From: Candidatus Binatia bacterium | Lineage (GTDB): Bacteria > Desulfobacterota > Binatia > Bin18 | Length of the DNA: 64,000 nt | Direction of reading: 5' to 3' | NCBI GenBank assembly: GCA_963664395.2 | Contig: OY761159.2 | Location: forward strand, 2,560,001 to 2,624,000 | Shown here: positions 1 to 64,000 of the stretch, one piece after another | Position numbering within the stretch: the stretch's first letter is position 1 | Layout: each line of letters begins with the position of its first letter | Position numbers and translations under genes: made by a program | The notes under the pieces: model-generated | What the model saw: the letters and a program-made list of their open reading frames with translations, nothing else | Database searches by the model: none | What the model was told of the DNA's origin: nothing

Positions 1-129
1 AATCGGCGCGTCATCAACTGCCGCCACAATACGGTTAATGACCTCCGCCTGACTTGCGGTCGGCCCCATCCACACGGCAGAGACAAGAAAGCAGACCAGT
101 ATGCGGTTGCTGTGGGTCCTTTTCATCAT
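1..129 (-). CDS. surA: SurA N-terminal domain periplasmic chaperone (5' part, runs off window)
   Basis: Manual translation MMKRTHSNRILVCFLVSAVWMGPTASQAEVINRIVAAVDDAPI: signal peptide plus SurA-type 'VINRIVAxV'; directly downstream of mfd. Confidence 0.7.
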   Translation of the reverse strand, partial: MMKRTHSNRILVCFLVSAVWMGPTASQAEVINRIVAAVDDAPI

Positions 130-139
130 GCTCCACCGG

Positions 140-3100
140 CTAACACGATTCGTCGAGGCTGTGCAAGAGACTCTTGACTGCCTCCATCACGTCTTCCTCC
201 GGCGCAAGTGAAAACGAGACACGCAAGTCCGGGCTAACCTGTGCCCTACGGTCATTTTTCTGAATAAAGGACACGAGACGCTCGCCTTTTATGGGCGAGT
301 CAGTGTGGAAATGCAGGGTCACTTTCTCGCCCTTGCGGTAGACGGCTGTCACTAAATAGTGGCGCAGTACCCGGCGGAGGTCCATGACTTCGATAAAACG
401 AAGGACTAACTCGGGCAGGGTGCCAAAACGATCTTCCATTTCATAGGCCAGGTCTTCCAGGTCGCTGCGTTCTTTCACATTGGCCAGTTTTTTGTAGAAG
501 ACCAGGCGCTGGTTGACATCCGGGATATACGCCTCCGGCAAATATGCCGGCAGGCCAATATGAATTTCGGGTTCAATAACAACCTCAATCTCGCCCCCCC
601 GCAGCTCGCGCACCGTTTCTTCCAGCATGTGGGCGTAGAGTTCGTAGCCCACAGCCGCTACCCGCCCGGACTGTTCTTTGCCTAAGAGATTGCCCGCCCC
701 ACGAATCTCCAAATCGTGCGCCGCCAAACGGAACCCCCCACCGAGATCGTCCAGTTCCTGGAGGACTTCCAGACGACGCTGGGCGTCTCGGGTGAGCGCC
801 TGTTCACCAGGAATGAGTAAATAGGCATAGGCTCGCATAGCGGACCGTCCGACCCGACCGCGCAGTTGATACAGTTGGGCCAGACCAAAATATTCAGCCC
901 GGTTAATAATAATCGTGTTCGCGGTCGGGATATCGAGCCCGGACTCAATAATGGCCGAGCAGAGCAACACGTTCACCCGGTGGTGCATGAAGTCGAGCAT
1001 CACTGTTTCCAGCTCACGTTCCCTCATCTGGCCATGCGCAACCGCCAAGGCCGCTTCCGGCACCAGCGCCCGCAACCGGTCGGCCATTTTTTCAATGGTC
1101 TCAACCCGGTTATGGACAAAAAAGATCTGGCCGCCCCGGGAAAGTTCTTGCAGCATGGCTGAGCGGATGAGGTCTTCATCAAATCGAGCAACATAGGTCC
1201 GGATGGCCTGGCGATCCACGGGCGGCGTTTCAATCACGCTCAAGTCTCGCAGGCCCATCATCCCCATGTTGAGCGAACGCGGGATCGGCGTAGCCGACAG
1301 CGCCAGGACATCAACCTCATGGCGGAGTCGTTTGATTTTTTCTTTATGCGTCACCCCGAACCGATGTTCTTCGTCGATCACGACCAGTCCGAGCTCTTTG
1401 AACACAACGTCTCGTTGTAAGAGACGGTGGGTGCCAATGACGATGTCCACCGTGCCGGCGGCCAGGCCGCGGACCACGGCTTTGACTTCTTGGGCCGAGC
1501 GGAATCGATTCAGCAGTTCGACCCGGATGGGAGAGTCGGCAAAGCGCCGGCCAAAAGTCTCGGCGTGCTGTTGGGCGAGCACCGTTGTGGGTACGAGGAC
1601 AGCCGCCTGCTTCCCATTTTCAACCGCCAGATAGGCCGCCCGCAGCGCCACCTCGGTCTTGCCGTAGCCCACATCACCGCAGACGAGGCGATCCATGGGT
1701 TTGGGACTTTGCAGGTCGGCCTCCACGTCTTCTATTGCCGCCCGTTGGCCCGGCGTTTCTTCAAACGGAAAACGGGCCACAAACTCCTCGTAGTCGCTGG
1801 TGTAGGTGGCCAGCGCGGGCCGCTGGACGCTTTCCCGGACCGCATGAATTTCGAGCAGCTCGCGCGCCATTGCCTGAATGGCCTCGCGGGTCTTGCGCTT
1901 GACGCGCTCCCAGGTCTGGCCGCCCAGGCGGTCCAGGGCGGGTTCTTTGCTGTCCGCGCCGGCATACTTCTGGACCAGATTGATGCGCTCAACCGGCACA
2001 TACAATTTGTCGCCACCGGTATATTCGAGGTGGAGATAATCTCCTTCGGTATCGGCGACACTCAGGTGCTGGAGCCCGTGATACCGGGCGATGCCGTGGT
2101 CGGTGTGGACCACATAGTCGCCGGCGGCCAATTGGCTCAGACCGGTTAAATAGTCGGCAACCGGACGCGGTCGGGAACGCCGTCGGTGGCGGCGTTCGCC
2201 GAAAATCTCCTCTTCGGAAAGGAAGACCAGGCCATCGGCCGGCAAAGCAAAACCTTGGGACAAATGCCCGACCACAATCGCGATCTCAGGGCGCTGTGTC
2301 TCTTTCGCCTGCCACCCCGGTTGAATGGGGAGTTCCAGCTTGTAGCCGTGCAAGAGATGCTGGAGATGGCCTGCCTGGCGTTCACTCGAAACAGTCAGAT
2401 AGACCTGCCGCTGCTCATCTTGCCAGTGCCGGATACGCTCGACGAGGGACGCCAGGCTTTTTTCTGCGCCGGTTTCCGCGGACGTGTGACTTTCGACTTT
2501 CCAACTCAGCCCGGTATGCAGCGTCGAAGTGACGGTGCAGTGGGCATCGACGCTTTCTAAACTACGCACCTCAACGGATAAGAAGGTCGCCCGCCCATCC
2601 AACGCCTGTGTGGCCGGCAGGTAATAGCGCGCGGGCGATGGAACAAATCGGCCGGCTTCACGGGCCGCGTCCACCCGGGGCTCAACCTGTGCCCAAAATG
2701 TCTCACTCGCTGTTTCCTGTTCAGCCGGGTCCATGGCCCACACGACAGTTCCCTGGGGCAGATACTCACCCAGGTGCTCTAAGTTGGGATAGAGATACGG
2801 TAAGAAGAATTCGACACCGGGAAAAGGCAGCCCGCTCTTGAGGTTCTCGATAATACGTTTCTGTTCCCGGTGAGGGATGTCTGCTGCATCCAACGCTTCT
2901 TCAATCGTACGCCATGCGGCTTGGAGACGCGCGACGGAAAAGAAGCGCATGGGTAAAAGCATGATCTCATCAGGGGTATCAAGCGCGGTGCCCGTCGACC
3001 GCTGCGAGGCCGGATCAAACGCGCGCATGGTCTCAATCGTGTCCCCAACGAACTCAATACGCAGCGGTTGTTGGGCGAGCGGCGGGAAGAGATCAACGAT

Positions 3101-3661
3101 CCCCCCACGGACACTGATCTCGCCTTTTTCTTCAACCAGCGGGACACGCCGGTAGCCCCACTGCAAGCAGTAGTCGACTAATGCCGACAGCGGGAGTTCA
3201 TCCCCGATGCGCAGCCGAAATGTTGCGGTGATGAACTCTTCTTGGGGTAAGAGCCGTTGGAGTAATGCCTGAGCCGAGGTGACGAGAATGGGCGTTGTGA
3301 CTGAGAGCACATCGTACAGTCCCTCGATCTGGGCGGCGACGACCTCACTATTTGGAGACAGCCCGTCGGCGACCGACACATCCCAGGCCGGGTAATAGCG
3401 CACGCGCCGGGCGAGGGGCTCTCCGGCAAAGAAGCGCAGGTCGGCGGCGAAGGTCTCGGCCTGTTTATCAGACGGCAATACACACAGCGTTGGTTGGGGG
3501 GTGTGTTGCAGATTACGAGCCACAAAAAACGCCCGTGCCGCCCCCTTGAGTCCTGCCAGTCGGATGACATGTTGCGCCGGCTCGGAAGAAACGAACCGGG
3601 CGGTTGTCTCAAGGGCAACCGAGAGGGGCTGGGGAGAAGTGCGAGAGAGACCTACATCCAT
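140..3661 (-). CDS. mfd: Transcription-repair coupling factor
   Basis: UvrB-like N-terminus, RID (VVHTDHGIARY), GDVGYGKT, DEEHRFG, QLRGRVGR, TRG motif; start at MDVGL is approximate. Confidence 0.97.
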   Translation of the reverse strand: MDVGLSRTSPQPLSVALETTARFVSSEPAQHVIRLAGLKGAARAFFVARNLQHTPQPTLCVLPSDKQAETFAADLRFFAGEPLARRVRYYPAWDVSVADGLSPNSEVVAAQIEGLYDVLSVTTPILVTSAQALLQRLLPQEEFITATFRLRIGDELPLSALVDYCLQWGYRRVPLVEEKGEISVRGGIVDLFPPLAQQPLRIEFVGDTIETMRAFDPASQRSTGTALDTPDEIMLLPMRFFSVARLQAAWRTIEEALDAADIPHREQKRIIENLKSGLPFPGVEFFLPYLYPNLEHLGEYLPQGTVVWAMDPAEQETASETFWAQVEPRVDAAREAGRFVPSPARYYLPATQALDGRATFLSVEVRSLESVDAHCTVTSTLHTGLSWKVESHTSAETGAEKSLASLVERIRHWQDEQRQVYLTVSSERQAGHLQHLLHGYKLELPIQPGWQAKETQRPEIAIVVGHLSQGFALPADGLVFLSEEEIFGERRHRRRSRPRPVADYLTGLSQLAAGDYVVHTDHGIARYHGLQHLSVADTEGDYLHLEYTGGDKLYVPVERINLVQKYAGADSKEPALDRLGGQTWERVKRKTREAIQAMARELLEIHAVRESVQRPALATYTSDYEEFVARFPFEETPGQRAAIEDVEADLQSPKPMDRLVCGDVGYGKTEVALRAAYLAVENGKQAAVLVPTTVLAQQHAETFGRRFADSPIRVELLNRFRSAQEVKAVVRGLAAGTVDIVIGTHRLLQRDVVFKELGLVVIDEEHRFGVTHKEKIKRLRHEVDVLALSATPIPRSLNMGMMGLRDLSVIETPPVDRQAIRTYVARFDEDLIRSAMLQELSRGGQIFFVHNRVETIEKMADRLRALVPEAALAVAHGQMRERELETVMLDFMHHRVNVLLCSAIIESGLDIPTANTIIINRAEYFGLAQLYQLRGRVGRSAMRAYAYLLIPGEQALTRDAQRRLEVLQELDDLGGGFRLAAHDLEIRGAGNLLGKEQSGRVAAVGYELYAHMLEETVRELRGGEIEVVIEPEIHIGLPAYLPEAYIPDVNQRLVFYKKLANVKERSDLEDLAYEMEDRFGTLPELVLRFIEVMDLRRVLRHYLVTAVYRKGEKVTLHFHTDSPIKGERLVSFIQKNDRRAQVSPDLRVSFSLAPEEDVMEAVKSLLHSLDESC

Positions 3662-3683
3662 AGGCAGGGCGTGACAGGGGCTG

Positions 3684-4805
3684 TTACCGGCTGGCCTGCT
3701 GCGGAGCAGCGACAATACCGAACAGGGGAATGGTGAGCTGTTTTTCTTCAGGATGGTCGGTCATCACCTCAATGCTGCCGCGAATCTTTCCCGGCGCACT
3801 GTCAGCGGTGACATGCAAACGCAGCTGAAACTCTTTCCCCGGCGTGACCTCAGCAATCTCGGGTATAACCGTGTCGAGCGAGCTCTGTACCCGTATAATG
3901 CTGAGAGGCTGAGCGGAGCGGTTTTTGATGCGAATAGTCTGCGTCTTGCCGACTCCGTGGCGAACGACCCCAAACGAGACCTGGGGCGGTAAGACGATGA
4001 CATCGCCTTCGATACTTCCAAAAATCGGAATGGTAATGGTCGGCTTCTGCGGGCTCGTCGTGGTAATCGTAATGGTATCATCGAGACGGCCAAGGGCCGC
4101 GGTTTTGGAGACACTCACCTGAAGCGTCTTTCCCTGTTTGCCGTCGATCCGGACGTCTTCAGTTTGGACGCTGATTGCAGGGTTGGCATGGGTGATGTGC
4201 GTGATTTCAAAGGGTTTGTTTTGATCGTACAGGATAGTGACCGTGCGGCTGGTCGGTACGCCGCGTTGGAGCCGCCCCATATACACCTGGGCGGGTTGAA
4301 CCTGCACCTCGGTGGTAATCTCTCCCTGTATCGTCAGTGTCGTGACCGGGCTGAGCGGATCATTGGTGTGGACGCGAATACTTTTGGCCTTTTGGCCGGC
4401 AAACCGTTTTGTGTCGAACGTGGCCTGAATGGTCCCCGCCTCGCCGGGTGGGATGGTGCTCGACGCACTCACCGCGGCAGTACAGCCGCAGGACGTTTTG
4501 ACGGACTGCACCTGCAGGGCCTGGTTGCCCTGATTGGTAAACTGAAAAGCATGCGTCACCTTTTCTCCCTGTTCAACCTGCCCAAAGTCGAACACGGGCG
4601 CGTCAAAGTGCAGTCGAGGTCCGATAAAGACCACCGTGTCCGGGGCGGCGCTGATTGCCGCTTCGCCCTCCGACTGTTCGGTCGGAGGCGTCGCGGACTC
4701 GGCGGGCGCACCGGGCGCACCGGGCGCATCTGGCACGATACTGAGAGACGCAATAGAGAGGAGGGCCGTAAGCGCCATAAGGGTAGTGTGAGTCCTGAAA
4801 CGCAT
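3684..4805 (-). CDS. Secreted DUF1573 / Ig-like repeat protein
   Basis: Signal peptide, FDFG..F.FTN.G and TSCGCT motifs, repeated beta-sandwich units. Confidence 0.8.
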   Translation of the reverse strand: MRFRTHTTLMALTALLSIASLSIVPDAPGAPGAPAESATPPTEQSEGEAAISAAPDTVVFIGPRLHFDAPVFDFGQVEQGEKVTHAFQFTNQGNQALQVQSVKTSCGCTAAVSASSTIPPGEAGTIQATFDTKRFAGQKAKSIRVHTNDPLSPVTTLTIQGEITTEVQVQPAQVYMGRLQRGVPTSRTVTILYDQNKPFEITHITHANPAISVQTEDVRIDGKQGKTLQVSVSKTAALGRLDDTITITTTSPQKPTITIPIFGSIEGDVIVLPPQVSFGVVRHGVGKTQTIRIKNRSAQPLSIIRVQSSLDTVIPEIAEVTPGKEFQLRLHVTADSAPGKIRGSIEVMTDHPEEKQLTIPLFGIVAAPQQASR

Positions 4806-4807
4806 GG

Positions 4808-6220
4808 CTACACTTCCTGAGCGGGCAAGTCGGTTGGGTTGTCAGTGGTGCGGTGAGACGGGCGCGTAGCACCATTGTTTGAGCGGGCCAAGAATTTATC
4901 AAGATAACGCGTATGCACCTTGCCGGCCAAAAAATCCTGGTCCCGCAGGATTCTTTGATGCAACGGGATATTGGTTTTAATGCCTTCAATCCGGTATTCC
5001 GACAGGGCGGCGCGCATCCGTTGGACGGCCTCGGCGCGGGTCTGAGCGCTCACAATGACTTTTGCGATTAAAGAGTCATAGTGAATGGAAACGACACTGT
5101 TTTCCATCACACCGGCTTCCACCCGGACGCCAATCCCACCAGGGGGATGATACGCCCGAATCGTACCGGGTGAAGGCAACAGCGTGACAGGATCTTCAGC
5201 CACAATACGGCATTCTATGGCGTGGCCTGAAAAATCGACATCCTTCTGACGCCAGGCTAACGGCTCGCCCCCTGCCGAGCGAATGCCGGCTTGCACCACG
5301 TCAATGCCCGTCCGCATCTCTGTCACGGGGTGTTCCACTTGGACCCGGGTATTCATTTCAATAAAGTAGAAATGGCCCTGGGGGTCGAGCAGAAATTCAA
5401 TCGTCCCGACGTTGGTATAGCCGACCGCTCGGGCGGCCTTGACGGCCACGGCTCCCATCCGTTCGCGCAGGCGTTTGGTCAGGGCTGGCGCGGGCGCTTC
5501 CTCAATGAGTTTTTGATACCGACGCTGGATCGAACACTCACGTTCCCCAAGATGAATGACGTTGCGGTGTTGATCGCCGACTATTTGAAATTCAATATGG
5601 CGGGCGCGCTCCAGATATTTCTCTACATACAGCGTCCCATTCCCAAAGGCGCGTTCTCCCTCTTCTCGGGCAACGGCAAACAGGGGCGAGAGCTCAGCGT
5701 GATTCTGGGCAACCCGCAGGCCGCGCCCGCCGCCGCCGCCCGCGGCTTTAATCAGAATGGGGAAGCCGACCTGAGCCGCAACCGCCTGGGCCTCTTTGAC
5801 ATCCGTGATCCCGGACGAGGTACCGGATAGAACCGGTACACCCGCGCGCTCCATAATCCGCCGCGCGCGCGGTTTGTCTCCCATCAGACGGATATTACGG
5901 ACGCGTGGACCAATAAAGGTCAGGCCCGAACGTTGACACGCCTCGGCAAAATCGCCGTTCTCAGAGAGAAAACCATAGCCCGGATGAACCGCATCGGCCC
6001 CAAAGGCAATCGCGGCACTGACAATTGCGGGAATATTGAGATAACTTTCGAGCGGACTCGGCGGCCCAATACACACGCTCTCATCAGCCAACCGGACATG
6101 CAGGGCGTCACGGTCGGCCGTCGAATACACGACAACTGCGGCAATCTCCATAGCGCGGCAGGCCCGAAGGATGCGGACCGCAATTTCACCGCGATTGGCA
6201 ATGAGTACTTTCTTAAACAC
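4808..6220 (-). CDS. accC: Acetyl-CoA carboxylase biotin carboxylase subunit
   Basis: KKVLIANRGEIA, HPGYGFLSEN, ERECSIQRR, EMNTRVQVEH. Confidence 0.97.
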   Translation of the reverse strand: MFKKVLIANRGEIAVRILRACRAMEIAAVVVYSTADRDALHVRLADESVCIGPPSPLESYLNIPAIVSAAIAFGADAVHPGYGFLSENGDFAEACQRSGLTFIGPRVRNIRLMGDKPRARRIMERAGVPVLSGTSSGITDVKEAQAVAAQVGFPILIKAAGGGGGRGLRVAQNHAELSPLFAVAREEGERAFGNGTLYVEKYLERARHIEFQIVGDQHRNVIHLGERECSIQRRYQKLIEEAPAPALTKRLRERMGAVAVKAARAVGYTNVGTIEFLLDPQGHFYFIEMNTRVQVEHPVTEMRTGIDVVQAGIRSAGGEPLAWRQKDVDFSGHAIECRIVAEDPVTLLPSPGTIRAYHPPGGIGVRVEAGVMENSVVSIHYDSLIAKVIVSAQTRAEAVQRMRAALSEYRIEGIKTNIPLHQRILRDQDFLAGKVHTRYLDKFLARSNNGATRPSHRTTDNPTDLPAQEV

Positions 6221-6230
6221 GTGACTGAGA

Positions 6231-6277
6231 TTTTTATGATTATGCAGAGTTTTTATGATTATGCAGAGTTTTTATGA
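6231..6277. repeat. 19-bp tandem repeat (TTTTTATGATTATGCAGAG x2.5) between accB and accC
   Basis: Units at 6231-6249 and 6250-6268, partial unit 6269-6277. Confidence 0.9.
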
Positions 6278-6295
6278 AGACCCAAATTGACAGAC

Positions 6296-6736
6296 CTAGC
6301 TGGGCTCAAGGAGAAACAGGGCTTGGCCATATTCGACCGGTTGGCCGTTCTCGACCAAAACCCGGCGTACCCGCCCACGCAGCTCAGCCTCGATTTCATT
6401 CATCATTTTCATGGCTTCAATGATGCACACCACATCGCCTGTTTCCACCATCCCCCCCACTGCGACAAAGGGGGAGGTGTCAGGGTTGGACGCACCGTAA
6501 AATGTCCCGACCATAGGCGAGGTGATGGTCAGGTTCGGGTCGATACCATCCTGTTCCGCGGCTTTCGTCGGAGGCAAGACCTGGGAGGGGGCAGGCTGAG
6601 GTTGAACAGTCGCCGGCCCGGAAGCCGAGCTACCACGAACCAAGCGGACCTCTCCCGTGCGATTTTTGAGCTCCAGCTCCGACACGCCCTTTTCTTCCAT
6701 CAGCTCGATGAGCTTCCTGATCTCGTCAATCTCCAT
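6296..6736 (-). CDS. accB: Biotin carboxyl carrier protein
   Basis: SPMVGTFY and biotinylation motif EAMKMMNE. Confidence 0.97.
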   Translation of the reverse strand: MEIDEIRKLIELMEEKGVSELELKNRTGEVRLVRGSSASGPATVQPQPAPSQVLPPTKAAEQDGIDPNLTITSPMVGTFYGASNPDTSPFVAVGGMVETGDVVCIIEAMKMMNEIEAELRGRVRRVLVENGQPVEYGQALFLLEPS

Positions 6737-6836
6737 GGTCGTTCTTTGTCCTTACTCGATGGTATACCGGCGGCTGCTCTCTATACCATGCCCCCTTCGT
6801 CGCACCGACATCGTCCTTGCGGGTCTGAGAGAGGGC

Positions 6837-7277
6837 TCACCTCTGTACGATTGCAACCGCCGCACGTAAGCCCAGCAGATAGCTGTCCGCGCCAAAGCCA
6901 CAAATCTGTCCGACCGCTGCCCGCGCGATATAGGAGTGGTGGCGAAACGCTTCGCGTGTATACAAATTCGAGAGATGCACCTCGATAGTCGGGAGTTCGG
7001 CAGATAAAATCGCGTCCAGCAGGGCAACACTCGTATGGGTGTAGGCTCCGGCATTGATCATGAGCGCATCACACTGCCCACGTGCCGCCTGGATTTTATC
7101 GACCAATTCCCCCTCGTGATTCGACTGGAAGGTCTCAACCTCAACGCCGAGCTCCTGGGCCAAGGCAGCAATCCGGGCGTTCACGTCAGCCAAGGTCGTG
7201 GTCCCATAAATTTCGGGCTCACGCAGACCCAGCATATTCAGGTTCGGACCGTGTAAGACAAGGATGCGTATCGACAT
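6837..7277 (-). CDS. aroQ: Type II 3-dehydroquinate dehydratase
   Basis: [37 protein letters not shown]. Confidence 0.97.
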
Positions 7278-7390
7278 AAAGAAGAGGTAAGTGTAGGGGC
7301 AAACAGTAATAGCGTCAAGGTATTGGCTCAAGGTGTGAGCGTGAGGTGGGCGGGCTTCCAGCCCGCAATAATCGCGGCCAGGAAACGGAA

Positions 7391-8266
7391 TCAGGCAGAA
7401 GTCCGGCGTAAGAAATCACCGACTCGCCCTTCCGCTTTGCGGATATCGTCTTCATACTTCAGCAACAGGTTGAGCGTCCGTTTGACTGCCGGCGCGTCCA
7501 ATTCCCGTATACCAAGCGCCAGCAGGGCGCGCGTCCAGTCCAATGTTTCTGCTATGCTCGGTGCTTTCTTGATATCGAGCTTGCGCAGACTGCCCACAAA
7601 GCGCGCAATCTGGCGTTGCAGTTGCCCGTCTACCCCCGGCACCTTCAGCGCGATAATCTGCGCTTCCAACTCAACGCCCGGAAAATCGATATAGAGGTGG
7701 AAGCAGCGCCGTTTGAGCGCTTCCGAGAGTTCTCTGACGCGGTTGGAGGTCAGAATCACCGCTGGCCGACGGATTGCTCGGACTGTTCCCAGCTCCGGGA
7801 TACTCACCTGAAAATCGCTCAGCACCTCAAGCAAAAAAGCCTCGAACTCTTCATCTGCTTTATCGATCTCATCGATTAACAGCACAACTTTGTGGGGCGT
7901 ACTGATTGCACGTAGCAAGGGCCGCTCAAGCAGATAGTCGCGAGAAAAGATATGCGCCGCGCTCTCTTCCCAGCCTAGGTCCTGGGCCGTATCCGTCTGG
8001 ATTCTGAGCAACTGTTTCTGATAATTCCACTCGTATAACGCGCGCGCCTCATCCAGCCCCTCGTAGCATTGCAGGCGGATGAGTTCGGTCTGGAGCAGCT
8101 CGGCCAAGACTTTGGCAATCTCGGTTTTCCCAACCCCGGCCGGTCCTTCGATGAGCAGCGGTTTTTCCAATACCAGGGAGAGGTAGAGCGCGGTCTCGAC
8201 TTTGGGAACAGTCAGGTAGTGGCACTGCCTGAGCCCGGCGTGAATAGCGTCAAGAGAAATCTCCAC
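7391..8266 (-). CDS. MoxR-family AAA+ ATPase (CoxD-like)
   Basis: [35 protein letters not shown]; GTG start overlaps the upstream TAG. Confidence 0.92.
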
Positions 8267-9000
8267 TAGACCTCGATCACCATGCCGTCGTGGGCGCACT
8301 CAAGGGTGACTTCGCCCAGCCGTTCAAGGACTTCCCGACCAATATGACTGAGCAGCAGGCGTTTACAGCCCAGGCGGTGCTGCTCCTGGGCGATCCTGGG
8401 ATAGCTGATATGGAACGAGGTCTCGGTCTGAAAATAACAGCACTCACAGATAAACAGGTCGGTCCCGTGAGAGTGCCGGACCAAGTCCTCATTCCAGCCG
8501 CAGTCGCCGGAATACAACAGCGCCCGGTCGGCGGTTTCGACCCGATAGCCAAACGAAATATCCCGCTCCTGGTGCGGCACGCGGAAGGGCAGGAACTGAA
8601 CGCCACAGAGGGTCGTCTTCTGTCCCGGCATCAGTTCCCGGAAGCGCATATCGAAACAGCACGGCCGTTTCGACAACTCACGGTACATGGTGGCGTGGAG
8701 GGTGCGGACGCGCTCTTCGGTCCCTGGCGGTCCAACTATGGTGAGTGGCCGGGAGCGCGGGTTTTCATATATATATTCGAGAAAGAGAAACGGCAGGCCG
8801 CCAAAATGGTCGCCGTGCAGATGGCTGATGGCCACAAAATCTATCCGTTCTGCTGAAATGCCAAGAGATTTGAGAGCGAGCAGCGTTGTCGTGCCACAAT
8901 CGAGCAGAAAGCAGGCTTCAGGGGCTTCGACCAGATAGCCACTGTGGCGTCGCCCGCCGTTACAGAACGCATCGCCCGCGCCAAGCACTGTTACCCGCAT
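8266..9000 (-). CDS. Metallo-beta-lactamase-fold hydrolase (RNase Z/ElaC-like)
   Basis: SHLHGDHFGG motif, YSGD, LSH. Confidence 0.9.
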   Translation of the reverse strand: MRVTVLGAGDAFCNGGRRHSGYLVEAPEACFLLDCGTTTLLALKSLGISAERIDFVAISHLHGDHFGGLPFLFLEYIYENPRSRPLTIVGPPGTEERVRTLHATMYRELSKRPCCFDMRFRELMPGQKTTLCGVQFLPFRVPHQERDISFGYRVETADRALLYSGDCGWNEDLVRHSHGTDLFICECCYFQTETSFHISYPRIAQEQHRLGCKRLLLSHIGREVLERLGEVTLECAHDGMVIEV

Positions 9001-9148
9001 ATCTTGCCTCGCACTGCCGAGAGCGGCCGTGTCCCAAAAGGAAAAACGGAGGGAACCTCCGTCTTTCCAGACTCTCCCTGCGAGCCGCTCTTGGCCTGAG
9101 TTCTACCGTGTTTGGTGTAGGCGGACAAGGGTTTGTATGACCCCAAGG

Positions 9149-9403
9149 CTAGGAAACCAGCCTGTCGTACTCGGCGTGTGTGCCGACCCATATCCAAGTG
9201 ATATCGCCGGCTTCTTCAATTCCTAACGCCCGATAATGCTCTCCAATGCGGACTGACCAGAGTTCGCCAATTTTTTTAAAGTGGAGCGAGGGATGCCGGG
9301 GATTGTTTTTGAGGAGTTGGTAGTTTCTATCTGCGAGAGCACGAACTGCTTGTGGCAAAGCGTGATAGCGTGCCCAAAATTTTGAGGACGCAAAATGTCT
9401 CAA
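9149..9403 (-). CDS. RelE/ParE-like toxin
   Basis: HPSLHFKKIG..WSVRIG.HYRALG..WIWVGTHAEYD pattern; overlaps the upstream antitoxin-like gene. Confidence 0.8.
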   Translation of the reverse strand: MRHFASSKFWARYHALPQAVRALADRNYQLLKNNPRHPSLHFKKIGELWSVRIGEHYRALGIEEAGDITWIWVGTHAEYDRLVS

Positions 9404-9600
9404 AGCTCGCGAGTCTTTCCCGCCTTGAGTTCCGCTCGCGCTTCGTTGATGAGGCGGTCCAGCTTTCCAGCCCGAAAGTCGGCCTCAATTTGTTTGTCCC
9501 AAAGCTGATGGTCAAGTTCGAGAAACCACGCCCGAAACCTCGCCAAGTCTTCTGACGAGAGTTGTAAGACCTGTTGCTCAAGTTGTTCCAATGCGCTCAT
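9400..9600 (-). CDS. Putative antitoxin partner (may start at 9642)
   Basis: WD.QIEAD..AGKLD.L..EA pattern typical of genes paired with this toxin family. Confidence 0.7.
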   Translation of the reverse strand: MSALEQLEQQVLQLSSEDLARFRAWFLELDHQLWDKQIEADFRAGKLDRLINEARAELKAGKTREL

Positions 9601-9668
9601 ACCTTCATCCTCTTCTGGTTCAAGAATTACAGTATAGCGCATCTCCTCTCTCAACGTTTTGGGGAGAT

Positions 9669-12600
9669 TTACTCAGATTTGGGAATCGGCATTCGCGGAG
9701 GAGCAGTCTTCCACATTAGAGCTACCTCGTCTGGAGTGAGTCCGTAGGCTTCATTCACCAAGTCACTGATTTGGCGTTCCAGGTTCAAGGCTTCGGCGGC
9801 TTGAATGCGAGCTGGTTCAATTGTCCGAGCGTGCTCATCACGTAGGCTTCGGAGGGCGGCAACGCTGAGCGGGTTCTTTTTGCCACGTAGCTTTTTTACC
9901 TCTGCGACAAAAGCGTCCGAATCAAGATCGCTGGGAGTTCGGAGTTTATTACTTGGCTTAGCAATTTCATGTTCCATCTGTAGCCAGTCCAAAATATCCA
10001 GACGAGTTTCTTGCTGGGATTTAGTAATTTGAAGTAAGCTCCGTGTGGCCTTTACAATCTCTGTATAGATCGAATCTGTAGGCTGCGTGATAGGCAAGGC
10101 TTCCATCATATAAGCCATTGGAGACAAACTTCGTCTTTTAGATGAGTGAATACCCGCCAGTTGTGCCACCACATCAGTGGTGAGTTCAAGACAGCAAGAA
10201 GGTAGAAATCATTTGTAGGAAGGAAATAAGTCTTATCATTACCTAATGTCTCTGCTGCGTCGTATGCGTAGCGCGGGTGATATTGAATTACTTGGTAAAA
10301 TATTTTGGGCTTGTCAAACATTTTCCAGTAAGCACACGCTCGCAATTCCCACCAATACCTTCCTTTGTCCTGCCTTTTTTTAAGGACCTCCTCAAATGGT
10401 TTCATGTAATTATAAAGACTGGGATACTTGTTCCGAAACACTTCCTCGGCCATATCTCCTGCCTCTGACCAGGGGTTTGGAAAATCGCTACTCGACTTCA
10501 TTACGATCATCCACAGCCCAGCCCAATCGGCCTCCCAACGCTTAATATCCTGCCCCCTAATATACGGCCTGACGAGTTCAGCACATTTTGGATCTGTCGC
10601 CACCAAGGAATTCCTAGTCTCCGAATTGATGAAAAAGACTTGGTTAAATCCAGTAAGAATTCCACGGTACGGCTTAACGCTTGCAAAATCCGATAAAGGC
10701 TCAGCCCGCTTCTGAATTTTTTTCAACAGGTCAACGACGGCTTTCGATTCTAATTGCCAAGCCTCGCTTTTGAGTTGGGATAGTTCCATCTCTACCCCCT
10801 CCCGGTCGATCTGCTCACTTAGGTCATCGATACGCAACTGCTCGCGTGGGATAGTGCAAAGCCGAGCCGTGGTTGGTTTAGAGATAGCTGTTGGTTTACG
10901 TGCAACAATAATAGACGGAAATACATCTGCCTCCTTAAAAATTTGCTTGGCGTGGCCAAAATCTACCACCGACTCGATCCAAGCCTTCTCGCCGAAGAAG
11001 CGCCGGAGTGCCTCTCCATAGCCTGCTTTCATCCACTTATTGGTGACAATGAAGGAAAGGAGACCGCCCGGCTTCAAAACGCGGATACCCAACTCGTAAA
11101 AATAGACGTACAAATCTGCCATGCCATGAAAGGATTCATAGGCGTTCTGGAAATACGGCTTATACGGCTTCAGCAATTCCTGGCGGACATACGGTGGATT
11201 GCCTACCACCACATCAAAGCCACCTTGCTCGAACACCTCTGGAAACTCAGCTTTCCAATTGAAGGCTTTGGGGTGAACGTCTCTGGCATGGATAACACTA
11301 TTCCCTTGACAAATCGTTTTATCCAGACTGGTTAAGACCTTCCCCCGGGCCGCTGTCTTTACCCACAAGCTGAGTTGACAGATTTGTACTGCCTCTGCAT
11401 TGAGGTCCACGCCATACAGGTTGTTTTGCAGGATTTGCCGGTCGAGATCGAACAGGGTTGGCTGGCCGCTCAGTTCTTCCAACCGGTCGTTGGATGCCTG
11501 ATAGGCCGTGTATAGCTGGTCAAACGCTTCGATCAGAAACGCACCGCTACCACAAGCTGGGTCAAGCACGCGAATGCTGCCTAGTGCTTTCTGCCAGTCG
11601 GCCCAAAAACGAATGAGCGTCGCCCGCTGTGGGTTATTCAGCTTGTCCAGCTCGTACACGTTGGGATCAGCTATGACGCTACGTGCGGTTCCTGTTGCTT
11701 CTTGCTCGTGCTGTTTACGCAACACCTCAAAACGGTCGTTTAGTACGCCGCCTAATGCTTGCTGGATTATATAACGAGTGATGAAGGCGGGCGTGTAAAA
11801 GGCTCCTTCTGTCTTACGACGCGACTTCGTCTTCTTGGTATCGCCCTGTTCGATCTGTCCGTCCATCTCGTTTCGCAGCCGCTCCAGGTCGGTAATCGAC
11901 TGCTCAAAAATATGGCCTAAAATATCCACATCAACCATGAGCCCGGCTGTCTCGCCCTCTTCATACAAGGCGACTTCGTTGGCGGGGCGATAATCGTAAT
12001 CTCCTAAATTGCGAAAGTAGCCGCAGACTTCATCCGGCACGTTTAAACCATCCACATCCAACACCGGATCAGGAGCAAATAAGCCGCCATTATAGGCAGG
12101 GATGTTCAAACCCACGTTACCTTGGTCAATGGAACGGAACAGTCCGCGAAAATTGTCCCAGATTGGACGGGGGTTATATGGGTCGCGGTGCTCAAATGCC
12201 TTTTTGATTGTTTCAGGAGGCAAGAGGCTTCGGTCTTCACAAAAGGCGCAAAATAAAATCCGATCCAGGAGTTTTTGGGTACAGCGGAGTACTTCATTTG
12301 GAGAAATCTCAGGATTCCTCAAACGCAACTGGTCAAACGCAGCCCTGCGCATATCAGCATAGCGAGCATAAAAGTCCTTGGTTAATTCGCGCTCTGTGGT
12401 TTCTGAGGCTTTGAGGAGGGCGTACAGATGGCATCTGCCTGTTTTTGGGGTGACTCGCTCCGCGCCGAGCAGAAAGACGAAGCGCTTCAACAGGGTATCA
12501 TCTTCACTGAGGCGAACAGTTTCAAAGCGTTCATAGGTGTGTTGGTCTGAGCCCTTGTGATACAGCCGAGTTTCCCGCATTGAGGTGACAATGATCCAAT

Positions 12601-13036
12601 CGCAAGGCAGATTGATTGCGTAGCGATAGGCTTGATCAACGGCTGACATATGCCGTCCTGCATATGGGCGTTCCAAAGGGTCTTTTGGGCCTTTCCCTTC
12701 TAGTGCGACGACCGGTTGCTCGGAGTCATCCCCGAATTGACCGAGTACGGCGTCGGCAAACTTACCGTCTACCTGCACGTGCTTTTCGCGAGACAACGTA
12801 TAGACGTTGTTCCCATCTGCCGGTCGCGTATAGCTGAGCAATTCACAGAAAAAGTCAGTCAGAAAGTCAGGTAGCAATTCCTTTTCTTTGAAGGAATCGA
12901 CCTTTTTCGACCGCATCAATTCAGCCCAATGCGCTAACTTGGGGCGTAGGGCTTCTACATGCCCAGGCAATTCAAACGTGGCAACATCTCTCCGCAGCAC
13001 ATCTGGGCGGAACAAGGGTTTGGCTTCAACTGGCAT
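9669..13036 (-). pseudogene. Type IIG (Eco57I-like) restriction-modification enzyme with a 1-bp frameshift near 10129
   Basis: N-terminal ADAVLG...LEGK nuclease motif, DPACGSGAFL, NPPY; two overlapping ORFs (10106-13036, 9669-10172) join as HLKDE-x-LSPMAYMME. Confidence 0.85.
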
Positions 13037-13200
13037 GACTGTCTCTCAGCACTGTCCTGGAGTCGTATGCGGAAAGTTGTAACCTTCTTAACTTTGTTTA
13101 AGGTGGAGAGCACCCCCACTCAGGAAGAATCGACTATCTTTACCAAGGGGCCATTGCTGGACTCACCCCCGCTCTCATGGTAAGCGCTGAGGCTGGCTGG

Positions 13201-13296
13201 GGGGAAGGATACGGCCCGGTGGCTGTACCGGTCTTCAAAACCGAGTTGCGTGGCGTAACGTTGCGCGGATGGTTCGACTCCATCCCTTCTCCGCCA
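13201..13296 (+). tRNA. selC: tRNA-Sec (anticodon UCA)
   Basis: 8-bp acceptor stem GGGGAAGG/CCTTCTCC plus GCCA, anticodon loop CTTCAAA, long variable arm, GGTTCGACTCC T-arm; next to selA. Confidence 0.95.
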
Positions 13297-13408
13297 AACC
13301 CTCTTCATATGTCAGGAATGTCCTATCAGGGTTCCTAGTCTGGGAGCGCAAAAGGAAATAAACCGAAGATTTCCTCCGCCCGTCGAATCCGAAGACGGCG
13401 TTCGTGGT

Positions 13409-13657
13409 TCAAATCAAAGGCGGTGATGCCGTTCGACCTAATGCGCGCAGAGCCTGAACGCGGAGGAGGGAGATCGTTTCACTCAGCTCCACCAGGGCTT
13501 CGAGTTCCACTCGTTCCGATTCCGATAGGTGACCCTCCGTATTCCGATCCATCAAGGTCTGAAGATGCGTATCGATTTTCTGAGGAAACTGTAGATCGGC
13601 AATAGAGGTCACAAGTTCAATAGGGGCTTCGATTGTTGCTCCACTCGATTCTCTCAT
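13409..13657 (-). CDS. Small hypothetical protein (antitoxin-like helical)
   Basis: GGAGG RBS; L..LMDRNTEG.LS..ER.ELEAL pattern seen in small TA-associated proteins. Confidence 0.6.
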   Translation of the reverse strand: MRESSGATIEAPIELVTSIADLQFPQKIDTHLQTLMDRNTEGHLSESERVELEALVELSETISLLRVQALRALGRTASPPLI

Positions 13658-13715
13658 ATTCCCTCCACTGTCGTTTCTCACAAACGTATATCTATCATTT
13701 TTTGTAGGGATACGT

Positions 13716-15086
13716 TCACGGCACAAGGTCCTGCGGATCAAAAATACCGCGCAGATCGAGCAAAAACGTGTCGTTGTGAATGCGACCTAAAATGGGCGGC
13801 TCGGCCTGCCGAAAACGCTGCGCGATTTTTTCTGCGGATAGTCTGGCATGTCGAACCGCAATGACCTTGCTTGGGAGTTCCTCCTCCGGCAGCGCCCCAC
13901 TGCCGATCTGGGCCGTTGCGTCTTCGACGCTCACATAAAATTCATTGCTAAGCGTCTGCTGTACAAGCGGAACGGCTTGGGCCGCCAGGGCCTCCATTTC
14001 CTTCAACGGTCGAGTCAGCCAACGCAGGGTGGGTAAATCCTGCTGTAAATTCGGTGAACGACGGTACAGGCGCAGTGTGGCGCTCAGGGCCGCCAGCGTC
14101 AGCTTGCCGAGACGTAGCGCCCGTTTGAGCGGGTTCTTTTTGATCTTGTCCACCCATTCTTTGCGACCGACAATGAGACCTGCCTGTGGCCCGCCGAGGA
14201 GTTTATCGCCGCTAAAGGTGACCACATCCGCGCCTTTGGCAATCCGCTCTGCCACGATCGGCTCCTTCGGCAATCCGTAGTGCGACAGATCAATCAGCGC
14301 GCCAGCCCCCAGGTCTTCCATGACCGGGACGGCCTGTGCGTTTCCCATGGCAACTAGCTCTTCCAGCCCAACTTCCGAGGTAAAGCCAATGACCCGATAA
14401 TTGCTGGTATGGACTTTGAGCAAGACACCCGTCCGGGCCGAGATGGCGCTGGCATAATCGTGCGGATGGGTCCGGTTGGTTGTGCCGACTTCGCGCAGCT
14501 CCACGCCGCTCTTGCGCATGACATCCGGGATACGGAAAGAGCCACCAATCTCAATCAGCTCACCACGGGAAACAATCCCTTCCTTCCCCTCCGCGAGCGT
14601 ATTCAGTGCCAATAACACCGCGGCCGCATTGTTATTCACAACAGTTGCCGCTTCAGCGCCGGTCAGTGCAATCAAGTCGGCCTCGACCAGATCGTCCCGG
14701 TCGCCACGGCCGGCCCGAGACACATCATATTCGAGCGTCACGGGTGTGGACGCCGCCCGGACCATTGCGGCTACGGCCTCCTGCGCCAGCAGGGCACGCC
14801 CGAGGTTGGTATGCAACACCGTGCCGGTGGCATTGATGACCGAACGCAAGGGTGATTGGTCCTCGCGCCGGAGTCGGGTTATAATGCGCTCGACCAGGGC
14901 GCGCTCGGCAAGCGGAGCGGTATGAGCGCCGGACATAATATCTTGACGCAACGTCTCCAACACCTGACGAATAAGGTCGGTAATATAGGTTCGGTTGTAG
15001 CGTGCCAGGATGGGCTGAAGCGCTTGAGCGCCCAGAAGTCTTTCCACGGATGGGAGCGCGCGCAGGAGGGGGTGAGGCTTTGTCAT
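13716..15086 (-). CDS. selA: L-seryl-tRNA(Sec) selenium transferase
   Basis: VINATGTVLHTNLGRA, VNNNAAA, EIGGSFR, FSGDKLLGGPQAG. Confidence 0.98.
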   Translation of the reverse strand: MTKPHPLLRALPSVERLLGAQALQPILARYNRTYITDLIRQVLETLRQDIMSGAHTAPLAERALVERIITRLRREDQSPLRSVINATGTVLHTNLGRALLAQEAVAAMVRAASTPVTLEYDVSRAGRGDRDDLVEADLIALTGAEAATVVNNNAAAVLLALNTLAEGKEGIVSRGELIEIGGSFRIPDVMRKSGVELREVGTTNRTHPHDYASAISARTGVLLKVHTSNYRVIGFTSEVGLEELVAMGNAQAVPVMEDLGAGALIDLSHYGLPKEPIVAERIAKGADVVTFSGDKLLGGPQAGLIVGRKEWVDKIKKNPLKRALRLGKLTLAALSATLRLYRRSPNLQQDLPTLRWLTRPLKEMEALAAQAVPLVQQTLSNEFYVSVEDATAQIGSGALPEEELPSKVIAVRHARLSAEKIAQRFRQAEPPILGRIHNDTFLLDLRGIFDPQDLVP

Positions 15087-15229
15087 ACCCGCCTCAGCTT
15101 GTCACACGGCTTTCCCCCTTGCAACTGCGAAAGCCGAACTGCTAGCCTCGCCCTGAAGAAGAACCGTGTTCTTCACTGATTCCTGATCGGCTGAACACGG
15201 TTCTTCTTTACAGACAAGGGAGGCCGACT

Positions 15230-16330
15230 ATGGCAAGCGTTGCGGAACACTATCACGAGACGACGACCCGCCAGGCCGAACAGATTCTGTCGTTCTTGCG
15301 GACCTTTGAGGCGCTCCAGGAGCAGGTCCATTTAGGGAAAATCAGCCAGCATCAGGCCGAACTCGTCGAAAAAGTGGGCGACCTCTTTTCTGCCATCAAT
15401 GCGGAGAACGAACACCTGGAAGTCCCGCCGGAACGGGCCGCCTTCCATACAAAATGGCTGCCCGCCCTTGAACATCTTGACGATGCGTATACGTCCTTTC
15501 GCACCGGCTCAGCGCATAATTTTATTGTCGCCTATATGCAGAGCCGGCAGGCATTTTCATTGGGTAAATATCTGTTGTACAGCCTGCGCGCTGCGCTTCC
15601 GCCCATTCAGCCGTATTGGTTTTTGCCGGATGATTTCCCGCGTCGGACAGAGCTTGAAACACCAGCCACAAGCAATAGTGCCCGCACCGGGGTGATGCAT
15701 CGGGAGCAAACCAATAAGCACGCCGAGTATTCATTGTATGTTCCCGAGAACTACGACCCCGGCAAACGCTGGCCCCTTGTTATCACCCTCCACGGAGGCC
15801 ATGGGCGCGGCGATGACTATCTTCTCACCTGGCTCAGAACAGCGAAGAGTCGAGGCTTTCTCCTCCTCTCGCCCAAATCCCTGGGCCGGACCTGGTCCAT
15901 TGAGCAGCCGGGGCTGGATGTGCGCTCTATTCTGTCCATGCTTGAAGAAGTCATGGATGAATACGCGGTGAATACGAGTCGTATTCTGGTCAGCGGTCTG
16001 TCCGACGGCGGGACATTCTCGTATGCGCTCGGCATCAGTTGCCCGAAGCTCTTCGTTGGCATCGCCCCCATTGCCGGTGTCCTCCTGCCCCGGCTCGATT
16101 ATAAACAGGCCACCGCCCTGCCCATCTTTATTGTCCACGGGGCAAAGGATTTTATTTTCCCTGTCTCTTCAGCGCGCATGGCCCGGGACTTTTTAGAAGG
16201 ACAGGAGTTTGCCCACGTCACGTATACGGAGCTGCCCGACTGGGGGCACGCCTACACGTATGCCATCAATGAAACCCTTGTCCGGCCCTGGTTTGAAAAA
16301 CTCCCGGATCGACTCCACGCGACGGGCTAA
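15230..16330 (+). CDS. Alpha/beta-hydrolase (phospholipase/carboxylesterase-like) with N-terminal helical domain
   Basis: LHGGHG, GLSDGG nucleophile elbow, HGAKD, GH. Confidence 0.8.
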   Translation: MASVAEHYHETTTRQAEQILSFLRTFEALQEQVHLGKISQHQAELVEKVGDLFSAINAENEHLEVPPERAAFHTKWLPALEHLDDAYTSFRTGSAHNFIVAYMQSRQAFSLGKYLLYSLRAALPPIQPYWFLPDDFPRRTELETPATSNSARTGVMHREQTNKHAEYSLYVPENYDPGKRWPLVITLHGGHGRGDDYLLTWLRTAKSRGFLLLSPKSLGRTWSIEQPGLDVRSILSMLEEVMDEYAVNTSRILVSGLSDGGTFSYALGISCPKLFVGIAPIAGVLLPRLDYKQATALPIFIVHGAKDFIFPVSSARMARDFLEGQEFAHVTYTELPDWGHAYTYAINETLVRPWFEKLPDRLHATG

Positions 16331-16359
16331 AAGGCTTGTGGGCGATGGGGTGTGCTGGT

Positions 16360-17772
16360 GTGACTGACTCAACACAACAACTGGGCGTCATCATTCTTGC
16401 CGCCGGCAAGGGGACGCGCATGCGTTCCGACCGGGCCAAGGTGCTGCATCATCTAGCCGGCACACCGCTCCTGACGCATGTTCTCCACACCAGCCAAAGT
16501 CTGCATCCCAGCCGCCTGGTTGTTGTGGTTGGCCATCAGGCGGCTGCGGTTCAAGCCGCGGCTCAAGCCGCGTGTGGAGGAGAGGGGGTACGCTTCGCCC
16601 TCCAACAAGAGCAGCGTGGCACGGGCGACGCGGTACGCGCGGCCAAAGAGCAGTTTGCAGGCTTTCGGGGTGATATTCTGATTGTCTCCGGCGACGTGCC
16701 ACTCCTCACGCCACAGACCCTCGCTCAGTTTGTCACGGCGCATCAAGAGCATCAGGCGACCCTCTCTGTCCTGACCGCGCAGCGCGCCGACCCGGCTCAG
16801 TACGGCCGTGTTATGCGCCGGTCCGACGGGCAGGTCGTCCGCATTGTTGAGGCGCGTGACGCCTCGGCCCAAGAATTCAGCGTCCAGGAAATCAACACCG
16901 GCATATACTGTGTCAGGGCGGACTTTCTCTTCTCCGCACTTGATCGTCTCCAACCAACCAATGCGCAAGGCGAATACTATCTGACCGACATCGTTGCTGC
17001 GGCAGTCCGGGCCGGGCTGCCGACCCGTGCTGTTCTCACTCCTGACTTTCACGAAGTCGAAGGGGTGAATTCTCGACAGGAGCTTGCCCGTATGGAAACA
17101 ACGCACCAAGAACAACTCCGCCGTCAGTGGATGGACGCTGGTGTCACCTTTGAGGATGCGCAGACGGTCTATCTGAGTGATGAAGCGACCATAGGCCAAG
17201 ACACGGTCATTGGCCCGAATACCCATATCAAAGGCCGGACTGTTATCGGGTCGAACTGTAGGATTGACGGCGACGCCTATATTGAGAACTGTACTATCGG
17301 AGATAATGTCCGGCTCTATTTCTCGGTTGTGCTCAGTGACAGCCGGCTCGGCGATGACTCCTCGGCCGGGCCGTTTTCGCATCTGCGTGGCGGTGCCATG
17401 CTTGCCCCTCACGCTGAGGTCGGAAATTTCGTTGAAGTGAAAAAATCTACAATCGGCGAGCACACCAAAGCCAAACATCTTGCGTATATTGGCGACGCAG
17501 AGATTGGCAGGGAGGCCAATATCGGCGCCGGAACTATCACGTGTAACTACGACGGCTTCCGCAAGCATAAAACCAAGATTGGAGACCGTGTCCAAGTCGG
17601 CTCTGATACGACTCTGGTTGCCCCGATCACGATCAACGACGATGTGTATATTGCCACTGCAACCACAGTCCGGCACGATGTTCCCGCGGGCGCGCTGGTC
17701 TTTAATCCGCGTCAGGAAGAAACACGTGCAGGCTGGACCGCGGCCAAACGTGCCAAGGAAAGCGACACGTAG
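16360..17772 (+). CDS. glmU: Bifunctional UDP-GlcNAc pyrophosphorylase / glucosamine-1-P acetyltransferase
   Basis: LAAGKGTRM, EYYLTD, GNFVEVK, HLAYIGD, TCNYDG. Confidence 0.97.
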   Translation: MTDSTQQLGVIILAAGKGTRMRSDRAKVLHHLAGTPLLTHVLHTSQSLHPSRLVVVVGHQAAAVQAAAQAACGGEGVRFALQQEQRGTGDAVRAAKEQFAGFRGDILIVSGDVPLLTPQTLAQFVTAHQEHQATLSVLTAQRADPAQYGRVMRRSDGQVVRIVEARDASAQEFSVQEINTGIYCVRADFLFSALDRLQPTNAQGEYYLTDIVAAAVRAGLPTRAVLTPDFHEVEGVNSRQELARMETTHQEQLRRQWMDAGVTFEDAQTVYLSDEATIGQDTVIGPNTHIKGRTVIGSNCRIDGDAYIENCTIGDNVRLYFSVVLSDSRLGDDSSAGPFSHLRGGAMLAPHAEVGNFVEVKKSTIGEHTKAKHLAYIGDAEIGREANIGAGTITCNYDGFRKHKTKIGDRVQVGSDTTLVAPITINDDVYIATATTVRHDVPAGALVFNPRQEETRAGWTAAKRAKESDT

Positions 17773-17801
17773 GGGTACGGCGTGACCCAAAGGACTCAAT
17801 C

Positions 17802-19631
17802 ATGTGCGGCATCATGGGCTATGTTGGTCAGCGCGAGGCAGCCCCGTTGCTCCTCCAAGGGCTCAAGCGGCTTGAGTATCGCGGCTATGATTCCGCGGGA
17901 ATCGCCGCATTCACAAACGGGCATATTGCCATACGCCGCACGGTCGGCAAGCTCGCCAATCTTGATCAGTTGTTGCAGGCAGAACCGCTGTCTGGCTCAG
18001 TTGGCATTGGCCACACCCGCTGGGCGACCCACGGCCCGCCATCCGAGGAGAATGCCCACCCGCACCGGGCCGGCGCCGTGGTGGTCATCCATAATGGCAT
18101 TATCGAGAACTATCTCGCCCTGCGCCACGAGCTCATGGATAAAGGACGGACGTTCAGTTCTGAGACGGATACTGAAGTCATTGCCCACCTGATCGACCAA
18201 TACCTGCAAGAGGGCCACTCCTTCGCTGAGGCGACCCGGGCCGCCCTGCGGCATCTTTCCGGTTCGTTCGCTCTGGTTGCCCTGAGCGAGCGAGACCCTG
18301 GGATGCTCCTGACGGCCAAAAATGCCACGCCTATTGTGATCGGGCTCGGAGAAGGAGAAAGCTTTGTGGCCTCCGATATTCCGGCCCTGCTCGATTACAC
18401 CCGCCGCGTGCTCTTCCTGGATGACGGCGAGATGGCCGAGGTGAGTTGCAAAGGCGTCGCGATCTCAGACTTTTCCGGCCGGCCGATTGCGCGCGAGCCA
18501 CGACTCATTACCTGGGACCCGATTACGGCCCAGAAGAGCGGCTATAAGCATTTCCTGCTGAAAGAAATCCATGAACAGCCCCAAGCCATTATCGATACCA
18601 TGCGGAGTCGCATCCTTGAGGAATCCGGCGAGATCGCGCTGGGTGAGCTTGCGGCTCAGCTTCCCGTGCTCGACGCGGTCAAGCGCACGACCCTGGTTGC
18701 GTGTGGCACGGCGTGGCACGCCTGTTTGATTGGGAAATTCCTTTTTGAAGAGCTGGCCGGATTGCCGACAGAAGTCGACTATGGCAGTGAATTCCGGTAT
18801 CGCCCCACGCCGCTCGATGCCGACAGCCTGGTTCTGGCGGTTTCTCAGTCCGGCGAGACTGCGGATACGCTGGCGGCGCTCGCAGGCGGCAGAGACAAGG
18901 GCGCCAGTACGCTGACCATCTGTAATGTGGTCGATTCGTCCATTGCGCGCAAATCCGACATGGTGGTCTATACCCATGCCGGACCTGAGATCAGCGTGGC
19001 CTCAACCAAGGCGTTCACGACGCAGTTGACCGCACTCTACCTTTTAGCCATCTATCTGGGACAACGCCGCGGCGTCCTGGGCAAAGAACAAAGTCGGAAA
19101 CTCATCGAAGACATCGTCAGCCTGCCCTCATTAGTCCAAGAGACATTGAAGGAGGCCAAAACGATTGAAAAGATCGCCAGGAAATATGGCCATGCCAGCG
19201 ACTTCTTGTATCTCGGGCGGGGCGTCAACTATCCCATCGCGCTTGAGGGCGCGCTCAAGCTCAAGGAACTGTCCTATATTCATGCCGAGGGCTATCCGGC
19301 CGGGGAGATGAAGCACGGTCCGATTGCCCTGATCGACGAGCAGATGCCGGTTGTCGTCCTCCTCCCAAAGGACCCGGTGTACGAGAAAACGCTCAGCAAT
19401 ATGAAAGAGGTCGAGGCGCGCGGCGGCCGCATCATCGCCCTGACCGACGCCCCGTCGCCCGAAATCGAAGAAATTGCCTGGGAGATTATCCAGGTCCCGA
19501 CAACAAACCACTTGCTCATGCCAATTCTGCTCAGCATTCCGCTCCAACTCCTGGCCTATCATGTGGCCGTGTATCGCGGGACCGATGTGGACCAGCCGCG
19601 CAACCTGGCCAAGAGCGTGACGGTGGAGTAG
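17802..19631 (+). CDS. glmS: Glutamine--fructose-6-phosphate transaminase
   Basis: MCGI, GHTRWATHG, SQSGETADT, C-terminal PRNLAKSVTVE. Confidence 0.98.
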   Translation: MCGIMGYVGQREAAPLLLQGLKRLEYRGYDSAGIAAFTNGHIAIRRTVGKLANLDQLLQAEPLSGSVGIGHTRWATHGPPSEENAHPHRAGAVVVIHNGIIENYLALRHELMDKGRTFSSETDTEVIAHLIDQYLQEGHSFAEATRAALRHLSGSFALVALSERDPGMLLTAKNATPIVIGLGEGESFVASDIPALLDYTRRVLFLDDGEMAEVSCKGVAISDFSGRPIAREPRLITWDPITAQKSGYKHFLLKEIHEQPQAIIDTMRSRILEESGEIALGELAAQLPVLDAVKRTTLVACGTAWHACLIGKFLFEELAGLPTEVDYGSEFRYRPTPLDADSLVLAVSQSGETADTLAALAGGRDKGASTLTICNVVDSSIARKSDMVVYTHAGPEISVASTKAFTTQLTALYLLAIYLGQRRGVLGKEQSRKLIEDIVSLPSLVQETLKEAKTIEKIARKYGHASDFLYLGRGVNYPIALEGALKLKELSYIHAEGYPAGEMKHGPIALIDEQMPVVVLLPKDPVYEKTLSNMKEVEARGGRIIALTDAPSPEIEEIAWEIIQVPTTNHLLMPILLSIPLQLLAYHVAVYRGTDVDQPRNLAKSVTVE

Positions 19632-19720
19632 GCATGCTGCGCCCAGGAAAGAATGCCGGTAGCCAGTCCATCTGAATATAGCTGTTAGACGTTCCGAGAA
19701 ACCCCAGCTATAGTTGAGCC

Positions 19721-20062
19721 GTGGCTGAACTATAGCTTCCCGCTGCTCCTGTCGCGTTTATCCGCAAGTGCCTTCGTGATAGCCGGGTTTACTGGACATA
19801 CCATGTCAATATGCGTCTGGGGCGACGGTTCATCGCCCGTGAGATGATTATTGCGGCGGCTGGGAGCTATGAGATTGTCGAGGCGTACCCGGACGACAAG
19901 TATTTTCCGAGTTACCTGCTCTTGGGGCGAAGAGGAGAGAAGGCGTTCCATGTTCTGTTCGGGGTCGATGTGGACGGACAGAATGTGCGAGTCATCACCG
20001 CGTACTACCCCGGCCCTGAGGAGTGGGAGGCAGACCTGAAGACCCGAAGGAGGAGCCCATGA
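19721..20062 (+). pseudogene. DUF4258-family putative toxin with in-frame TAG at codon 5
   Basis: GTG GCT GAA CTA TAG, then LPAAPVAFIRKCLRDSRVYWTYHVNMRL...YPDDKYFPSYL...VITAYYP...W; ORF track starts only at 19811. Confidence 0.7.
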
Positions 20063-20280
20063 AGTGCACCGTCTGTGGCGCTCGCATGAGTCCGACGACT
20101 ACCGCCTTACCATTCAAACTCTCCGAGGAACGTATTGTCATCCTCAAGCAACTGCCGGTCTTGCAGTGCACCTCCTGCCGCGAGTATCTCATTGAAGATG
20201 CCGTCATGGCGCGGATTGAGACGCTGCTCGGGCGTGCCGACAGTAGCGCAGAATTAGAGGTGCTTCGCTATGCGGCCTGA
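20059..20280 (+). CDS. YgiT-type zinc finger (MqsA-like) protein
   Basis: MKCTVCG...LPVLQCTSCREY; ATGA overlap with the DUF4258 gene. Confidence 0.88.
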   Translation: MKCTVCGARMSPTTTALPFKLSEERIVILKQLPVLQCTSCREYLIEDAVMARIETLLGRADSSAELEVLRYAA

Positions 20281-20548
20281 GGGTTGCGGACCACAGCCTT
20301 TGTCCTATGCCGCCGACTCCCTTCCAGCCGGCCCCGTCTCCAGGAGAAAGGATGATTGAGAGGAACGCATGATCTCCGGCGTGAAACAGTTACTTGAAGA
20401 CCTGGCGCGCACGCCAGCCAGACCCACCGGACATACACCGCCCAGGAACTCGAACTGTTTGAGACGTTCAAGGCGCGCTACGAACAGACGTTCGGACAGG
20501 GGAACCGCGGTGAGTGATATCCAACCCCCAATCCCAAAACCCCTCGTT

Positions 20549-21997
20549 CTATCCCTCTTTAATCCCCGCCAATTCACGGGCATATTCCGCGGCGGCCGCA
20601 AAATCGTACTCACGATAGGTCTGGAGCTTTTCGGCTTCGAGGGAGCCCTCGGCGTGCACGGCGAGCACTTCCTGATAGCCGCCAAAGTCGCCCGCCGTCA
20701 GGTCTGAAATCAGATTCATCAGCCGCAACCGGTGCTCGGTTGAGGTGCCTTTCTTGCCGCCCAGATATTTCCGGACGTAGGGTCCGGTTGCCTCACTCTG
20801 CCAGTCCTCAAGGCTTGGCCCGGTCACCAGCAGGCCGCCGCTCACATCCTGTACCATCTGCACAGCCTGGTGGTAATTTGAGGCAAATTGATATTTGGCC
20901 ACGTTTGTCATCAGTGTATTGGGAATCGCAATGCCCGGCGGGACAACGCTGTGTTGCTGGGCCGCGGCCAGAATCAACCCTTGGACGGTGGCATGATAAC
21001 TGGCCAGCTTGGTCAGTTTCTCGCGAATATGGCCGGCTCGCTCAATCCCGTTGTATTCCGCAATCGCCTGTGACGCCCCGGCCATGAGCTCCAAGAGTGG
21101 CAGTTTGTAGGAAACGGCAGTGAAACGGTGAAACTTCACAAAGGTCAGGGCCATCAAACCCGCCGCAGCTATCTCGCCGGCCAGGAACACCCGCTCCCAG
21201 GGGACAAACACGTCGTCGAAAACGGTCAGCGTCTCCATCATCTTATGTTTGGCGCTGATCGGATACTCAAAGTCATTTCTTGGGAAACCGCCGTAGGAAC
21301 TGGCCAGAAGTTTCAGCCCTTTTGTGGCCGCCGGGATAGCGAAGGCCACGGCGTAGTCTTCATCGCCCTCGCGCATTGCGCGGGTCGGCAGGACAATGAT
21401 TTCGTCCGTATTGGTGGATACTGAGGTGTGAATTTTGGCTCCGCGGACGACGATGCCGTCGTCACGCCGGTCAACAATGCGCACATAATAATCCGGATGT
21501 TCCTGGCCCTGAGGACCCAGGCTGCGGTCGCCTTTGACATCGCTCTGGGCCACGGCAACCGCGTAATCATTATCCCGACACATTTCATAATATTTTCGGA
21601 CCCGCTCGCGGTATTGTCCCGCACCATGCTTGGCCATTTCTTCGGCGACAATATGCAGCGCCAGGAGTGCGTCTGTCCCGATTTCTTTGATCAAAACGAC
21701 CAGCGTCGCCCCCTCACGGGTACTGGCTTCAATGAGACGGCTGCGCTTGAGCAGGTCTTCGGCATTCTGAGGCAGGTGATAATAACGAGAATACTCTTGT
21801 CCGGTCTGCGGGTCGGTGACAACGGCCAGGTCGCGGTAACGTGGGTCTTCGGCCATCCGGTAGTCGATGCAGGCGTGTTCGACGGCTTTCCCGATAACCG
21901 GGTGGGTTGTGACATCTTCCACCCTTTCGCCGCGATAATAGACTTCTCGTCCGTCTTTCAGACTCTCTTTATATTGCTCTGGTGTGCGCAGACTCAT
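20549..21997 (-). CDS. 4-hydroxyphenylacetate 3-hydroxylase / 4-hydroxybutyryl-CoA dehydratase family flavoprotein
   Basis: Y.ESL.DGR.VY..GE.V.DVTTHP, SDVKGDRS, GIVVRGAK.H, FDDVFVPWERVF. Confidence 0.88.
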   Translation of the reverse strand: MSLRTPEQYKESLKDGREVYYRGERVEDVTTHPVIGKAVEHACIDYRMAEDPRYRDLAVVTDPQTGQEYSRYYHLPQNAEDLLKRSRLIEASTREGATLVVLIKEIGTDALLALHIVAEEMAKHGAGQYRERVRKYYEMCRDNDYAVAVAQSDVKGDRSLGPQGQEHPDYYVRIVDRRDDGIVVRGAKIHTSVSTNTDEIIVLPTRAMREGDEDYAVAFAIPAATKGLKLLASSYGGFPRNDFEYPISAKHKMMETLTVFDDVFVPWERVFLAGEIAAAGLMALTFVKFHRFTAVSYKLPLLELMAGASQAIAEYNGIERAGHIREKLTKLASYHATVQGLILAAAQQHSVVPPGIAIPNTLMTNVAKYQFASNYHQAVQMVQDVSGGLLVTGPSLEDWQSEATGPYVRKYLGGKKGTSTEHRLRLMNLISDLTAGDFGGYQEVLAVHAEGSLEAEKLQTYREYDFAAAAEYARELAGIKEG

Positions 21998-22068
21998 GGT
22001 ATACTCCTCGTTTGGAAAAGTGCGCTGAGTATAACCGCGACCGCGCTGGTGTGTCCATCGCCCCCGCG

Positions 22069-22473
22069 TTACTCGGGTCCGAGCATCAGTCGCAGCAGGG
22101 TTGTGGGCGCTATATACCCCTCCGAGGCTTCCGGACCCGTAATCGTTCCAATAGCAGAGAGCTTGTGATGCAGTGCGGTGAGCTTTGCCGAGGGAAGAGA
22201 AAGAACGAGTATATCTTTTTCATCTTTGACCAGAATTGCGCCCTCAAATTGTTGAATGGCCGTTCGGACCAGTCCAGCCAGTTCAGCCAGTTCAGTCTGG
22301 TCCGCAGCGTTCTCGCCGGTCAATTGCCACGAGACCGGCTGGATAATACTTCCGCTTCCTTCCGGAATAACCCCGACTCCATCCTGGGCTGGCGAAAAAC
22401 CAGACGTCAGTCCGACCAGGGTGAGACTGAGAGCAAGCCCGAGCAGATGTTTTTCGTGAGTCCGTAGTGTCAT
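22069..22473 (-). CDS. Hypothetical secreted protein
   Basis: GGAGG RBS, signal peptide MTLRTHEKHLLGLALSLTLVGL. Confidence 0.6.
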   Translation of the reverse strand: MTLRTHEKHLLGLALSLTLVGLTSGFSPAQDGVGVIPEGSGSIIQPVSWQLTGENAADQTELAELAGLVRTAIQQFEGAILVKDEKDILVLSLPSAKLTALHHKLSAIGTITGPEASEGYIAPTTLLRLMLGPE

Positions 22474-22626
22474 GTCATGCGCCTCCCATGTGTATTGTAC
22501 TATATTGTGACGGGTCACGGACCACGATGAAAGGGTCGTAGCATCCATTCTGTGGGTTTCTCTCCGGTATTTGCGTTGAGACGCAACACCACGTAAAGTT
22601 GCCAACATATTTGGTTCGTATCCAGC

Positions 22627-23112
22627 ATGGCAGAGCATCAACAGAAAGACGCGGTCAACGCTCTTGGGGAGAAACTCCTGCGTCTCCTGGCCGGCATATC
22701 AACCGAAGAACTCACCAACCCCGAGAAAGCCGCCCGAATGATAGAGCGGACGGTGCGGATGATGGTGGCCTATATTATCGTGGCCGGCCTCAGCCTGTTC
22801 TTTCTGTCAATTCCAAGTTTTATTGCTCTTGACGGCGGCCTGCATACGGAAAACTTCACTGCCTTTTTCTGGATCGGCAGCCCGTTTTTCGACTGTCTCA
22901 TCCTCCTCGCGCTCAGCCTCTTTCTGGCGCAAGCCAGAAACCTCTCGGTTGCCCTCGGCCTGGTAGGCGTATCCGGTTTTGAGGCATATTTGTATATGCA
23001 GTACGCCACACTGTCTGATTTTGTCATGCTCATCATGTGTCTGATGGTCCTCATTCATGCGCTCCAGATTCTTGGCCTGTTCGTGTTTGGACGCTTGCCT
23101 AATCTAGTCTGA
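22627..23112 (+). CDS. Hypothetical membrane protein (about 4 TM)
   Basis: Four hydrophobic segments; 20 nt upstream of the symporter. Confidence 0.7.
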   Translation: MAEHQQKDAVNALGEKLLRLLAGISTEELTNPEKAARMIERTVRMMVAYIIVAGLSLFFLSIPSFIALDGGLHTENFTAFFWIGSPFFDCLILLALSLFLAQARNLSVALGLVGVSGFEAYLYMQYATLSDFVMLIMCLMVLIHALQILGLFVFGRLPNLV

Positions 23113-23132
23113 TTTTGCGGAATGACCGAGCC

Positions 23133-25088
23133 ATGACGATCTTTATTGCCTCCGTGCTCGCCCTCATCATCATCCTCTGGTCGCTGGGCTGGTATGCCAA
23201 ACGCTGGGTGCGCACCGACAGTGACTTTTTGCTGGCTGGTCGGCAGGTCAGTCTCATTCCGGGGATTGCCAGCATTTGTGGCATTGCGTTTGCCGGCAGC
23301 ATGACCAGTATCATCCCCGGCCTGACCATCCAGTACGGTTTTCTTGGCTGGATCTTAGGCGGCAGCCTGCCCTTGGTGATTGGCTATATTGCGTATGGCG
23401 TCTTTGCCGGTCCGTATATTCGGCGCTGTGGCGCGTACACCATCCCCGAATGGCTGGAGATGCGCTTTGACACGCGCACGCGGGTGGTGGTCAGCATTGC
23501 CACCCTGCTTGGGGTGACTGGCATCGTCGCCATGAATGTCGTGGCCATGGCGCTTATCATGCAGAGTTTCCTCGGCGCTCCTGTGTGGCTCATGATTACC
23601 ATTGTCCTGGGCGGACACCTGACGTTTATTTTTCTGGGTGGCATGTGGGCGTTGACGCTCACCGACGTCGTTCAGGTCCTGCTGGGTTTTCTCTGCCTCC
23701 CGGCCCTGGCCGTATACTGTCTTGTCAGCTACGGCGGCTGGGAGCTGATTGAGACGAGTTTTGTGACGGCGACGCCCCTCACATCCGGTGTCCTGGGTTC
23801 TTTTCCGTGGTTTCAGTTGAGCTATCCGAGTGTGCTGACGGTTTCACTCGTAATCGGCTTTTTTATTCAGTGGGGCGGCAACTACTACTGGCTCCGAGCC
23901 GCGGCCGCGCGAACCGAACCTATTGCCCGCTGGCAATTTATTATTGGCGGCCTGCTCGTCCTCGTGATCCACGGCTCTATAGGCGTGCTCGGCCTGTATG
24001 CCGGCAGTGTACACCGCGCTGCTTTTCTGGACCCCGTGAATCCGGCCAACCCCATGGGCGCGTATGGCCTGCTCATGCGAGACTTTCCCCCGGCTATGGC
24101 ACTATTGGGTCTCGTGGCGGCCCTGGCCGCTACCATCTCAACGACGAGTAATGCGCATATGGGTATCACCTCCTCGCTCTCGCGTGACATCTACCAGCGC
24201 TTTATCCGGCCAGACGCCTCCCCGGAAGTGGTATTACGGATGAGCCGCATTCTCACCCTGCTGACCGGTTTTGCCATTTTGCTGCTGAGTTTTTATCCTG
24301 GCGGGCCGTATTATCTGCTGGCGGTGAGTTGTGCCATGCTCGGTCCCGCAGCCTGCGTCTTTCTGCTTGGACACCGCTGGGCCTATATCACCTCGACAGG
24401 TGCGTTTTGGGGCACATTAATTGGGGCGGTATCGATGCTCGTGTACGAAATCCTCAAATTTATGGACGTCCCACTGGGCTCAATGCATACGGTTGTGGTG
24501 GGCTCAATCATCACCTTCCCGACGGTGCTCGGCCTGTCCTGCCTCACGCAGCCACAGCCGGAAGGTACACTTCCGGACCAGCCGGAAACACTGCGCCTCG
24601 TTCCAGAGCAGGAACGTCTGTTGGTCTTGATTCGAACTGGCTATACGACCATGGTTGAACTGAGTGATTTCACCATGCTCAATTCCGCCGAGTGCCACCG
24701 CCTCATCCGTGAACTCGAACGGGCCGGACTCGTCCAGCGCTGGGGCGCAAGCGGGCTCGACTATTTCACTTTTGCCCTCACGCCGCAGGGCGATCGTACT
24801 CTCGCAGACCTGCCCAATGCGCCTACGGACTTTGTCGGCTTTGCGGGTCTGGATGCGGACAGTCGCTCAATTTTGGAGCAGCTTGAGGGGGGAGAGAAAA
24901 GTCTGCACGATCTCAGTACGGCAACCGGGGTGGCGGCCTCACCCCTGAGCGTCATCGTCAATCGCCTCGACCAACTCGGCTATGTTAGCGGGCATGGCAT
25001 ATGGGAGCGGGCTATGAGGCTGTCAGAAAAAGGTCGCGGGCTGCTTGAAGAGCGAAGGGTTCAGGCGACCAAGGACACCTCAATCTGA
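23133..25088 (+). CDS. Sodium:solute symporter (SSS/SLC5) fused to two C-terminal winged-helix domains
   Basis: DFLLAGR, YTIPEWLEMRF, GGMWALTLTDVVQ, AATIST, RDIYQRF; C-terminal ~160 aa soluble with two MarR/TrmB-like wHTH patterns. Confidence 0.88.
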   Translation: MTIFIASVLALIIILWSLGWYAKRWVRTDSDFLLAGRQVSLIPGIASICGIAFAGSMTSIIPGLTIQYGFLGWILGGSLPLVIGYIAYGVFAGPYIRRCGAYTIPEWLEMRFDTRTRVVVSIATLLGVTGIVAMNVVAMALIMQSFLGAPVWLMITIVLGGHLTFIFLGGMWALTLTDVVQVLLGFLCLPALAVYCLVSYGGWELIETSFVTATPLTSGVLGSFPWFQLSYPSVLTVSLVIGFFIQWGGNYYWLRAAAARTEPIARWQFIIGGLLVLVIHGSIGVLGLYAGSVHRAAFLDPVNPANPMGAYGLLMRDFPPAMALLGLVAALAATISTTSNAHMGITSSLSRDIYQRFIRPDASPEVVLRMSRILTLLTGFAILLLSFYPGGPYYLLAVSCAMLGPAACVFLLGHRWAYITSTGAFWGTLIGAVSMLVYEILKFMDVPLGSMHTVVVGSIITFPTVLGLSCLTQPQPEGTLPDQPETLRLVPEQERLLVLIRTGYTTMVELSDFTMLNSAECHRLIRELERAGLVQRWGASGLDYFTFALTPQGDRTLADLPNAPTDFVGFAGLDADSRSILEQLEGGEKSLHDLSTATGVAASPLSVIVNRLDQLGYVSGHGIWERAMRLSEKGRGLLEERRVQATKDTSI

Positions 25089-25117
25089 CCGAGCGGCATA
25101 ATGAGGAGGAAACAGCC

Positions 25118-26230
25118 ATGTCTCGAAGCAGCGTCGATACTCTCCTGCCCACGACCATGGTAGGCTCGTATCCCCGCCCACACTGGTTTACCTACCAGTT
25201 GCACGGGCGAGATATTTGGGATGCGTTTAAGAACGTCAACCACGCCGAGGCGTTTGAAGATGCGGTCCGCACCGTGCTGCAAGACCAGGAGCAAGCCGGA
25301 CTGGACATTCTAACGGACGGTCAGATGTGGTTCGACGACTATGGCGGCTGTATTGGGTCCTTTGTGTGGTACTGGTATGAGCGTATTCATGGCTTTGTGC
25401 CTATTAAACACAGTCACCCGTTTGTTGAAGGAGGGCAGGCTTCACACAATGATGCTGCCTGGCTCACAGACTGGGGCGCGACCGCCGTGACTGCTGCGGT
25501 CGAACGCGGGCCGCTGCGCTTAGCCGACCTGTACCATATTGCCCAACGCAATACCAAGAAGCCGGTGCGGTGCAGCGTGGGCGCGGGACCGATCAACCTG
25601 ACCTACCACGTCCATCTCGAATACTACAAAACCCAGAAAGACCTGGCCTACGCTCTGGCTCCTATCTTTAACGCCGAGATGAAGGAAATGGTGGCGAGTG
25701 GGGCCTCATTCCTTCAGTTGGAAGACCTCGGGGCGTGGCTGCCGTTATTAAGCGGCAACCTGGACGATTTCGGTTGGGTTGTTGATGTGATCAACCAAGC
25801 CGTTGAGGGCGTTGAGGCGAAGCTCGCCTGGCATTTCTGCTTTGGCGCAGCTTGGGGTAATGCCTCACAAGGCTTGTTTCCGTCAGGGACAGGCTATGGT
25901 TCCATCCTGCCCCATCTGTACGACACCAGGATTGAACAGTATGTGCTCGATTTTGCCGTCCGAGAAATGGAAGACGCGCATATTCTGAAAGACCTTCCTT
26001 CAGATAAGGAAGTCGCCGTCGGGGTGATTGATGTGCGCAATCTACAAATCGAAACACCAGAGCAGGTTGCGGAACGTATTCGCACAGTGCTCAAGTTCAT
26101 CGAGCCGGAGCGTGTGACTCTCACGACCGACTGCGGCCTGCGTGCTCTGCCCCGGTTCTGCGCCTACAATAAACTGCGCGCCATGGTCGAAGGAGCGCAG
26201 ATTGTGCGCGCTGAAATCGCCGGGGGCTAA
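25118..26230 (+). CDS. Cobalamin-independent methionine synthase II-like (MetE catalytic-domain-only) protein
   Basis: TTMVGSYPRP, QEQAGLDILTDG, WHFCFG (Zn His/Cys), GVIDV, TDCGL. Confidence 0.9.
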   Translation: MSRSSVDTLLPTTMVGSYPRPHWFTYQLHGRDIWDAFKNVNHAEAFEDAVRTVLQDQEQAGLDILTDGQMWFDDYGGCIGSFVWYWYERIHGFVPIKHSHPFVEGGQASHNDAAWLTDWGATAVTAAVERGPLRLADLYHIAQRNTKKPVRCSVGAGPINLTYHVHLEYYKTQKDLAYALAPIFNAEMKEMVASGASFLQLEDLGAWLPLLSGNLDDFGWVVDVINQAVEGVEAKLAWHFCFGAAWGNASQGLFPSGTGYGSILPHLYDTRIEQYVLDFAVREMEDAHILKDLPSDKEVAVGVIDVRNLQIETPEQVAERIRTVLKFIEPERVTLTTDCGLRALPRFCAYNKLRAMVEGAQIVRAEIAGG

Positions 26231-26242
26231 AGGAGACAAGAT

Positions 26243-27166
26243 ATGGCTACAGGCTCTATTCCGTGTGGTATTGCAGTTCCTCAAGTGTTTCTTGATACGC
26301 CGGTTGATATGCCGTTCATCCGGGATTTTGTTCTGCGTGCAGAAGCGCTCGATTATGAAAGCTTGTGGGTGCAGGAGACCATTGTCAGCGACTTTGCCAT
26401 TCTCGAACCGGTGGCCCTGCTCAACTATATCGCCGCCATTACCTCAAAAGCGCGCCTTGGCACCTCCGTCCTGCTGACGGTGCTGCGCAATCCGGTGCAA
26501 CTGGCCAAGAGTCTATCGAGCCTGGATCAGATGAGCCAGGGCCGACTCATCTTTGGTCTGGGCATTGGCGGACACGTTCCGGAGGCCCTCTTCGGCTACT
26601 CCAGCGAACTCCGCGCCCGGCGTTTTGTGGAGGGCATTACAACAATAAAGGCGCTGTGGACAGAACCCAAAGCTACGGTCAGTGGGACGTTCTGGAACTT
26701 CGAGAATGTGGCTATGGAACCCAAGCCGCTTCAAAAACCCCACCCGCCTATCTGGTTTGGCGCACGCGAGGAGAAACCGCTCCGGCGGGCCGTCCGGCAC
26801 GGCGATGGCTGGATGGGCGCGGGGTCGTCCTCAACCGCAGATTTCATGAAACAGTCGGGCTTGATTCGTCAGTTTCTCGACGAAGCCGACCGTAACCCGG
26901 CAACGTTTACGCTCTCCAAACGAGTCTATCTCGCTGTGGACAATGATCGAGACCGGGCGGAACGTCGGCTGCGGGAGTGGTTTGGCGTCCGGTATAAAAG
27001 TGCGGATATGGCCTCAAAGGTTGCCGTCTGGGGCAGTCTGGACGAATGCCGCAATAAGATCGGCGAGATCGTCCAAGCCGGGGCCGAACACCTCTTACTC
27101 AACCCGGCCTTTGATGACATGGAACATCTGGAGATATGTGCAAAAGAGATTATCCCCGCGCTTTAG
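26243..27166 (+). CDS. LLM-class flavin-dependent oxidoreductase
   Basis: RLGTSVL..RNPV.LAK..SLD.MSQGR, PKPLQKPHPPIWFG, GDGW. Confidence 0.92.
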   Translation: MATGSIPCGIAVPQVFLDTPVDMPFIRDFVLRAEALDYESLWVQETIVSDFAILEPVALLNYIAAITSKARLGTSVLLTVLRNPVQLAKSLSSLDQMSQGRLIFGLGIGGHVPEALFGYSSELRARRFVEGITTIKALWTEPKATVSGTFWNFENVAMEPKPLQKPHPPIWFGAREEKPLRRAVRHGDGWMGAGSSSTADFMKQSGLIRQFLDEADRNPATFTLSKRVYLAVDNDRDRAERRLREWFGVRYKSADMASKVAVWGSLDECRNKIGEIVQAGAEHLLLNPAFDDMEHLEICAKEIIPAL

Positions 27167-27190
27167 GGATCAGAAGGAGACACAGTTCGC

Positions 27191-28417
27191 ATGATTACCA
27201 TGAATGAACACTATCTGAAGCTCCAGGCCTCGTATCTGTTTTCCGATATTGCCAAGCGGGTCAATGCGTATCAGGCCGACCATCCGAATCAAGCTATTAT
27301 TCGGTTGGGGATTGGCGATGTGACGCGGGCGCTGCCCGAGGCGTGCATCAGCGCCTTTCATCGCGCCGTGGATGAGATGGCGGACGACGCCACCTTTCGG
27401 GGCTACGGCCCGGAACTGGGCTATGATTTCTTACAAGAAGCCATCGTGGCCGGAGATTTTCAGCCGCGCGGGGTGACGCTCAGACCTGACGAAGTGTTTG
27501 TGAGTGACGGCGCGAAGTGCGACTCCGGCAATTTTCAGGAGCTTTTTGCCCCGGACACGCGCGTGGCGGTGCCCGACCCCGTCTACCCGGTGTACGTCGA
27601 TACCAACGTGATGGCAGGGCGGACCGCAGCCTGGCGGGACGGACGCTACGAGGGGCTGGTCTATCTGGAATCGACGTCTGCCAACCGGTATATCCCGGCT
27701 CTCCCGCAGGAAAAGGTTGATCTCATATATCTGTGTTTCCCCAATAACCCGACGGGCAGCATGATTACCACCGAGCAGTTGCGCCCCTGGGTGGACTATG
27801 CGCGGGAGAACAAGGCCCTCATTCTGTATGACGCGGCCTATGTCGAGTTTATCCGTGACGACAGCCTGCCGCAGAGTATTTACGAGATCGACGGCGCAAA
27901 AGAGGTTGCCGTAGAATTTCGGAGCCTGTCGAAGACGGCCGGCTTTACCGGCACGCGCTGTGCCTACACCATCGTGCCAAAAGAGTGTCAGGTGTATGAC
28001 TCTCAGGGCAACGCCCATGCGCTCCACTCGCTCTGGGACCGGCGCCAGTCCACAAAATTCAACAGTGTCTCCTATCCGGTTCAGCGTGCGGCTGAAGCCG
28101 CGTTCTCGCCTGATGGAAAAAAACAGATCCGAGACTTGAGTAATTACTATCTCGATAATGCCGCCCTGATCCGCGAGGCGATGACCACCTTGGGGTATCC
28201 CTGTGTTGGCGGAGAGCATTCACCCTATGTGTGGATTAAAACCAATGCTGACTCCTGGGAATTTTTTGACCGCTTACTGCAAAAAGCCGGGGTCGTCTGC
28301 ACGCCGGGAGCGGGGTTTGGTAAATGTGGAGAGGGCTATGTGCGCCTGAGCGCGTTTAACAGCCGCGAGAATGTCGAGACCGCCCTGGACCGTGTTTCAG
28401 ACGCGCTGACCGTCTGA
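27191..28417 (+). CDS. dapL: LL-diaminopimelate aminotransferase
   Basis: YLFSDIAKRV, LGIGDVT, GYGPE.GY, SDGAKCD, CFPNNPTG, SKTAGFTG. Confidence 0.96.
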   Translation: MITMNEHYLKLQASYLFSDIAKRVNAYQADHPNQAIIRLGIGDVTRALPEACISAFHRAVDEMADDATFRGYGPELGYDFLQEAIVAGDFQPRGVTLRPDEVFVSDGAKCDSGNFQELFAPDTRVAVPDPVYPVYVDTNVMAGRTAAWRDGRYEGLVYLESTSANRYIPALPQEKVDLIYLCFPNNPTGSMITTEQLRPWVDYARENKALILYDAAYVEFIRDDSLPQSIYEIDGAKEVAVEFRSLSKTAGFTGTRCAYTIVPKECQVYDSQGNAHALHSLWDRRQSTKFNSVSYPVQRAAEAAFSPDGKKQIRDLSNYYLDNAALIREAMTTLGYPCVGGEHSPYVWIKTNADSWEFFDRLLQKAGVVCTPGAGFGKCGEGYVRLSAFNSRENVETALDRVSDALTV

Positions 28418-28439
28418 GTAGGGGCGGTCGCCCCTTCGG

Positions 28440-29285
28440 CTATGCCACGCCGTTCTGCTTGAACCAGGCGAGCAGCCGTTGCCAGCCATCCTGCGCCGCT
28501 TCCTTGCGGTAGCTCGCCCGATAGTCGGCGTGAAAACCGTGGGGCGTATCGGGATAGAGAATAATCTCTGAAGAGCTTTCCACTGCCTGTAATGCTGTGC
28601 GCATCTGTTCAACCGTCTCGGTTGGAATACCGGTATCGGCGCCGCCATACAAACCGAGCACAGGGGCGTGGAGCTGCGCGGCAATATCAACCGGATGGGT
28701 TGGGGTGAGCTCGGATGCCTGTCCGACCAGACGCCCATACCAGGCCGCCCCGGCTTTGACCTGCGGACTGTGGGCGGTGTACATCCACACGATGCGTCCA
28801 CCCCAACAAAAGCCGGTGATGCCTAGCCTTGTCACATCGCCTTTGCCGGATGACTTGACCCACGCCACCGTTGCATCAAGATCGGACATGACCTGAGCAT
28901 CGGGCACCTTGGCAACCACGGTCCGAATAATCTGACCGATATCAGTCATCTGCGACACATCGCCCTGCCTGGCGTAGAGTTCCGGCGCAACCGCGACATA
29001 GCCCTGCTTGGCGAAGCGGCGGCAGATGTCTTTGATATGCTCATGCACACCGAAGATTTCCTGGACGACCAGCACGACCGGGAAGGGGCCGTCTGTTTGA
29101 GGGCACGCCTGATAGGCGGGAATAGTGATATCGCCAACCGGTATCCGGACTTCCTGCGTTTCCAGGCCGCTGGTATCCGTTGTTTTTGTTTGGGCCGAAA
29201 CCGGACGAACGGCCAGGGCAAATCCCGTGGCCAAGGTGGAAGCCACAAATTCGCGTCGGGTCAGTGTTGTGCTTATATTTTTCAT
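28440..29285 (-). CDS. Dienelactone hydrolase family protein with twin-arginine signal
   Basis: [31 protein letters not shown]. Confidence 0.92.
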
Positions 29286-29408
29286 ATCTTCTCACCCCAA
29301 TCGGGCCTTATCTGGTGCGGCCTAGCCTAGCCCTTGTGCCCCTGACTCGCAAGGATGAGCGCACGGGAAGAGAAGAGTTTATATCGCCGCTCGTCTGTGT
29401 TGAGTCTT

Positions 29409-29482
29409 GTAGGTCGGCTTAGCCAAAGGCGTAAGCCGACACGGCCACACTTGTCGGATTACGCTACGCTAAGCCGACCTAC
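29409..29482. repeat. GTAG-type REP doublet (REPIN-like)
   Basis: GTAGGTCGGCTTAGC (29409) and GCTAAGCCGACCTAC (29468-29482) are inverted; each half is itself palindromic. Confidence 0.8.
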
Positions 29483-29533
29483 TCGCCGCGCGGTTCCTGA
29501 GCGGATATTATGACGCCGACCGTTAAGGAGCAC

Positions 29534-29875
29534 ATGAAAACGAGCAAGACGAAATTGCACCCTGTTCACCCCGGAGAAGTGTTGCAGGAAGAGTTTCTGA
29601 AGCCGATGGGTCTGAGTCAGAACCGGTTAGCTTTAGACATTGGCGTTCCCGCCCGACGCATTAACGAAATCGTCCTCGGAAAACGTGGGGTAACTGCTGA
29701 TACTGCTCTTCGACTCGCCCGGTGTTTTGGAATATCCGTACAGTTTTGGCTCGGACTCCAGCTTGATTATGAACTGGATATGGCAACCGATAAACTATCC
29801 GAACGACTTGAGCGGGAAGTGAGAGTACACGAGAGTGTCCACGAGAGTGTCCACCAAGAGGACCGTACGGCGTAA
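29534..29875 (+). CDS. higA: HigA-family addiction-module antitoxin (no toxin adjacent)
   Basis: HPGEVLQEEFLKPMGLSQ, RINEIV.GKR.VTADTALRL, FWLGLQ; C-terminal 12-bp duplication (HESV-HESV). Confidence 0.9.
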   Translation: MKTSKTKLHPVHPGEVLQEEFLKPMGLSQNRLALDIGVPARRINEIVLGKRGVTADTALRLARCFGISVQFWLGLQLDYELDMATDKLSERLEREVRVHESVHESVHQEDRTA

Positions 29876-29944
29876 TTGTCCCGCTTTCTCTTTGAGGTGT
29901 CGATCTTTTATGTAGAGGGGACCAATAGGATTGGAGTCGAAGTC

Positions 29945-30274
29945 ATGAAGATAGTATGGACGGGCCTGCTCGGCCTGACTCTTGCGGCAACCGCCTTTGC
30001 CAACGAAGGCCATCAACTTTTACTCAGCCAGAGTAAAGCCGAGCGTGCCACAACGCTGGCGGGTATTCTCCAGGCGAGCGGAAAAACCTGCGCAACGGTT
30101 TCGCGTTCGTTTCTGCAAGGTACGGATGAACATCAGGCCGCCTATTGGAATGCCGAGTGCTCCGGGGGCGAAACCTATGTCATTCAGATTCCGGTCAGCA
30201 GTCAGACCCGCGTCCTTGAGTGTAAGATTATGGCCATGATCGGGGTGGAGTGCTTCACCCGATTCGAGAATTGA
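29945..30274 (+). CDS. Small secreted Cys-containing hypothetical protein
   Basis: Signal peptide MKIVWTGLLGLTLAATAFA; four Cys. Confidence 0.7.
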   Translation: MKIVWTGLLGLTLAATAFANEGHQLLLSQSKAERATTLAGILQASGKTCATVSRSFLQGTDEHQAAYWNAECSGGETYVIQIPVSSQTRVLECKIMAMIGVECFTRFEN

Positions 30275-30319
30275 ACGCATCGATTTTCAGAGACAGGCTG
30301 AACCCGAGGAGCGTCTCCA

Positions 30320-31063
30320 GTGCACTGGGCCCGCGGTATTGATGAGTTGCAACGCTTTTCCACGCCGCCCTATGGCTGCCTGTATCTCCCGGCGGAAACG
30401 GCCTCTCTGACCTACCGCATTATCCGCGACCTGACGCCTCAACAGTATAATGAACTCCTCAGACGAGGCTGGCGGCGCTTTGGCTGCGAATTCTTTCGGC
30501 CCGCCTGTGCGCAGTGTGTCCAGTGTCGGAGTCTGCGCCTGCCGCTGGCCGATTTTCGACTGTCTCGCAGTCAGCAGCGCAGCCTGCGTCGCAATGCGGC
30601 GATTCGGGTCGTGGTGCAAAAACCGACCCTGACCCGCGCTCACCTCCAGCTCTTTAACGCCTACCATGAGTACATGCACACCCAGCGCGGCTGGCCCCTA
30701 CAGACGACAAACGAACGGACGTATGCCCACAGCTTTCTCTTGGGTAACTGGAGCTTTGCCCGCGAATTCCTGTACTACGACCGAGAGCGTCTGGTTGGTG
30801 TGGGCCTGGCGGATGTGACGCACGAGGCTCTATCGAGCATCTATTTCTTTTACGACCCAGATTGGCGGCCCCACGCGCCCGGAGTCTTTTCGATTCTGCG
30901 CCAGGCCGCCTATGCACAGCAGCACGGGCTGCGTTACCACTATCTGGGCTACTGGGTCGCGCAGAGTACCTCCATGGCCTATAAGGCGCAGTACCGCCCG
31001 CATCAGATTCTCCGGCGCCATCCGCCGGATGAGGAAGAGCCGGAGTGGGCAGCGCCCGAATAA
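30320..31063 (+). CDS. Bacterial ATE1/Bpt-like aminoacyl-tRNA-protein transferase
   Basis: C.YLP, GWRRFG..FRP.C..C..C, LSSIYFFYDPD, YLGYWV...MAYK..YRP. Confidence 0.9.
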   Translation: MHWARGIDELQRFSTPPYGCLYLPAETASLTYRIIRDLTPQQYNELLRRGWRRFGCEFFRPACAQCVQCRSLRLPLADFRLSRSQQRSLRRNAAIRVVVQKPTLTRAHLQLFNAYHEYMHTQRGWPLQTTNERTYAHSFLLGNWSFAREFLYYDRERLVGVGLADVTHEALSSIYFFYDPDWRPHAPGVFSILRQAAYAQQHGLRYHYLGYWVAQSTSMAYKAQYRPHQILRRHPPDEEEPEWAAPE

Positions 31064-31087
31064 TCTATGCGGAATGACCTGGCGCGT

Positions 31088-32377
31088 TTACCCATTCACG
31101 TGCCGCGTGAGCGGAATACCAAACTGCGCGGCGGCGTTCTCGCCCAACATCCGGGCAATAAGCGGCTTTTCCACATCGGCCTGCGTCAGGGTCTCGATCG
31201 CATCCCAGGCACTTGTCGTATCGTGATGGGGGTAGCGCGAGCCCCAGACGATCTTTTCTGCAAAGTCGTGCGGTAATCGCTGGATCATGCGCTCTTCCGC
31301 ATCAAAGCCGAGCATCACCCGCCCTTCTTCCCACAAGGCTTCGGGGTCGGTCCGGACCGGATAGTAGTTGAGGAGAGGAATCGTCTTGGTCGAGGCCTCC
31401 ATCTTCTCTAACACTTCCTCCATCCATGACGCCTTGCCATGCGCGACCACCACTTTCAGCTCGGGAAAGCGCTGCATGACCGTAAAGCCGATCAGCGTGG
31501 AGGCAACGAACATATGGTTATCGAGCCAGCCGGAGAGAATCGGGGAGACCGGATGGCCGACCGCCGGGGACGAAAAGAAGGAAAAATGCGCCAGGCCGTT
31601 GCCACCACCGGCAGTCGGACCGCCGCCGGCATCGCTCACCAGGGCGTGTTGATTCAGCCGATTTTTGACCTTTTCAATAAACGGGCCGTGTGACGTCCAC
31701 TCGGGGTTCCACAGCCCAGGCGTCGGATGGACCACCGCGGCCACGCCCAAGCGCTCCAACTCGGCCCAGAGCGGGTCGTAGTACGGATGGGTGAAATAAT
31801 GCCCTTCAATAAACATGGGCCGGATGAAGGCACCCCGGAAATGCGGCAGCTCGGCCACCCGGCGCAGTTCTTCCAGCGCAAAATCCATGTTTTGGAGCGG
31901 CAGCATGGCCGCGGCATAGAGTCGCGCTGGGGCCGTCTGACAGAAATCGGTCAGCCAGTTGTTATAGGCCCGGGCCAGTGCGGCCGCCACATCCGGGTCC
32001 TCGATCAGATGAAAGCCCTCGGCAAACCAGGTGGGGTATAGAAAGGCCTGGTCCACGCCCATGGCGTCCATGTCGGCCAGTCTGGCGTGCGGGTCTGACG
32101 CGCCTGCGCTTTTGGCGTGCGGGGTATTGGGGTCGAGGTCGCCGACCTGGTCCCAGGTCATGCCCGGCTTCCAGATGGCATGACGGGGGATGTTCGGATT
32201 CATGGGGTCGCGGAACATCTTGCCGTTGACCTTGAGATACGAGCCGTACTGGCCTTCCTCGCGCCACAGGGCCGTTTTGCCGAGCGTGCGGAACTCCGGT
32301 TCCAGGTAGTCCTCCCAGACCGCCCGCGGCTCGACGACATGGCTGTCGCTATCAAAGACGGCAAACGGCCTGGTCAT
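31088..32377 (-). CDS. Amidohydrolase_2 family protein (C-terminal motif SRYPHHD)
   Basis: FDSDSHVVEP, DMDAMGVD...YPT, AYNNW. Confidence 0.88.
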   Translation of the reverse strand: MTRPFAVFDSDSHVVEPRAVWEDYLEPEFRTLGKTALWREEGQYGSYLKVNGKMFRDPMNPNIPRHAIWKPGMTWDQVGDLDPNTPHAKSAGASDPHARLADMDAMGVDQAFLYPTWFAEGFHLIEDPDVAAALARAYNNWLTDFCQTAPARLYAAAMLPLQNMDFALEELRRVAELPHFRGAFIRPMFIEGHYFTHPYYDPLWAELERLGVAAVVHPTPGLWNPEWTSHGPFIEKVKNRLNQHALVSDAGGGPTAGGGNGLAHFSFFSSPAVGHPVSPILSGWLDNHMFVASTLIGFTVMQRFPELKVVVAHGKASWMEEVLEKMEASTKTIPLLNYYPVRTDPEALWEEGRVMLGFDAEERMIQRLPHDFAEKIVWGSRYPHHDTTSAWDAIETLTQADVEKPLIARMLGENAAAQFGIPLTRHVNG

Positions 32378-33816
32378 ACCCGGTCTCCTTCAGCAGCGTG
32401 GCCGTTGACCCGGTGGCCGCCTTCACCGTATGGCTGGACAACCGATGCTTCGGGTTCAAGTGCGTGTTGAATTTCCGTTTCAGACGGCCACCAGTCCGGG
32501 CGTTCGATTTCCGTCACCCGTTCGCGGATGAAGGTCTGCGGGGTGTCGATATGATACAGCTTGCGGGCGTTTTCCCCGAGAAACTTCGTCTGATGGGACT
32601 CGGGCAAATTGCACTCGCGCATCATCTCAAGCGCCCGCCAGGCATCATCGCCATCATGATGGTAGACATCCGAAGACCAGGCCAGAATATCGCCGTAAAA
32701 CTCGGGCAAGCGCGACGGCGGGGATTCATCCCCCTCAAAGCCGGTCACGCAATGTTCGAAAAAGGTCTCGCTGGGGAGACGTTTGAGCGGCGGCAACTCA
32801 CGCTCGTTGCGATACAGCCGGTAATTTTTATCGCACTCGTCCAACAGAAAACTCAGCCAGGTGGATGAGGCCTCAAACACCGCCGCATTAAGCTTGGGAT
32901 ATTTCTCAAAAAAGCCCGACATCAGCACCATGACCACCCAGAGCGCCGCTTCGGACTGAAAGTTCTGGACGTTGGTCAAAAATTGATGCGGCAGGTTTGA
33001 GGTGACTACCGTGCGGGCAATCAACTCCGCCCCGGAATACTGGGCCGTATAGCCCGGAGGCTTGAGCGCGCCAAAGGCCGGGAAGGGGTGCATGCCGTAG
33101 ACCATGCCGGTCTCTTCCATGGCCTGCCAGACCGGCTCGTATTTGGGCTGAATGGGATAATTGCCCATGGCGTCAATCGGACGCACCAGACCGACTCGGC
33201 AGCCCTTTGCCGCCACCCGGTAGAGTTCCTCCACGGCAAAGACCGGGTCCTGCATGGGCAGCAGGGCGGCAAAAAAGATGCGCTCCGGGTCTGCCTGGCA
33301 ATACTCATACGCCCATTCGTTATACGCCTTGCACATGGCCTTGGCCCCGACTGCGTTTTGCAACCAGGGATAGGTGTCGATATCGGTCGGGATAATCATC
33401 ACCTGGTCTATGCCCTGCACGTCCATGTCGCGCAGGCGGGCCTTAGGTTCATACGAGCCCTTGTGGTCCAGATAGGCGGCCTGCTCCTGAGAGATCGCCG
33501 TCTCCGGGTGCAGATTGCGCACATTGAGAGCGCGCTGAATGTTATGCTTGAGTCCCGGCCCGGCCAGCGAAAGGATATTCACAACGCCGGGTGTGCCGCC
33601 GATGCGTTGCGAGCCCAGGCCCGCGCCGGCATGGCCGTTGACAATGAGCTGTTTGGTGTCTTGGTCAAACCACATCGTGGTCTTGAGCGCTGCCAACTCA
33701 TCTTGTGTCAGCCAGTCCTTGGCCCGCTCCCAGATCCAGGGCGGCTCGGTGACGTGGGCATCGCAGTCAAAGGTTGGAAAATCCTTTGTCATTGGCGTGA
33801 ATTTCTGGGTCGGCAT
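32374..33816 (-). CDS. Amidohydrolase_2 family protein
   Basis: FDCDAHVTEP, DMDVQGID, AYNEW, WSSDVYHHD; ATGA-coupled to the next gene. Confidence 0.9.
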   Translation of the reverse strand: MPTQKFTPMTKDFPTFDCDAHVTEPPWIWERAKDWLTQDELAALKTTMWFDQDTKQLIVNGHAGAGLGSQRIGGTPGVVNILSLAGPGLKHNIQRALNVRNLHPETAISQEQAAYLDHKGSYEPKARLRDMDVQGIDQVMIIPTDIDTYPWLQNAVGAKAMCKAYNEWAYEYCQADPERIFFAALLPMQDPVFAVEELYRVAAKGCRVGLVRPIDAMGNYPIQPKYEPVWQAMEETGMVYGMHPFPAFGALKPPGYTAQYSGAELIARTVVTSNLPHQFLTNVQNFQSEAALWVVMVLMSGFFEKYPKLNAAVFEASSTWLSFLLDECDKNYRLYRNERELPPLKRLPSETFFEHCVTGFEGDESPPSRLPEFYGDILAWSSDVYHHDGDDAWRALEMMRECNLPESHQTKFLGENARKLYHIDTPQTFIRERVTEIERPDWWPSETEIQHALEPEASVVQPYGEGGHRVNGHAAEGDRV

Positions 33817-33817
33817 A
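33749..33817. repeat. 69-bp exact direct repeat, copy 1 (5' end of the amidohydrolase gene)
   Basis: Identical to 38027-38095. Confidence 0.95.
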
Positions 33818-34084
33818 TTCTTCCTCCTTCTTTGTATTCGGACCGGACGCGCGACTCAGTGCGCTACGCGAAAAGAGCAACACCTGCTTCCAGCCGGGTT
33901 TCCATTGTATTGTCAACATCCTGAGAAACTTGTCAATCTCGAAGCGGTCTCATAAAGAGCAGCGGCGCAAGATGAGGATACAGCCGAGGTGGACGAAGCC
34001 CAGAGAGTTGGCGGGCTGATACTCAAAGCGGGTCAGGATACGGCGATAGTTTTGCAGCCAGGCAAACAACGCCCGACTTTCGCC

Positions 34085-34480
34085 CGACCCCAATCAAGCG
34101 GTGGGGTTGGGCGGCGGTGAGCCGCCGGGCGAGAGTGGCCGGGACCAGGGTGACTTCATACGGTGCAGCAGAGGCCGTGTGGACGGCGCCAGGCAGACCC
34201 TGGCGGTCTGCCACCGCCATGAGCTTCGTCCCTTTGCCCCGCTTGGTCGCTCCCCCGTCCGTTTTTTTCGCTACGATGAAGGGGCATCGCTGAAACACTC
34301 GCTCAGGTCCAACTCGCCCCGCGTCCGTACATCCTCGGCCAGCGCCTCCAAGACGCCCCGCAGGACGCCCGCCCGCACCCACTGCTGGAAGCGGCGAGGG
34401 CACGTCTGGTATGGGGGAAACCGCTCCGGTCAGTCCTGCCCCCGCGCCCCCGAGCGGAGAATCCACAAAATCCCACCGTG
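34085..34480 (-). mobile_element. Degenerate IS5-family transposase fragment
   Basis: GILWILRSGA..D*PERFPPYQTC.RRFQQW...ELDLSECF, then a frameshift to TKRGKGTKLMAVADRQGLP...EVTLV; internal stop. Confidence 0.85.
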
Positions 34481-34610
34481 TCGTAATTTCCTCCCATTTT
34501 GGAGGCGCCAGAAGCGGCCGGACTGTGTAGTGTTTTGTCGGCGGCGGGTGATGCCGCATCAGTCCGGTCCGGCGAGACCAGGGTGCCGAGGGGCACGTAA
34601 GGGAGAGACG

Positions 34611-37600
34611 ATGGTACACGACCAGCGAATCCAGCGAAGGGCGTCCTATTTTGCACTGCGGACTACGGAAGGGGGCCGAGGCGGCTGGTCCGTTGGCGGG
34701 CTGGGGGTGGTGCTGTTCCTGCTGGCGGCCTTCGTGGTGCCCTCTAGCGGAGTAGAGGGGGAGCCGCGGGGGGTGGTCGAGAATCCGGGGGCCAACTCGT
34801 ATCAGAGTGGGATTGGCCTCATTTCGGGCTGGGTGTGTGCGGCCGACTTAGTGGAGATTGAGATTGGGGACTTTCTGCCGCAAGCGGCTGCGTATGGCAC
34901 CGAGCGAATGGACACGGCCGGGGTGTGTGGGGACGCGGACAACGGCTTTGGCTTACTCTTCAACTGGAACCTGCTGGGGGCCGGCGAGCATACGGTACGG
35001 GTGCTGGCCGATGGGGAAGAGGTTGGGCAAGCGACCTTCACGGTGACGACGCTGGACGCGGAGTTTCTGAGCGGGGCTGAGGGGGAATGTGTGGCCGAGG
35101 ACTTCCCGGCGATGGGCCGGACCGTGACCTTGGAATGGCAACAGACCAGTCAGAATTTTGTGATCGCGGGCGGGAGTGCCCCGGCAAGGGCTCACACCGG
35201 CACCCGGCCGAGTGGTCTGACGGGGTATCTGGAGAATCCGGGGGCCAATTCGTATCAGAGTGGCATCGGAGTGATTTCGGGCTGGGTGTGTGACGCCGAC
35301 ACAGTCGAGATTGAAATTGGGACCACCGGGCGGCAGGCGGCCGCGTATGGGACCGAGCGGCTCGATACGGAGTCGATGTGTGGCGATATGGACAATGGCT
35401 TTGGGTTGTTGTTCAACTGGAATCTGTTGGGCGAGGGCGAGCATGAGGTGGTGGCATGGGTGGATGGCCTTGAGTTGGGGCGGGCCACGGTGCGGGTGAC
35501 GACGCTGGGGGCGGAGTTTCTGCGGGATGTGGAGGGGGCATGTATGGTCGAGGACTTCCCGGATATGGGACAGACCGTGACCTTGGAATGGCAACAGACC
35601 AGTCAGAACTTCGTGATTGCCGGGTATGAGGCGGTGGACGAGGGCGGTACGCCGTCCGAGGAGCCGCGCGGGTCGGCAACGGGAGGCGGGTCGGCAACGG
35701 GAGGCGGGTCGTCAACGGGGGGCGGGTCGTCGCCGAGGAGTGTGAGCGAGCCGGCAGGCGGGGACTTGCCGAAGCATACGGGTACCACGGGGCGACTGGT
35801 CGCCGGGCAGGCGGTGACGGGACGGTTTCACTCCATAGAGGACGGAGACTGGTTTGCCGTAGACCTGAAGCGGGGCTACCAGTACGAGTTCCAGATCAGA
35901 GCTGGAGAGACCAACCCGTCTGACATCCCGAGCATACAAGGACTGTATGACGATGTCGGGCGGACCATTGGATGGACGCAGGTTGTCTCAGGCCGGAGGC
36001 AGATGAGTTTCACGGCCCTGCGGACCGGGCGCTACTATATTGGCCTCATTACTATCGACAGTGTGCCTTCCAATAGAGAGGGCATCGGCACCTACGTGTT
36101 GACGCTAACGGCCGAGGCGGGGACGCTGCCACCCGCGCCGCCGCCACCCGACGACTATGGGGAGGCGATGGATGACACGACGGCGCAGCTCCCGGTGGGA
36201 GGGTCGGTGACGGGCGTCCTCAACTATGTGGACGACCTGACCTATGGATACGATCATGATGTGTTTGCCATGGAGTTGGTAGCGGACCAGACTTACCGGA
36301 TTGATATAAGACGGACCACGGGCGGAGCCCGGCTCGACCTGCGGGGGATCTACGATGCGCAGGGCAGGCAGATTCCCGGCACAGCGGAGGCCGACTATTT
36401 GTTGAGCTATCCGCATACCCGCCAGTGGTTCACGGCGACGACGACCGGCCGGCATTACATTGTAGTGAGCAGCCACAGCGCTCCCTTTTACTCCGGTGGC
36501 CTCGGCCCGGTGCACCCGACCGAGGATTATCGGCTGTCGGTCGCAGACATGGAGCCCTCCGACGACTATACGGCGGACCCCATGACAACGGGGCGGGTGA
36601 CGGTGGGCGGTTCGGTGACGGGCCGATTTGAGCAACCGCGGGATGAGGACTGGTTTGCGGTAGACCTGGAGGCCGCCAGGACCTACCGAATCGATTTGAC
36701 GAGAGAACCCGAGCAGCAGGGATACTCCCCTTTTGGGTTAGACCCCTATTTGGCCGGGGTCTACGCTGCTGCGAGCACCCGTCTGCCCAACACGACAAAT
36801 GACGATGGGGGAGCTTACAAGAATGCGCAGGTGTTTGTGACGCCGTCTGTAACGAGGACCTATTATATTGCGGCGCGCAGTAAGTATGGCGACGGGGAAT
36901 ATGAGCTGGCGGTGGTCGATGAGACGGATGTGCCGGCGAATACGAGTACACGGAAGCAGGTGCAGGTGGGCGGCTCGGTGTCGAGCAAGATCGCAAATGA
37001 TGCCGATGTGGATTGGTTTGCGGTAGAGTTCGTGGCGGGCCAGACCTATCGGATTGACCAAAATCTCGGCGGCCCCTGGTGGAGCCCGGATCTGAAGGGG
37101 ATTCACGATGCGCAGGGCACGCTGCTTGCCAACGACGACTATTTTATGGTCCCGTATTCCGCCGTCCGGCAGTGGTTCACGGCTACCACGACGGGCAAGC
37201 ACTATATTGCGGCGGGCGGTTTCTTGGCATTCATAAATGAGAAAACGGGCACCTATACGCTGTCGGTGGTGGCCATGGTCCCACCAGACGACTATGCAGC
37301 CGATACGACGACGACGGGGCGGGTGACGGTCGGGGCCACAGTGACGGGCCGCTTTGAGCGCCAGTACGATGAGGACTGGTGGGCGGCTGAGTTGCTGGAT
37401 GGCAGAACCTACCGAATCGATCTGACCCGCGAGGACTTTATCTGGACGAGTTCGATAAGTGGCTATTACAACCCCCTGAAGACCAAAATAGCCGGAGTTT
37501 ACACGGCCGAGAGCGTCTTGCTGCCCAACACCACAAAGGACAGCCCGAGCTCCCCTTCGGATCTGCGGGTGTCGGTGACGTCGTCGGAATCGGGGACGTA

Positions 37601-38030
37601 TTACATTGCGGCCCGCAGTGCTCATGGGGAAGGGGAGTACAAGTTGAAGGTCGTACCCGCCACGGACGACTATGCATCCAACAAGATGACGACGGGGCGG
37701 GTAACGGTGGGAGGCTCGGTAATGGGCGAGATTGGAGCGGCCAACGATTTGGATTGGATCGCAGTCACCCTCGAAGCCGGAACGTCTTACCAGATCGATC
37801 TGGAAGGCGTAGACACGGGTCAAGGAACCCTTCCAGATCCCTACCTGAAAGGGGTCCACGACGCGGATGGCAACTGGATTGCCGGCACTCGGGACCTTGA
37901 CAGTGGCGAAGGGCTCAACAGTCGCATTCAGTTCACCCCGCAGGCCCCCGGAACCTATTATATTAGCGTCGACGCCCTTCCGTCTAGAATCAGAACCGGA
38001 AGCTACCGGCTGTCGGTGACGGCTGTGTGA
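34611..38030 (+). CDS. Large secreted/surface repeat protein: two ENPG..SYQSGIG.ISGWVC domains, Gly/Ser linker, six PPC-like beta-sandwich repeats
   Basis: RBS AAGGGAG before ATG 34611, hydrophobic N-terminal segment, repeated DDY..TTGRVTVGGSVTG...D.DWFAV.L.AG.TYRID. Confidence 0.85.
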   Translation: MVHDQRIQRRASYFALRTTEGGRGGWSVGGLGVVLFLLAAFVVPSSGVEGEPRGVVENPGANSYQSGIGLISGWVCAADLVEIEIGDFLPQAAAYGTERMDTAGVCGDADNGFGLLFNWNLLGAGEHTVRVLADGEEVGQATFTVTTLDAEFLSGAEGECVAEDFPAMGRTVTLEWQQTSQNFVIAGGSAPARAHTGTRPSGLTGYLENPGANSYQSGIGVISGWVCDADTVEIEIGTTGRQAAAYGTERLDTESMCGDMDNGFGLLFNWNLLGEGEHEVVAWVDGLELGRATVRVTTLGAEFLRDVEGACMVEDFPDMGQTVTLEWQQTSQNFVIAGYEAVDEGGTPSEEPRGSATGGGSATGGGSSTGGGSSPRSVSEPAGGDLPKHTGTTGRLVAGQAVTGRFHSIEDGDWFAVDLKRGYQYEFQIRAGETNPSDIPSIQGLYDDVGRTIGWTQVVSGRRQMSFTALRTGRYYIGLITIDSVPSNREGIGTYVLTLTAEAGTLPPAPPPPDDYGEAMDDTTAQLPVGGSVTGVLNYVDDLTYGYDHDVFAMELVADQTYRIDIRRTTGGARLDLRGIYDAQGRQIPGTAEADYLLSYPHTRQWFTATTTGRHYIVVSSHSAPFYSGGLGPVHPTEDYRLSVADMEPSDDYTADPMTTGRVTVGGSVTGRFEQPRDEDWFAVDLEAARTYRIDLTREPEQQGYSPFGLDPYLAGVYAAASTRLPNTTNDDGGAYKNAQVFVTPSVTRTYYIAARSKYGDGEYELAVVDETDVPANTSTRKQVQVGGSVSSKIANDADVDWFAVEFVAGQTYRIDQNLGGPWWSPDLKGIHDAQGTLLANDDYFMVPYSAVRQWFTATTTGKHYIAAGGFLAFINEKTGTYTLSVVAMVPPDDYAADTTTTGRVTVGATVTGRFERQYDEDWWAAELLDGRTYRIDLTREDFIWTSSISGYYNPLKTKIAGVYTAESVLLPNTTKDSPSSPSDLRVSVTSSESGTYYIAARSAHGEGEYKLKVVPATDDYASNKMTTGRVTVGGSVMGEIGAANDLDWIAVTLEAGTSYQIDLEGVDTGQGTLPDPYLKGVHDADGNWIAGTRDLDSGEGLNSRIQFTPQAPGTYYISVDALPSRIRTGSYRLSVTAV
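35670..35731. repeat. 18-bp tandem repeat (GGGTCGGCAACGGGAGGC, ~3.5 copies) encoding a GSATGG linker
   Basis: Seen directly in the sequence. Confidence 0.9.
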
Positions 38031-38095
38031 CGTGGGCATCGCAGTCAAAGGTTGGAAAATCCTTTGTCATTGGCGTGAATTTCTGGGTCGGCATA
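38027..38095 (-). pseudogene. 69-bp direct repeat, copy 2: 5' stub (MPTQKFTPMTKDFPTFDCDAHV) of the amidohydrolase gene with its own SD
   Basis: Exact copy of 33749-33817; upstream GAAGGAGG on the minus strand; frame closes after ~34 codons. Confidence 0.9.
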
Positions 38096-38346
38096 CATTC
38101 CCTCCTTCAGGATATTGGTATCAAGAACGGCTTTCGGCGCGCTCCCACAATCGTGCTCCCATAGTCCGGCCAACATACAGCGATAGCGGACAATACTCAA
38201 ACCTGTTTTCTCTTCATCCTTCCAGAAATCCTTCAGGAGGACGGGGAAAAACCTGACTTGCCCAAGCCCGTTGATTACCATACCTTGCTACATTCTTCAG
38301 GACAGCCATTTGAGGCTGTCGGAGAAACCTGAAACGGGAGGTCAAG

Positions 38347-39810
38347 ATGAAACAGCGAACGCGAAAACGCCTTGTGATTATCGGTGCCGGCTCAGCCGGC
38401 CTGTGCATGGGCGTGCAGTTGAAAAAAGCCGGTATCGACGATTTTGTCATCCTGGAAAAAGGCGGTGGCATAGGCGGCACCTGGTGGCGCAACTCCTACC
38501 CCGGTGCCGAGTGTGATGTCCAATCACACCTGTATTCATTTTCGTTTGCACAAAAAAACGACTGGTCCAAACCCTTTGCCGGGCAGGCCGAGATACTGGA
38601 ATATCTCAACCGCATTGCCGACACCTACGGCCTGCGGGCGCATATCCAACTCAATACCCCGGTTCAGTCGGTCCACTGGCAGGACGAAAGTGCGCGCTGG
38701 CTGGTTGGCACGGAATCCGGCGAGGAATTTGAAGCCCACGTCGTGGTCAGTGCCCTGGGCATGTTCAACAATCTGGTGTGGCCGTCCATTCCCGGCAGGG
38801 AGGACTTTCAGGGCACGGCCTTTCATTCGGCGGGTTGGGATCACCGCCATGATCTGACCGGCAAACGGGTGGGTGTGATCGGCATTGCCGCCAGTGCGAT
38901 TCAATTTGTCCCCGAAATCGCTCCCCAGGTCGAACAGCTATGTTTGTTTCAACGCACCGCAAACTGGGTTGTGCCCAAAGGCAACACGCCGTACACACAA
39001 GAACAGCTCGAATACTTTCGTCAAAATCCGAGCGTGGTCCGGGAGAATCGAGCCGAAATCTATCAGACCTGGAATACGATCTGCACATTTAATGATAAAA
39101 AAGTGCTGGCCGAGATCGAACGGGCCGGCCTGGAACGGCTCGCCGTTGTTGAAGATCCCGACGTGCGCCGCAAACTGACGCCGACCCATCCCTTCGGCTG
39201 CAAACGCCCCTTGTTTTCCGACGTATACTACCCTGTTTTCAATCGCCCCAACGTCGAACTCCTGACCAAAACCATTGAGAAAATCACGCCAAACTCGATT
39301 GTCACCCGAGACGGTCAGGCGCGCGAGCTCGACACCATCATCTACTCAACCGGTTTTGAGACCACCACCTATCTGACCGCCCTGGATGTCACCGGGCGTG
39401 ACGGCCTGCGTCTCAACGACGCCTGGAGCGATGGCGCCCAAGCCTACCTGGGCATGACGACCACCGGCTTTCCGAACCTCTTCATGCTGTATGGTCCGAA
39501 TACCAACCAGGGCTCGATTCTGTTCATGCTGGAGTGTCAGTGTGACTACATCATGCGCCAGCTCAAGCGGATCGACGACGAGCAGCTCGCCTGGATAGAT
39601 ATTCGCCCGGATGTCATGCAGGATTTCAACGCTCAATTGCAGCGCGACATCAGCGCCGTGGATGTCTGGCAGGCGGATTGTGGCAACGATTTTTACTATC
39701 GCTCCCGGTCCGGCCGTTTCGTGACCAACTGGCCCCATTCCATGGACGAGTTCACCGCGCGGACGACGCAGCCGGACGGTGATGCCTATGAGGTCCGGGC
39801 CGCGAACTGA
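38347..39810 (+). CDS. Baeyer-Villiger / flavin-containing monooxygenase
   Basis: GAGSAG, GGTWWRNSYPGAECD, FQGTAFHSAGW, GCKRP, STGF. Confidence 0.92.
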   Translation: MKQRTRKRLVIIGAGSAGLCMGVQLKKAGIDDFVILEKGGGIGGTWWRNSYPGAECDVQSHLYSFSFAQKNDWSKPFAGQAEILEYLNRIADTYGLRAHIQLNTPVQSVHWQDESARWLVGTESGEEFEAHVVVSALGMFNNLVWPSIPGREDFQGTAFHSAGWDHRHDLTGKRVGVIGIAASAIQFVPEIAPQVEQLCLFQRTANWVVPKGNTPYTQEQLEYFRQNPSVVRENRAEIYQTWNTICTFNDKKVLAEIERAGLERLAVVEDPDVRRKLTPTHPFGCKRPLFSDVYYPVFNRPNVELLTKTIEKITPNSIVTRDGQARELDTIIYSTGFETTTYLTALDVTGRDGLRLNDAWSDGAQAYLGMTTTGFPNLFMLYGPNTNQGSILFMLECQCDYIMRQLKRIDDEQLAWIDIRPDVMQDFNAQLQRDISAVDVWQADCGNDFYYRSRSGRFVTNWPHSMDEFTARTTQPDGDAYEVRAAN

Positions 39811-39877
39811 ACGAACTGAGCACATTGAACGAAAGAGTGCATGGCCGCACTCGCGGAAGAAGATGGAGAAGCACACT

Positions 39878-41530
39878 ATGACGGACATTCAGAACACCAC
39901 ACCTGACACGAACGCAATCTATCCGGTCAGCGCGGAGACCCTGCCCCATTTTGATGCGGTCGTGGTCGGTGCCGGCTTTGGCGGCATGTATATGCTGTAT
40001 AAACTCCGCGAGATGGGCTTCTCGGCCCGCGTGTTTGAGCGCGGCACGGATGTCGGCGGCACCTGGTATTGGAACCGCTATCCCGGCGCCCGCTGCGACG
40101 TGCCCAGCTTGCAGTATTCGTATCAGTTCTCGGAAGACCTTCAGCAGGAGTGGCAGTGGTCAAAAAAATTCTCCGATCAGTCTGAAATTCTGGCCTACGC
40201 CAACCACGTGGCGGATCGCTTTGATCTGCGTAAAGACATACAGTTCAACACCTCGCTTGAGCGGGCCGTCTATAACGAAGAGACCAACACCTGGACGCTG
40301 ACGACCGATACGGGCGAGCAGGTGTCCGCGACTTTTTGCATCATGGCCACCGGCTGTCTGTCGTCCAAGAACATCCCGAACTTTGCAGGCATCGAAGACT
40401 TCGAAGGCGAATGGTTTCACACCGGTAATTGGCCGCATGCAGGCGTCGATTTTACGGGCAAGCGCGTTGGCATTATCGGCACCGGCTCAACCGGCATTCA
40501 GGCCATTCCCGTCATTGCCGAGCAGGCCGGCCACCTGAGTGTCTTTCAGCGCACTCCGCAATACTCCGTGCCGCAGCGCAACCAGCCGACCGACCCGGAA
40601 GAAGAGGTACGGATCAAAGCGGATTACGCCGGCTTTCGCGCCCGCAACAACCGGCTGCCGCTGGCCATGGATATCAACCAATACCTGAACGCGCAGAAGA
40701 CCTTTGAGGTGAGCGACGTCGAGCGTGGGCGTGAATACGAAAGGCGCTGGCAGTTGGGCGGCATGTCGCTGCTGCTGGCCTACGCCGACTCGATGAACGA
40801 TGTTGAGGCCAATAATACGGTGGCCGACTTTATCAAGAAGAAGATTCAGGAAACGGTGCACGACCCCACGGTCGCCGAGGCGCTCCTGCCGGAGCATGTG
40901 TACGCGTGTAAGCGGCCGTGCATGGATACCCATTATTTTGAAACCTATAATCGGCCCAATGTGACCCTGGTCGATTGCCGCACGGTGGGAATTGAGCGGA
41001 TCACCAGGAAAGGCGTGCTGGTTGACGGCGTGGAGCACGAGCTTGATTGCCTCGTGTTTGCGACGGGCTTTGATGCCATGACCGGTTCGCTGCTGCGGAT
41101 TGATATTCGAGGCAGAAACAACCTGACCCTCCAAGAGAAATGGGCGGAAGGTCCGCGCAGTTATCTGGGGTTGGCGTCGGCCGGCTTTCCCAATCTGTTT
41201 ACCATCACGGGGCCGGGGAGTCCGTCTGTCCTGGCGAATATGATCCCAGGCATTGAGCAGCATGTGAATTGGATTGGGGCCTGTCTCGACTATATGCGCC
41301 ACCACCGCCACACAGCCATCGAAGCCACCGTCGAAGCCGAAGGCCCCTGGCATCTGCGCATACAGGAACTCGCTAATCAAACCTTGTGGAACGCGTGTGA
41401 CAACTGGTATCAAGGCGCCAACATTCCAGGGAAACCCCGGGTGTTCATGCCCTATGTGGATTGGGTGGATTATGTCGAACGCTGTGAACAGGTCGTCGAG
41501 AATGCCTACGAGGGCTTCGTCCTGAGCTGA
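39878..41530 (+). CDS. Baeyer-Villiger monooxygenase (cyclohexanone/phenylacetone monooxygenase-like)
   Basis: GAGFGG, GGTWYWNRYPGARCD, FEGEWFHTGNW, GTGSTG, GANIPGKPR. Confidence 0.94.
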   Translation: MTDIQNTTPDTNAIYPVSAETLPHFDAVVVGAGFGGMYMLYKLREMGFSARVFERGTDVGGTWYWNRYPGARCDVPSLQYSYQFSEDLQQEWQWSKKFSDQSEILAYANHVADRFDLRKDIQFNTSLERAVYNEETNTWTLTTDTGEQVSATFCIMATGCLSSKNIPNFAGIEDFEGEWFHTGNWPHAGVDFTGKRVGIIGTGSTGIQAIPVIAEQAGHLSVFQRTPQYSVPQRNQPTDPEEEVRIKADYAGFRARNNRLPLAMDINQYLNAQKTFEVSDVERGREYERRWQLGGMSLLLAYADSMNDVEANNTVADFIKKKIQETVHDPTVAEALLPEHVYACKRPCMDTHYFETYNRPNVTLVDCRTVGIERITRKGVLVDGVEHELDCLVFATGFDAMTGSLLRIDIRGRNNLTLQEKWAEGPRSYLGLASAGFPNLFTITGPGSPSVLANMIPGIEQHVNWIGACLDYMRHHRHTAIEATVEAEGPWHLRIQELANQTLWNACDNWYQGANIPGKPRVFMPYVDWVDYVERCEQVVENAYEGFVLS

Positions 41531-41647
41531 GCAGCCCGATGGAGAAAAACAGCCACCGGCTCTCGCCGAGGGCCGGCCGCTCCTGTCTCCCCTCCCAAGA
41601 GGGGATTATTTGAGGCTATCCGCGGGCTTGCAGGAAGACTGATTCCG

Positions 41648-42493
41648 CTACTGCGGCAAACGGCCGGTCTCGGCAAGCACGCGCCGAATGACCGCTTCGT
41701 CATACTGAAAAGGAAGGGCCGGTGGGTCCGGCATCGTCACGGGCGCGACCGGAAACGGCATATCTCGAGCCGTAGTATTATATACCTCAGCCAATAAAGC
41801 GGGGAGATGAATGACGTCTTCAAGGTTGTAGTGGAGGAGGGTTTCCAGCGCCCCGCTCTCGCCGCGCTCGTGGTAGCGCCATAGCACAACCGCGCACCAG
41901 CCATCCAAATGGGAAACCAATCCCTGACGCTCAAGACCCAGGCGCTTTTCGATTTTTTTCAGACCGCCCTTATACCCCAGCGCAGCGAGTGGATAACGCA
42001 GGTCAATATGAGCCTGCTTGAGGGGAATGCCGAGTTTGGTGCGAAGAAACGGCAGGTCAAATTGCTTGCCGTTATACGTGACCAGGAGGGTGAAGGCTTC
42101 AATGTCCCTCACAAACTGTTCCAGGTTCTGGCCGTGCACATAGACCCGCGGCCGCTCGCCATCGTATATGCCGATAACGGTAATCATGGATTCCTCAGCG
42201 CCGAGGCCGGTCGTTTCAATATCAAGATACGCAACCCGCTCGGAAAACTCCGCATACAGCCGCCAATGGAGCTGGTGTGGGAGGCGCGTGATGAAGTACT
42301 GGGCGTCCCGTTTTTCGAGCGCAATCAATGAGCGTTCAAGTTCAAAACGCGCTTCGTCTTGTCGCCATTGAGGCAGCCGGCCAAGTGTCGGGTTGTCCAG
42401 AAATTGTTCCCAACTGGTGACGCCGGCTTTCCACAACCGCTTCTCAGTTCTCTCGCCAATCCCCTGGATGTGGCGGAAGGTGTGTTTCAGCAT
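41648..42493 (-). CDS. YprB-like RNase H-fold exonuclease with N-terminal HhH
   Basis: GIGERTE, YLDIETTG, TYNGKQFD, GGLKKIE, YNLEDV. Confidence 0.88.
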   Translation of the reverse strand: MLKHTFRHIQGIGERTEKRLWKAGVTSWEQFLDNPTLGRLPQWRQDEARFELERSLIALEKRDAQYFITRLPHQLHWRLYAEFSERVAYLDIETTGLGAEESMITVIGIYDGERPRVYVHGQNLEQFVRDIEAFTLLVTYNGKQFDLPFLRTKLGIPLKQAHIDLRYPLAALGYKGGLKKIEKRLGLERQGLVSHLDGWCAVVLWRYHERGESGALETLLHYNLEDVIHLPALLAEVYNTTARDMPFPVAPVTMPDPPALPFQYDEAVIRRVLAETGRLPQ

Positions 42494-42496
42494 GGA

Positions 42497-44182
42497 TTAC
42501 TGTTCATAGCTCCGCAGCACGCGGCCGGGTCGGGCGCCAGTCGGTTCGCCATCGCGCAACAGGACCTGTCCGTTGACGACGGTATACCGATAGCCCTCAG
42601 AGCGCGCGACCAGGCGCGAGGCACCGCCGGGAAAGTCCTGAACGAATTCCTTGGGCTTGGCCCGGACAGTATCGGGATCAAAAATCGTCAGGTCTGCGGC
42701 CATGCCCTGTCTGAGCAGACCCCGCTTGGGGATGCCGAGCAGTTGGGCGGGCGTAAAAGTCAGCCGACTGACCGCGTGTTCCAGACTGAGCGCCTTTTTC
42801 TCCCTGACCCAGTGACTCAACAGAAAGCTGGGGTAGGTCACCTGGCACAAAAACGAAATATGGGCGCCGCCATCCGAGCCACCCGTCAACACATAAGGGT
42901 TGGTGGCCAGGGCGCGCACGGCTTCTTCGTCGCCATTCTGAAAGCCGGTGATCAGAAACTGGGTGTCCAGGTTTTCGGCAACCGACAGGTCGAGCATGGC
43001 TTCAAGCGGCGTTTTGCCCTGTTCTCGGCCAATGGTCACCAAGTCTTTGCCAACCAGGTGCTGGTGTTCGTCTTGGCGGACGCTATCGACACAGATGTCC
43101 TGCATACGCTTTGAGAAAACCTTCGGGGATGGATCGTCCAGGTCACGCTGCATGGCGGCCCGATGGGCAGGGTCCGAGAGATTGGCGATCTTCTCGGGAC
43201 GACGGCCCTGAATGGCGGCTTTCCACGCCGGCAGGTCCTCAAACACGGCACCCCGCAGTGAGAAAGTAAGATCGAAACGTTCACACAAAGACAACGGATG
43301 GACCCGAGCGCCTTCCCGAAAGGCGTCTTCGGTCCAATCCAGCACTTGTTTCCAATGGTCGGGGGCCGCCCACGTCTGAGACAACAGATTCCACAGCACC
43401 GGGCGTCCGCTTTCTCTTGATAAGCGGGCCAGATAGTCCATATCTTTGGGACCCACGGTTGGAATACCCGGCGGAATGACACATATCGTCCCACGATGGA
43501 AATCTTTTAGTGTACTGGCTAACGCAACGGTTTCGTCTTCTTCGGCAAAGCGGCTGGGCACGGGGATGCCATCCCCGTCAAAATGGACTGGTCCATATGA
43601 CGAAGAGAAGCCGAACGCGCCCACTTCGACACACTCTTTCACAACCGCCTGCATGGCCAGCACTTCGTCTTGGGTGGCCGGTCGTCTGCGGGCGTCATCG
43701 CCCATCACGTTGTAGCGGATGGTTGAATGCGGGGCTAAGGACATGACGTTCACCCCGAGTTGGTGGTCGAGGGCGTCGAGATATTCGCCGTACGATTCCC
43801 ACGTCCAGGGCACCCCAGCCTTGAGGCTGCCCAGCGGTATGCCTTCGACCTTGCCCAGCATGCGGGTGATATAGTCGCGGTCTGCCGGTTTGCACGGCGC
43901 CAGGCCAAAGCCACAGTTGGTCATGAAGACGCTGGTGAAGCCATGCCAGGAGCTGGGCGTTGCCAGCGGGTCCCAAAAAAGCTGGGCATCATAGTGGGTA
44001 TGAACGTCGATGAATCCAGGGGAGACGACCAGCCCTTTGGCGTCAATGACCTCTGTCGCCGGGCCGTCGACTTTGCCCATCGCGGCAATGCTGCCCTCTG
44101 CAACCGCCACATCTCCATAATAGCCGGGCTGGCCTGAGCCATCGACCAGAAATCCATTTTTAATCAGCAGGTCATAGTGCAT
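42497..44182 (-). CDS. N-acyl-D-amino-acid deacylase family amidohydrolase
   Basis: PGFIDVHTHYDAQ, NCGFGLAP, SDGGAH, ADLTIFDP. Confidence 0.92.
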   Translation of the reverse strand: MHYDLLIKNGFLVDGSGQPGYYGDVAVAEGSIAAMGKVDGPATEVIDAKGLVVSPGFIDVHTHYDAQLFWDPLATPSSWHGFTSVFMTNCGFGLAPCKPADRDYITRMLGKVEGIPLGSLKAGVPWTWESYGEYLDALDHQLGVNVMSLAPHSTIRYNVMGDDARRRPATQDEVLAMQAVVKECVEVGAFGFSSSYGPVHFDGDGIPVPSRFAEEDETVALASTLKDFHRGTICVIPPGIPTVGPKDMDYLARLSRESGRPVLWNLLSQTWAAPDHWKQVLDWTEDAFREGARVHPLSLCERFDLTFSLRGAVFEDLPAWKAAIQGRRPEKIANLSDPAHRAAMQRDLDDPSPKVFSKRMQDICVDSVRQDEHQHLVGKDLVTIGREQGKTPLEAMLDLSVAENLDTQFLITGFQNGDEEAVRALATNPYVLTGGSDGGAHISFLCQVTYPSFLLSHWVREKKALSLEHAVSRLTFTPAQLLGIPKRGLLRQGMAADLTIFDPDTVRAKPKEFVQDFPGGASRLVARSEGYRYTVVNGQVLLRDGEPTGARPGRVLRSYEQ

Positions 44183-44394
44183 AACGCCTCCCTCTCTTAC
44201 CGGCCCGTATCGCCCGGACTGTAGCGGCTTTCCTGGGAATCGACAAGGATTCTCAGGGGATTCTCAAGGATCGGCACGAGGCGTGGAACAGTTTGAGTTC
44301 AGGGCCATGTGTTTTTCCTTTGTCCGAAAACTTGCTATACCAGTCATGTCGGGAACGGGGTCTGGAGCCTACCCGACTGTGGAAGGAGACGCGG

Positions 44395-45144
44395 ATGTGG
44401 GGAGGGGCAGTCAGGATATGTGGGATGGCGCTGTGTCTCCTGTTGCCCGCCTGTTCGTCAAACAAGCCACCCACACCCACCCAAAACTTTGTGACCTGGA
44501 GTACCCAAGCCCCTCAACACAAAAAACAGCTGTGCGTCCTGCCCTTTGAAGACACGAGCCCTATTGATGGGCTGGCAGAAAAGGTGCGCCAAGGGGTCGC
44601 GGGTCATCTGAGCCTCAAACGTTTTACTGATACTGAGTTGTACGAAATAGACGCGGCGCTTGTGGGCGTAGACAATTGGCGCAGCCTGACGCCACAAGCA
44701 CTTGGCCGGAAACTCAATTGTGACGCTTTAGTGTATGGCCGGGTCTCGAAGCTGGATCGGATCTACGTAGGATTCTATTCCCAACTGGCCCTTGAAGGTA
44801 CGCTCCAAATTGTAGAATCGGCCACCGGTCGCACGCTTATTCACGAGACCTATACAACGCGTTTGCATGACGCGGGGCTGCCGCTCTCCCCGGTGAGTCT
44901 GCTAACCAGTGCCGTCCGTAATTTATGGACCTTCACCGACGCTCAGGTTGTTCGTGCCATCGACGACTTGAGTCGCAATCTTGCCGCTCTTGTGCCCGAT
45001 CTACCCGAAACAGACGCGGGAACGAGTCCGGCTCCTGAAAAAGAACATCCCGATTTGACCCAGCCGGTTCGGCCGGCGGCAGAACCAGGCGCGGACTCAG
45101 AGCGAGAGCCGCCTCTGGCAACGCCGCCCTTTCCCCCTTCCTGA
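44395..45144 (+). CDS. Putative lipoprotein (DUF799/GNA1162-like) with Pro-rich tail
   Basis: AAGGAG RBS, lipobox LPAC, VLPFED, LG..L.CDALVYG.V. Confidence 0.7.
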   Translation: MWGGAVRICGMALCLLLPACSSNKPPTPTQNFVTWSTQAPQHKKQLCVLPFEDTSPIDGLAEKVRQGVAGHLSLKRFTDTELYEIDAALVGVDNWRSLTPQALGRKLNCDALVYGRVSKLDRIYVGFYSQLALEGTLQIVESATGRTLIHETYTTRLHDAGLPLSPVSLLTSAVRNLWTFTDAQVVRAIDDLSRNLAALVPDLPETDAGTSPAPEKEHPDLTQPVRPAAEPGADSEREPPLATPPFPPS

Positions 45145-45215
45145 CGCTGTAAGGACGAGGCTGTCTTGCCCCTCCACACTGTGCTATCCAAAGAAAAAAG
45201 CCAGGGGAGATATCT

Positions 45216-46013
45216 ATGGCCGGGAAACTCGACGGACAGGTGGCGGTTGTCACCGCTGGAGGCTCTGGGATCGGTGCTGCGTCAGCAGTCCGCTTTGCAC
45301 AGGAAGGTGCGGCGGTCATCGTAGCAGATTTGAGTGGGAAACGGGCGGAAGCGATCACTGTGCAGATCAATGACACGGGTGGGAGAGCGACCATGATCAA
45401 AATGGATGTCTCTGACCCGGAAGGCATCCAAGCCACGCTTCAGCTCGCGCTCGATACCTATGGCCGTCTCGATGTCATGTTTAACAATGCCGGCCTCGGG
45501 GAGCTGGCCCTGCTTGAGGACACGTCCCTCGAAAGCTGGAATCGGACGATTGCTGTCACGCTGACCGGAACATTTCTGGGCATGAAGTACTGCCTGCCAA
45601 TTATGCGTCAGCAGGCAAAAGGCTCTATCGTCAACACCGCGTCCGTGTCCGGCATAGGCGGCGACTACGGCATGTCGGCGTATAATGCGGCCAAGGCCGG
45701 TGTGATCAACCTCAGCCGCGCGGCAGCGATTGAGAACGCCAAATATAAGATCCGGGTGAACTGCGTCTGCCCCGGAGCGATTAACACTCGCGTGGCCCAA
45801 CTCTTAAGCGGCGATCGAGCCGACGAATTCCGCCGTCTCCAAGGCGCAGCTCATCCACTCGGCCGCATGGGGGAGCCGGAAGAAATTGCCAATACGGTGC
45901 TGTTCCTGGCGTCGGATGAAGCCTCGTTTATCACCGGTCAGGCGCTCGCTGTGGACGGTGGCGTGACCGCACATACCGGACTCCCGAATATGCTGAGTAT
46001 CCAAACAGGCTGA
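45216..46013 (+). CDS. Short-chain dehydrogenase/reductase
   Basis: TAGGSGIG, NNAG, YNAAK, SFITGQ.L.VDGG. Confidence 0.95.
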   Translation: MAGKLDGQVAVVTAGGSGIGAASAVRFAQEGAAVIVADLSGKRAEAITVQINDTGGRATMIKMDVSDPEGIQATLQLALDTYGRLDVMFNNAGLGELALLEDTSLESWNRTIAVTLTGTFLGMKYCLPIMRQQAKGSIVNTASVSGIGGDYGMSAYNAAKAGVINLSRAAAIENAKYKIRVNCVCPGAINTRVAQLLSGDRADEFRRLQGAAHPLGRMGEPEEIANTVLFLASDEASFITGQALAVDGGVTAHTGLPNMLSIQTG

Positions 46014-46056
46014 GGCTCATCCAGAAAGCCAATCGGAAAGCCAACAAGGAGCGCGT

Positions 46057-46800
46057 GTGGACTGGGCAGCCCTGAGAGCGGCGAAAGAAGCGGACGGTCA
46101 GCAAGGTGCAGCCGCGCCGCTGAGCGAGGTCACCCCGAGCATTCGTGATTTTGCTCAGTTTGTGACCACGCAGAAACAGGAACTCGGCCTTATCCCCGCG
46201 CTCAAACGCATTGATCCGGATAGCGGCAAATCCTGGCCCGCTCTGGACGTGGTTGCGCTCGCCCAAGCCTGCGACGATACGGAAGTCGGGGCCATCGGCG
46301 TGTATACCGAACCGAGCATGTTCGGCACGTCGAATGAGGATATGCGCGCGATTTCGGATAGAGTCACCACCCCGCTGTTGGCCCTCGATCTCGTCCTGCA
46401 CGACAGCCAGATCCATCAGGCCCGGCTGTGTGGGGCGGATGCGATTTTGCTGTGGGCCGACGCGGTCGATGCGCCGACCTTAGCCCGTCTGATGACCACC
46501 GCCCATTCCATCCACGTGGTCCCCGTTGTCATGGCCCGGACAGCCGACGAACTCCGCCAGGCGCTGGCGGCTGAGAGTTTCATCATCGGTCTGGCCTCTC
46601 CACACGGAAAACTCGATACCGCCCACGTCTCGGCGCTTGCCGCTCAGATCCCGCGGCGGAAGACTATCATCTCGCTGGATGAGCTGAGCACGCCCGAGGA
46701 GGCCGCCGCACTGCTCGGCCAGGTCGATGCCGCGCTCGTGAGCCATTACGTGCTTGAGGCGACTGACGTGGAAGGAAGTTTGACCGAGTTGATGAAATAG
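46057..46800 (+). CDS. Indole-3-glycerol-phosphate synthase-like TIM barrel, catalytic residues substituted
   Basis: TrpC-like scaffold (AIGVYTE..FGTS.ED, QI.QAR..GADAILL) without AExK, RKDF, VEVH, NNR or ESG motifs. Confidence 0.75.
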   Translation: MDWAALRAAKEADGQQGAAAPLSEVTPSIRDFAQFVTTQKQELGLIPALKRIDPDSGKSWPALDVVALAQACDDTEVGAIGVYTEPSMFGTSNEDMRAISDRVTTPLLALDLVLHDSQIHQARLCGADAILLWADAVDAPTLARLMTTAHSIHVVPVVMARTADELRQALAAESFIIGLASPHGKLDTAHVSALAAQIPRRKTIISLDELSTPEEAAALLGQVDAALVSHYVLEATDVEGSLTELMK

Positions 46801-46844
46801 GGTTCGGACTGAACCTCGGCCCCCTCCGGGCGGACGAGCCCGGA

Positions 46845-47261
46845 CTACACCCCCGTTACGTCAAACCCTAATGCCCGGGCAGCCGTTGCCTGTTGTCGGT
46901 CGTGAGTCGCAAACGTCAACGACGGGACGTGACGCTCGTGCAACAGCAGCGCACTGGCAAGGTGAATGGCGTCCAGCGTTTTCACCGCGGTCGCCAGAGG
47001 GAGGGCGGCACGCCAGAGGACCGCCTGTGTCACTCGGAGGGTCCCCAGCCTCCGTTCCATAACTTTGAGTGCTTCGTGCGCCTGCACGACGCCGTCATCG
47101 TCCAGGACAGACTCAAGTCGAAGCCGGTCAATGGTGCGTCGTGCCTCAACACCCATCATAGCGCTGGAGTAGGCTCGCTCCCACGTTCCCCACATCTGCA
47201 ATGGCTTCGCTTGCCCGAAGAGAACCCGGAGCACCACGCTGGTATCCAGATAGACAATCAA
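46845..47261 (-). CDS. vapC: VapC/PIN-domain toxin
   Basis: YLDTS, TLDAIHLASA, F.THD. Confidence 0.92.
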   Translation of the reverse strand: MIVYLDTSVVLRVLFGQAKPLQMWGTWERAYSSAMMGVEARRTIDRLRLESVLDDDGVVQAHEALKVMERRLGTLRVTQAVLWRAALPLATAVKTLDAIHLASALLLHERHVPSLTFATHDRQQATAARALGFDVTGV

Positions 47262-47515
47262 CGCTGGTCCCGGCCCTCCCTGAGCAGCTTCACCACATCG
47301 ACCTTTTTACGAAGTCGGACGGGTTTTGGCCAGGCGCGCTCGCGGTCCGTTATCACCGGCTCTTCAATCCCGAGTTCATCAGTATCCTGCGTGTAAGGAA
47401 TCAGTCGGGCAATGGGTGTTTTCCGATCACACACAACCACGGTCTCTCCCTTACGGACCTCTGACAGATAGGCGCTCAACTTCGCCTTCAGCTCCGATAC
47501 CATTGCCTGTTTCAT
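47258..47515 (-). CDS. Phd/YefM antitoxin
   Basis: VSELKAKLSAYL..V..GE.V.V.DR..PIARL. Confidence 0.92.
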   Translation of the reverse strand: MKQAMVSELKAKLSAYLSEVRKGETVVVCDRKTPIARLIPYTQDTDELGIEEPVITDRERAWPKPVRLRKKVDVVKLLREGRDQR

Positions 47516-47526
47516 GATCTTGTTAT

Positions 47527-47540
47527 GACTAGATATAGTC
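47527..47540. promoter_or_regulatory. Palindromic operator candidate GACTA-GATA-TAGTC upstream of phd-vapC
   Basis: Inverted repeat about 12 nt before the antitoxin start. Confidence 0.55.
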
Positions 47541-47685
47541 TCCTCGTCAAGGGAAGAAAAATATAGAGGACAGCACGGTTACGTACCAGGTGCGAATTGT
47601 GCGCAAGGTTGCAGACCTTTCCACACTATGCCATTTTCCAAAGGCGCTAAGAGTCCTGATTTTACACAGAAAAGGGAGCTACCAG

Positions 47686-48765
47686 ATGAAGTTCGGCATG
47701 ATGTATGAGATCCAGATCCCTGAGCCTCACACCCCCAATATTGTGCAAGACACCTATAAACAGGTCATCGCCCAGGTCATGCTGGCCGAGGAGATGGGCT
47801 TTGAGTATTTCTGGACGGTCGAGCATCATTTTTTGACCGAGTTTTCCTACTGTCCCGCCCCGGAGGTCTTGTACGGTGCGATCTCGCAGCGGACCAAGAC
47901 CATCCGGATCGGTCATGCGGTTGCGCTGCTGCCGCCCCAGTATAATCATCCGATCCGGGTGGCGGAACGCGCTGCGGTCCTCGACCTGTTGAGTGACGGG
48001 CGGGTCGAACTCGGCACGGGACGCTCGACCACGCTGATTGAGATGGAAGGGTTCGGGATCGATCCGGAAGATACCAAGCCGATGTGGGAAGAAGCCATCT
48101 CGATCATCCCGCGGATGTGGCTCGAAGATCCCTTTTCGCACGAGGGGAAATATTTCAAGATTCCGCCCCGCTCGATCATTCCCAAACCAGTCCAGAAACC
48201 CCACCCGCCCTTGTGGGTGGCCTGTGCCCAGCCCGATAGTTTTACGGCCGCCGGTAAGAAAGGCATTGGCGCGTTGTGCTTTCATATCGGCCAACCGGAG
48301 GAACTCGCCCGCCGGGTGCAACTCTACCGGGAAGGCATAGCCCAGGCCGAGCCGGTTGGTGCCTTTGTGAATAACCAAGTTGCCGCCCTCGGTATCGTCC
48401 ACTGTGCGGAAAGCGACAAACAGGCCCGAGCAGTGGGCGGCCCGGCGGGCGAATGGTTTCTCAATAAAACCCTCCAACTCTACCGGCCCTGGCAAGAACA
48501 GGGGACGAAGATACCCGATTCCTACAAATTTGCAGTGGACTCAGTCCGTGGGGAACGATCGGGCAAGTCGTTGGACGAACTCATTGAAGGCGGTATGTTT
48601 TGCATGGGCGATCCGGATAGCTGTATTCGGACACTCAAGAAATATGAAGAAGCTGGTGTTGATCAAGTGCTGTGCTTTATGCAGTTCGGTGGTATTCCGC
48701 ACCAAAACATTATGGATTCAATCCGCCTGTTCGGGAAATATGTGGTCCCGTATTTTCGACCATAA
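47686..48765 (+). CDS. LLM-class flavin-dependent oxidoreductase
   Basis: WTVEHHF, HPIRVAER..LD.LSDGR, PKPVQKPHPP. Confidence 0.93.
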   Translation: MKFGMMYEIQIPEPHTPNIVQDTYKQVIAQVMLAEEMGFEYFWTVEHHFLTEFSYCPAPEVLYGAISQRTKTIRIGHAVALLPPQYNHPIRVAERAAVLDLLSDGRVELGTGRSTTLIEMEGFGIDPEDTKPMWEEAISIIPRMWLEDPFSHEGKYFKIPPRSIIPKPVQKPHPPLWVACAQPDSFTAAGKKGIGALCFHIGQPEELARRVQLYREGIAQAEPVGAFVNNQVAALGIVHCAESDKQARAVGGPAGEWFLNKTLQLYRPWQEQGTKIPDSYKFAVDSVRGERSGKSLDELIEGGMFCMGDPDSCIRTLKKYEEAGVDQVLCFMQFGGIPHQNIMDSIRLFGKYVVPYFRP

Positions 48766-48784
48766 GCATGTAACGATAATCTTT

Positions 48785-49765
48785 TCACAGGACCTGCGGG
48801 TTCACCGGCGTGGGCGGACGCCGGCCACTGAGAAAGGCGGCGATGTTTTTTGCCGCCAGCGTGGCCATGCGCGTCCGGGTGGCAATACTGGCGCTGCCAA
48901 CGTGGGGGACAACCAGGCAGTTGTCGAGCGTCAGCAAGGGGTCGTCCGCGGGCAGCGGCTCCGGGTCAGTCACGTCAAGCGCAGCCCCGGCGATGACGTT
49001 GTCCCGCAAGGCCTCATACAGGGCGGGCGCATCAACAATCGGCCCGCGTGCGGCGTTCACCAGAAAGGCTGTGGGCTTCATCTTTTTGAGCTGCGGTGCC
49101 GAGATGAGCCGGTGCGTTTGCGGACCGAGCGGAACCAGCACAACCACAAAGTCCGACTCGCTCAGGAGGGTATCCATATCGACCCGCGTACACCCGAGCT
49201 GCTCCTCAGCGTCTTTGTTCTGACTGCGATTATGGTACAGCACACGCATATCAAAGCCCCGCGCCCGCTTGGCGACTTCGATTCCAATGCGCCCAAGGCC
49301 AATAATGCCCAGCGTGGCATGATGCACGTCCGTCCCAAGAAAGACGAACGGGCTCCACACCGGCCACTGACCGGCGCGTACGCGGCGTTCGCCTTCGCCG
49401 ATTCGGCGGGCGATGCCCAGCATGAGAGCGAAGGTGAGGTCGGCGGTGGTTTCGGTTAAAACGCCCGGCGTGTTGGTCAGTACGACGCCACGACGGGTCA
49501 GCGCCGGGACATCCACATTGTCATACCCGACGGCCATATTGGCGACGATCTTGAGCTGGGGCGCATGGTCGAGCAGGTCGTCATCGATGCGTTCCGTGAC
49601 CATTCCCAGCAGGGCAACGGTATCGATAATTTCTTGCAGCAAGGTCTCACGCGGAATGGCGTGGTCTGACTCCCAGACCTGCACCTCGCCGCAGGTCCGT
49701 AAGGGTGCCAGCGCTTCTTCAGGAAGCCTGCGGGTGACATAAATGTTTGGTTGTTGCTGAGACAT
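48785..49765 (-). CDS. D-2-hydroxyacid dehydrogenase (glyoxylate reductase / D-glycerate dehydrogenase)
   Basis: VGYDNVD, TNTPGVLTETTAD, GLGRIG, NAARG, PHVGSA. Confidence 0.93.
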   Translation of the reverse strand: MSQQQPNIYVTRRLPEEALAPLRTCGEVQVWESDHAIPRETLLQEIIDTVALLGMVTERIDDDLLDHAPQLKIVANMAVGYDNVDVPALTRRGVVLTNTPGVLTETTADLTFALMLGIARRIGEGERRVRAGQWPVWSPFVFLGTDVHHATLGIIGLGRIGIEVAKRARGFDMRVLYHNRSQNKDAEEQLGCTRVDMDTLLSESDFVVVLVPLGPQTHRLISAPQLKKMKPTAFLVNAARGPIVDAPALYEALRDNVIAGAALDVTDPEPLPADDPLLTLDNCLVVPHVGSASIATRTRMATLAAKNIAAFLSGRRPPTPVNPQVL

Positions 49766-49874
49766 GGACGTTCCCTCACATATCGGAAGCACGGAGAGGG
49801 TGGCATAATCGCGCTTGAAATACTAGATTGGAAACGTAACGCGGCCACGAATAGAAGAGTTGAGGAGTCAAGCA

Positions 49875-50264
49875 ATGGACCAGCCCTCCGAGAAAAGTAT
49901 TAAACGCATGCGGATCTACGTTGAAAAATATATGCAGAAAACCGGCACCTCGGGCCATCCGGAGGCTGAGGTGACCGAATCGGTGATTCTGGGTCTGGCC
50001 AATAATATCGACGCGGTCGGCCGCCCGCTCTGTCCGTGTAATTTTTATCCCGACAAAAAAGCCGAAGTCGAGCGCAGCCGCGAGTGGGTCTGCGCCTGTG
50101 ACGAAATGAAGAAGTGGAAATACTGCCACTGCCTGCTGTTCGTGACACCCGAGGGTCTGCCGATTACCGAGCATCTGCCCGAAGACCACGAGGGCCGTCA
50201 AATCTACGGCCTCGTCAAAGACCCGACGCCGGGCAAGGGCCGGGAACTGGCAGACAAAGACTAG
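49875..50264 (+). CDS. Ferredoxin-thioredoxin reductase catalytic (beta) subunit-like protein
   Basis: LCPC...WVCAC..M....CHCLLF. Confidence 0.85.
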   Translation: MDQPSEKSIKRMRIYVEKYMQKTGTSGHPEAEVTESVILGLANNIDAVGRPLCPCNFYPDKKAEVERSREWVCACDEMKKWKYCHCLLFVTPEGLPITEHLPEDHEGRQIYGLVKDPTPGKGRELADKD

Positions 50265-50270
50265 CCGCAA

Positions 50271-52678
50271 TCAGTCACCGGTGAAGTGATAGGTCAATTC
50301 CAGACCGAACACCCGGCCTCTCATCAACGGCGAGAGGGTGCCGGTGGGCAGTTGGATGTCCGTCCCGAACTTCGCGTAGTCCAGCAGGTTTTTGCCGTAC
50401 AGGCCGACCACCCACTGGCTGTTGTCGACATGCATATCCACCCCGGCCTGTAACATCTTCTGCTGCCGGTTGAAGCCGGTGTTGTCGTCGTTGGTATACT
50501 CTTTATCGCGGTAGGCGTAGGTGAAACGCGAAGCGAGCCGAACGCGAGTGCCGACGCGGAGATTGTGGAGCAGGCCCAGGCTATAGGTCCAGTGCGCGGC
50601 CCGCGGCGGTTCGAGGTCCTCGTCCCTACTGTCCAGCTTACCGTCCCGGGTGAGGTCGAACTTGACCTTGGTGTAGTCCGACTCGACGTAGCCGAGCGAG
50701 CCGAGCAAGACCAAGCTTGGGGAGAGGACCACCATCCCCTCCATTTCCAAGCCCCAGAATTCGGCGTCGGCCGTATTCCGAATCACCTGCACGAGGTTCT
50801 GCACCGTCTGTATGGTCGGCCGTCCATCCACAAAGATGATGACAGGCCGACCCGTGATCGGGTCCGGGGCAGGCAGGTTCTCGCCGAAAGTCAGTTCACG
50901 TTGCAGATCGTCGACGAAGTTGTAGAAAAACGACGCGTTCAGGCGGACGCGATCGCCGAAGGTCTTCTTGAAGCCGATCTCGAAATTGTCGATCTGCTCT
51001 TCGTCAAACGCCTCGGTACCAAGATCGCGGGCGACCTTCAGGCCGAGCGCCTCCAGCCCGGCAATCTCCGCGTCCGACAGTCCCTGGGTCAGATCGAAAA
51101 ACGAGTCGCGCAGATTATAGCCGCCGGACCGGAAGCCGCGCGTCCAGTGGGCGTAGATCAGCGTCTCCTCGTCGAGCCGATAGGTCAGCCCGATCTTAGG
51201 CGACAGACTGTTCCAGCTTGCCTCGTCTTTGAAATGGATAGGACAGTCGGGGCCATCCACCATGTGACACTGGATATCCCTAGTTCGGAGGATATTTGTA
51301 ATCTGTGCGGCTTTCTCTTCATGAGTGTGGCGCAGCCCTAGGGTCAGCGTCAGCCGGTCGGTCAGGTCGTAGTCCCCGGCGGCGAATAGCCCGAACGTCT
51401 CGACGTTATAGATACCGCCGCCGTTGAATTCTAAGATGTCGCCACTGGCGTCACCGAACAACCGCTGTTCGTGATAGTAGAGATCGTTCTGAAAATAGTA
51501 GAAGCCGGTCGTCAGGAAGAGCCGGTCGAAGAACATCCCGCTGTAGCGCAGCTCGTTGCTGAACTGCTCCGCGGCTTGTGCGCCGCCTCCATGGAAAAAG
51601 GTCAGCGGCGTCGCGTCGGTATCGCTCAGACCATCGCCCATCCCCTCGCGCCAGCCGAAGATATTGGTAATTGTGCCGTTACCGAATGGGATGTCCCAAT
51701 CCGCCCTGGCGTTGAAGAAGTTGATATAAGTCTTCAGGAAGCCCTCTTCGTTGACGGCGAAGTCGTGGCTGTCGCGCTTGAAGTTGAACAGAGGATGGGA
51801 CAGGCCGGCACCGTTAGTATGCGTCTGAGCCGCGGGTCCGTCGCCGTCGAGATCCTGATATTCATAGCGGAGCGTCAGGCGCAGGCTGTCCGTGGGTTGC
51901 CAGGAGATGACCGGCCGCAGCATCAGCGTGTCCTGCACGCCGAACGCCTTGCCGGTATGCTCATTCTCGAACCAGCCCTGATCCTGATTGGAATACACAG
52001 TGAAGCGTGCGCCCAGGGTATCGGTCAGCGGGGCGTTGAGCGTGCCCGCGACGTAGACGTTGGGCGCTTTGCCACCGCCTTCCACCGCGGTGCGTAGCGT
52101 GGCTTCGTAGCGGTCAGTCGGCGTTCGGGTGTTGAGCAGGACCGCCCCGCCCACGACGTTACGGCCAAACAGGACGCCTGCGGCCCGCGCAGGACCTCGA
52201 CAGCCTCCAGATCGAAGGTGTCGTACAGCATCGACGCATTCGAGCCCATATACACGCCATCGATAAACACGCCGACCGGCGGGTCGATACCCGGAATAGA
52301 GCTGTTGATACCCAAACCACGAATCGAGAAGTTCGCGATGCCGCGAGCCGTACCAACATCGTCCAGGGACACGTTTGGCATGCGTATTGACAGACTGGTC
52401 AGGTCGCGCACCTTGAGCGCGTCAAGCTGTTCGGCGTCGAAGGCGGTGACCGGCAGCGGCACGTCCTGGATCAGTTGCTCCCGCTTTTGGGCGGTCACCA
52501 GGATATCTCTCAGGTGCGTAACCCCTTTCGCCGGGACAGGTTTGTTGAAATCCTGAGCACTTGCCGCCGGCAGCGTGGCGATCCCCAACAGCAGGATGAT
52601 GCTGAGCGCGATCAGACGCCGGCCGACGCGCGTTGCAGTCATGCGATCGTCCGATTGTTTCGGTTGATATTCCGCCAT
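50271..52678 (-). pseudogene. TonB-dependent receptor with a 1-bp frameshift near 52177
   Basis: ILVTAQKREQ.IQDVP, RGLG, EVLRGPQ then (G)VLFGRNVVGGA; restoring one G (CAG GGC) joins 52025-52678 to 50271-52154. Confidence 0.88.
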
Positions 52679-52786
52679 TCCGGCAATGGAGTATTCGCTT
52701 TCGAGAGGCCAATCGTCGCGTGCCTTGCGCCTGATGAGCGGCCTAGTATAGCATGCGCCCGAATCTCACAAAGGAGGACAGCATAT

Positions 52787-53671
52787 ATGCAAGTTGGATA
52801 TTTCGCGATTGGCATTGGGCTGGGCGCAGACCCCGAGGTGGTCAGCCTGACGGCGCAAACGGCTGAGCAAGCAGGTTTTCATTCACTCTGGGCGCCCGAA
52901 CACGTAGTGTTGCTCGACCAGTACACCTCAAAATACCCGTATTCAGCCGATGGGCGATTACCCATGCCAACCACGCAGATTGATATTCTTGATCCATTTA
53001 CCGCGCTGACGTATGCCGCCGCGCAAACCACAACGATTCGCCTGGGAACCGGCATTTGCCTGCTGCCCGAGCGCAACCCGGTGGTCACCGCAAAAGAAGT
53101 CGCCAGTTTGGATAAGCTTTCGGGCGGGCGTTTTGATTTCGGTGTCGGCGTGGGCTGGCTGGCTGAAGAGTTCAGCGCGGTGGGCGTCCCCTGGGAACGC
53201 CGGGGGCAACGCACACGTGAATATCTCCAGGTCATGAAAATGCTGTGGACCGAGGAAGAGTCTGAATTCAGCGGTGAATTTTGTAGCTTCCCCAAAGTTC
53301 GTTCGTATCCCAAACCCGTCCAGAGCCCGCATCCGCCGATTATTTTCGGGGGCGAGAGCAAACCCGCGCTGCGGCGCGTCGGGGAGGTCGGAGATGGCTG
53401 GTTTGGGGTGAACGTCACGCCCGAATCAACCAAAGAGCATATCGAGCGGATGAAAGGCTATGCCGAAGCAGCCGGACGTGACTCCAGTCAGTTTCACTAT
53501 TCCGTTTCTACGGGTATTGGCATGCCGATTACAATGGATGAGGTCAAACGGTTCCGCGACCTGGGCGTGCATCAGATCATTGTTGGTGGATTTTCCGAGA
53601 ACGCGGATGCCGTCAAGGGCGATATCGAGAAACTGGCCGAACAGATTGTTGTGCCGGCGGCGGACTTGTAG
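52787..53671 (+). CDS. LLM-class (probably F420-dependent) oxidoreductase
   Basis: WAPEHVV, YPYS.DG, LDPF, GVGWLAEEF, GDGW; AAGGAGG RBS. Confidence 0.9.
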   Translation: MQVGYFAIGIGLGADPEVVSLTAQTAEQAGFHSLWAPEHVVLLDQYTSKYPYSADGRLPMPTTQIDILDPFTALTYAAAQTTTIRLGTGICLLPERNPVVTAKEVASLDKLSGGRFDFGVGVGWLAEEFSAVGVPWERRGQRTREYLQVMKMLWTEEESEFSGEFCSFPKVRSYPKPVQSPHPPIIFGGESKPALRRVGEVGDGWFGVNVTPESTKEHIERMKGYAEAAGRDSSQFHYSVSTGIGMPITMDEVKRFRDLGVHQIIVGGFSENADAVKGDIEKLAEQIVVPAADL

Positions 53672-53702
53672 CCGGTGGCCTGCCGCGGAGAGGAGAAACA
53701 CT

Positions 53703-54359
53703 GTGAGCCGACTGTACGGTGACCGGCACCGCGCCCTGCAAGACCAGTTTGAAACCCGCAAGCTGGCGGACCGGGTGGAAGAGGCCGTGGTCAAGACCGA
53801 GGTCGGCAAGGGCGACAAAGCCTTTATCGAGTCGCGGGATATGTTTTTCCTCTCAAGCATAGACCATCAGGGCCGGCCCACGGTCTCGTATAAGGGCGGA
53901 GATGCGGGCTTTGTCAAAGTGGTTGACGAGCAGACGGTCGTGTTTCCCAGCTATGACGGCAACGGCATGTTTTTTTCGATGGGCAATATTGCCGGCAACG
54001 CCGAGGTCGGCCTGTTGTTCATCGACTTTGAGACGCCGACCCGGGTCCGCCTGCAGGGCCGGGCCACCGTCTCGGCAGACGATCCGCTGATGGCCGAATA
54101 CCAAGAATCCGAGTTGATCGTTCGGGTGCAGGTGTCTGAAATCTGGACCAACTGTCCCCGCTATGTCCATCGCTACCAGAAAGTTGCCCCGTCCCGGTAC
54201 GTTCCGCGAGCGGCGTGTGCAACTCCGCTCGCAGAATGGAAACGTATCGACATGCTCCAGGACGTGCTGCCGCCGAAAGATCAGGGCCGGACGGAAGAAG
54301 CGGGCGGCACCATATCCATGCAGGAGTGGGCAGAGAGCGCCAAGGCCGGCAAAGGTTAG
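53703..54359 (+). CDS. Pyridoxamine 5'-phosphate oxidase family (split-barrel flavin-binding) protein
   Basis: PTVSYKGG, FPSYDGNGM, LLFIDFE, NCPRYVH. Confidence 0.88.
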   Translation: MSRLYGDRHRALQDQFETRKLADRVEEAVVKTEVGKGDKAFIESRDMFFLSSIDHQGRPTVSYKGGDAGFVKVVDEQTVVFPSYDGNGMFFSMGNIAGNAEVGLLFIDFETPTRVRLQGRATVSADDPLMAEYQESELIVRVQVSEIWTNCPRYVHRYQKVAPSRYVPRAACATPLAEWKRIDMLQDVLPPKDQGRTEEAGGTISMQEWAESAKAGKG

Positions 54360-54392
54360 GGCGTTTCACGATACTCTCTAGCTGTGGTGGAT

Positions 54393-54707
54393 GGGGGAGG
54401 CCCGAACCCCCCTGAATCCCCTTTGTCAGGGGGACAAAAGCGGCTACTCAGGGGGGTTGGGAGGTCGCCCCCGGCTGAAAGGGCCGAGCGTGTTGCCCGC
54501 GAGGCTTCCGCTTGTGGCTACACAGAATCGGAAAACGCGCTCGGAGGAGGGTCGTCAACCGGGGCACCCTCCGTCATTCCGGCGAAAGCCGGCATCCAGG
54601 TTCCCGGCCTCTGGATGCCGGATCAGTCCGGCATCCAGAGGCCAGGGGGTAGCCTACCCGCCCCGCTCAACTTTGCCTTTGTAGGGGCACCCATGAATTG
54701 CCCCTAC
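54393..54707. repeat. Cluster of unrelated REP/MITE-like palindromes between convergent genes
   Basis: AACCCCCCTGA/TCAGGGGGGTT (54405-54458); CGTCATTCCGGCGAAAGCCGG (54572); 17-bp-arm palindrome 54606-54643; GTAGGGGCA/TGCCCCTAC (54681-54707). Confidence 0.8.
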
Positions 54708-54720
54708 AGCAAGTCAAGCA

Positions 54721-55842
54721 CTACACGCTTGCCGCGGCGAACTCGGCCTGTTCTTTGGGCAACTGAAAGGCCGGGTCGGTCTGAAGCACTGGTAATACTT
54801 TCTCGGCAAAGAGTTGGAAGCTGCGATTCAGTTTCGGAGCCGGCAGGCCGCCGAAAGCGAACGTGCCGACCATGTGGTCGAGCGCGACCGTTTCGTGGAT
54901 ATAGCGAATTTTTTCCAGCACCTGTTCCGGCGTGCCTGCCGCGTGCAGGCTGCGGAAGAACTTGATCGCCTTGACCTTGGCCTGCTCATCCGCATTGAGC
55001 TTGGCGTAGGTTTTTGCCATCTTGCCGTAAAACTCATACCCTTTGACGTTTTTCAGCTTACCCGAAGAAAAGCCGTAGTGGTTTTCGATGGAGTCGAACA
55101 GCGTGCCCATGTAATGCTGAGCCAAATCTTCGGCTTCTTTGGCATCGTCAGAAACCAACACGTTGAAGAGTCCGATAGGCGGGCGAGGTATGATGTTGTT
55201 GGCCTGAGCAGTCTCGCAATAGCGTTGATAATCCGTGGCGGTGTCCTCCCAACTCCGCTGGGCGATAATCAATACCCCAAAGCCCATCTTGGCCATGATG
55301 TCCGCGGACTCCGGGCTGACCGACGAGGCGTAGAAGCGAGTCTCGGGATTGGAGATGGGACGCGGGCGGACTTGAATATCCGGGATCTGATAATACGTGC
55401 CGTCGTACGAAAAGCTTTCCTGGGTCAGGCCCATGCGAATGATGTCGGCGCATTCGACAAAGCGCTCGCGCGACTCGTCCATGGGAATCCGGAAGCCGGC
55501 GTATTCGACTATGGCCGCACCGCGCCCAAAGCCGAAAATAGTCCGTCCGCCTGACACCAAGTCGAGCAGGGCGATTTTCTCGGCTATTTCGACAGGATCG
55601 TGCCAGGGCAACACGATCACCGCGGTGCCGAGTTGAATCTTCTTGGTCCGACCGGCCATATAGGACAACAACTGACACGGGTCAGGCGACATCACATAGC
55701 CGGTGAAATGGTGGTCAAGGCTCCACAGCGAGTCAAAGCCATAGTCTTCCGCTTTATCCGCCAGCGACAGCTCTTCCTGATAGGTTTGCAGGTCCGGCTT
55801 GCCGTCAAAACTGGTCAACTGCATGATCGTCCCGACTTTCAT
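54721..55842 (-). CDS. LLM-class flavin-dependent oxidoreductase
   Basis: WSLDHHF, LGTAVIVLPWHDPV..AE, GFGRG. Confidence 0.93.
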   Translation of the reverse strand: MKVGTIMQLTSFDGKPDLQTYQEELSLADKAEDYGFDSLWSLDHHFTGYVMSPDPCQLLSYMAGRTKKIQLGTAVIVLPWHDPVEIAEKIALLDLVSGGRTIFGFGRGAAIVEYAGFRIPMDESRERFVECADIIRMGLTQESFSYDGTYYQIPDIQVRPRPISNPETRFYASSVSPESADIMAKMGFGVLIIAQRSWEDTATDYQRYCETAQANNIIPRPPIGLFNVLVSDDAKEAEDLAQHYMGTLFDSIENHYGFSSGKLKNVKGYEFYGKMAKTYAKLNADEQAKVKAIKFFRSLHAAGTPEQVLEKIRYIHETVALDHMVGTFAFGGLPAPKLNRSFQLFAEKVLPVLQTDPAFQLPKEQAEFAAASV

Positions 55843-56089
55843 ACACCCCTCCTTTTTTTCCTGGGTTTTTTCTTGGGTAAAATAAAGCGCCTATTATAGG
55901 AGAGCAAAGTCAATTACACAAACGGTCGAAAGAACGTCCCGTTGCGTCAGCCGGTCCCTCCGCACCCCGCCTCGACTGAGACACGCGAACCGGATACCGG
56001 CACAACTTTGAACCTTATTATCCTTTCTGATATAGCGGCCAGGGCAATATCACACCAAGAACCGCATTTCGGGAAAATATGGAGAACGC

Positions 56090-57244
56090 ATGGCAGACCA
56101 CGATATCAAGAACGCAGTCCGGGACATTGAGTGTCCGGTGTTTGAGAACCCGGCATTCACCACCCCCCCGCCGTTGGAAGAAGCGACGGTGGCCATTGTC
56201 ACCTCGGCGTCGCTGCATCATCCCGACCAGGACGATTTTGCGGCGCGTGACACGAGTTACCGGGCGCTGGACGCTGCCCGGCGGGATTATATTGTCGGCC
56301 ACTGGAGCCCAAACTTCGACAGTTCCGGTGTGGCGGCCGACCTCAACGTTGTCTTCCCCATTGACCGGCTGGATGAACTGGCCGCGCAAGGAACAATCGG
56401 CAAGGTGGCGGACACGCATCTGGCCTATGCCGGCAATCAGTTCGATCTGGCCCAGATTCGGATGGACGGTGGACCGGCAGGCGCCGCCCTGCTCAAGGAA
56501 CAGGGCGTTGACGTTGTGCTGCTGACCCCAGTGTGACCGCTGTGCACGCGTACCGTGTGTACGCTGGCGCATATTTTTGAGGCGGCCGGCATGGCGACGG
56601 TGGCGTTCGGCTCGATCCGTCAACACATGATCGGCACGGCGCCGCCGCGCGGGCTGGCGTGCGACTTTCCGCTGGGCCGGCCCATTGGGAAACCGAATGA
56701 CCCCGCGTTTCAGCATCGCGTTCTGGCGCACGCCTTTTCGATGCTGAAACGGACCGAACCTGGAGTTGAAGACTTTGCCGAGTCCATTTCGGACGAAAAA
56801 ACCGAAGTGCTGGCATGTCCTCTTCCACCACGCCACGACCCGGACGCCCATCCCGCAGTGGATGAAGCGCGCGGTCTGCGGACCGCCTATGAGCGGGCGA
56901 TCAAAAAATATGGCAATCGGGTGGGATCCGGTCGCGCCATCAGCGCGGCCGATGTCCCTTCTGCCCTTGAGGCGTTTATCCGTATTGGCCAGGGAACGCC
57001 GTGGAAGGAAGCCAAGATTCCTGGCGTACCGGCCCGCGTCGCCCAGGACATTCGTGGCTATTATGAGACGGCCGCATTGGCCATTGCCGACCACACGCCG
57101 GCAGCCTGGGCCGGGCTGCGCTGGTTTCGAGACTCCACCCAAGCCGGCAAAGTCATTCGCGCCGCGCAGCAGGCCATGAAAGATGCGGATGTGCGGCGCG
57201 ATCTGTGGTTTTTTCTGCTGCCCATGGACAGCATGCAGAGCTAA
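56090..57244 (+). CDS. PrdB/GrdB-like selenoprotein (Sec at codon 149, UGA 56534-56536) with C-terminal extension
   Basis: ORFs 56090-56536 and 56555-57244 are in frame; readthrough gives GVDVVLLTPV-U-PLCTRTVCTLAHIFEAAG (UxxC); hairpin follows; selA/selC are in the window. Confidence 0.9.
56537..56569 (+). promoter_or_regulatory. Bacterial SECIS candidate
   Basis: GCGTAC-CGTGT-GTACGC stem-loop (56548-56564), loop 17 nt after UGA and containing GU; possible lower stem CGCT/GGCG. Confidence 0.7.
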
Positions 57245-57254
57245 GGAGGGAGAT

Positions 57255-57737
57255 ATGGCGTCTTTCTTATCAATGGACGATCCTACATTTTGGAAGCAAT
57301 ACCCGCAGGAACTGAAAGAGCTGGTCGAACTGCCCTTAGACGGGGTGACCGGACTGGCCTATTTCTTACTCGGCGATAGGAAAGACAACCCGCCCACGGT
57401 GGTGACGCTGCGGATGGGCCCGAACTGGACCCTGCCGCGGCACGCCCACGACTGCCATCGGTTTGAGATTGTCGTGCAGGGCACGCTGGACGTGGGTGAG
57501 CGCATCCTCAAGCCCGGTGACGTGATGATGACGGAGCCGGGTGTGGCCTACGGCTCGCATATCGCCGGACCGGAGGGCTGTACCACCTTCGAGATTTTCA
57601 GCAACCATCGGGGGTCCTACGTCACCCTGGTTGATACCCCGCAGGGTCGCATCGAGTGTGATGTCTCCACCCGAGAGGGCATGAAGAAAATGGAACAGGC
57701 CATGCTGCGCGATATGGAGGCCAACGGACAGGCGTAG
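57255..57737 (+). CDS. Cupin-domain protein
   Basis: LPRHAH...RFEIVVQG...PGD......YG.H.AGPEGC...EIF; AAGGAGG RBS overlaps the selenoprotein stop. Confidence 0.85.
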   Translation: MASFLSMDDPTFWKQYPQELKELVELPLDGVTGLAYFLLGDRKDNPPTVVTLRMGPNWTLPRHAHDCHRFEIVVQGTLDVGERILKPGDVMMTEPGVAYGSHIAGPEGCTTFEIFSNHRGSYVTLVDTPQGRIECDVSTREGMKKMEQAMLRDMEANGQA

Positions 57738-57777
57738 AAGATACCCCCATCCTTGCAAGTGATAACGACTTAGATTC

Positions 57778-57812
57778 CTTCTCCCTTGAGGGAGAAGGCC
57801 AGGATAAGGGTG
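57778..57812. repeat. BoxC-like palindrome CCTTCTCCC-TTGA-GGGAGAAGG
   Basis: 9-bp arms followed by a purine-rich tail. Confidence 0.55.
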
Positions 57813-57984
57813 AACCGGAGCAAACCGGTCTCTCAAGTCTTGATCCGACCATCAGTCTGGAGTTTTACGGTCTCTCGTGAAACGTGAAGACGGAGAAATG
57901 GCGCAGCCACGAATGGCGCAATCACGCCGGTTGCCTGGCCCTGCCTTCCGGGGTAAGACCGAGCGATCAAAATAACCGAGAGGT

Positions 57985-58659
57985 ATGATGAGCATGGCAT
58001 CAGACATCACGTTTCACTACTTCCACGGGAGAGGAATCGGAGAGCCGATCCGCCTCCTGTTCACTGTAGGTGAGATAGCGTTCACCGACCGGCGCTATAG
58101 CGTAGACGAATTCGCCAATATGGCGGCGTTCAAAGCCCAGCTCCCGTTCGGACAAATGCCCGCCCTTGAGGTGGACGGCGTATTCCTAGGTCAGACTGAC
58201 AGTATCGCTCGTCTGGCCGCGCGCCTGGCCGGCTTGTATCCGTCGGACCCCATTGAGGCGGCTCGCAGTGATATGATCGTCGTGCATCAAGCCGAAATCC
58301 AGTCAGCCCTGGCCAAGATGAGCTTCGACGGTGTGCCCGGCGCTCCGGGGACGAAAATGGTGCCGCAAGAAGAGCGGCAGAAACGCATCGCCACGTGGGT
58401 TGAGACCACACTGCCGGGAGCCCTGCTGCACCTGGAAAAGCTCTCACAGGAGGGCTGTATGGTGGGCTCACAGCTCTCCTGGGCCGATATTTGCGTCTTC
58501 AATCGGTTGAACCAACTGCTCGACATAGATGCAGACGTGTTGCACGCTGATTTCCCGAAACTCCAGGCGGTGTACGAACGGGTCGATACGTTGCCGCAAA
58601 TCCAGATCTGGATACAGGCGCACCAGGATGACTATCCCAGATTCAGCGCGGGCGGCTAG
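57985..58659 (+). CDS. Glutathione S-transferase (sigma/alpha-like)
   Basis: YFHGRGIGEPIRL, PFGQMP.LEVDG, QT.SI.R, G..LSWAD. Confidence 0.9.
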   Translation: MMSMASDITFHYFHGRGIGEPIRLLFTVGEIAFTDRRYSVDEFANMAAFKAQLPFGQMPALEVDGVFLGQTDSIARLAARLAGLYPSDPIEAARSDMIVVHQAEIQSALAKMSFDGVPGAPGTKMVPQEERQKRIATWVETTLPGALLHLEKLSQEGCMVGSQLSWADICVFNRLNQLLDIDADVLHADFPKLQAVYERVDTLPQIQIWIQAHQDDYPRFSAGG

Positions 58660-58669
58660 AACAAACGCG

Positions 58670-59971
58670 CTAATGAAAGGGATACGGCAAAAGATGCTCT
58701 TCTGCATTCAGGTCGTGGATTGAAGCACAGCCCAGGAGCCGCAGGGTATCCTCGATTTCTTTTTTCAGGATGGCAAACGCCTTGCGCACCCCCGCTTCTC
58801 CACCCGCCCCAAGACCATACACATACGCCCGTCCGGCCAAGACCGCATTCGCACCGTGGGCTAGGGCAATGACGACATCTGCGCCGGAACGAATGCCGCC
58901 GTCCAGCAGGATTGTCAGCTTGGAGTCCTTGAGCTCGGCCGCGATGTCTTTCAGGACGTATAAGGTGGGGTAGACGCGATCCATCTGGCGGCCGCCGTGG
59001 TTGGAGATGATAATGCCGTCCACGCCATGTTCGACCGCCAGCCGGGCATCTTCGACACACTGCACGCCCTTCACGAGGATAGGCTTGTCCTTCCCCCAGA
59101 TTTCCCGAATCCAGGCCAGATGTTCCCAGGTGACAACCGAAGTGCGCAGTTGAGCCCCAACGTCCGCGTAGGGCATGGGCTGTCCGTCGTTCAGCATGAC
59201 ATTGCGGAATTGCATCATCCCGCCGTCCGCGTAAAAGCTCTTCAGCCAGGAGAGATGGGAGATCATTTGCGGGCCAAATTTCAGTTTCTGGAAGGGCGTG
59301 CCGTTAATCGCCTGTGAGGCACCTAACCACTCGTGCCGGGCGCGATTCCCGGCGACCGCGGTATCAATGGTCAGCACCAGCGCAGAATAGCCGGCATTTT
59401 TCGCCCGTTCGATCCCGCGGGCGGCGACCTCTTTTCCCCCAACGAGATAGAGTTGATACCAACACGGTCCAGGTGAGGCGGCGCTGACTTCTTCCAGGTC
59501 GGTCCCGGTCAGGGTGGACAGTGTGCATATCGTCCCGGCCTCACCGACCGCCTTGGCAGCGACGGCTTCTCCGCGCGGCCAGAGCATGCGGGTGCTGCCT
59601 ATCGGAGCGGCGATAACCGGCAGCGCCAGGGTGTGTCCCAGAATTTCGGTCCGCATCTCTATGGCGTCAAGCCGGACCGCACATCTCGGCTTAAAGCGTT
59701 CTCTTTGAAAGGCTTCGACATTATCTCTGAGCGTGATTTCATTATCGGCCCCACCCCGATAGTACTCTCTCACAATCGGTGGTACGCGCTGCTCCATCAC
59801 CTGCCGCAGATGATCGATGGTGACGCATTTTTCAACCGCTCTGGCCCAGCGCTTCGCACTTCTGGCATGCGCGCGCCGGAGGTAGGGTTGCAGCAGCCGC
59901 AGCCCGGCACTGTGTCCATTGAGAGCAGGCGTGTGCTCAAGATTGCGTTCGAGCGGCTGCGGGTGAGTCAT
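58670..59971 (-). CDS. FMN-dependent alpha-hydroxy acid oxidase/dehydrogenase (LldD-like)
   Basis: GGADNEITL.DN, WYQLY, SNHGGRQ, DGGIRSG.D, GRAY. Confidence 0.93.
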   Translation of the reverse strand: MTHPQPLERNLEHTPALNGHSAGLRLLQPYLRRAHARSAKRWARAVEKCVTIDHLRQVMEQRVPPIVREYYRGGADNEITLRDNVEAFQRERFKPRCAVRLDAIEMRTEILGHTLALPVIAAPIGSTRMLWPRGEAVAAKAVGEAGTICTLSTLTGTDLEEVSAASPGPCWYQLYLVGGKEVAARGIERAKNAGYSALVLTIDTAVAGNRARHEWLGASQAINGTPFQKLKFGPQMISHLSWLKSFYADGGMMQFRNVMLNDGQPMPYADVGAQLRTSVVTWEHLAWIREIWGKDKPILVKGVQCVEDARLAVEHGVDGIIISNHGGRQMDRVYPTLYVLKDIAAELKDSKLTILLDGGIRSGADVVIALAHGANAVLAGRAYVYGLGAGGEAGVRKAFAILKKEIEDTLRLLGCASIHDLNAEEHLLPYPFH

Positions 59972-60120
59972 CGCGACGCTGCTCCTATTCCTTAACCTGT
60001 CCGGGGCGGGCGTATCTACTGCGGTTCTTCTGACTTCTGCCGGGAACGCAAATTTTACATGCGTTTATCCCAAAACGCCAATTCTTCCTGTTCTGACTTC
60101 CCTGATAGCCACCCAAGGCC

Positions 60121-60147
60121 GTCGGATGACGCTCCGCTCATCCGACC
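60121..60147. repeat. REP-like palindrome, same family as 29409 and 62520
   Basis: GTCGGATGACGCTCCGCTCATCCGACC. Confidence 0.7.
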
Positions 60148-60737
60148 GTGCTCTTAGTAAATTTCCTGCCCAATATCCCTGTTGCCTTGGCCTTTAACCT
60201 CTTTTCCATGGCGTCGAACAGGCGGAGATACCACGCGCGACTGACGCGCGGCACCAGCCAGACGGCGCACCGGACCGCAGCCAGTCTGCTTAAAAAGGGG
60301 CTCTTGGGCGCGGTATCGGGCGCGCCCGTGGCGAGCCCAACTCGAAACTAGGGTACCAGCCAGACCGGAAGAATTGCCCCTTCAGCAACGTACTGGCAGA
60401 CCGGCCGGCGATGTCTCTTAACGGCATCCGTCTTGCCATCAGAAAAAGCGAAAGGCCATGCACGCGCCGCCCCGAAAGCTGAGATGAAAGGGAAGTCCAG
60501 ACGGCGTCGGGTCGGCCCCCGGCGCGTTTTTTATGCGTCTTGATGATTGTACGGGCGCGGGCGCGGGCAGTTTTGGGAGTAGAGCACGCCTTTGAGTAGC
60601 AGCGGACCACAAAACTGTGTTAAGTCTTGCTCCTGTTCCTCATAGACGCGGCAGACTCTCCAGCCGGGAGAATCGGCTGATTGACACGTAAAATCGGAAC
60701 CTATGGTCGCAGTGACGACGGCCTACCTGGCGCGACA

Positions 60738-62153
60738 ATGACAGAGCCAATCTCCCTTCCAACCTGGGTCGTGGCGGTGGCCGCTGCCCTGGTCCTGTGG
60801 GCGGTGCTCGACCGCCTGATTGTGCCCAGCACCCGATGGCTTTTCCGCCGGCGCGCCAGTCGTGTGATCGACGAGCTCAATACCCGTCTCCCCCTGCAAA
60901 TCCCTCTTTTCCAACGGACAAAACGCCAGGTGCTGATGGATCGCCTGACGGCCGACCCCGCGGTCATGGAGGCGGTCGAGACCGAGGCGCAGCAGTCCGA
61001 GCGGCCGCGCGCCGTCCTGCTGCGCGAGGTCAAGCGCTATGCGCGTGAGATTGTCCCGTCGTTCAACGTCTACGTCTATTTCCGCCTTGGCTATTACCTC
61101 GCCCGGCGCCTGCTGCAAGTGCTCTATCGCGTCCGCCTCGGCTATGCCGACGACGCAGCGCTGGCCCGCATCGCGCCCAACGCGAGCGTCGTGTTTCTGA
61201 TGAATCACCGCAGCAATGCGGATTACCTCCTCGTCGCCTACCTGGCCGCGCATCGCGCCGCCTTGAGCTATGCGGTGGGCGAATGGGCGCGGACCTGGCC
61301 CCTGCAGTCCTTGATTAAATCGCTCGGCGGGTTCTTCGTGCGGCGGGCATCCGATAATCCGCTCTACCGCCGCGTATTGGCGCGCTACGTGCAGATGGCG
61401 ACCGCCGGCGGGGTCGTGCAGGCGGTCTACCCCGAGGGCCGCTTGACCCGCGACGGGCATCTCGGCCCGCCCCGGCTCGGCCTCCTCAGCTACATGGTCT
61501 CGGCGTTCGACCCCCAGGGGGAGCGCGACCTCGTGTTCATCCCGGTGGGGATCAATTACGACCGGGTACTGGAAGATCGCACTCTGGTGCGCGCACTCGA
61601 TTCGACGGCCATGCCACGCAGCAGGACGGACACGGTCGTCACCTTTCTCCGGTTTCTCGGCCACAATGTGCACCTGCTGCTGGCGTGGCGCTGGTATCGC
61701 TTCGGGTATGCCTGCGTCACCTTTGGCACGCCGATTTCCATGCGCGCCTATACCGCGCGCACCAAGACCGATTTTCGCCGTTTGGACGCAGCGACGCGTT
61801 TTGAGGCCATAGAGCGGCTGGGCCGCGAAGTGTTCGCCGCTATTGCTGCGGCCATTCCGGCCTTGCCGGTGCCGCTCATCGCGACCGTATTTCTCCACCA
61901 TCCCCACACCGCCATGAGCGCACTCGAGATCAAGGCGCATGCCCAGGCCCTTCTTACCGCCCTCGAACAGCGCGGGGCATATGTCCATATCCCGCGGGCC
62001 GACCACGACTATGCGACCACAGTGGGGTTGCGGATGCTGGTCCTGCGGCACGTGGTGCAGGAATCGGACGGGCTTTACCGAGCGCGCGCTGCCGAGCACG
62101 ACCTGCTGCGCTACTACGCCAACTCGATAGCGCACTTCCTGCCCGAACCGTGA
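60738..62153 (+). CDS. Glycerol-3-phosphate / acylglycerol-phosphate acyltransferase (PlsB-like)
   Basis: NHRSNAD (HxxxxD), [18 protein letters not shown]-terminal TM. Confidence 0.9.
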
Positions 62154-62301
62154 GGGCTCCATGCGCAGACGCAGGTCCTGTCCTCTGTCCGAGCAAACGG
62201 GGGTTTTGCGACACAGCGCTAAGACGGGCAGGGGAGGGGGACTGAAGCGGGGGAGATGTGTGCTATTTACCCGTCTCGGGAATCTATGTCTTGTATACTC
62301 G

Positions 62302-62510
62302 ATGACACGCGATAAAAATGGGATTCAGCCGACCGGCAGGACGATTGGCTATGCTCGGGTCAGTACGATGGAGCAGGATCTGCGCATGCAGGTGGATGCG
62401 CTGAAGGCCCAGGGGTGTCCGGATGAGTTGATCTTTGTGGATAAGGCATCGGGAGCGAAGGCGGGTCGGCCCGGTTTGACGAAGTGCCTGGAGACGCTGC
62501 AATCCGGCGG
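62302..62510 (+). pseudogene. Truncated serine recombinase (resolvase/invertase) N-terminus
   Basis: [11 protein letters not shown]...Q..AL...GC...IF.DKASG....RPGL..CL..LQSG; homology stops at a REP. Confidence 0.85.
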
Positions 62511-62519
62511 TCTGCTCCT

Positions 62520-62549
62520 GTCGGATTACGCTGCGCTCATCCGACCTAC
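62520..62549. repeat. GTAG-type REP palindrome (minus orientation)
   Basis: GTCGGATTACGCTGCGCTCATCCGACCTAC, near-identical to 29453-29482. Confidence 0.8.
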
Positions 62550-62554
62550 GGATC

Positions 62555-63583
62555 TCAGCCGAACTGCGGCATGACCTGGCTGGCGAACAACTCCATTGAA
62601 CGCTCGGACTGAGCCTGAGTGAGACTGCCCCAGGCGAACGACACCAGAATATAGTTGCAGCCGCTGGCCTCGAAGAAATTGGCAATCTCGTCCTGCACCC
62701 GGCTGGGAGAGCCGACTATCGCAACGTCCAGACTTCGGGCGACCTGGAGGTCGGGCGTGAACAGGGTGTGGGCCACGCCGAAGTCGAGCCACAGCTTTTC
62801 AATGTTGGCGTAGTAATCTTTATACGCCGGGGTGGCGATGGCTTCGGCTTCCTGGTCGGTGCCTGCCACAAAGACATGTCGGAACGCGCCCATTTTTGGC
62901 GTTTCGAGGTGTGGGTTGAGGTTCAGTGGATTGTCTCGATTGTGTGACCACATCTCTTTGTACTGGGCGGTCAGATCCTTGAGACCGTTGTTTGGTCCGC
63001 CGCTCGCCATATGCATGCCGCGCTCGGCGGCAAAGCGGAGGCTGTTCGGGTTGACCACCCCGTACCAAAAGGGTGGGTTGGGCGTTTGCTTGGGGTGCAG
63101 CTCCATCGGCACATCGGCGCATTGGTAATACTTGCCTGCGTATGTGAGTCGCTCCTGGTGCAGGCCGGCGCTGACCATCTCCAGCGCTTCTTCAAACATC
63201 GCCCGCGAGTGCAGAAACGGTACCTCAAAATAGGCCTGCTCAAACGGCGACACACCCCGTCCGACCCCGATTTCCAGGCGGCCGTTGCTCATATGATCGA
63301 GCATGCAGATTTCACTGATCAGTCGCAGCGGATGATACAGCGGCAGCAAATACACCAGCGGTCCCAAACGAATGCGCTTGGTGTGTTGTATGGCCGCCGA
63401 CAGGAAGACCCCCGGAGACGGCGCCATGCCCAGCGGCGTGGCGTGGTGTTCGGCCAGGTGATAGCCGTAAAAGCCGGCTTCATCAGCCATCTTGAGGAGT
63501 CGCAGGCGCCCGTCATACAGTTCACCCAGCGAGTCCGCTCTGCGTTCCAAGTGATCAAAAATTCCAAAATCTACAGTGCTCAT
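62555..63583 (-). CDS. LLM-class flavin-dependent oxidoreductase
   Basis: [31 protein letters not shown]. Confidence 0.93.
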
Positions 63584-63610
63584 GATTGCTCCTTTGTGCC
63601 TCTGAATCCA

Positions 63611-64000
63611 CTAGCCCATCCGAGGTAACACATAGTCAGTGAACTGCATAAAGCTTTCATGGCTGAGCGGTGCGCCGATGATATAGTCCAAGTGGATTTC
63701 TTCACGCAGGCGGGTGAGTTCGTCTACCACCTTCTCCGGCGTGCCGTGAATGACCACGTCATCAACATAGCGTTGGACAGGGTCTCCGTCGCCATACATC
63801 TCGGGTGGAACATAGCTATTAACCAGCCACTGTGCCCCCTGGCGGGCGACTTCGGTTGCTTTTTCTTGGGTTGAGGCAATGGCGAGGAGACGCGCCATAG
63901 GCGTCTGGCGGCCTTCAATGGTATGGCCGTGGCGGGTGAGCGTGTCCCGATACAGTTCCCATTTGTGGCCCAATTCCGCATGGGTGGCGTGCGGGTCCAT
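63611..64000 (-). CDS. LLM-class oxidoreductase, C-terminal part (5' end outside window)
   Basis: IHGTPEKV.D.L, F...VLP C-terminal pattern. Confidence 0.75.
   Translation of the reverse strand: MDPHATHAELGHKWELYRDTLTRHGHTIEGRQTPMARLLAIASTQEKATEVARQGAQWLVNSYVPPEMYGDGDPVQRYVDDVVIHGTPEKVVDELTRLREEIHLDYIIGAPLSHESFMQFTDYVLPRMG

Follow-up and report, generated by a model that had tools for sequence, protein, structure and literature searches.

RESULTS

Gene content of the locus

The window, a 64,000-nucleotide stretch of DNA from a Candidatus Binatia bacterium, contains a gene at positions 23115 to 25088 (+ strand) whose product joins a sodium:solute symporter (SSS) to a C-terminal module of two tandem winged helices (WH), as indicated by the open reading frame (ORF) list and by Pfam matches to SSF and to HTH_24/MarR_2. 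The ORF list gives a single frame of 657 amino acids (aa) from a TTG at 23115. Because relatives begin at a matching M-T/P-I-F-I position, the true start of this SSS-WH gene is likely the ATG at 23133, which would give 651 aa. Residue numbers refer here to the 657-aa frame.

Immediately upstream lies a gene for a 161-aa membrane protein with four hydrophobic segments (22627 to 23112, +; ORF list and hydropathy) and no Pfam family match; its stop codon is separated by 2 nt from the TTG of the SSS gene and by 20 nt from the ATG. Downstream, behind a GAGGAGG, is a 370-aa MetE-like gene of the cobalamin-independent methionine synthase catalytic-domain family (25118 to 26230, +; Pfam Meth_synt_2, E 6.6e-21), whose best NCBIfam match, PRK04326, reaches 220.7 bits against a cut-off of 406. 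It is followed by a gene for a 307-aa luciferase-like (LLM) oxidoreductase of the F420-dependent class (26243 to 27166, +; Bac_luciferase, E 1.5e-49; TIGR03619, 170 bits against a cut-off of 166.9) and, 24 nt further downstream, by one for LL-diaminopimelate aminotransferase (27191 to 28417, +; TIGR03542, 567 bits against a cut-off of 364.7). The aminotransferase gene probably has a housekeeping role and either shares the transcript or is simply a neighbor. These flanks, a four-TM gene on one side and closely spaced MetE-like and LLM genes on the other, are as the first-pass annotation described them. A divergent gene (22069 to 22473, −; ORF list and hydropathy), with a likely ATG start at 22473 behind GGGAGG, encodes a small protein with one N-terminal, signal-peptide-like hydrophobic segment; it has no Pfam match and is 40-74% identical across orthologous loci.

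A sodium:solute symporter with a cytoplasmic winged-helix tail

By its sequence, the core protein is a member of the sodium:solute symporter family (PF00474/TC 2.A.21): Pfam SSF matches residues 38-437 (E 8e-29; 101.1 bits against a cut-off of 22.8), with the full model, 1-406, covered. The core spans residues 1-484 (23115 to 24566, +) as judged from hydropathy and a full-length AlphaFold2 model (pLDDT 86.9, pTM 0.87). PutP has about 13 TM helices, with discontinuous TM2 and TM7 (the LeuT-type core) and a cytoplasmic C-terminus. The SSS core agrees with this layout in its 13 hydrophobic segments, in the breaks at TM2 (58-61) and TM7 (254-256) in the AlphaFold2 helix list, and in the side on which it ends. 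The 13 predicted TM helices and the K/R residues after TM1 place the WH tail in the cytoplasm. NCBIfam returned generic SSS matches only; no named substrate subfamily (PutP, PanF, ActP, or VC_2705) was assigned, as equivalog and subfamily matches fell far below their cut-offs (e.g., PutP, 70 bits against 515.5).

A flexible, poorly conserved linker of about residues 478-496 (24546 to 24602, +) leads from TM13 to the first winged helix, and the pLDDT of the full-length model dips there, down to 53 in block 481-490. WH1 occupies residues 497-565 (24603 to 24809, +) and WH2 residues 581-656 (24855 to 25082, +), close to where the first-pass annotation had placed them. Between them is a disordered linker (residues 566-580; 24810 to 24854, +) that is variable in the alignment and has a pLDDT of <50 at module residues 87-89.

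Several lines of evidence identify the tail as a tandem winged-helix fold. For WH1, HTH_24 and MarR_2 match residues 502-542 (E 6e-8), both over their cut-offs (32.7 bits against 21.9 and 33.2 against 27, respectively); for WH2, Pfam matches are weak and below cut-off (HTH_27 and HTH_5 at 584-625, E 0.003-0.014). A profile of 56 tail sequences searched against the PDB matched MarR-family chains through both halves of the module (best E, 6e-6), and AlphaFold2 run on the same alignment gave two helix-helix-helix-wing units (mean pLDDT 92.1, pTM 0.82). WH2 superposes on MarR/ArsR/PadR-type regulators (VIA-align Z 12-13.5, rmsd 1.3-2.5 Å over about 80 residues), including DNA-bound MarR-family proteins at Z 12-13, the MarR-chain matches covering only the wHTH cores of those chains. 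The earlier claim that a transporter and two wHTH units share one ORF is thus borne out by Pfam, profile search, and AlphaFold2. Past residue 490, wHTH families are the sole Pfam matches; no STAC, PAS, HisKA, or HATPase_c domain was found in the protein by Pfam at E 0.1 or better, nor was a Trans_reg_C match.

Distribution of the family and its split forms

Eighty-five relatives (P0001-P0085) score at least 360 bits, the next match scoring 88 bits, and 84 of them are 620-670 aa long. The family was found at 162 loci in Binatia, Bacillota, and Spirochaetes, among them those of the cultured Bacillota Brevibacillus panacihumi, Sporosarcina luteola, Virgibacillus, Mesobacillus maritimus, and Papillibacter cinnamivorans. 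By sequence comparison, the clade is closely knit and the module is a constant feature of it, so the fusion is neither unique to this assembly nor an assembly artifact.

At two loci the protein is split, with a module gene of about 161 aa directly after an SSS gene of 506-508 aa. In Papillibacter cinnamivorans DSM 12816 (locus L091), the 161-aa module starts 33 nt after a 506-aa SSS gene, whose product shares 34% identity with the window core over 485 aa. At the other locus (L081), the stop codon of a 508-aa SSS gene is followed by GGAGGG and then by the ATG of the free module, with a PF04199 cyclase gene next in line. Thus, both standalone module contexts that we examined lie directly after an SSS gene. 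That the same pair is found fused and adjacent argues that transporter and module act together.

A separate regulator is encoded within 6 kb in 24 of the 34 Bacillota-group loci (13 of TrmB type and 11 sigma-54 PAS-domain activators). In the clustered flanks, some of which lie on short contigs, none was seen in the window operon or in the other 10 Bacillota-group loci.

Two unequal winged helices

The two units differ in charge. WH1 has a mean net charge of -2.45 and is positive in only 4 of 56 sequences, and its segment from helix 2 to helix 3 is net negative in every one of the 56. In WH2, helix 3 plus the wing carries a mean charge of +2.8 (positive in 53/56), close to that of the wHTH of neighboring TrmB-like regulators (+2.83, n = 12). 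Conserved positions are G509, Y510, M513, E515, D518, D/N523, N/H528, E/R532, L534, R542, and G547 in WH1 and L587, K/R617, L618, R620, G622, Y623, G628, W630, R632, and G640 in WH2; across the tail, which can be aligned down to 33-35% identity, G509, E515, D518, L534, R542, G547, and L587 are invariant. The WH1 helix-3 motif D-S-x-x-S-N is kept across phyla while the adjoining genes and regulators change completely, a pattern more readily explained by a protein interface than by a helix that reads an operator.

The first-pass annotation regarded the tandem as a pseudo-dimeric DNA-reading head. The MarR homodimer is built from N- and C-terminal helices and presents two equivalent wHTH units. 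Each SSS-WH unit resembles the MarR family in sequence and fold, but here there are two units per chain instead of a homodimer, the first is acidic, and both are linked to a transporter. The relative orientation of the units is also unlike that in MarR dimers: in Foldseek, the whole module matches MarR dimers, SarS, and ScpB poorly (TM 0.30-0.43, rmsd 8-15 Å). The pseudo-dimer therefore finds little support. The best whole-module matches are the SelB C-terminus, ScpB, ESCRT-II, and YceH (E about 1e-4). SelB, ScpB, and YceH, together with SarS, share with SSS-WH the presence of two or more winged helices per chain (Foldseek E 1e-4 to 1e-3) but differ in domain arrangement (TM about 0.3, rmsd 8-15 Å), and their sequence kinship with it is that of generic wHTH domains only.

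Predicted docking of the module on the transporter

Structure modeling supports a complex in which the module docks on loops at the cytoplasmic face of the transporter. The complex model of module and core scores 0.80 (runs of 0.80, 0.81, and 0.79) against 0.31 for the best control, a margin of 0.49; at least 94% of contacts are shared between the runs, and the pLDDT of the partner is 79 or higher. Among solved complexes, 58 of 80 attained this mark, as did 2 of 110 mismatched pairs; these counts apply only roughly here, because our own alignments were used. The interface is taken from the complex model and not from the full-length AlphaFold2 model. On the core side, 33 of 37 interface residues fall in loops that are cytoplasmic in the separate, hydropathy-based 13-TM topology. 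On the module side, WH1 contributes helix 2, the beginning of helix 3, and its wing to the predicted interface, and WH2 contributes helix 3 and its wing. The interface thus uses the helix-3 and wing faces that normally read DNA, and the DNA-reading head of the first-pass annotation is at odds with this prediction for both units. WH1 is predicted to contact the core loop R103/R104/E112/E115/R117, with its negative helix-2/helix-3 segment opposite the invariant R103, R104, R117, and R123.

Within the module, interface residues are more conserved than the remaining folded positions, with a mean entropy of 1.83 against 2.34 (one-sided Mann-Whitney P = 0.005). In the core, interface residues show no greater conservation than the rest of the cytoplasmic loops (0.79 against 0.87; P = 0.17); part of the cytoplasmic-loop motif is presumably general to SSS proteins.

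The docking could also be a modeling artifact, with the module serving as an adaptor for RNA, for another protein (the TrmB-type or sigma-54 regulator of the operon, or an enzyme), or for anionic lipids. We consider this improbable. It would agree with the best Foldseek matches of the whole module being RNA- or protein-binding tandem WH proteins, with a basic WH2 that would sit close to the membrane, and with the co-occurrence of TrmB-type and sigma-54 regulators with the gene. Yet the TM scores of those matches are only about 0.3, the complex model beats its controls by the margin given above, and nothing specific points to any single partner.

Gene neighborhood and the divergent upstream region

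The neighborhood is conserved in close relatives and dissolves beyond them. The 161-aa membrane gene is present in 22 of 23 close orthologous loci and the MetE-like gene in 17 of 23, whereas both are absent from all 23 paralogous and all 34 Bacillota-group loci; conservation of the 4TM-SSS-MetE neighborhood, which the first-pass annotation had proposed as a check, therefore holds for the close orthologues only. The LLM gene occurs in 22 of 23 close orthologous loci, and an LLM gene of 30-35% identity is found in 21 of 23 paralogous loci, directly downstream in 4. The distribution of the MetE-like gene does not favor the link to Zn-dependent alkyl transfer that had been drawn from it.

The divergent intergenic region (22474 to 22626) contains two conserved non-coding blocks in an alignment of 23 sequences. 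By inspection, a candidate promoter has its -35 hexamer, TTGCGT, at 22571-76 and, after a 17-nt spacer, its -10 hexamer, TAAAGT, at 22594-99; it is absent from the list produced for this region by a consensus scan. The two palindromes proposed as operators, GTGAC-GG-GTCAC (22507 to 22518) and TTGCGT-TGAG-ACGCAA (22571 to 22586, overlapping the candidate -35 hexamer), both occur in precisely the form proposed and lie within the conserved blocks, but their symmetry is lost in most of the 22 aligned orthologues. Most orthologues have GTGACGGGTCCC or a similar sequence at the first, with GTCAC changed to GTCCC or GTTCC, and TTGCCT...ACGCAA or other variants at the second, which is perfect only in the window and at one other locus (L045). 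Both are below the repeat finder's thresholds, and no conserved palindrome was found in the alignment of the upstream region. We estimate that about 1.6 and 0.4 inverted repeats of 5 and 6 bp, respectively, would be expected by chance per 150 nt with spacers of 0-10.

These results bear on the model of the first-pass annotation, a constitutively membrane-tethered one-component regulator whose WH pseudo-dimer reads the two palindromes and controls the 4TM-SSS-MetE-LLM operon. Its architecture and cytoplasmic location are confirmed, the genes are tightly spaced on one strand, and the palindromes lie in conserved blocks, one of them over the candidate -35 hexamer. We nonetheless regard it as quite unlikely, given two non-equivalent units in a module folded unlike MarR dimers or SarS, poorly preserved sites of a length expected by chance, a MetE-like gene that 6 of 23 orthologous loci and all other family members lack, and a predicted docking that occupies the reading faces.

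DISCUSSION

We conclude that SSS-WH proteins form a distinct, apparently undescribed clade of sodium:solute symporters. We found no description of an SSS plus winged-helix architecture in the searched passages of two reviews, one on prokaryotic SSS proteins (2021) and one on the regulation of transporters (2023), or in the full-text literature searched, in keeping with the earlier statement that no described direct fusion of an SSS to DNA-binding domains was known. Comparable fusions are the "transceptors" CbrA and CrbS, in which the cytoplasmic C-terminus of an SLC5 domain is fused to a signaling module. SSS-WH likewise has a cytoplasmic C-terminal addition through which transport or substrate binding could be coupled to regulation, but no STAC, PAS, HisKA, or HATPase domain was detected in it, it lacks both a phosphorelay and a partner response regulator, and its output consists of two winged helices. 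An SLC5/STAC sensor kinase is ruled out, as neither STAC nor a histidine-kinase core was detected.

In SSS-WH, as in ToxR and CadC, a winged-helix domain is tethered to the cytoplasmic membrane. Regulators of the ToxR/CadC type have one TM helix, an N-terminal OmpR-type wHTH, and a periplasmic sensor, whereas SSS-WH has the 13 TM helices of a transporter, followed at the C-terminus by two MarR-type domains in tandem. The 13 TM helices, the C-terminal module, and the lack of a Trans_reg_C match rule out a ToxR-like one-component regulator. A transporter does take part in the signaling of a membrane-tethered winged-helix regulator in CadC-LysP.

The modeling suggests that the module clamps onto the transporter itself and is not a simple gene switch. 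We favor, with about even confidence, the view that it is a regulatory or sensory subunit bound to the transporter, usually fused after TM13 and occasionally encoded by a separate gene of about 161 aa directly downstream. The acidic WH1 and the wing of WH2 would rest on the conserved cytoplasmic loops, which are rich in arginine, and on TM2 where it begins at the cytoplasmic side; by analogy with LeuT-fold transporters, we take TM2 to correspond to the mobile inner-gate helix. Docking at this position would therefore gate transport or report the conformational state of the transporter; we infer that the docked module gates transport as feedback from a cytoplasmic signal or, alternatively, relays that state. 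DNA (or RNA) binding, if it persists, would require undocking and would occur mainly via the basic WH2. There are parallels in AmtB-GlnK and SbtA-SbtB, where a small PII protein encoded by a neighboring gene docks cytoplasmically and locks or blocks the transporter on a metabolic signal. The fused and adjacent forms of SSS-WH represent the same kind of genetic linkage, but its module is a winged helix and not a PII protein, and its complex is predicted only.

A less probable reading, which we hold tentatively, is a dock-and-release transcription switch. The transporter would hold a DNA-binding head inactive, and transport of the substrate, or its absence, would release the head to bind an operator near the membrane or, in split forms, anywhere in the cell. 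The closest analogue would be the sequestration of Mlc by PtsG (EIICB-Glc), in which the transport state of a transporter decides whether it traps a transcription factor at the membrane, and the switch would be a single-polypeptide version of it. Mlc, a ROK-family repressor, and PtsG, a PTS transporter, are encoded by separate, unlinked genes, and the SSS-WH module is a candidate DNA binder only. A sequestration switch needs exactly those DNA-reading faces to be buried that are buried in the model, and the MarR-type sequence and fold of the module, the flexible 18-aa linker that joins it to the core, and the free modules of the split loci would all suit it. So would the electropositive helix 3 and wing of WH2, the conserved non-coding blocks upstream, and the lack of another regulator in the window operon; these three observations are also among the points that speak against a docked subunit. 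It is less easily reconciled with the acidity of WH1 around helices 2 and 3 in all sequences, with a helix-3 motif that stays the same across phyla although the operons differ, with the dedicated regulator already present in most Bacillota-group loci, or with the absence of a conserved palindrome upstream. At L081, moreover, the free module directly follows the SSS stop codon and has a ribosome-binding site to itself, an arrangement commoner for subunits of a complex.

Sensing by transporters (transceptors) and the control of transporters by add-on domains are established themes, but few types are understood. As the docking model names specific charged residues, gate, relay, and DNA switch can be told apart by direct experiment, and Papillibacter offers a natural split version of the SSS and its module. 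For annotation, the family is a warning that a MarR/HTH match on a membrane protein need not mean a transcription factor. It is possible, if doubtful, that SSS-WH is a bacterial transceptor of a new class, in which a secondary transporter itself holds a nucleic-acid-binding head and lets it go, with cytoplasmic loops that would mimic nucleic acid for the reading faces of both winged helices. If this is true, the conformational cycle of an SSS protein would be converted into promoter (or mRNA) occupancy without a kinase, a second messenger, or proteolysis, and the free-module genes of the split loci would encode a diffusible version of the same switch.

A symporter with a tandem winged-helix tail

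The gene at 23115-25088 on the forward strand is a single open reading frame encoding 657 aa from a TTG codon; a start at the ATG at 23133 gives 651 aa and matches where the proteins of relatives begin. Residues are numbered here in the 657-aa frame. Pfam places a sodium:solute symporter (SSS) domain at residues 38 to 437 (E 8e-29), HTH_24 and MarR_2 at residues 502 to 542 (E 6e-8, above threshold), and a second winged helix, as a weak match, at residues 584 to 625. NCBIfam assigned no substrate subfamily to the protein. Hydropathy indicates 13 hydrophobic segments, with K/R after TM1, and the full-length AlphaFold2 model (pLDDT 86.9, pTM 0.87) contains 13 membrane helices, of which TM2 and TM7 are broken. 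PutP has its N terminus outside and its C terminus inside; the predicted arrangement is PutP-like, which makes the tail cytoplasmic.

Modeled alone from a 56-sequence alignment, the tail forms two helix-helix-helix-wing units with a disordered linker between them (pLDDT 92.1, pTM 0.82). Its profile matched MarR-family chains in the PDB across both halves (best E 6e-6), and VIA-align returned MarR/ArsR/PadR-type regulators (Z 12-13.5, rmsd 1.3-2.5 Å, ~80 residues). Pfam, AlphaFold2, and the PDB profile search thus confirm the first-pass annotation of an SSS transporter followed by two winged-helix units, including the positions of both: WH1 at residues 497 to 565 (about 24603-24809) and WH2 at residues 581 to 656 (about 24855-25082). 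No solved structure among the Foldseek and VIA-align matches listed shares the two-domain arrangement of the tail; these matches are single winged helices or tandems arranged differently, which does not imply that the arrangement is novel. The ESM Atlas yielded only generic wHTH clusters, at 0.77, under the level that the tool treats as more than a lead.

We found no description of an SSS protein with a tandem winged-helix module in the full-text literature searched, subscription papers lying outside it. In the passages searched of a 2021 review of the SSS family (PMC7918813), the terms "winged," "MarR," and "DNA-binding" are absent, as are "winged" and "MarR" in those searched of a 2023 review of transporter regulation (PMC10710835). 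The 2023 review states that many transporters carry fused domains without known function and cites censuses for MFS transporters; those censuses, or their supplements, could be a source that lists HTH fusions.

Predicted docking of the module on the transporter core

The two units differ in charge. Across 56 sequences WH1 is acidic, with acidic residues at positions 515 (93%), 518 (100%), 523 (77%), 532 (88%), and 535 (84%), and from helix 2 to helix 3 it has a net negative charge in all 56. WH2 is basic: its helix 3 and wing have a mean charge of +2.8 and are positive in 53 of the 56 sequences. The wHTH region of 12 neighboring TrmB-like regulators has a similar value (+2.83).

Complex prediction paired the core (residues 1 to 484, 25-row alignment) with the module (56-row alignment) in three runs, alongside three controls. 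The score was 0.80 (runs of 0.80, 0.81, and 0.79), against 0.00, 0.00, and 0.31 for the controls; contacts agreed among runs by at least 94%, with partner pLDDT of at least 79. Calibration at this mark (reached by 58 of 80 solved complexes versus 2 of 110 mismatched pairs) is only rough here, as custom alignments were used. These predictions support docking of the module on the transporter core.

On the core, the predicted contacts fall at residues 31 to 49 (the loop that follows TM1, together with the cytoplasmic end at which TM2 begins) and 100 to 123 (including the invariant R103, R104, G106, A107, E112, E115, R117, and R123), with further contacts at residues 182, 266-267, 357-370, and 419-423. 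The hydropathy-based topology places 33 of the 37 core contact residues in cytoplasmic loops. Contacts on WH1 (512-514, 517-518, 521, 523-526, 528, 545-548, and 550-552) map to helix 2, the first part of helix 3, and the wing, and those on WH2 (597, 608-609, 612, 616, and 628-632) to helix 3 and the wing tip. MarR-type proteins read DNA with their helix 2, helix 3, and wing faces. The module interface is more conserved than other folded positions (entropy of 1.83 versus 2.34, p 0.005), whereas the core interface is not more conserved than other cytoplasmic-loop positions (0.79 versus 0.87, p 0.17). An acidic WH1 opposite the arginine-rich loop accounts for both conservation patterns, and it counts against two equivalent DNA-reading heads.

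The interpretation that fits best is that a MarR-type DNA-binding domain gave rise to the module, which now serves as a regulatory or sensory subunit bound to the transporter. Its role may be to gate transport or to report the state of the transporter. By analogy with LeuT-fold transporters, the start of TM2 corresponds to the mobile inner-gate helix, and a module seated at this point could lock the conformation or sense it. The main rival is conditional DNA binding, in which the module would engage DNA only once it undocks; this rival is plausible, since WH2 appears competent to bind DNA and free modules exist.

Upstream region

The first-pass annotation proposed a membrane-tethered, pseudo-dimeric head and two palindromic candidate operators, at 22507-22518 and 22571-22586. 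Both palindromes are present exactly as described. By our own estimate, chance alone should produce repeats of 5 to 6 bp in a spacer of 153 nt, and neither palindrome was reported by an inverted-repeat finder (seed 6, minimum length 10). When the upstream region was aligned with 22 orthologous sequences, most had GTGACGGGTCCC or a GTTCC variant at the first site and TTGCCT...ACGCAA or other variants at the second, which is perfect only in the window and in one orthologous locus (L045). Symmetry is lost in most of the 22 aligned orthologs, so the sites do not hold as conserved palindromes; given this loss and an acidic WH1 beside a basic WH2, a constitutively tethered pseudo-dimer is the least supported of the readings.

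Both sites do lie inside clearly conserved noncoding blocks of the divergent spacer, at 22500-22545 and 22568-22610, which are also found at relative loci L001 to L020, L042, and L045. In most orthologs the first block contains GGTCC-C-GGACC, a short palindrome that differs from that of the window. By inspection, a putative promoter (-35 TTGCGT, 17-nt spacer, -10 TAAAGT) overlaps the second site. Nothing in 22474-22626 was picked up by a consensus promoter scan. Terminator-like sites were no commoner than in shuffled sequence. As sequence features, the conserved blocks are functional candidates, with nothing that ties them to the tail.

Distribution and genomic context

A search of 5.8 billion proteins returned 131 matches at a cut-off of E 0.001. 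The first 85 (P0001 to P0085) all score at least 360 bits, and the next match scores 88 bits; 84 of the 85 are 620 to 670 aa long, the exception being P0074 (448 aa). The tail is kept in a 25-sequence alignment that reaches 33% identity, in which G509, E515, D518, L534, R542, G547, and L587 are invariant. With 84 full-length relatives, an assembly or frameshift artifact is ruled out as the origin of the fusion.

Among species-representative genomes, 162 relatives were found. The best 80 of these 162 loci, which were kept, come from Binatia MAGs, many Bacillota, and some Spirochaetes; isolates among the Bacillota include Brevibacillus, Bhargavaea, Virgibacillus, Geomicrobium, Sporosarcina, Mesobacillus, Lederbergia, and Papillibacter. 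Each Binatia MAG carries two paralogs, one ~90% and the other ~61% identical, and the genome of the window has two fused copies. The second (L093; G000:C1:3450698-3451180, reverse strand; open frame of 656 aa) belongs to the ~61% group, which sits among other neighbors (Amidohydro_2, DUF3237, histidyl-tRNA synthetase, and a BNR-repeat protein). Of 201 evenly sampled genomes from the phylum of the window, only two have the module at E 1e-15 or better, both of the same genus as the window and one of them its own genome; the distribution is therefore patchy. Rarity in its own phylum, set against its being shared with Bacillota and Spirochaetes, is suggestive of horizontal transfer of the module.

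The genes around the window copy are an HpaB-family gene and those for a small divergent protein, a 4-TM protein, a MetE-like protein, an F420-type LLM protein, and DapL, a set that recurs only in 23 close orthologous loci. The 4-TM gene is present at 22 of these 23 loci, the LLM gene at 22, and the MetE-like gene at 17. At the 23 paralogous loci the 4-TM and MetE-like genes are absent, and LLM (21 of 23) is a distant version, 30 to 35% identical and directly downstream in 4; none of the three occurs at the 34 Bacillota-group loci. This neighborhood is mere synteny of close relatives and so is ruled out as defining the system. The 482-aa HpaB_N/HpaB-family protein (20549-21997, reverse strand), 91 to 98% identical at 20 of 23 orthologous loci, scores 222.8 bits against the NCBIfam 4-hydroxyphenylacetate 3-monooxygenase model, far under the cut-off of 480.2, and may be another member of the HpaB superfamily.

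Bacillota-group loci have other companions: a PF04199 cyclase-family gene (28 of 34, adjacent in most), BKACE (12 of 34), a fumarylacetoacetate-hydrolase (FAH)-family gene (10 of 34), and thiolase genes. Of the 34 loci, 24 also encode a regulator, which is of the TrmB type in 13 and a sigma-54 PAS-domain activator in 11. The two never co-occur beside the gene (loci L046 to L080), which suggests two alternative regulatory wirings of otherwise similar catabolic operons (cyclase, BKACE, FAH-family, and thiolase). Since companions differ between groups, the module travels with the transporter and not with a given enzyme set or promoter.

Rfam has no family in or near the SSS locus; its sole match in the window is a selenocysteine tRNA at 13200-13292, forward strand (RF01852, 66.7 bits versus a gathering score of 47). 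Two small overlapping forward-strand ORFs at 19811-20280 encode an 83-aa DUF4258 protein (E 4.6e-13) and then an 85-aa protein that has Cys-x2-Cys motifs and weakly resembles a YokU-like "putative antitoxin," and may be a toxin-antitoxin pair. A 121-aa protein at 29510-29875 (forward strand) has an XRE-type HTH_3 domain (E 1.5e-9) and ends in a short HESV repeat. Composition departs from a GC of ~0.58 at 34001-36000 (GC 0.645, GC skew +0.198) and at 10001-12000 (GC 0.488).

Split forms

With only the tail as query, a complete phmmer search matched 73 proteins, of which 17 are of fused length and 30 are at most 175 aa. Nineteen matches were retrieved: 14 start with M and cover the entire module, and 5 are longer chains with SSS-type membrane sequence ahead of it. 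A metagenome scan with a 5-sequence free-module alignment gave one locus (L081), ordered as a 508-aa SSS gene, TAA, GGAGGG, ATG, the free module, and then a PF04199 cyclase gene. In Papillibacter cinnamivorans (L091; G002:C14:38500-55000) the order is a divergent sigma-54 activator, an MBL-fold hydrolase, a thiolase-like gene, BKACE, a 506-aa SSS gene, a 161-aa module after a gap of 33 nt, and an HMGL-like enzyme. The SSS-then-module layout is thus the same in the two standalone contexts examined. The L091 transporter shares 34% identity with the window core over 485 residues (fused Bacillota-group proteins span 33 to 38%), and the free module beside it hits the window tail with an E value of 5e-12. 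The start of the L081 module with its own GGAGGG and ATG, and the occurrence of the split form in the isolate genome of Papillibacter, rule out an artifact.

P. cinnamivorans also carries two fused genes (L087 and L090), whose open frames measure 666 and 665 aa and which lie ~19 kb apart on one contig. With one split pair and two fused genes, three versions in one genome, this organism offers a natural experimental comparison.

Follow-up and report, generated by a model that had tools for sequence, protein, structure and literature searches.

Two open reading frames in one and the same frame, 56090..56536 (148 aa) and 56555..57244 (229 aa, GTG start), follow one another on the plus strand of the window, the 64,000-nt stretch of Candidatus Binatia bacterium contig OY761159.2 that was analysed. 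The locus raises the question whether they encode two proteins or, as the first-pass annotation proposed, a single 384-aa selenoprotein with the motif V-U-P-L-C, and what such a protein might do. Translation of TGA 56534-56536, the only in-frame TGA, as Sec yielded a 384-aa product containing ...LLTPV-U-PL-C-TRT..., and the motifs CPLPP, DEARGLR and QDIRGYYE were recovered in its C-terminal part. On this sequence evidence, window positions 56090-57244 are confirmed as one Sec-containing gene, and the original observation is real. A promoter and terminator scan gave no useful match. The gene and its parts are:

56090..57244, plus strand: long-form PrdB-like selenoprotein gene, 384 aa, from ATG 56090 to TAA 57242-57244
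56534..56536, plus strand: in-frame UGA, predicted Sec (U149) in the motif PV-U-PL-C152, from conservation and Cys homologues
56544..56568, plus strand: SECIS-like stem-loop, core stem 56548-56553 / 56559-56564, outer pairs 56544-45 / 56567-68, from an RNAalifold consensus
56171..56791, plus strand: PrdB/GrdB-homologous alpha/beta domain, residues ~28-234, from profile matches, alignment and structure model
56795..57241, plus strand: family-specific helical domain, residues 236-384, starting at the invariant C243-x-x-P-x-R, from two alignments and AF2

The codon for U149 was TGA in all 80 homologous loci, which span at least seven phyla, and likewise in each of the 14 matches from the class (81 genomes scanned); neither TAA, TAG nor a frameshift was seen in any of them. 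Nine full-length homologues carry Cys instead of Sec at column 149. Conservation also extends through residues P150-T155, which come after the UGA but ahead of the next start codon that could be used; the U149-P-L-C152 (UxxC) motif is invariant, and the alignment to the PrdB model TIGR04483 runs across the TGA (residues 12-221). That gene callers had cut a hidden selenoprotein in two was borne out by the protein collections: 111 of the best 120 matches were C-terminal pieces of 214-245 aa, and those with a source name were labelled 'hypothetical protein'.

Bacterial SECIS elements, as in E. coli fdhF and as modelled by bSECISearch, form a stem-loop right after the UGA with GU in the apical loop, and both features were found at 56544-56568. 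The GU-containing stem-loop noted earlier was recovered at 56548-56564 as a 6-bp stem starting 11 nt 3' of the UGA, with a 5-nt loop (56554-56558, CGUGU) whose GU is invariant (G28 and U29). In the alignment of related loci, 99.7% of 616 cells were paired, and compensatory changes occurred in 14 cells, at two pairs; the covariation score was reached by 0 of 500 shuffles, a statistic that is inflated by the related sequences. Because the folding energy of the 73-nt stretch showed no extra stability over shuffles (z = 0.23, single sequence), support for the stem comes from conservation and covariation and not from energy. The loop GU is also imposed by a Val codon.

The window further contains, as first noted, two genes of the Sec pathway:

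13201..13296, plus strand: tRNA-Sec, anticodon TCA (ARAGORN; Rfam RF01852, 66.7 bits)
13734..15065, minus strand: selA, selenocysteine synthase (TIGR00474, 596.3 bits against a cut-off of 267.9; contig 2573734-2575065)

A profile search of the genome added selB (389.8 bits) and selD (316.3 bits), so that tRNA-Sec, SelA, SelB and SelD are all encoded, each above its curated cut-off.

The sequence relationships indicate that the protein belongs to a distinct long-form subfamily of the selenoprotein-B (GrdB/PrdB, Pfam GRDB) superfamily. Residues 28-146 passed Pfam GRDB (PF07355; 29.8 bits against a cut-off of 22), also in the genome scan, and the PrdB equivalog TIGR04483 aligned with residues 12-221 at E 1.7e-36 but scored 125.9 bits against a cut-off of 300. 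TIGR01918 (glycine/betaine/sarcosine/D-proline reductase selenoprotein B) likewise reached only 36.8 of the 65.45 bits of its cut-off, and the models for the glycine, sarcosine and betaine reductase B proteins and FarB gave 30.9-44.3 bits against cut-offs of 602-800. The assignment as PrdB/GrdB-like with UxxC and a conserved extra domain, here of ~145 aa, thus held. Within the alpha/beta domain, H71, S73, D77, D84, N86, U149, C152, R154, H161, E164, C191 and FPxGRP are invariant; over both domains there are 47 invariant columns, among them, besides the Cys/Sec residues, six Arg and two His.

The C-terminal domain was conserved in two alignments and modelled by AF2 with pLDDT 86-93 (whole model: pLDDT 92.6, pTM 0.91), and the model places Cys243 in a lower-confidence linker between the domains. 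It occurred in 244 of 1.84 billion protein representatives, and all readable ones belong to the long-form family. Seven matches of odd length or domain position were checked, of which four bear GRDB and the remainder have no Pfam domain. Two candidate C-domain fusions, P0146 and P0267, were rejected as having no Pfam domain and looking like Arg/Pro-rich frame run-ons. A fold search of the C-domain against 48,161 solved-structure chains gave a best Z of 4.1, with none at or above 5, Foldseek of the model against the PDB gave no match at E <= 0.001, and PDB sequence and profile searches gave no match. For the N-domain, the fold search of the whole model returned generic Rossmann/flavodoxin-like matches only (best Z 9.0).

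Compared with PrdB of D-proline reductase (Clostridium sticklandii / Clostridioides difficile), the long form shows homology over the whole ~220-residue core, with UxxC in the same place, and Sec/Cys interchange occurs in both. It differs in its length of 384 aa, its helical domain beyond the 238-position model and its score. GrdB, GrdF, GrdH and FarB share Pfam GRDB and the Sec position, and the chemistry expected in common would be to cleave carboxylates reductively at the alpha-carbon. In contrast to the long form with its UxxC, however, these proteins are described in the source passages as ~430 aa long with an extra N-terminal half and UxxCxxC, and they act with GrdA, GrdE/GrdI and GrdC/D, whereas the long-form genome has no GrdA match.

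Closer relatives were found as well. The same genome encodes two short PrdB-like selenoproteins, L012 (~299 aa) and L013 (~269 aa), each with one in-frame TGA in (P/A)-(V/L)-U-P-V-C; they too stand alone and, with 179.7 and 104.7 bits, fall short of the PrdB cut-off, but they are only 30-34% identical to the window protein and have neither the helical C-terminal domain nor C191 nor the C243 motif. The 708-aa fusions P0122 and P0123 from an alphaproteobacterial MAG are 38% identical over residues 14-275 and keep CPxCTR and the Cys equivalent to C243; the helical region that comes next has similar motifs (hhalign against the C-domain, E 0.22). They differ in being Cys forms that do not keep C191 and that end in an Fe(II)/2-oxoglutarate dioxygenase domain (TauD, E 6.7e-58).

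What would such a protein do? With moderate confidence, and by analogy with the family, we take the distinct long form to be a self-contained selenol/thiol-dependent reductase with no conserved partner. UGA 56534 would be read as Sec by SelB, aided by the stem-loop 11 nt downstream, and the product would be one cytoplasmic 384-aa selenoprotein. The U149 selenolate may then attack a bound small-molecule substrate, in which, from family analogy, the bond concerned could be of the C-X type and adjacent to a carboxylate; in the cited excerpts, GrdB, PrdB and FarB reductively split C-N or C-F bonds of alpha-substituted carboxylates (PMC13188914, PMC10838667). The 47 invariant columns in both domains, many of them Arg, His or Asp, suggest a specific ligand pocket, probably an anionic pocket at the two-domain interface. 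C152 would resolve the adduct to give a selenenylsulfide, which a general thiol system (thioredoxin or glutathione) would re-reduce. The characterised family members act within multi-subunit complexes, so that a stand-alone enzyme would break with precedent.

Alternatively, the protein could be a redox relay, that is, a thiol-disulfide/selenenylsulfide oxidoreductase whose targets would be protein disulfides, low-molecular-weight disulfides or peroxides and not the C-X bond of a metabolite. In the structure model, a beta-strand precedes the U149-x-x-C motif, with which the following helix begins, as in thiol oxidoreductases, and Table 3 of Zhang et al. (PMC1088965) groups PrdB with the thiol-dependent redox selenoproteins. 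Housekeeping or stress redox proteins typically have, as seen here, no conserved operon partner and a varied context, and the long form is patchily spread, being carried by 13 of the 81 class genomes. Against this stand the same conserved residues that suggest a specific ligand pocket, the C-X cleavage attributed in the source passages to all characterised relatives, and the dedicated 145-aa domain, which a simple relay would leave unexplained. We regard the relay as unlikely, if the strongest of the alternatives.

The neighbouring genes offer another explanation. The first-pass annotation had joined the selenoprotein, a translationally coupled cupin, a GST and a divergent LLM into one system. 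The genes concerned are:

57245..57737, plus strand: GGAGG (57245-57249) and a 160-aa cupin-like gene (57255-57737), starting 10 nt past the selenoprotein stop (TAA)
57985..58659, plus strand: glutathione S-transferase gene (GST_C_3 54.8 bits, GST_N 22.9 bits)
58670..59971, minus strand: FMN-dependent alpha-hydroxy-acid dehydrogenase family gene (FMN_dh 372.8 bits)
54721..55842, minus strand: divergent luciferase-like monooxygenase (LLM), one of at least 150 in the genome

The arrangement next to the selenoprotein is as described: a ribosome-binding site lies ahead of the cupin ATG at 57255, with the 10-nt gap. A module for catabolism or detoxification in this lineage, made up of selenoprotein, coupled cupin and GST, would account for this spacing and for the cupin being kept immediately after the gene in all eight loci with 89% identity or more, with GST and FMN_dh in nine of the 80 loci each; moreover, the TauD/TfdA fusions of the sister subfamily mean that a pairing with a non-haem-iron or cupin-type oxygenase would have a precedent. 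However, these eight, all Binatia copies, are the only loci of the 80 with a cupin directly downstream and are close kin, amounting to one evolutionary event, and 70 of the 80 loci have none of cupin, GST and FMN_dh. Two Binatia copies of 82-83% identity, L022 and L082, have an autotransporter-lipase downstream in place of the cupin, and IS-sized insertions part the cupin from the GST in several relatives. The cupin assignment itself falls below Pfam gathering scores (Cupin_2, Cupin_7), with the PDB cupin 4e2g matched at E 1.2e-05. We consider the module improbable.

LLM-like genes lay within ~6 kb in 20 of the 80 loci. The 5.04 Mb of the genome contain 150 or more LLM matches, about one per 30 kb, so that a nearby LLM is expected by chance, at ~30% of loci. 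No family-wide neighbour was found in the 80 loci by a search based on greedy ORF calling, which is crude in high-GC DNA, and 20 immediate neighbours from other lineages, compared by clustering and Pfam, had no common family. The counts for cupin and GST and the chance rate for LLM rule out cupin, GST and LLM as a conserved system: these neighbours are outside the core system and local to close Binatia relatives.

A further reading is that the protein is a true B component of a D-proline/glycine/betaine-type reductase whose partner lies elsewhere or has diverged too far. PrdB is its best family match, and the Cys forms are entered in databases as 'D-proline reductase (dithiol) PrdB'. For PrdB, PrdA is encoded and normally adjacent, and for GrdB, GrdA and GrdE are encoded; neither arrangement was found. 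Searches with PF09338 and TIGR04480 (PrdA/GrdE) and PF04723 (GrdA) gave no match in the genome, which is 95.9% complete and not closed, nor in any of 14 control genomes, and so ran without a positive control. Nor did a PrdA-, GrdE- or GrdA-type gene adjoin the selenoprotein at any of the 80 loci, in line with the initial remark that no pyruvoyl partner is nearby. The long form has 303 carrier genomes; its hosts come from marine or sponge samples and belong to Binatia, Acidimicrobiia, Pseudomonadales and Entotheonella, which we take not to be Stickland fermenters. Together with the scores far below the PrdB and TIGR01918 cut-offs and a PrdB model that has no extra C-terminal domain, this makes a true B component still harder to credit than the module; as judged from sequence comparison, the protein does not serve as B subunit of a Stickland reductase for D-proline or glycine. 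Finally, two separate genes or a pseudogene with a nonsense mutation, as the automatic split and the missing energy signal of the stem might suggest, can be given almost no weight in view of the invariable TGA across phyla, the unbroken protein conservation across it, the Cys homologues, the covarying stem and the full Sec machinery.

For the self-contained reductase, we tentatively suggest a bolder form, in which the long forms would be single-polypeptide selenoenzymes whose helical domain replaces the substrate binding of PrdA, GrdE or GrdI, so that aerobic marine and sponge bacteria could cleave an alpha-substituted carboxylate without a complex. By analogy, candidate substrates would include a betaine-, haloacetate- or sulfonium/arsonium-type osmolyte. 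More boldly still, Cys243 might be a self-processing site or a third redox Cys, supplying the missing carbonyl or the resolving function. That a pyruvoyl partner is not required in every case is shown by the betaine system (PMC10838667), whose partner GrdI, according to the cited excerpts, does not undergo pyruvoyl processing (PMC13188914, PMC10838667).

Marine surveys have long recorded related sequences. In the passages cited, 'proline reductase PrdB' has counted, from 2005 on, as one of the six or so selenoprotein families most abundant in the sea (PMC1088965, PMC2398784), with 42 Sargasso Sea sequences, 235 Sec against 110 Cys forms in GOS, and 6.4% of marine selenoprotein genes in a 2021 survey (PMC1088965, PMC2398784, PMC9402790). 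The family surveyed by Zhang, Gladyshev and co-workers shares with ours UxxC, pfam07355, the marine setting and an excess of Sec over Cys forms, and the gene almost certainly falls inside this 'PrdB' bin. In the parts cited, the surveys treat the bin as proline reductase and mention neither a long form nor a C-terminal domain nor a missing PrdA. A literature search on PrdB-like and GrdB-like proteins gave matches only on Synergistota. The idea that the enzyme is new therefore stands in part: marine PrdB UxxC selenoproteins have been catalogued since 2005, as far as the cited passages go (PMC1088965, PMC2398784), whereas no description appears to exist of the long form, of its standing alone or of what it does.

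These results document a systematic annotation error, in that most database entries of the long-form family are C-terminal fragments, and the locus provides a clean full-length example with the complete Sec machinery in one genome. The carriers of marine PrdB are not known proline fermenters, and no PrdA was found here. The natural Cys homologues can be expressed without Sec machinery, and the 47 invariant columns come with a confident structure model. Taken together, the locus, the subfamily and the Cys homologues make it directly testable what marine PrdB-like selenoproteins reduce.

The first-pass annotation had proposed that two ORFs in one frame are joined through a TGA, and re-reading the sequence bore this out:

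56090..56536, + strand, upstream ORF of 148 aa, TGA-terminated
56555..57244, + strand, downstream ORF of 229 aa from GTG, in the same frame as the 148-aa ORF

Reading TGA 56534-56536 as selenocysteine (Sec) gives GVDVVLLTPV-U-PL-C-TRT at residues 139-155 of a 384-aa protein, and the C-terminal motifs quoted earlier are present in this read-through translation. GGAGA precedes the start ATG at 56090, and the N-terminus (MADHD...) agrees with the M-[ASTG]-D start of most homologues.

The alignment to the NCBIfam PrdB model spans the TGA unbroken (residues 12-221, E 1.7e-36). Among the 120 best protein-collection matches, nine are full-length homologues (381-458 aa, coverage at least 91%), and all nine carry Cys at the U149 column, forming an invariant C-x-x-C. 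The other 111 are C-terminal pieces of 214-245 aa, as expected of a gene caller halting at the TGA; those named by their source are labelled 'hypothetical protein', which is the splitting that had been anticipated. Among 185,579 species genomes scanned, 303 relatives turned up; the 80 loci kept from these are labelled as Candidatus Binatia, Entotheonella, Pseudomonadales/Azotimanducaceae, Acidimicrobiia, Chloroflexia, Acidobacteriota, Myxococcota and others; the closest Candidatus Binatia copies are 82-93% identical to the window protein. Homologues had been expected to show Cys or UGA at position 149, and TGA was found there in 80/80 loci (79 by motif scan, L077 by hand). A class sample of 81 genomes gave 14 matches in 13 genomes, each with exactly one TGA. 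The stretch P150-L-C-T-R-T155, which follows the TGA but precedes any further possible start, shows some of the protein's strongest conservation.

The tRNA-Sec (13201-13296) and selA (13734-15065, minus strand, 596.3 bits) lie in the window as first described, and selB (389.8 bits) and selD (316.3 bits) were found in the same genome, whose Sec machinery is complete. This selD encodes a 755-aa fusion (L009:1393-3657, minus strand, about 4506183-4508447 of G000:C1 in the window's own genome), in which the AIRS/AIRS_C selenophosphate synthetase part is preceded at the N-terminus by a pyridine-nucleotide-disulphide oxidoreductase domain (Pyr_redox_2, 92.9 bits).

A stem-loop beginning 11 nt past the UGA had also been noted, and this position was recovered. 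The single-sequence fold of the window's 73 nt did not exceed shuffles in stability (z 0.23), and such an energy by itself proves nothing. The RNAalifold consensus of 77 distinct sequences gave a 6-bp stem (GCGUAC/GUACGC) with a 5-nt N-G-U-N-N loop and two outer pairs, mapping onto the window as follows:

56548-56553 / 56559-56564, + strand, SECIS-like stem

On the stem-region alignment, 99.7% of 616 cells pair, against no more than 58.8% in slid registers, and the covariation score was reached by 0/500 shuffles. Two pairs carry compensatory double changes, 14 cells in all (nine U-A to C-G, five A-U to G-C), representing fewer independent events because the aligned sequences are kin. As we read the alignment, these changes couple a silent position in one codon with an amino-acid replacement in its partner, which coding constraint alone would not yield. 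The loop GU doubles as a Val codon, a caveat on its conservation. Taken together, several independent lines of sequence evidence identify TGA 56534-56536 as a Sec codon; that the product contains no Sec at all is extremely improbable.

We next consider the family to which the protein belongs. It scores above threshold for Pfam GRDB (29.8 vs 22 bits, residues 28-146), far under the cut-off of the PrdB equivalog model (125.9 vs 300 bits) and under that of the selenoprotein-B subfamily model (36.8 vs 65.45). The 238-position PrdB model is exhausted by residue ~221, so residues ~236-384 are extra. A confident AlphaFold2 model from 35 sequences (pLDDT 92.6, pTM 0.91, dipping to 77-81 near residues 231-250) predicts an alpha/beta sandwich for the N-domain, with generic fold matches only (LacI/periplasmic-binding, SDR, CheY-like; best Z 9.0). 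Foldseek returned no match to the model at E <= 0.001, and sequence and profile searches detected no solved structure. Modelled alone, the C-domain is helical (pLDDT 86.2), with no PDB match at Z >= 5 (best 4.1).

At E <= 0.001 the C-domain profile matched 244 of 1.84 billion representatives, 50 of them at <= 1e-30. Most of the 150 matches listed are of two kinds: ~200-246-aa pieces in which the domain starts near residue 83, and ~380-420-aa proteins in which it starts near residue 240; short fragments account for many of the others. Seven listed matches of odd length or domain position were checked, and GRDB was found in 4/7. These searches and checks indicate that the C-domain is specific to the long-form PrdB-like family. 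P0146 and P0267, two of these seven and considered as other C-domain architectures, were rejected on full reading as resembling frame run-ons.

Across the 35 sequences, the invariant columns include H71, S73, D77, D84, N86, U149, C152, R154, H161, E164, R187, C191 and F193-P-x-G-R-P198 in the N-domain, and C243, P246, R248, E259, R269, D320, R322, Y325 and W345 in the C-terminal part. This pattern suits an enzyme with a defined pocket. The pertinent passages of PMC13188914 and PMC10838667 describe PrdB, GrdB/F/H and FarB as breaking the C-N or C-F bond on a carboxylate's alpha-carbon. Here, one gene encodes Sec149, a Cys three residues on and two domains, with no linked partner. By analogy with the family chemistry, we slightly favour a scheme in which the U149 selenolate would attack the bound substrate, C152 would resolve the adduct to a selenenylsulfide, thioredoxin or glutathione would regenerate the enzyme, and the helical C-domain would stand in for the substrate-binding partner. 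A pure redox relay, built on the same U-x-x-C, is an unlikely reading of a protein with this pocket-like pattern.

The first-pass annotation had also coupled the gene to a cupin. A GGAGG does precede the cupin-like gene, 10 nt past the stop, but a cupin lies downstream in only 8/80 loci, all Binatia with at least 89% identity; the coupling is local. GST is linked in 9/80 loci, an FMN-dependent dehydrogenase in 9/80 and the orthologous luciferase-like monooxygenase (LLM) in 6, and in Binatia copies of 82-83% identity an autotransporter-lipase takes the cupin's downstream place. In other lineages, 20 immediate neighbours checked were, by Pfam, SLT, SDR, thioesterase, nucleoside deoxyribosyltransferase, amidase, GDSL-lipase autotransporter, LLM, Rieske oxygenase, PhoX, TetR, MFS (twice), amidohydrolase, secreted-repeat lipoprotein, polysaccharide deacetylase, SfLAP and AlaX-like protein, with three lacking a Pfam match. 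The family thus has no conserved partner gene, and a lineage-specific cupin/GST module, which the closest Binatia copies could suggest, is improbable.

LLM-like genes occur somewhere in 20/80 loci, and four lie in the window's last 17 kb:

47590-48762, LLM
52475-53668, LLM
54721-55842, LLM
62555-63580, LLM

Across its 5.04 Mb, the own genome holds no fewer than 150 LLM matches (183 candidates), so the adjacency first noted equals chance expectation. One LLM match (G000:C12:5846-6751, minus strand) has a single in-frame TGA and may represent a pseudogene or a further selenoprotein candidate. Several close Binatia relatives among loci L014-L019 carry 1.0-3.5 kb of extra DNA between LLM and selenoprotein gene or between cupin and GST, corresponding to window 55843-56089 and 57738-57984; its absence from the window indicates fluid local gene order. 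Its ORFs are about 400-415 aa, and members of the same two ORF clusters from loci L020 and L085 scored as Amidohydro_2 and MFS.

No PrdA/GrdE partner had been seen nearby, and this extends to the own genome (5.04 Mb, 95.9% complete), which has no match to PF09338 (PrdA/GrdE), TIGR04480 (PrdA) or PF04723 (GrdA); all three were also matchless in 14 control genomes, so these searches lack a positive control. The relevant part of PMC10838667 states that the betaine partner GrdI is without pyruvoyl processing. A true Stickland-type B subunit whose partner went unseen is very unlikely. The own genome encodes two further PrdB-like proteins, each with one in-frame TGA in the motif (P/A)-(V/L)-U-P-V-C-H-Q, which differ from the window protein (30-34% identity) in lacking the C-domain:

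G000:C1:3753831-3754439, short PrdB-like selenoprotein gene L012, about 299 aa, 179.7 bits to the PrdB model
G000:C1:1853549-1854124, short PrdB-like selenoprotein gene L013, about 269 aa, 104.7 bits to the PrdB model

L013 has an LLM immediately upstream on the same strand; L012 is flanked by Exo_endo_phos and SDR genes. Among longer proteins, the sole fusion architecture found for relatives was that of P0122 and P0123 (708 aa, alphaproteobacterial MAG), in which a TauD/TfdA-family Fe(II)/2-oxoglutarate dioxygenase domain is joined to a Cys-form relative of a sister group (38% identical across residues 14-275).

In a maximum-likelihood tree of 35 sequences, phyla are intermixed: Binatia groups with Entotheonella, adjoining Gammaproteobacteria, and a Chloroflexia-labelled copy falls within Acidimicrobiaceae. 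The tree requires 2-3 Sec/Cys changes, with the nine Cys forms all on one side. Across the class the gene has a patchy distribution (13/81 genomes, mostly the window's own family, 8/9). The mixed tree and patchiness are both consistent with horizontal spread between marine and sponge-associated bacteria. Judging from their tree neighbours, the MAG labels Enterobacteriaceae (L023, L024) and Bifidobacterium (L092) seem to reflect errors in binning or labelling. The translation of Chloroflexia-labelled L076:6001-7104 contains a run of ~35 unrelated residues and ends prematurely, probably from assembly frameshifts.

Relevant sections of earlier surveys rank 'proline reductase PrdB' (UxxC, pfam07355) third in abundance among selenoprotein families of the Sargasso Sea (42 genes; PMC1088965), count 235 Sec and 110 Cys members in GOS (PMC2398784), and put PrdB at 6.4% of selenoprotein genes in a later marine survey (PMC9402790); corresponding sections of 2022 and 2026 reviews enter the family simply as D-proline reductase (PMC9312934, PMC13188914). 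The available parts of these five papers do not mention a long form, C-terminal domain or missing PrdA, and a literature search by phrase for proteins resembling PrdB or GrdB found only Synergistota work on a GrdB-like fluoroacetate reductase. The long-form subfamily has very probably been counted already inside those marine surveys. On sequence grounds, window 56090-57244 is a real, mis-annotated selenoprotein gene; the parent marine family is already known and abundant, and what appears new here is its long, stand-alone form.
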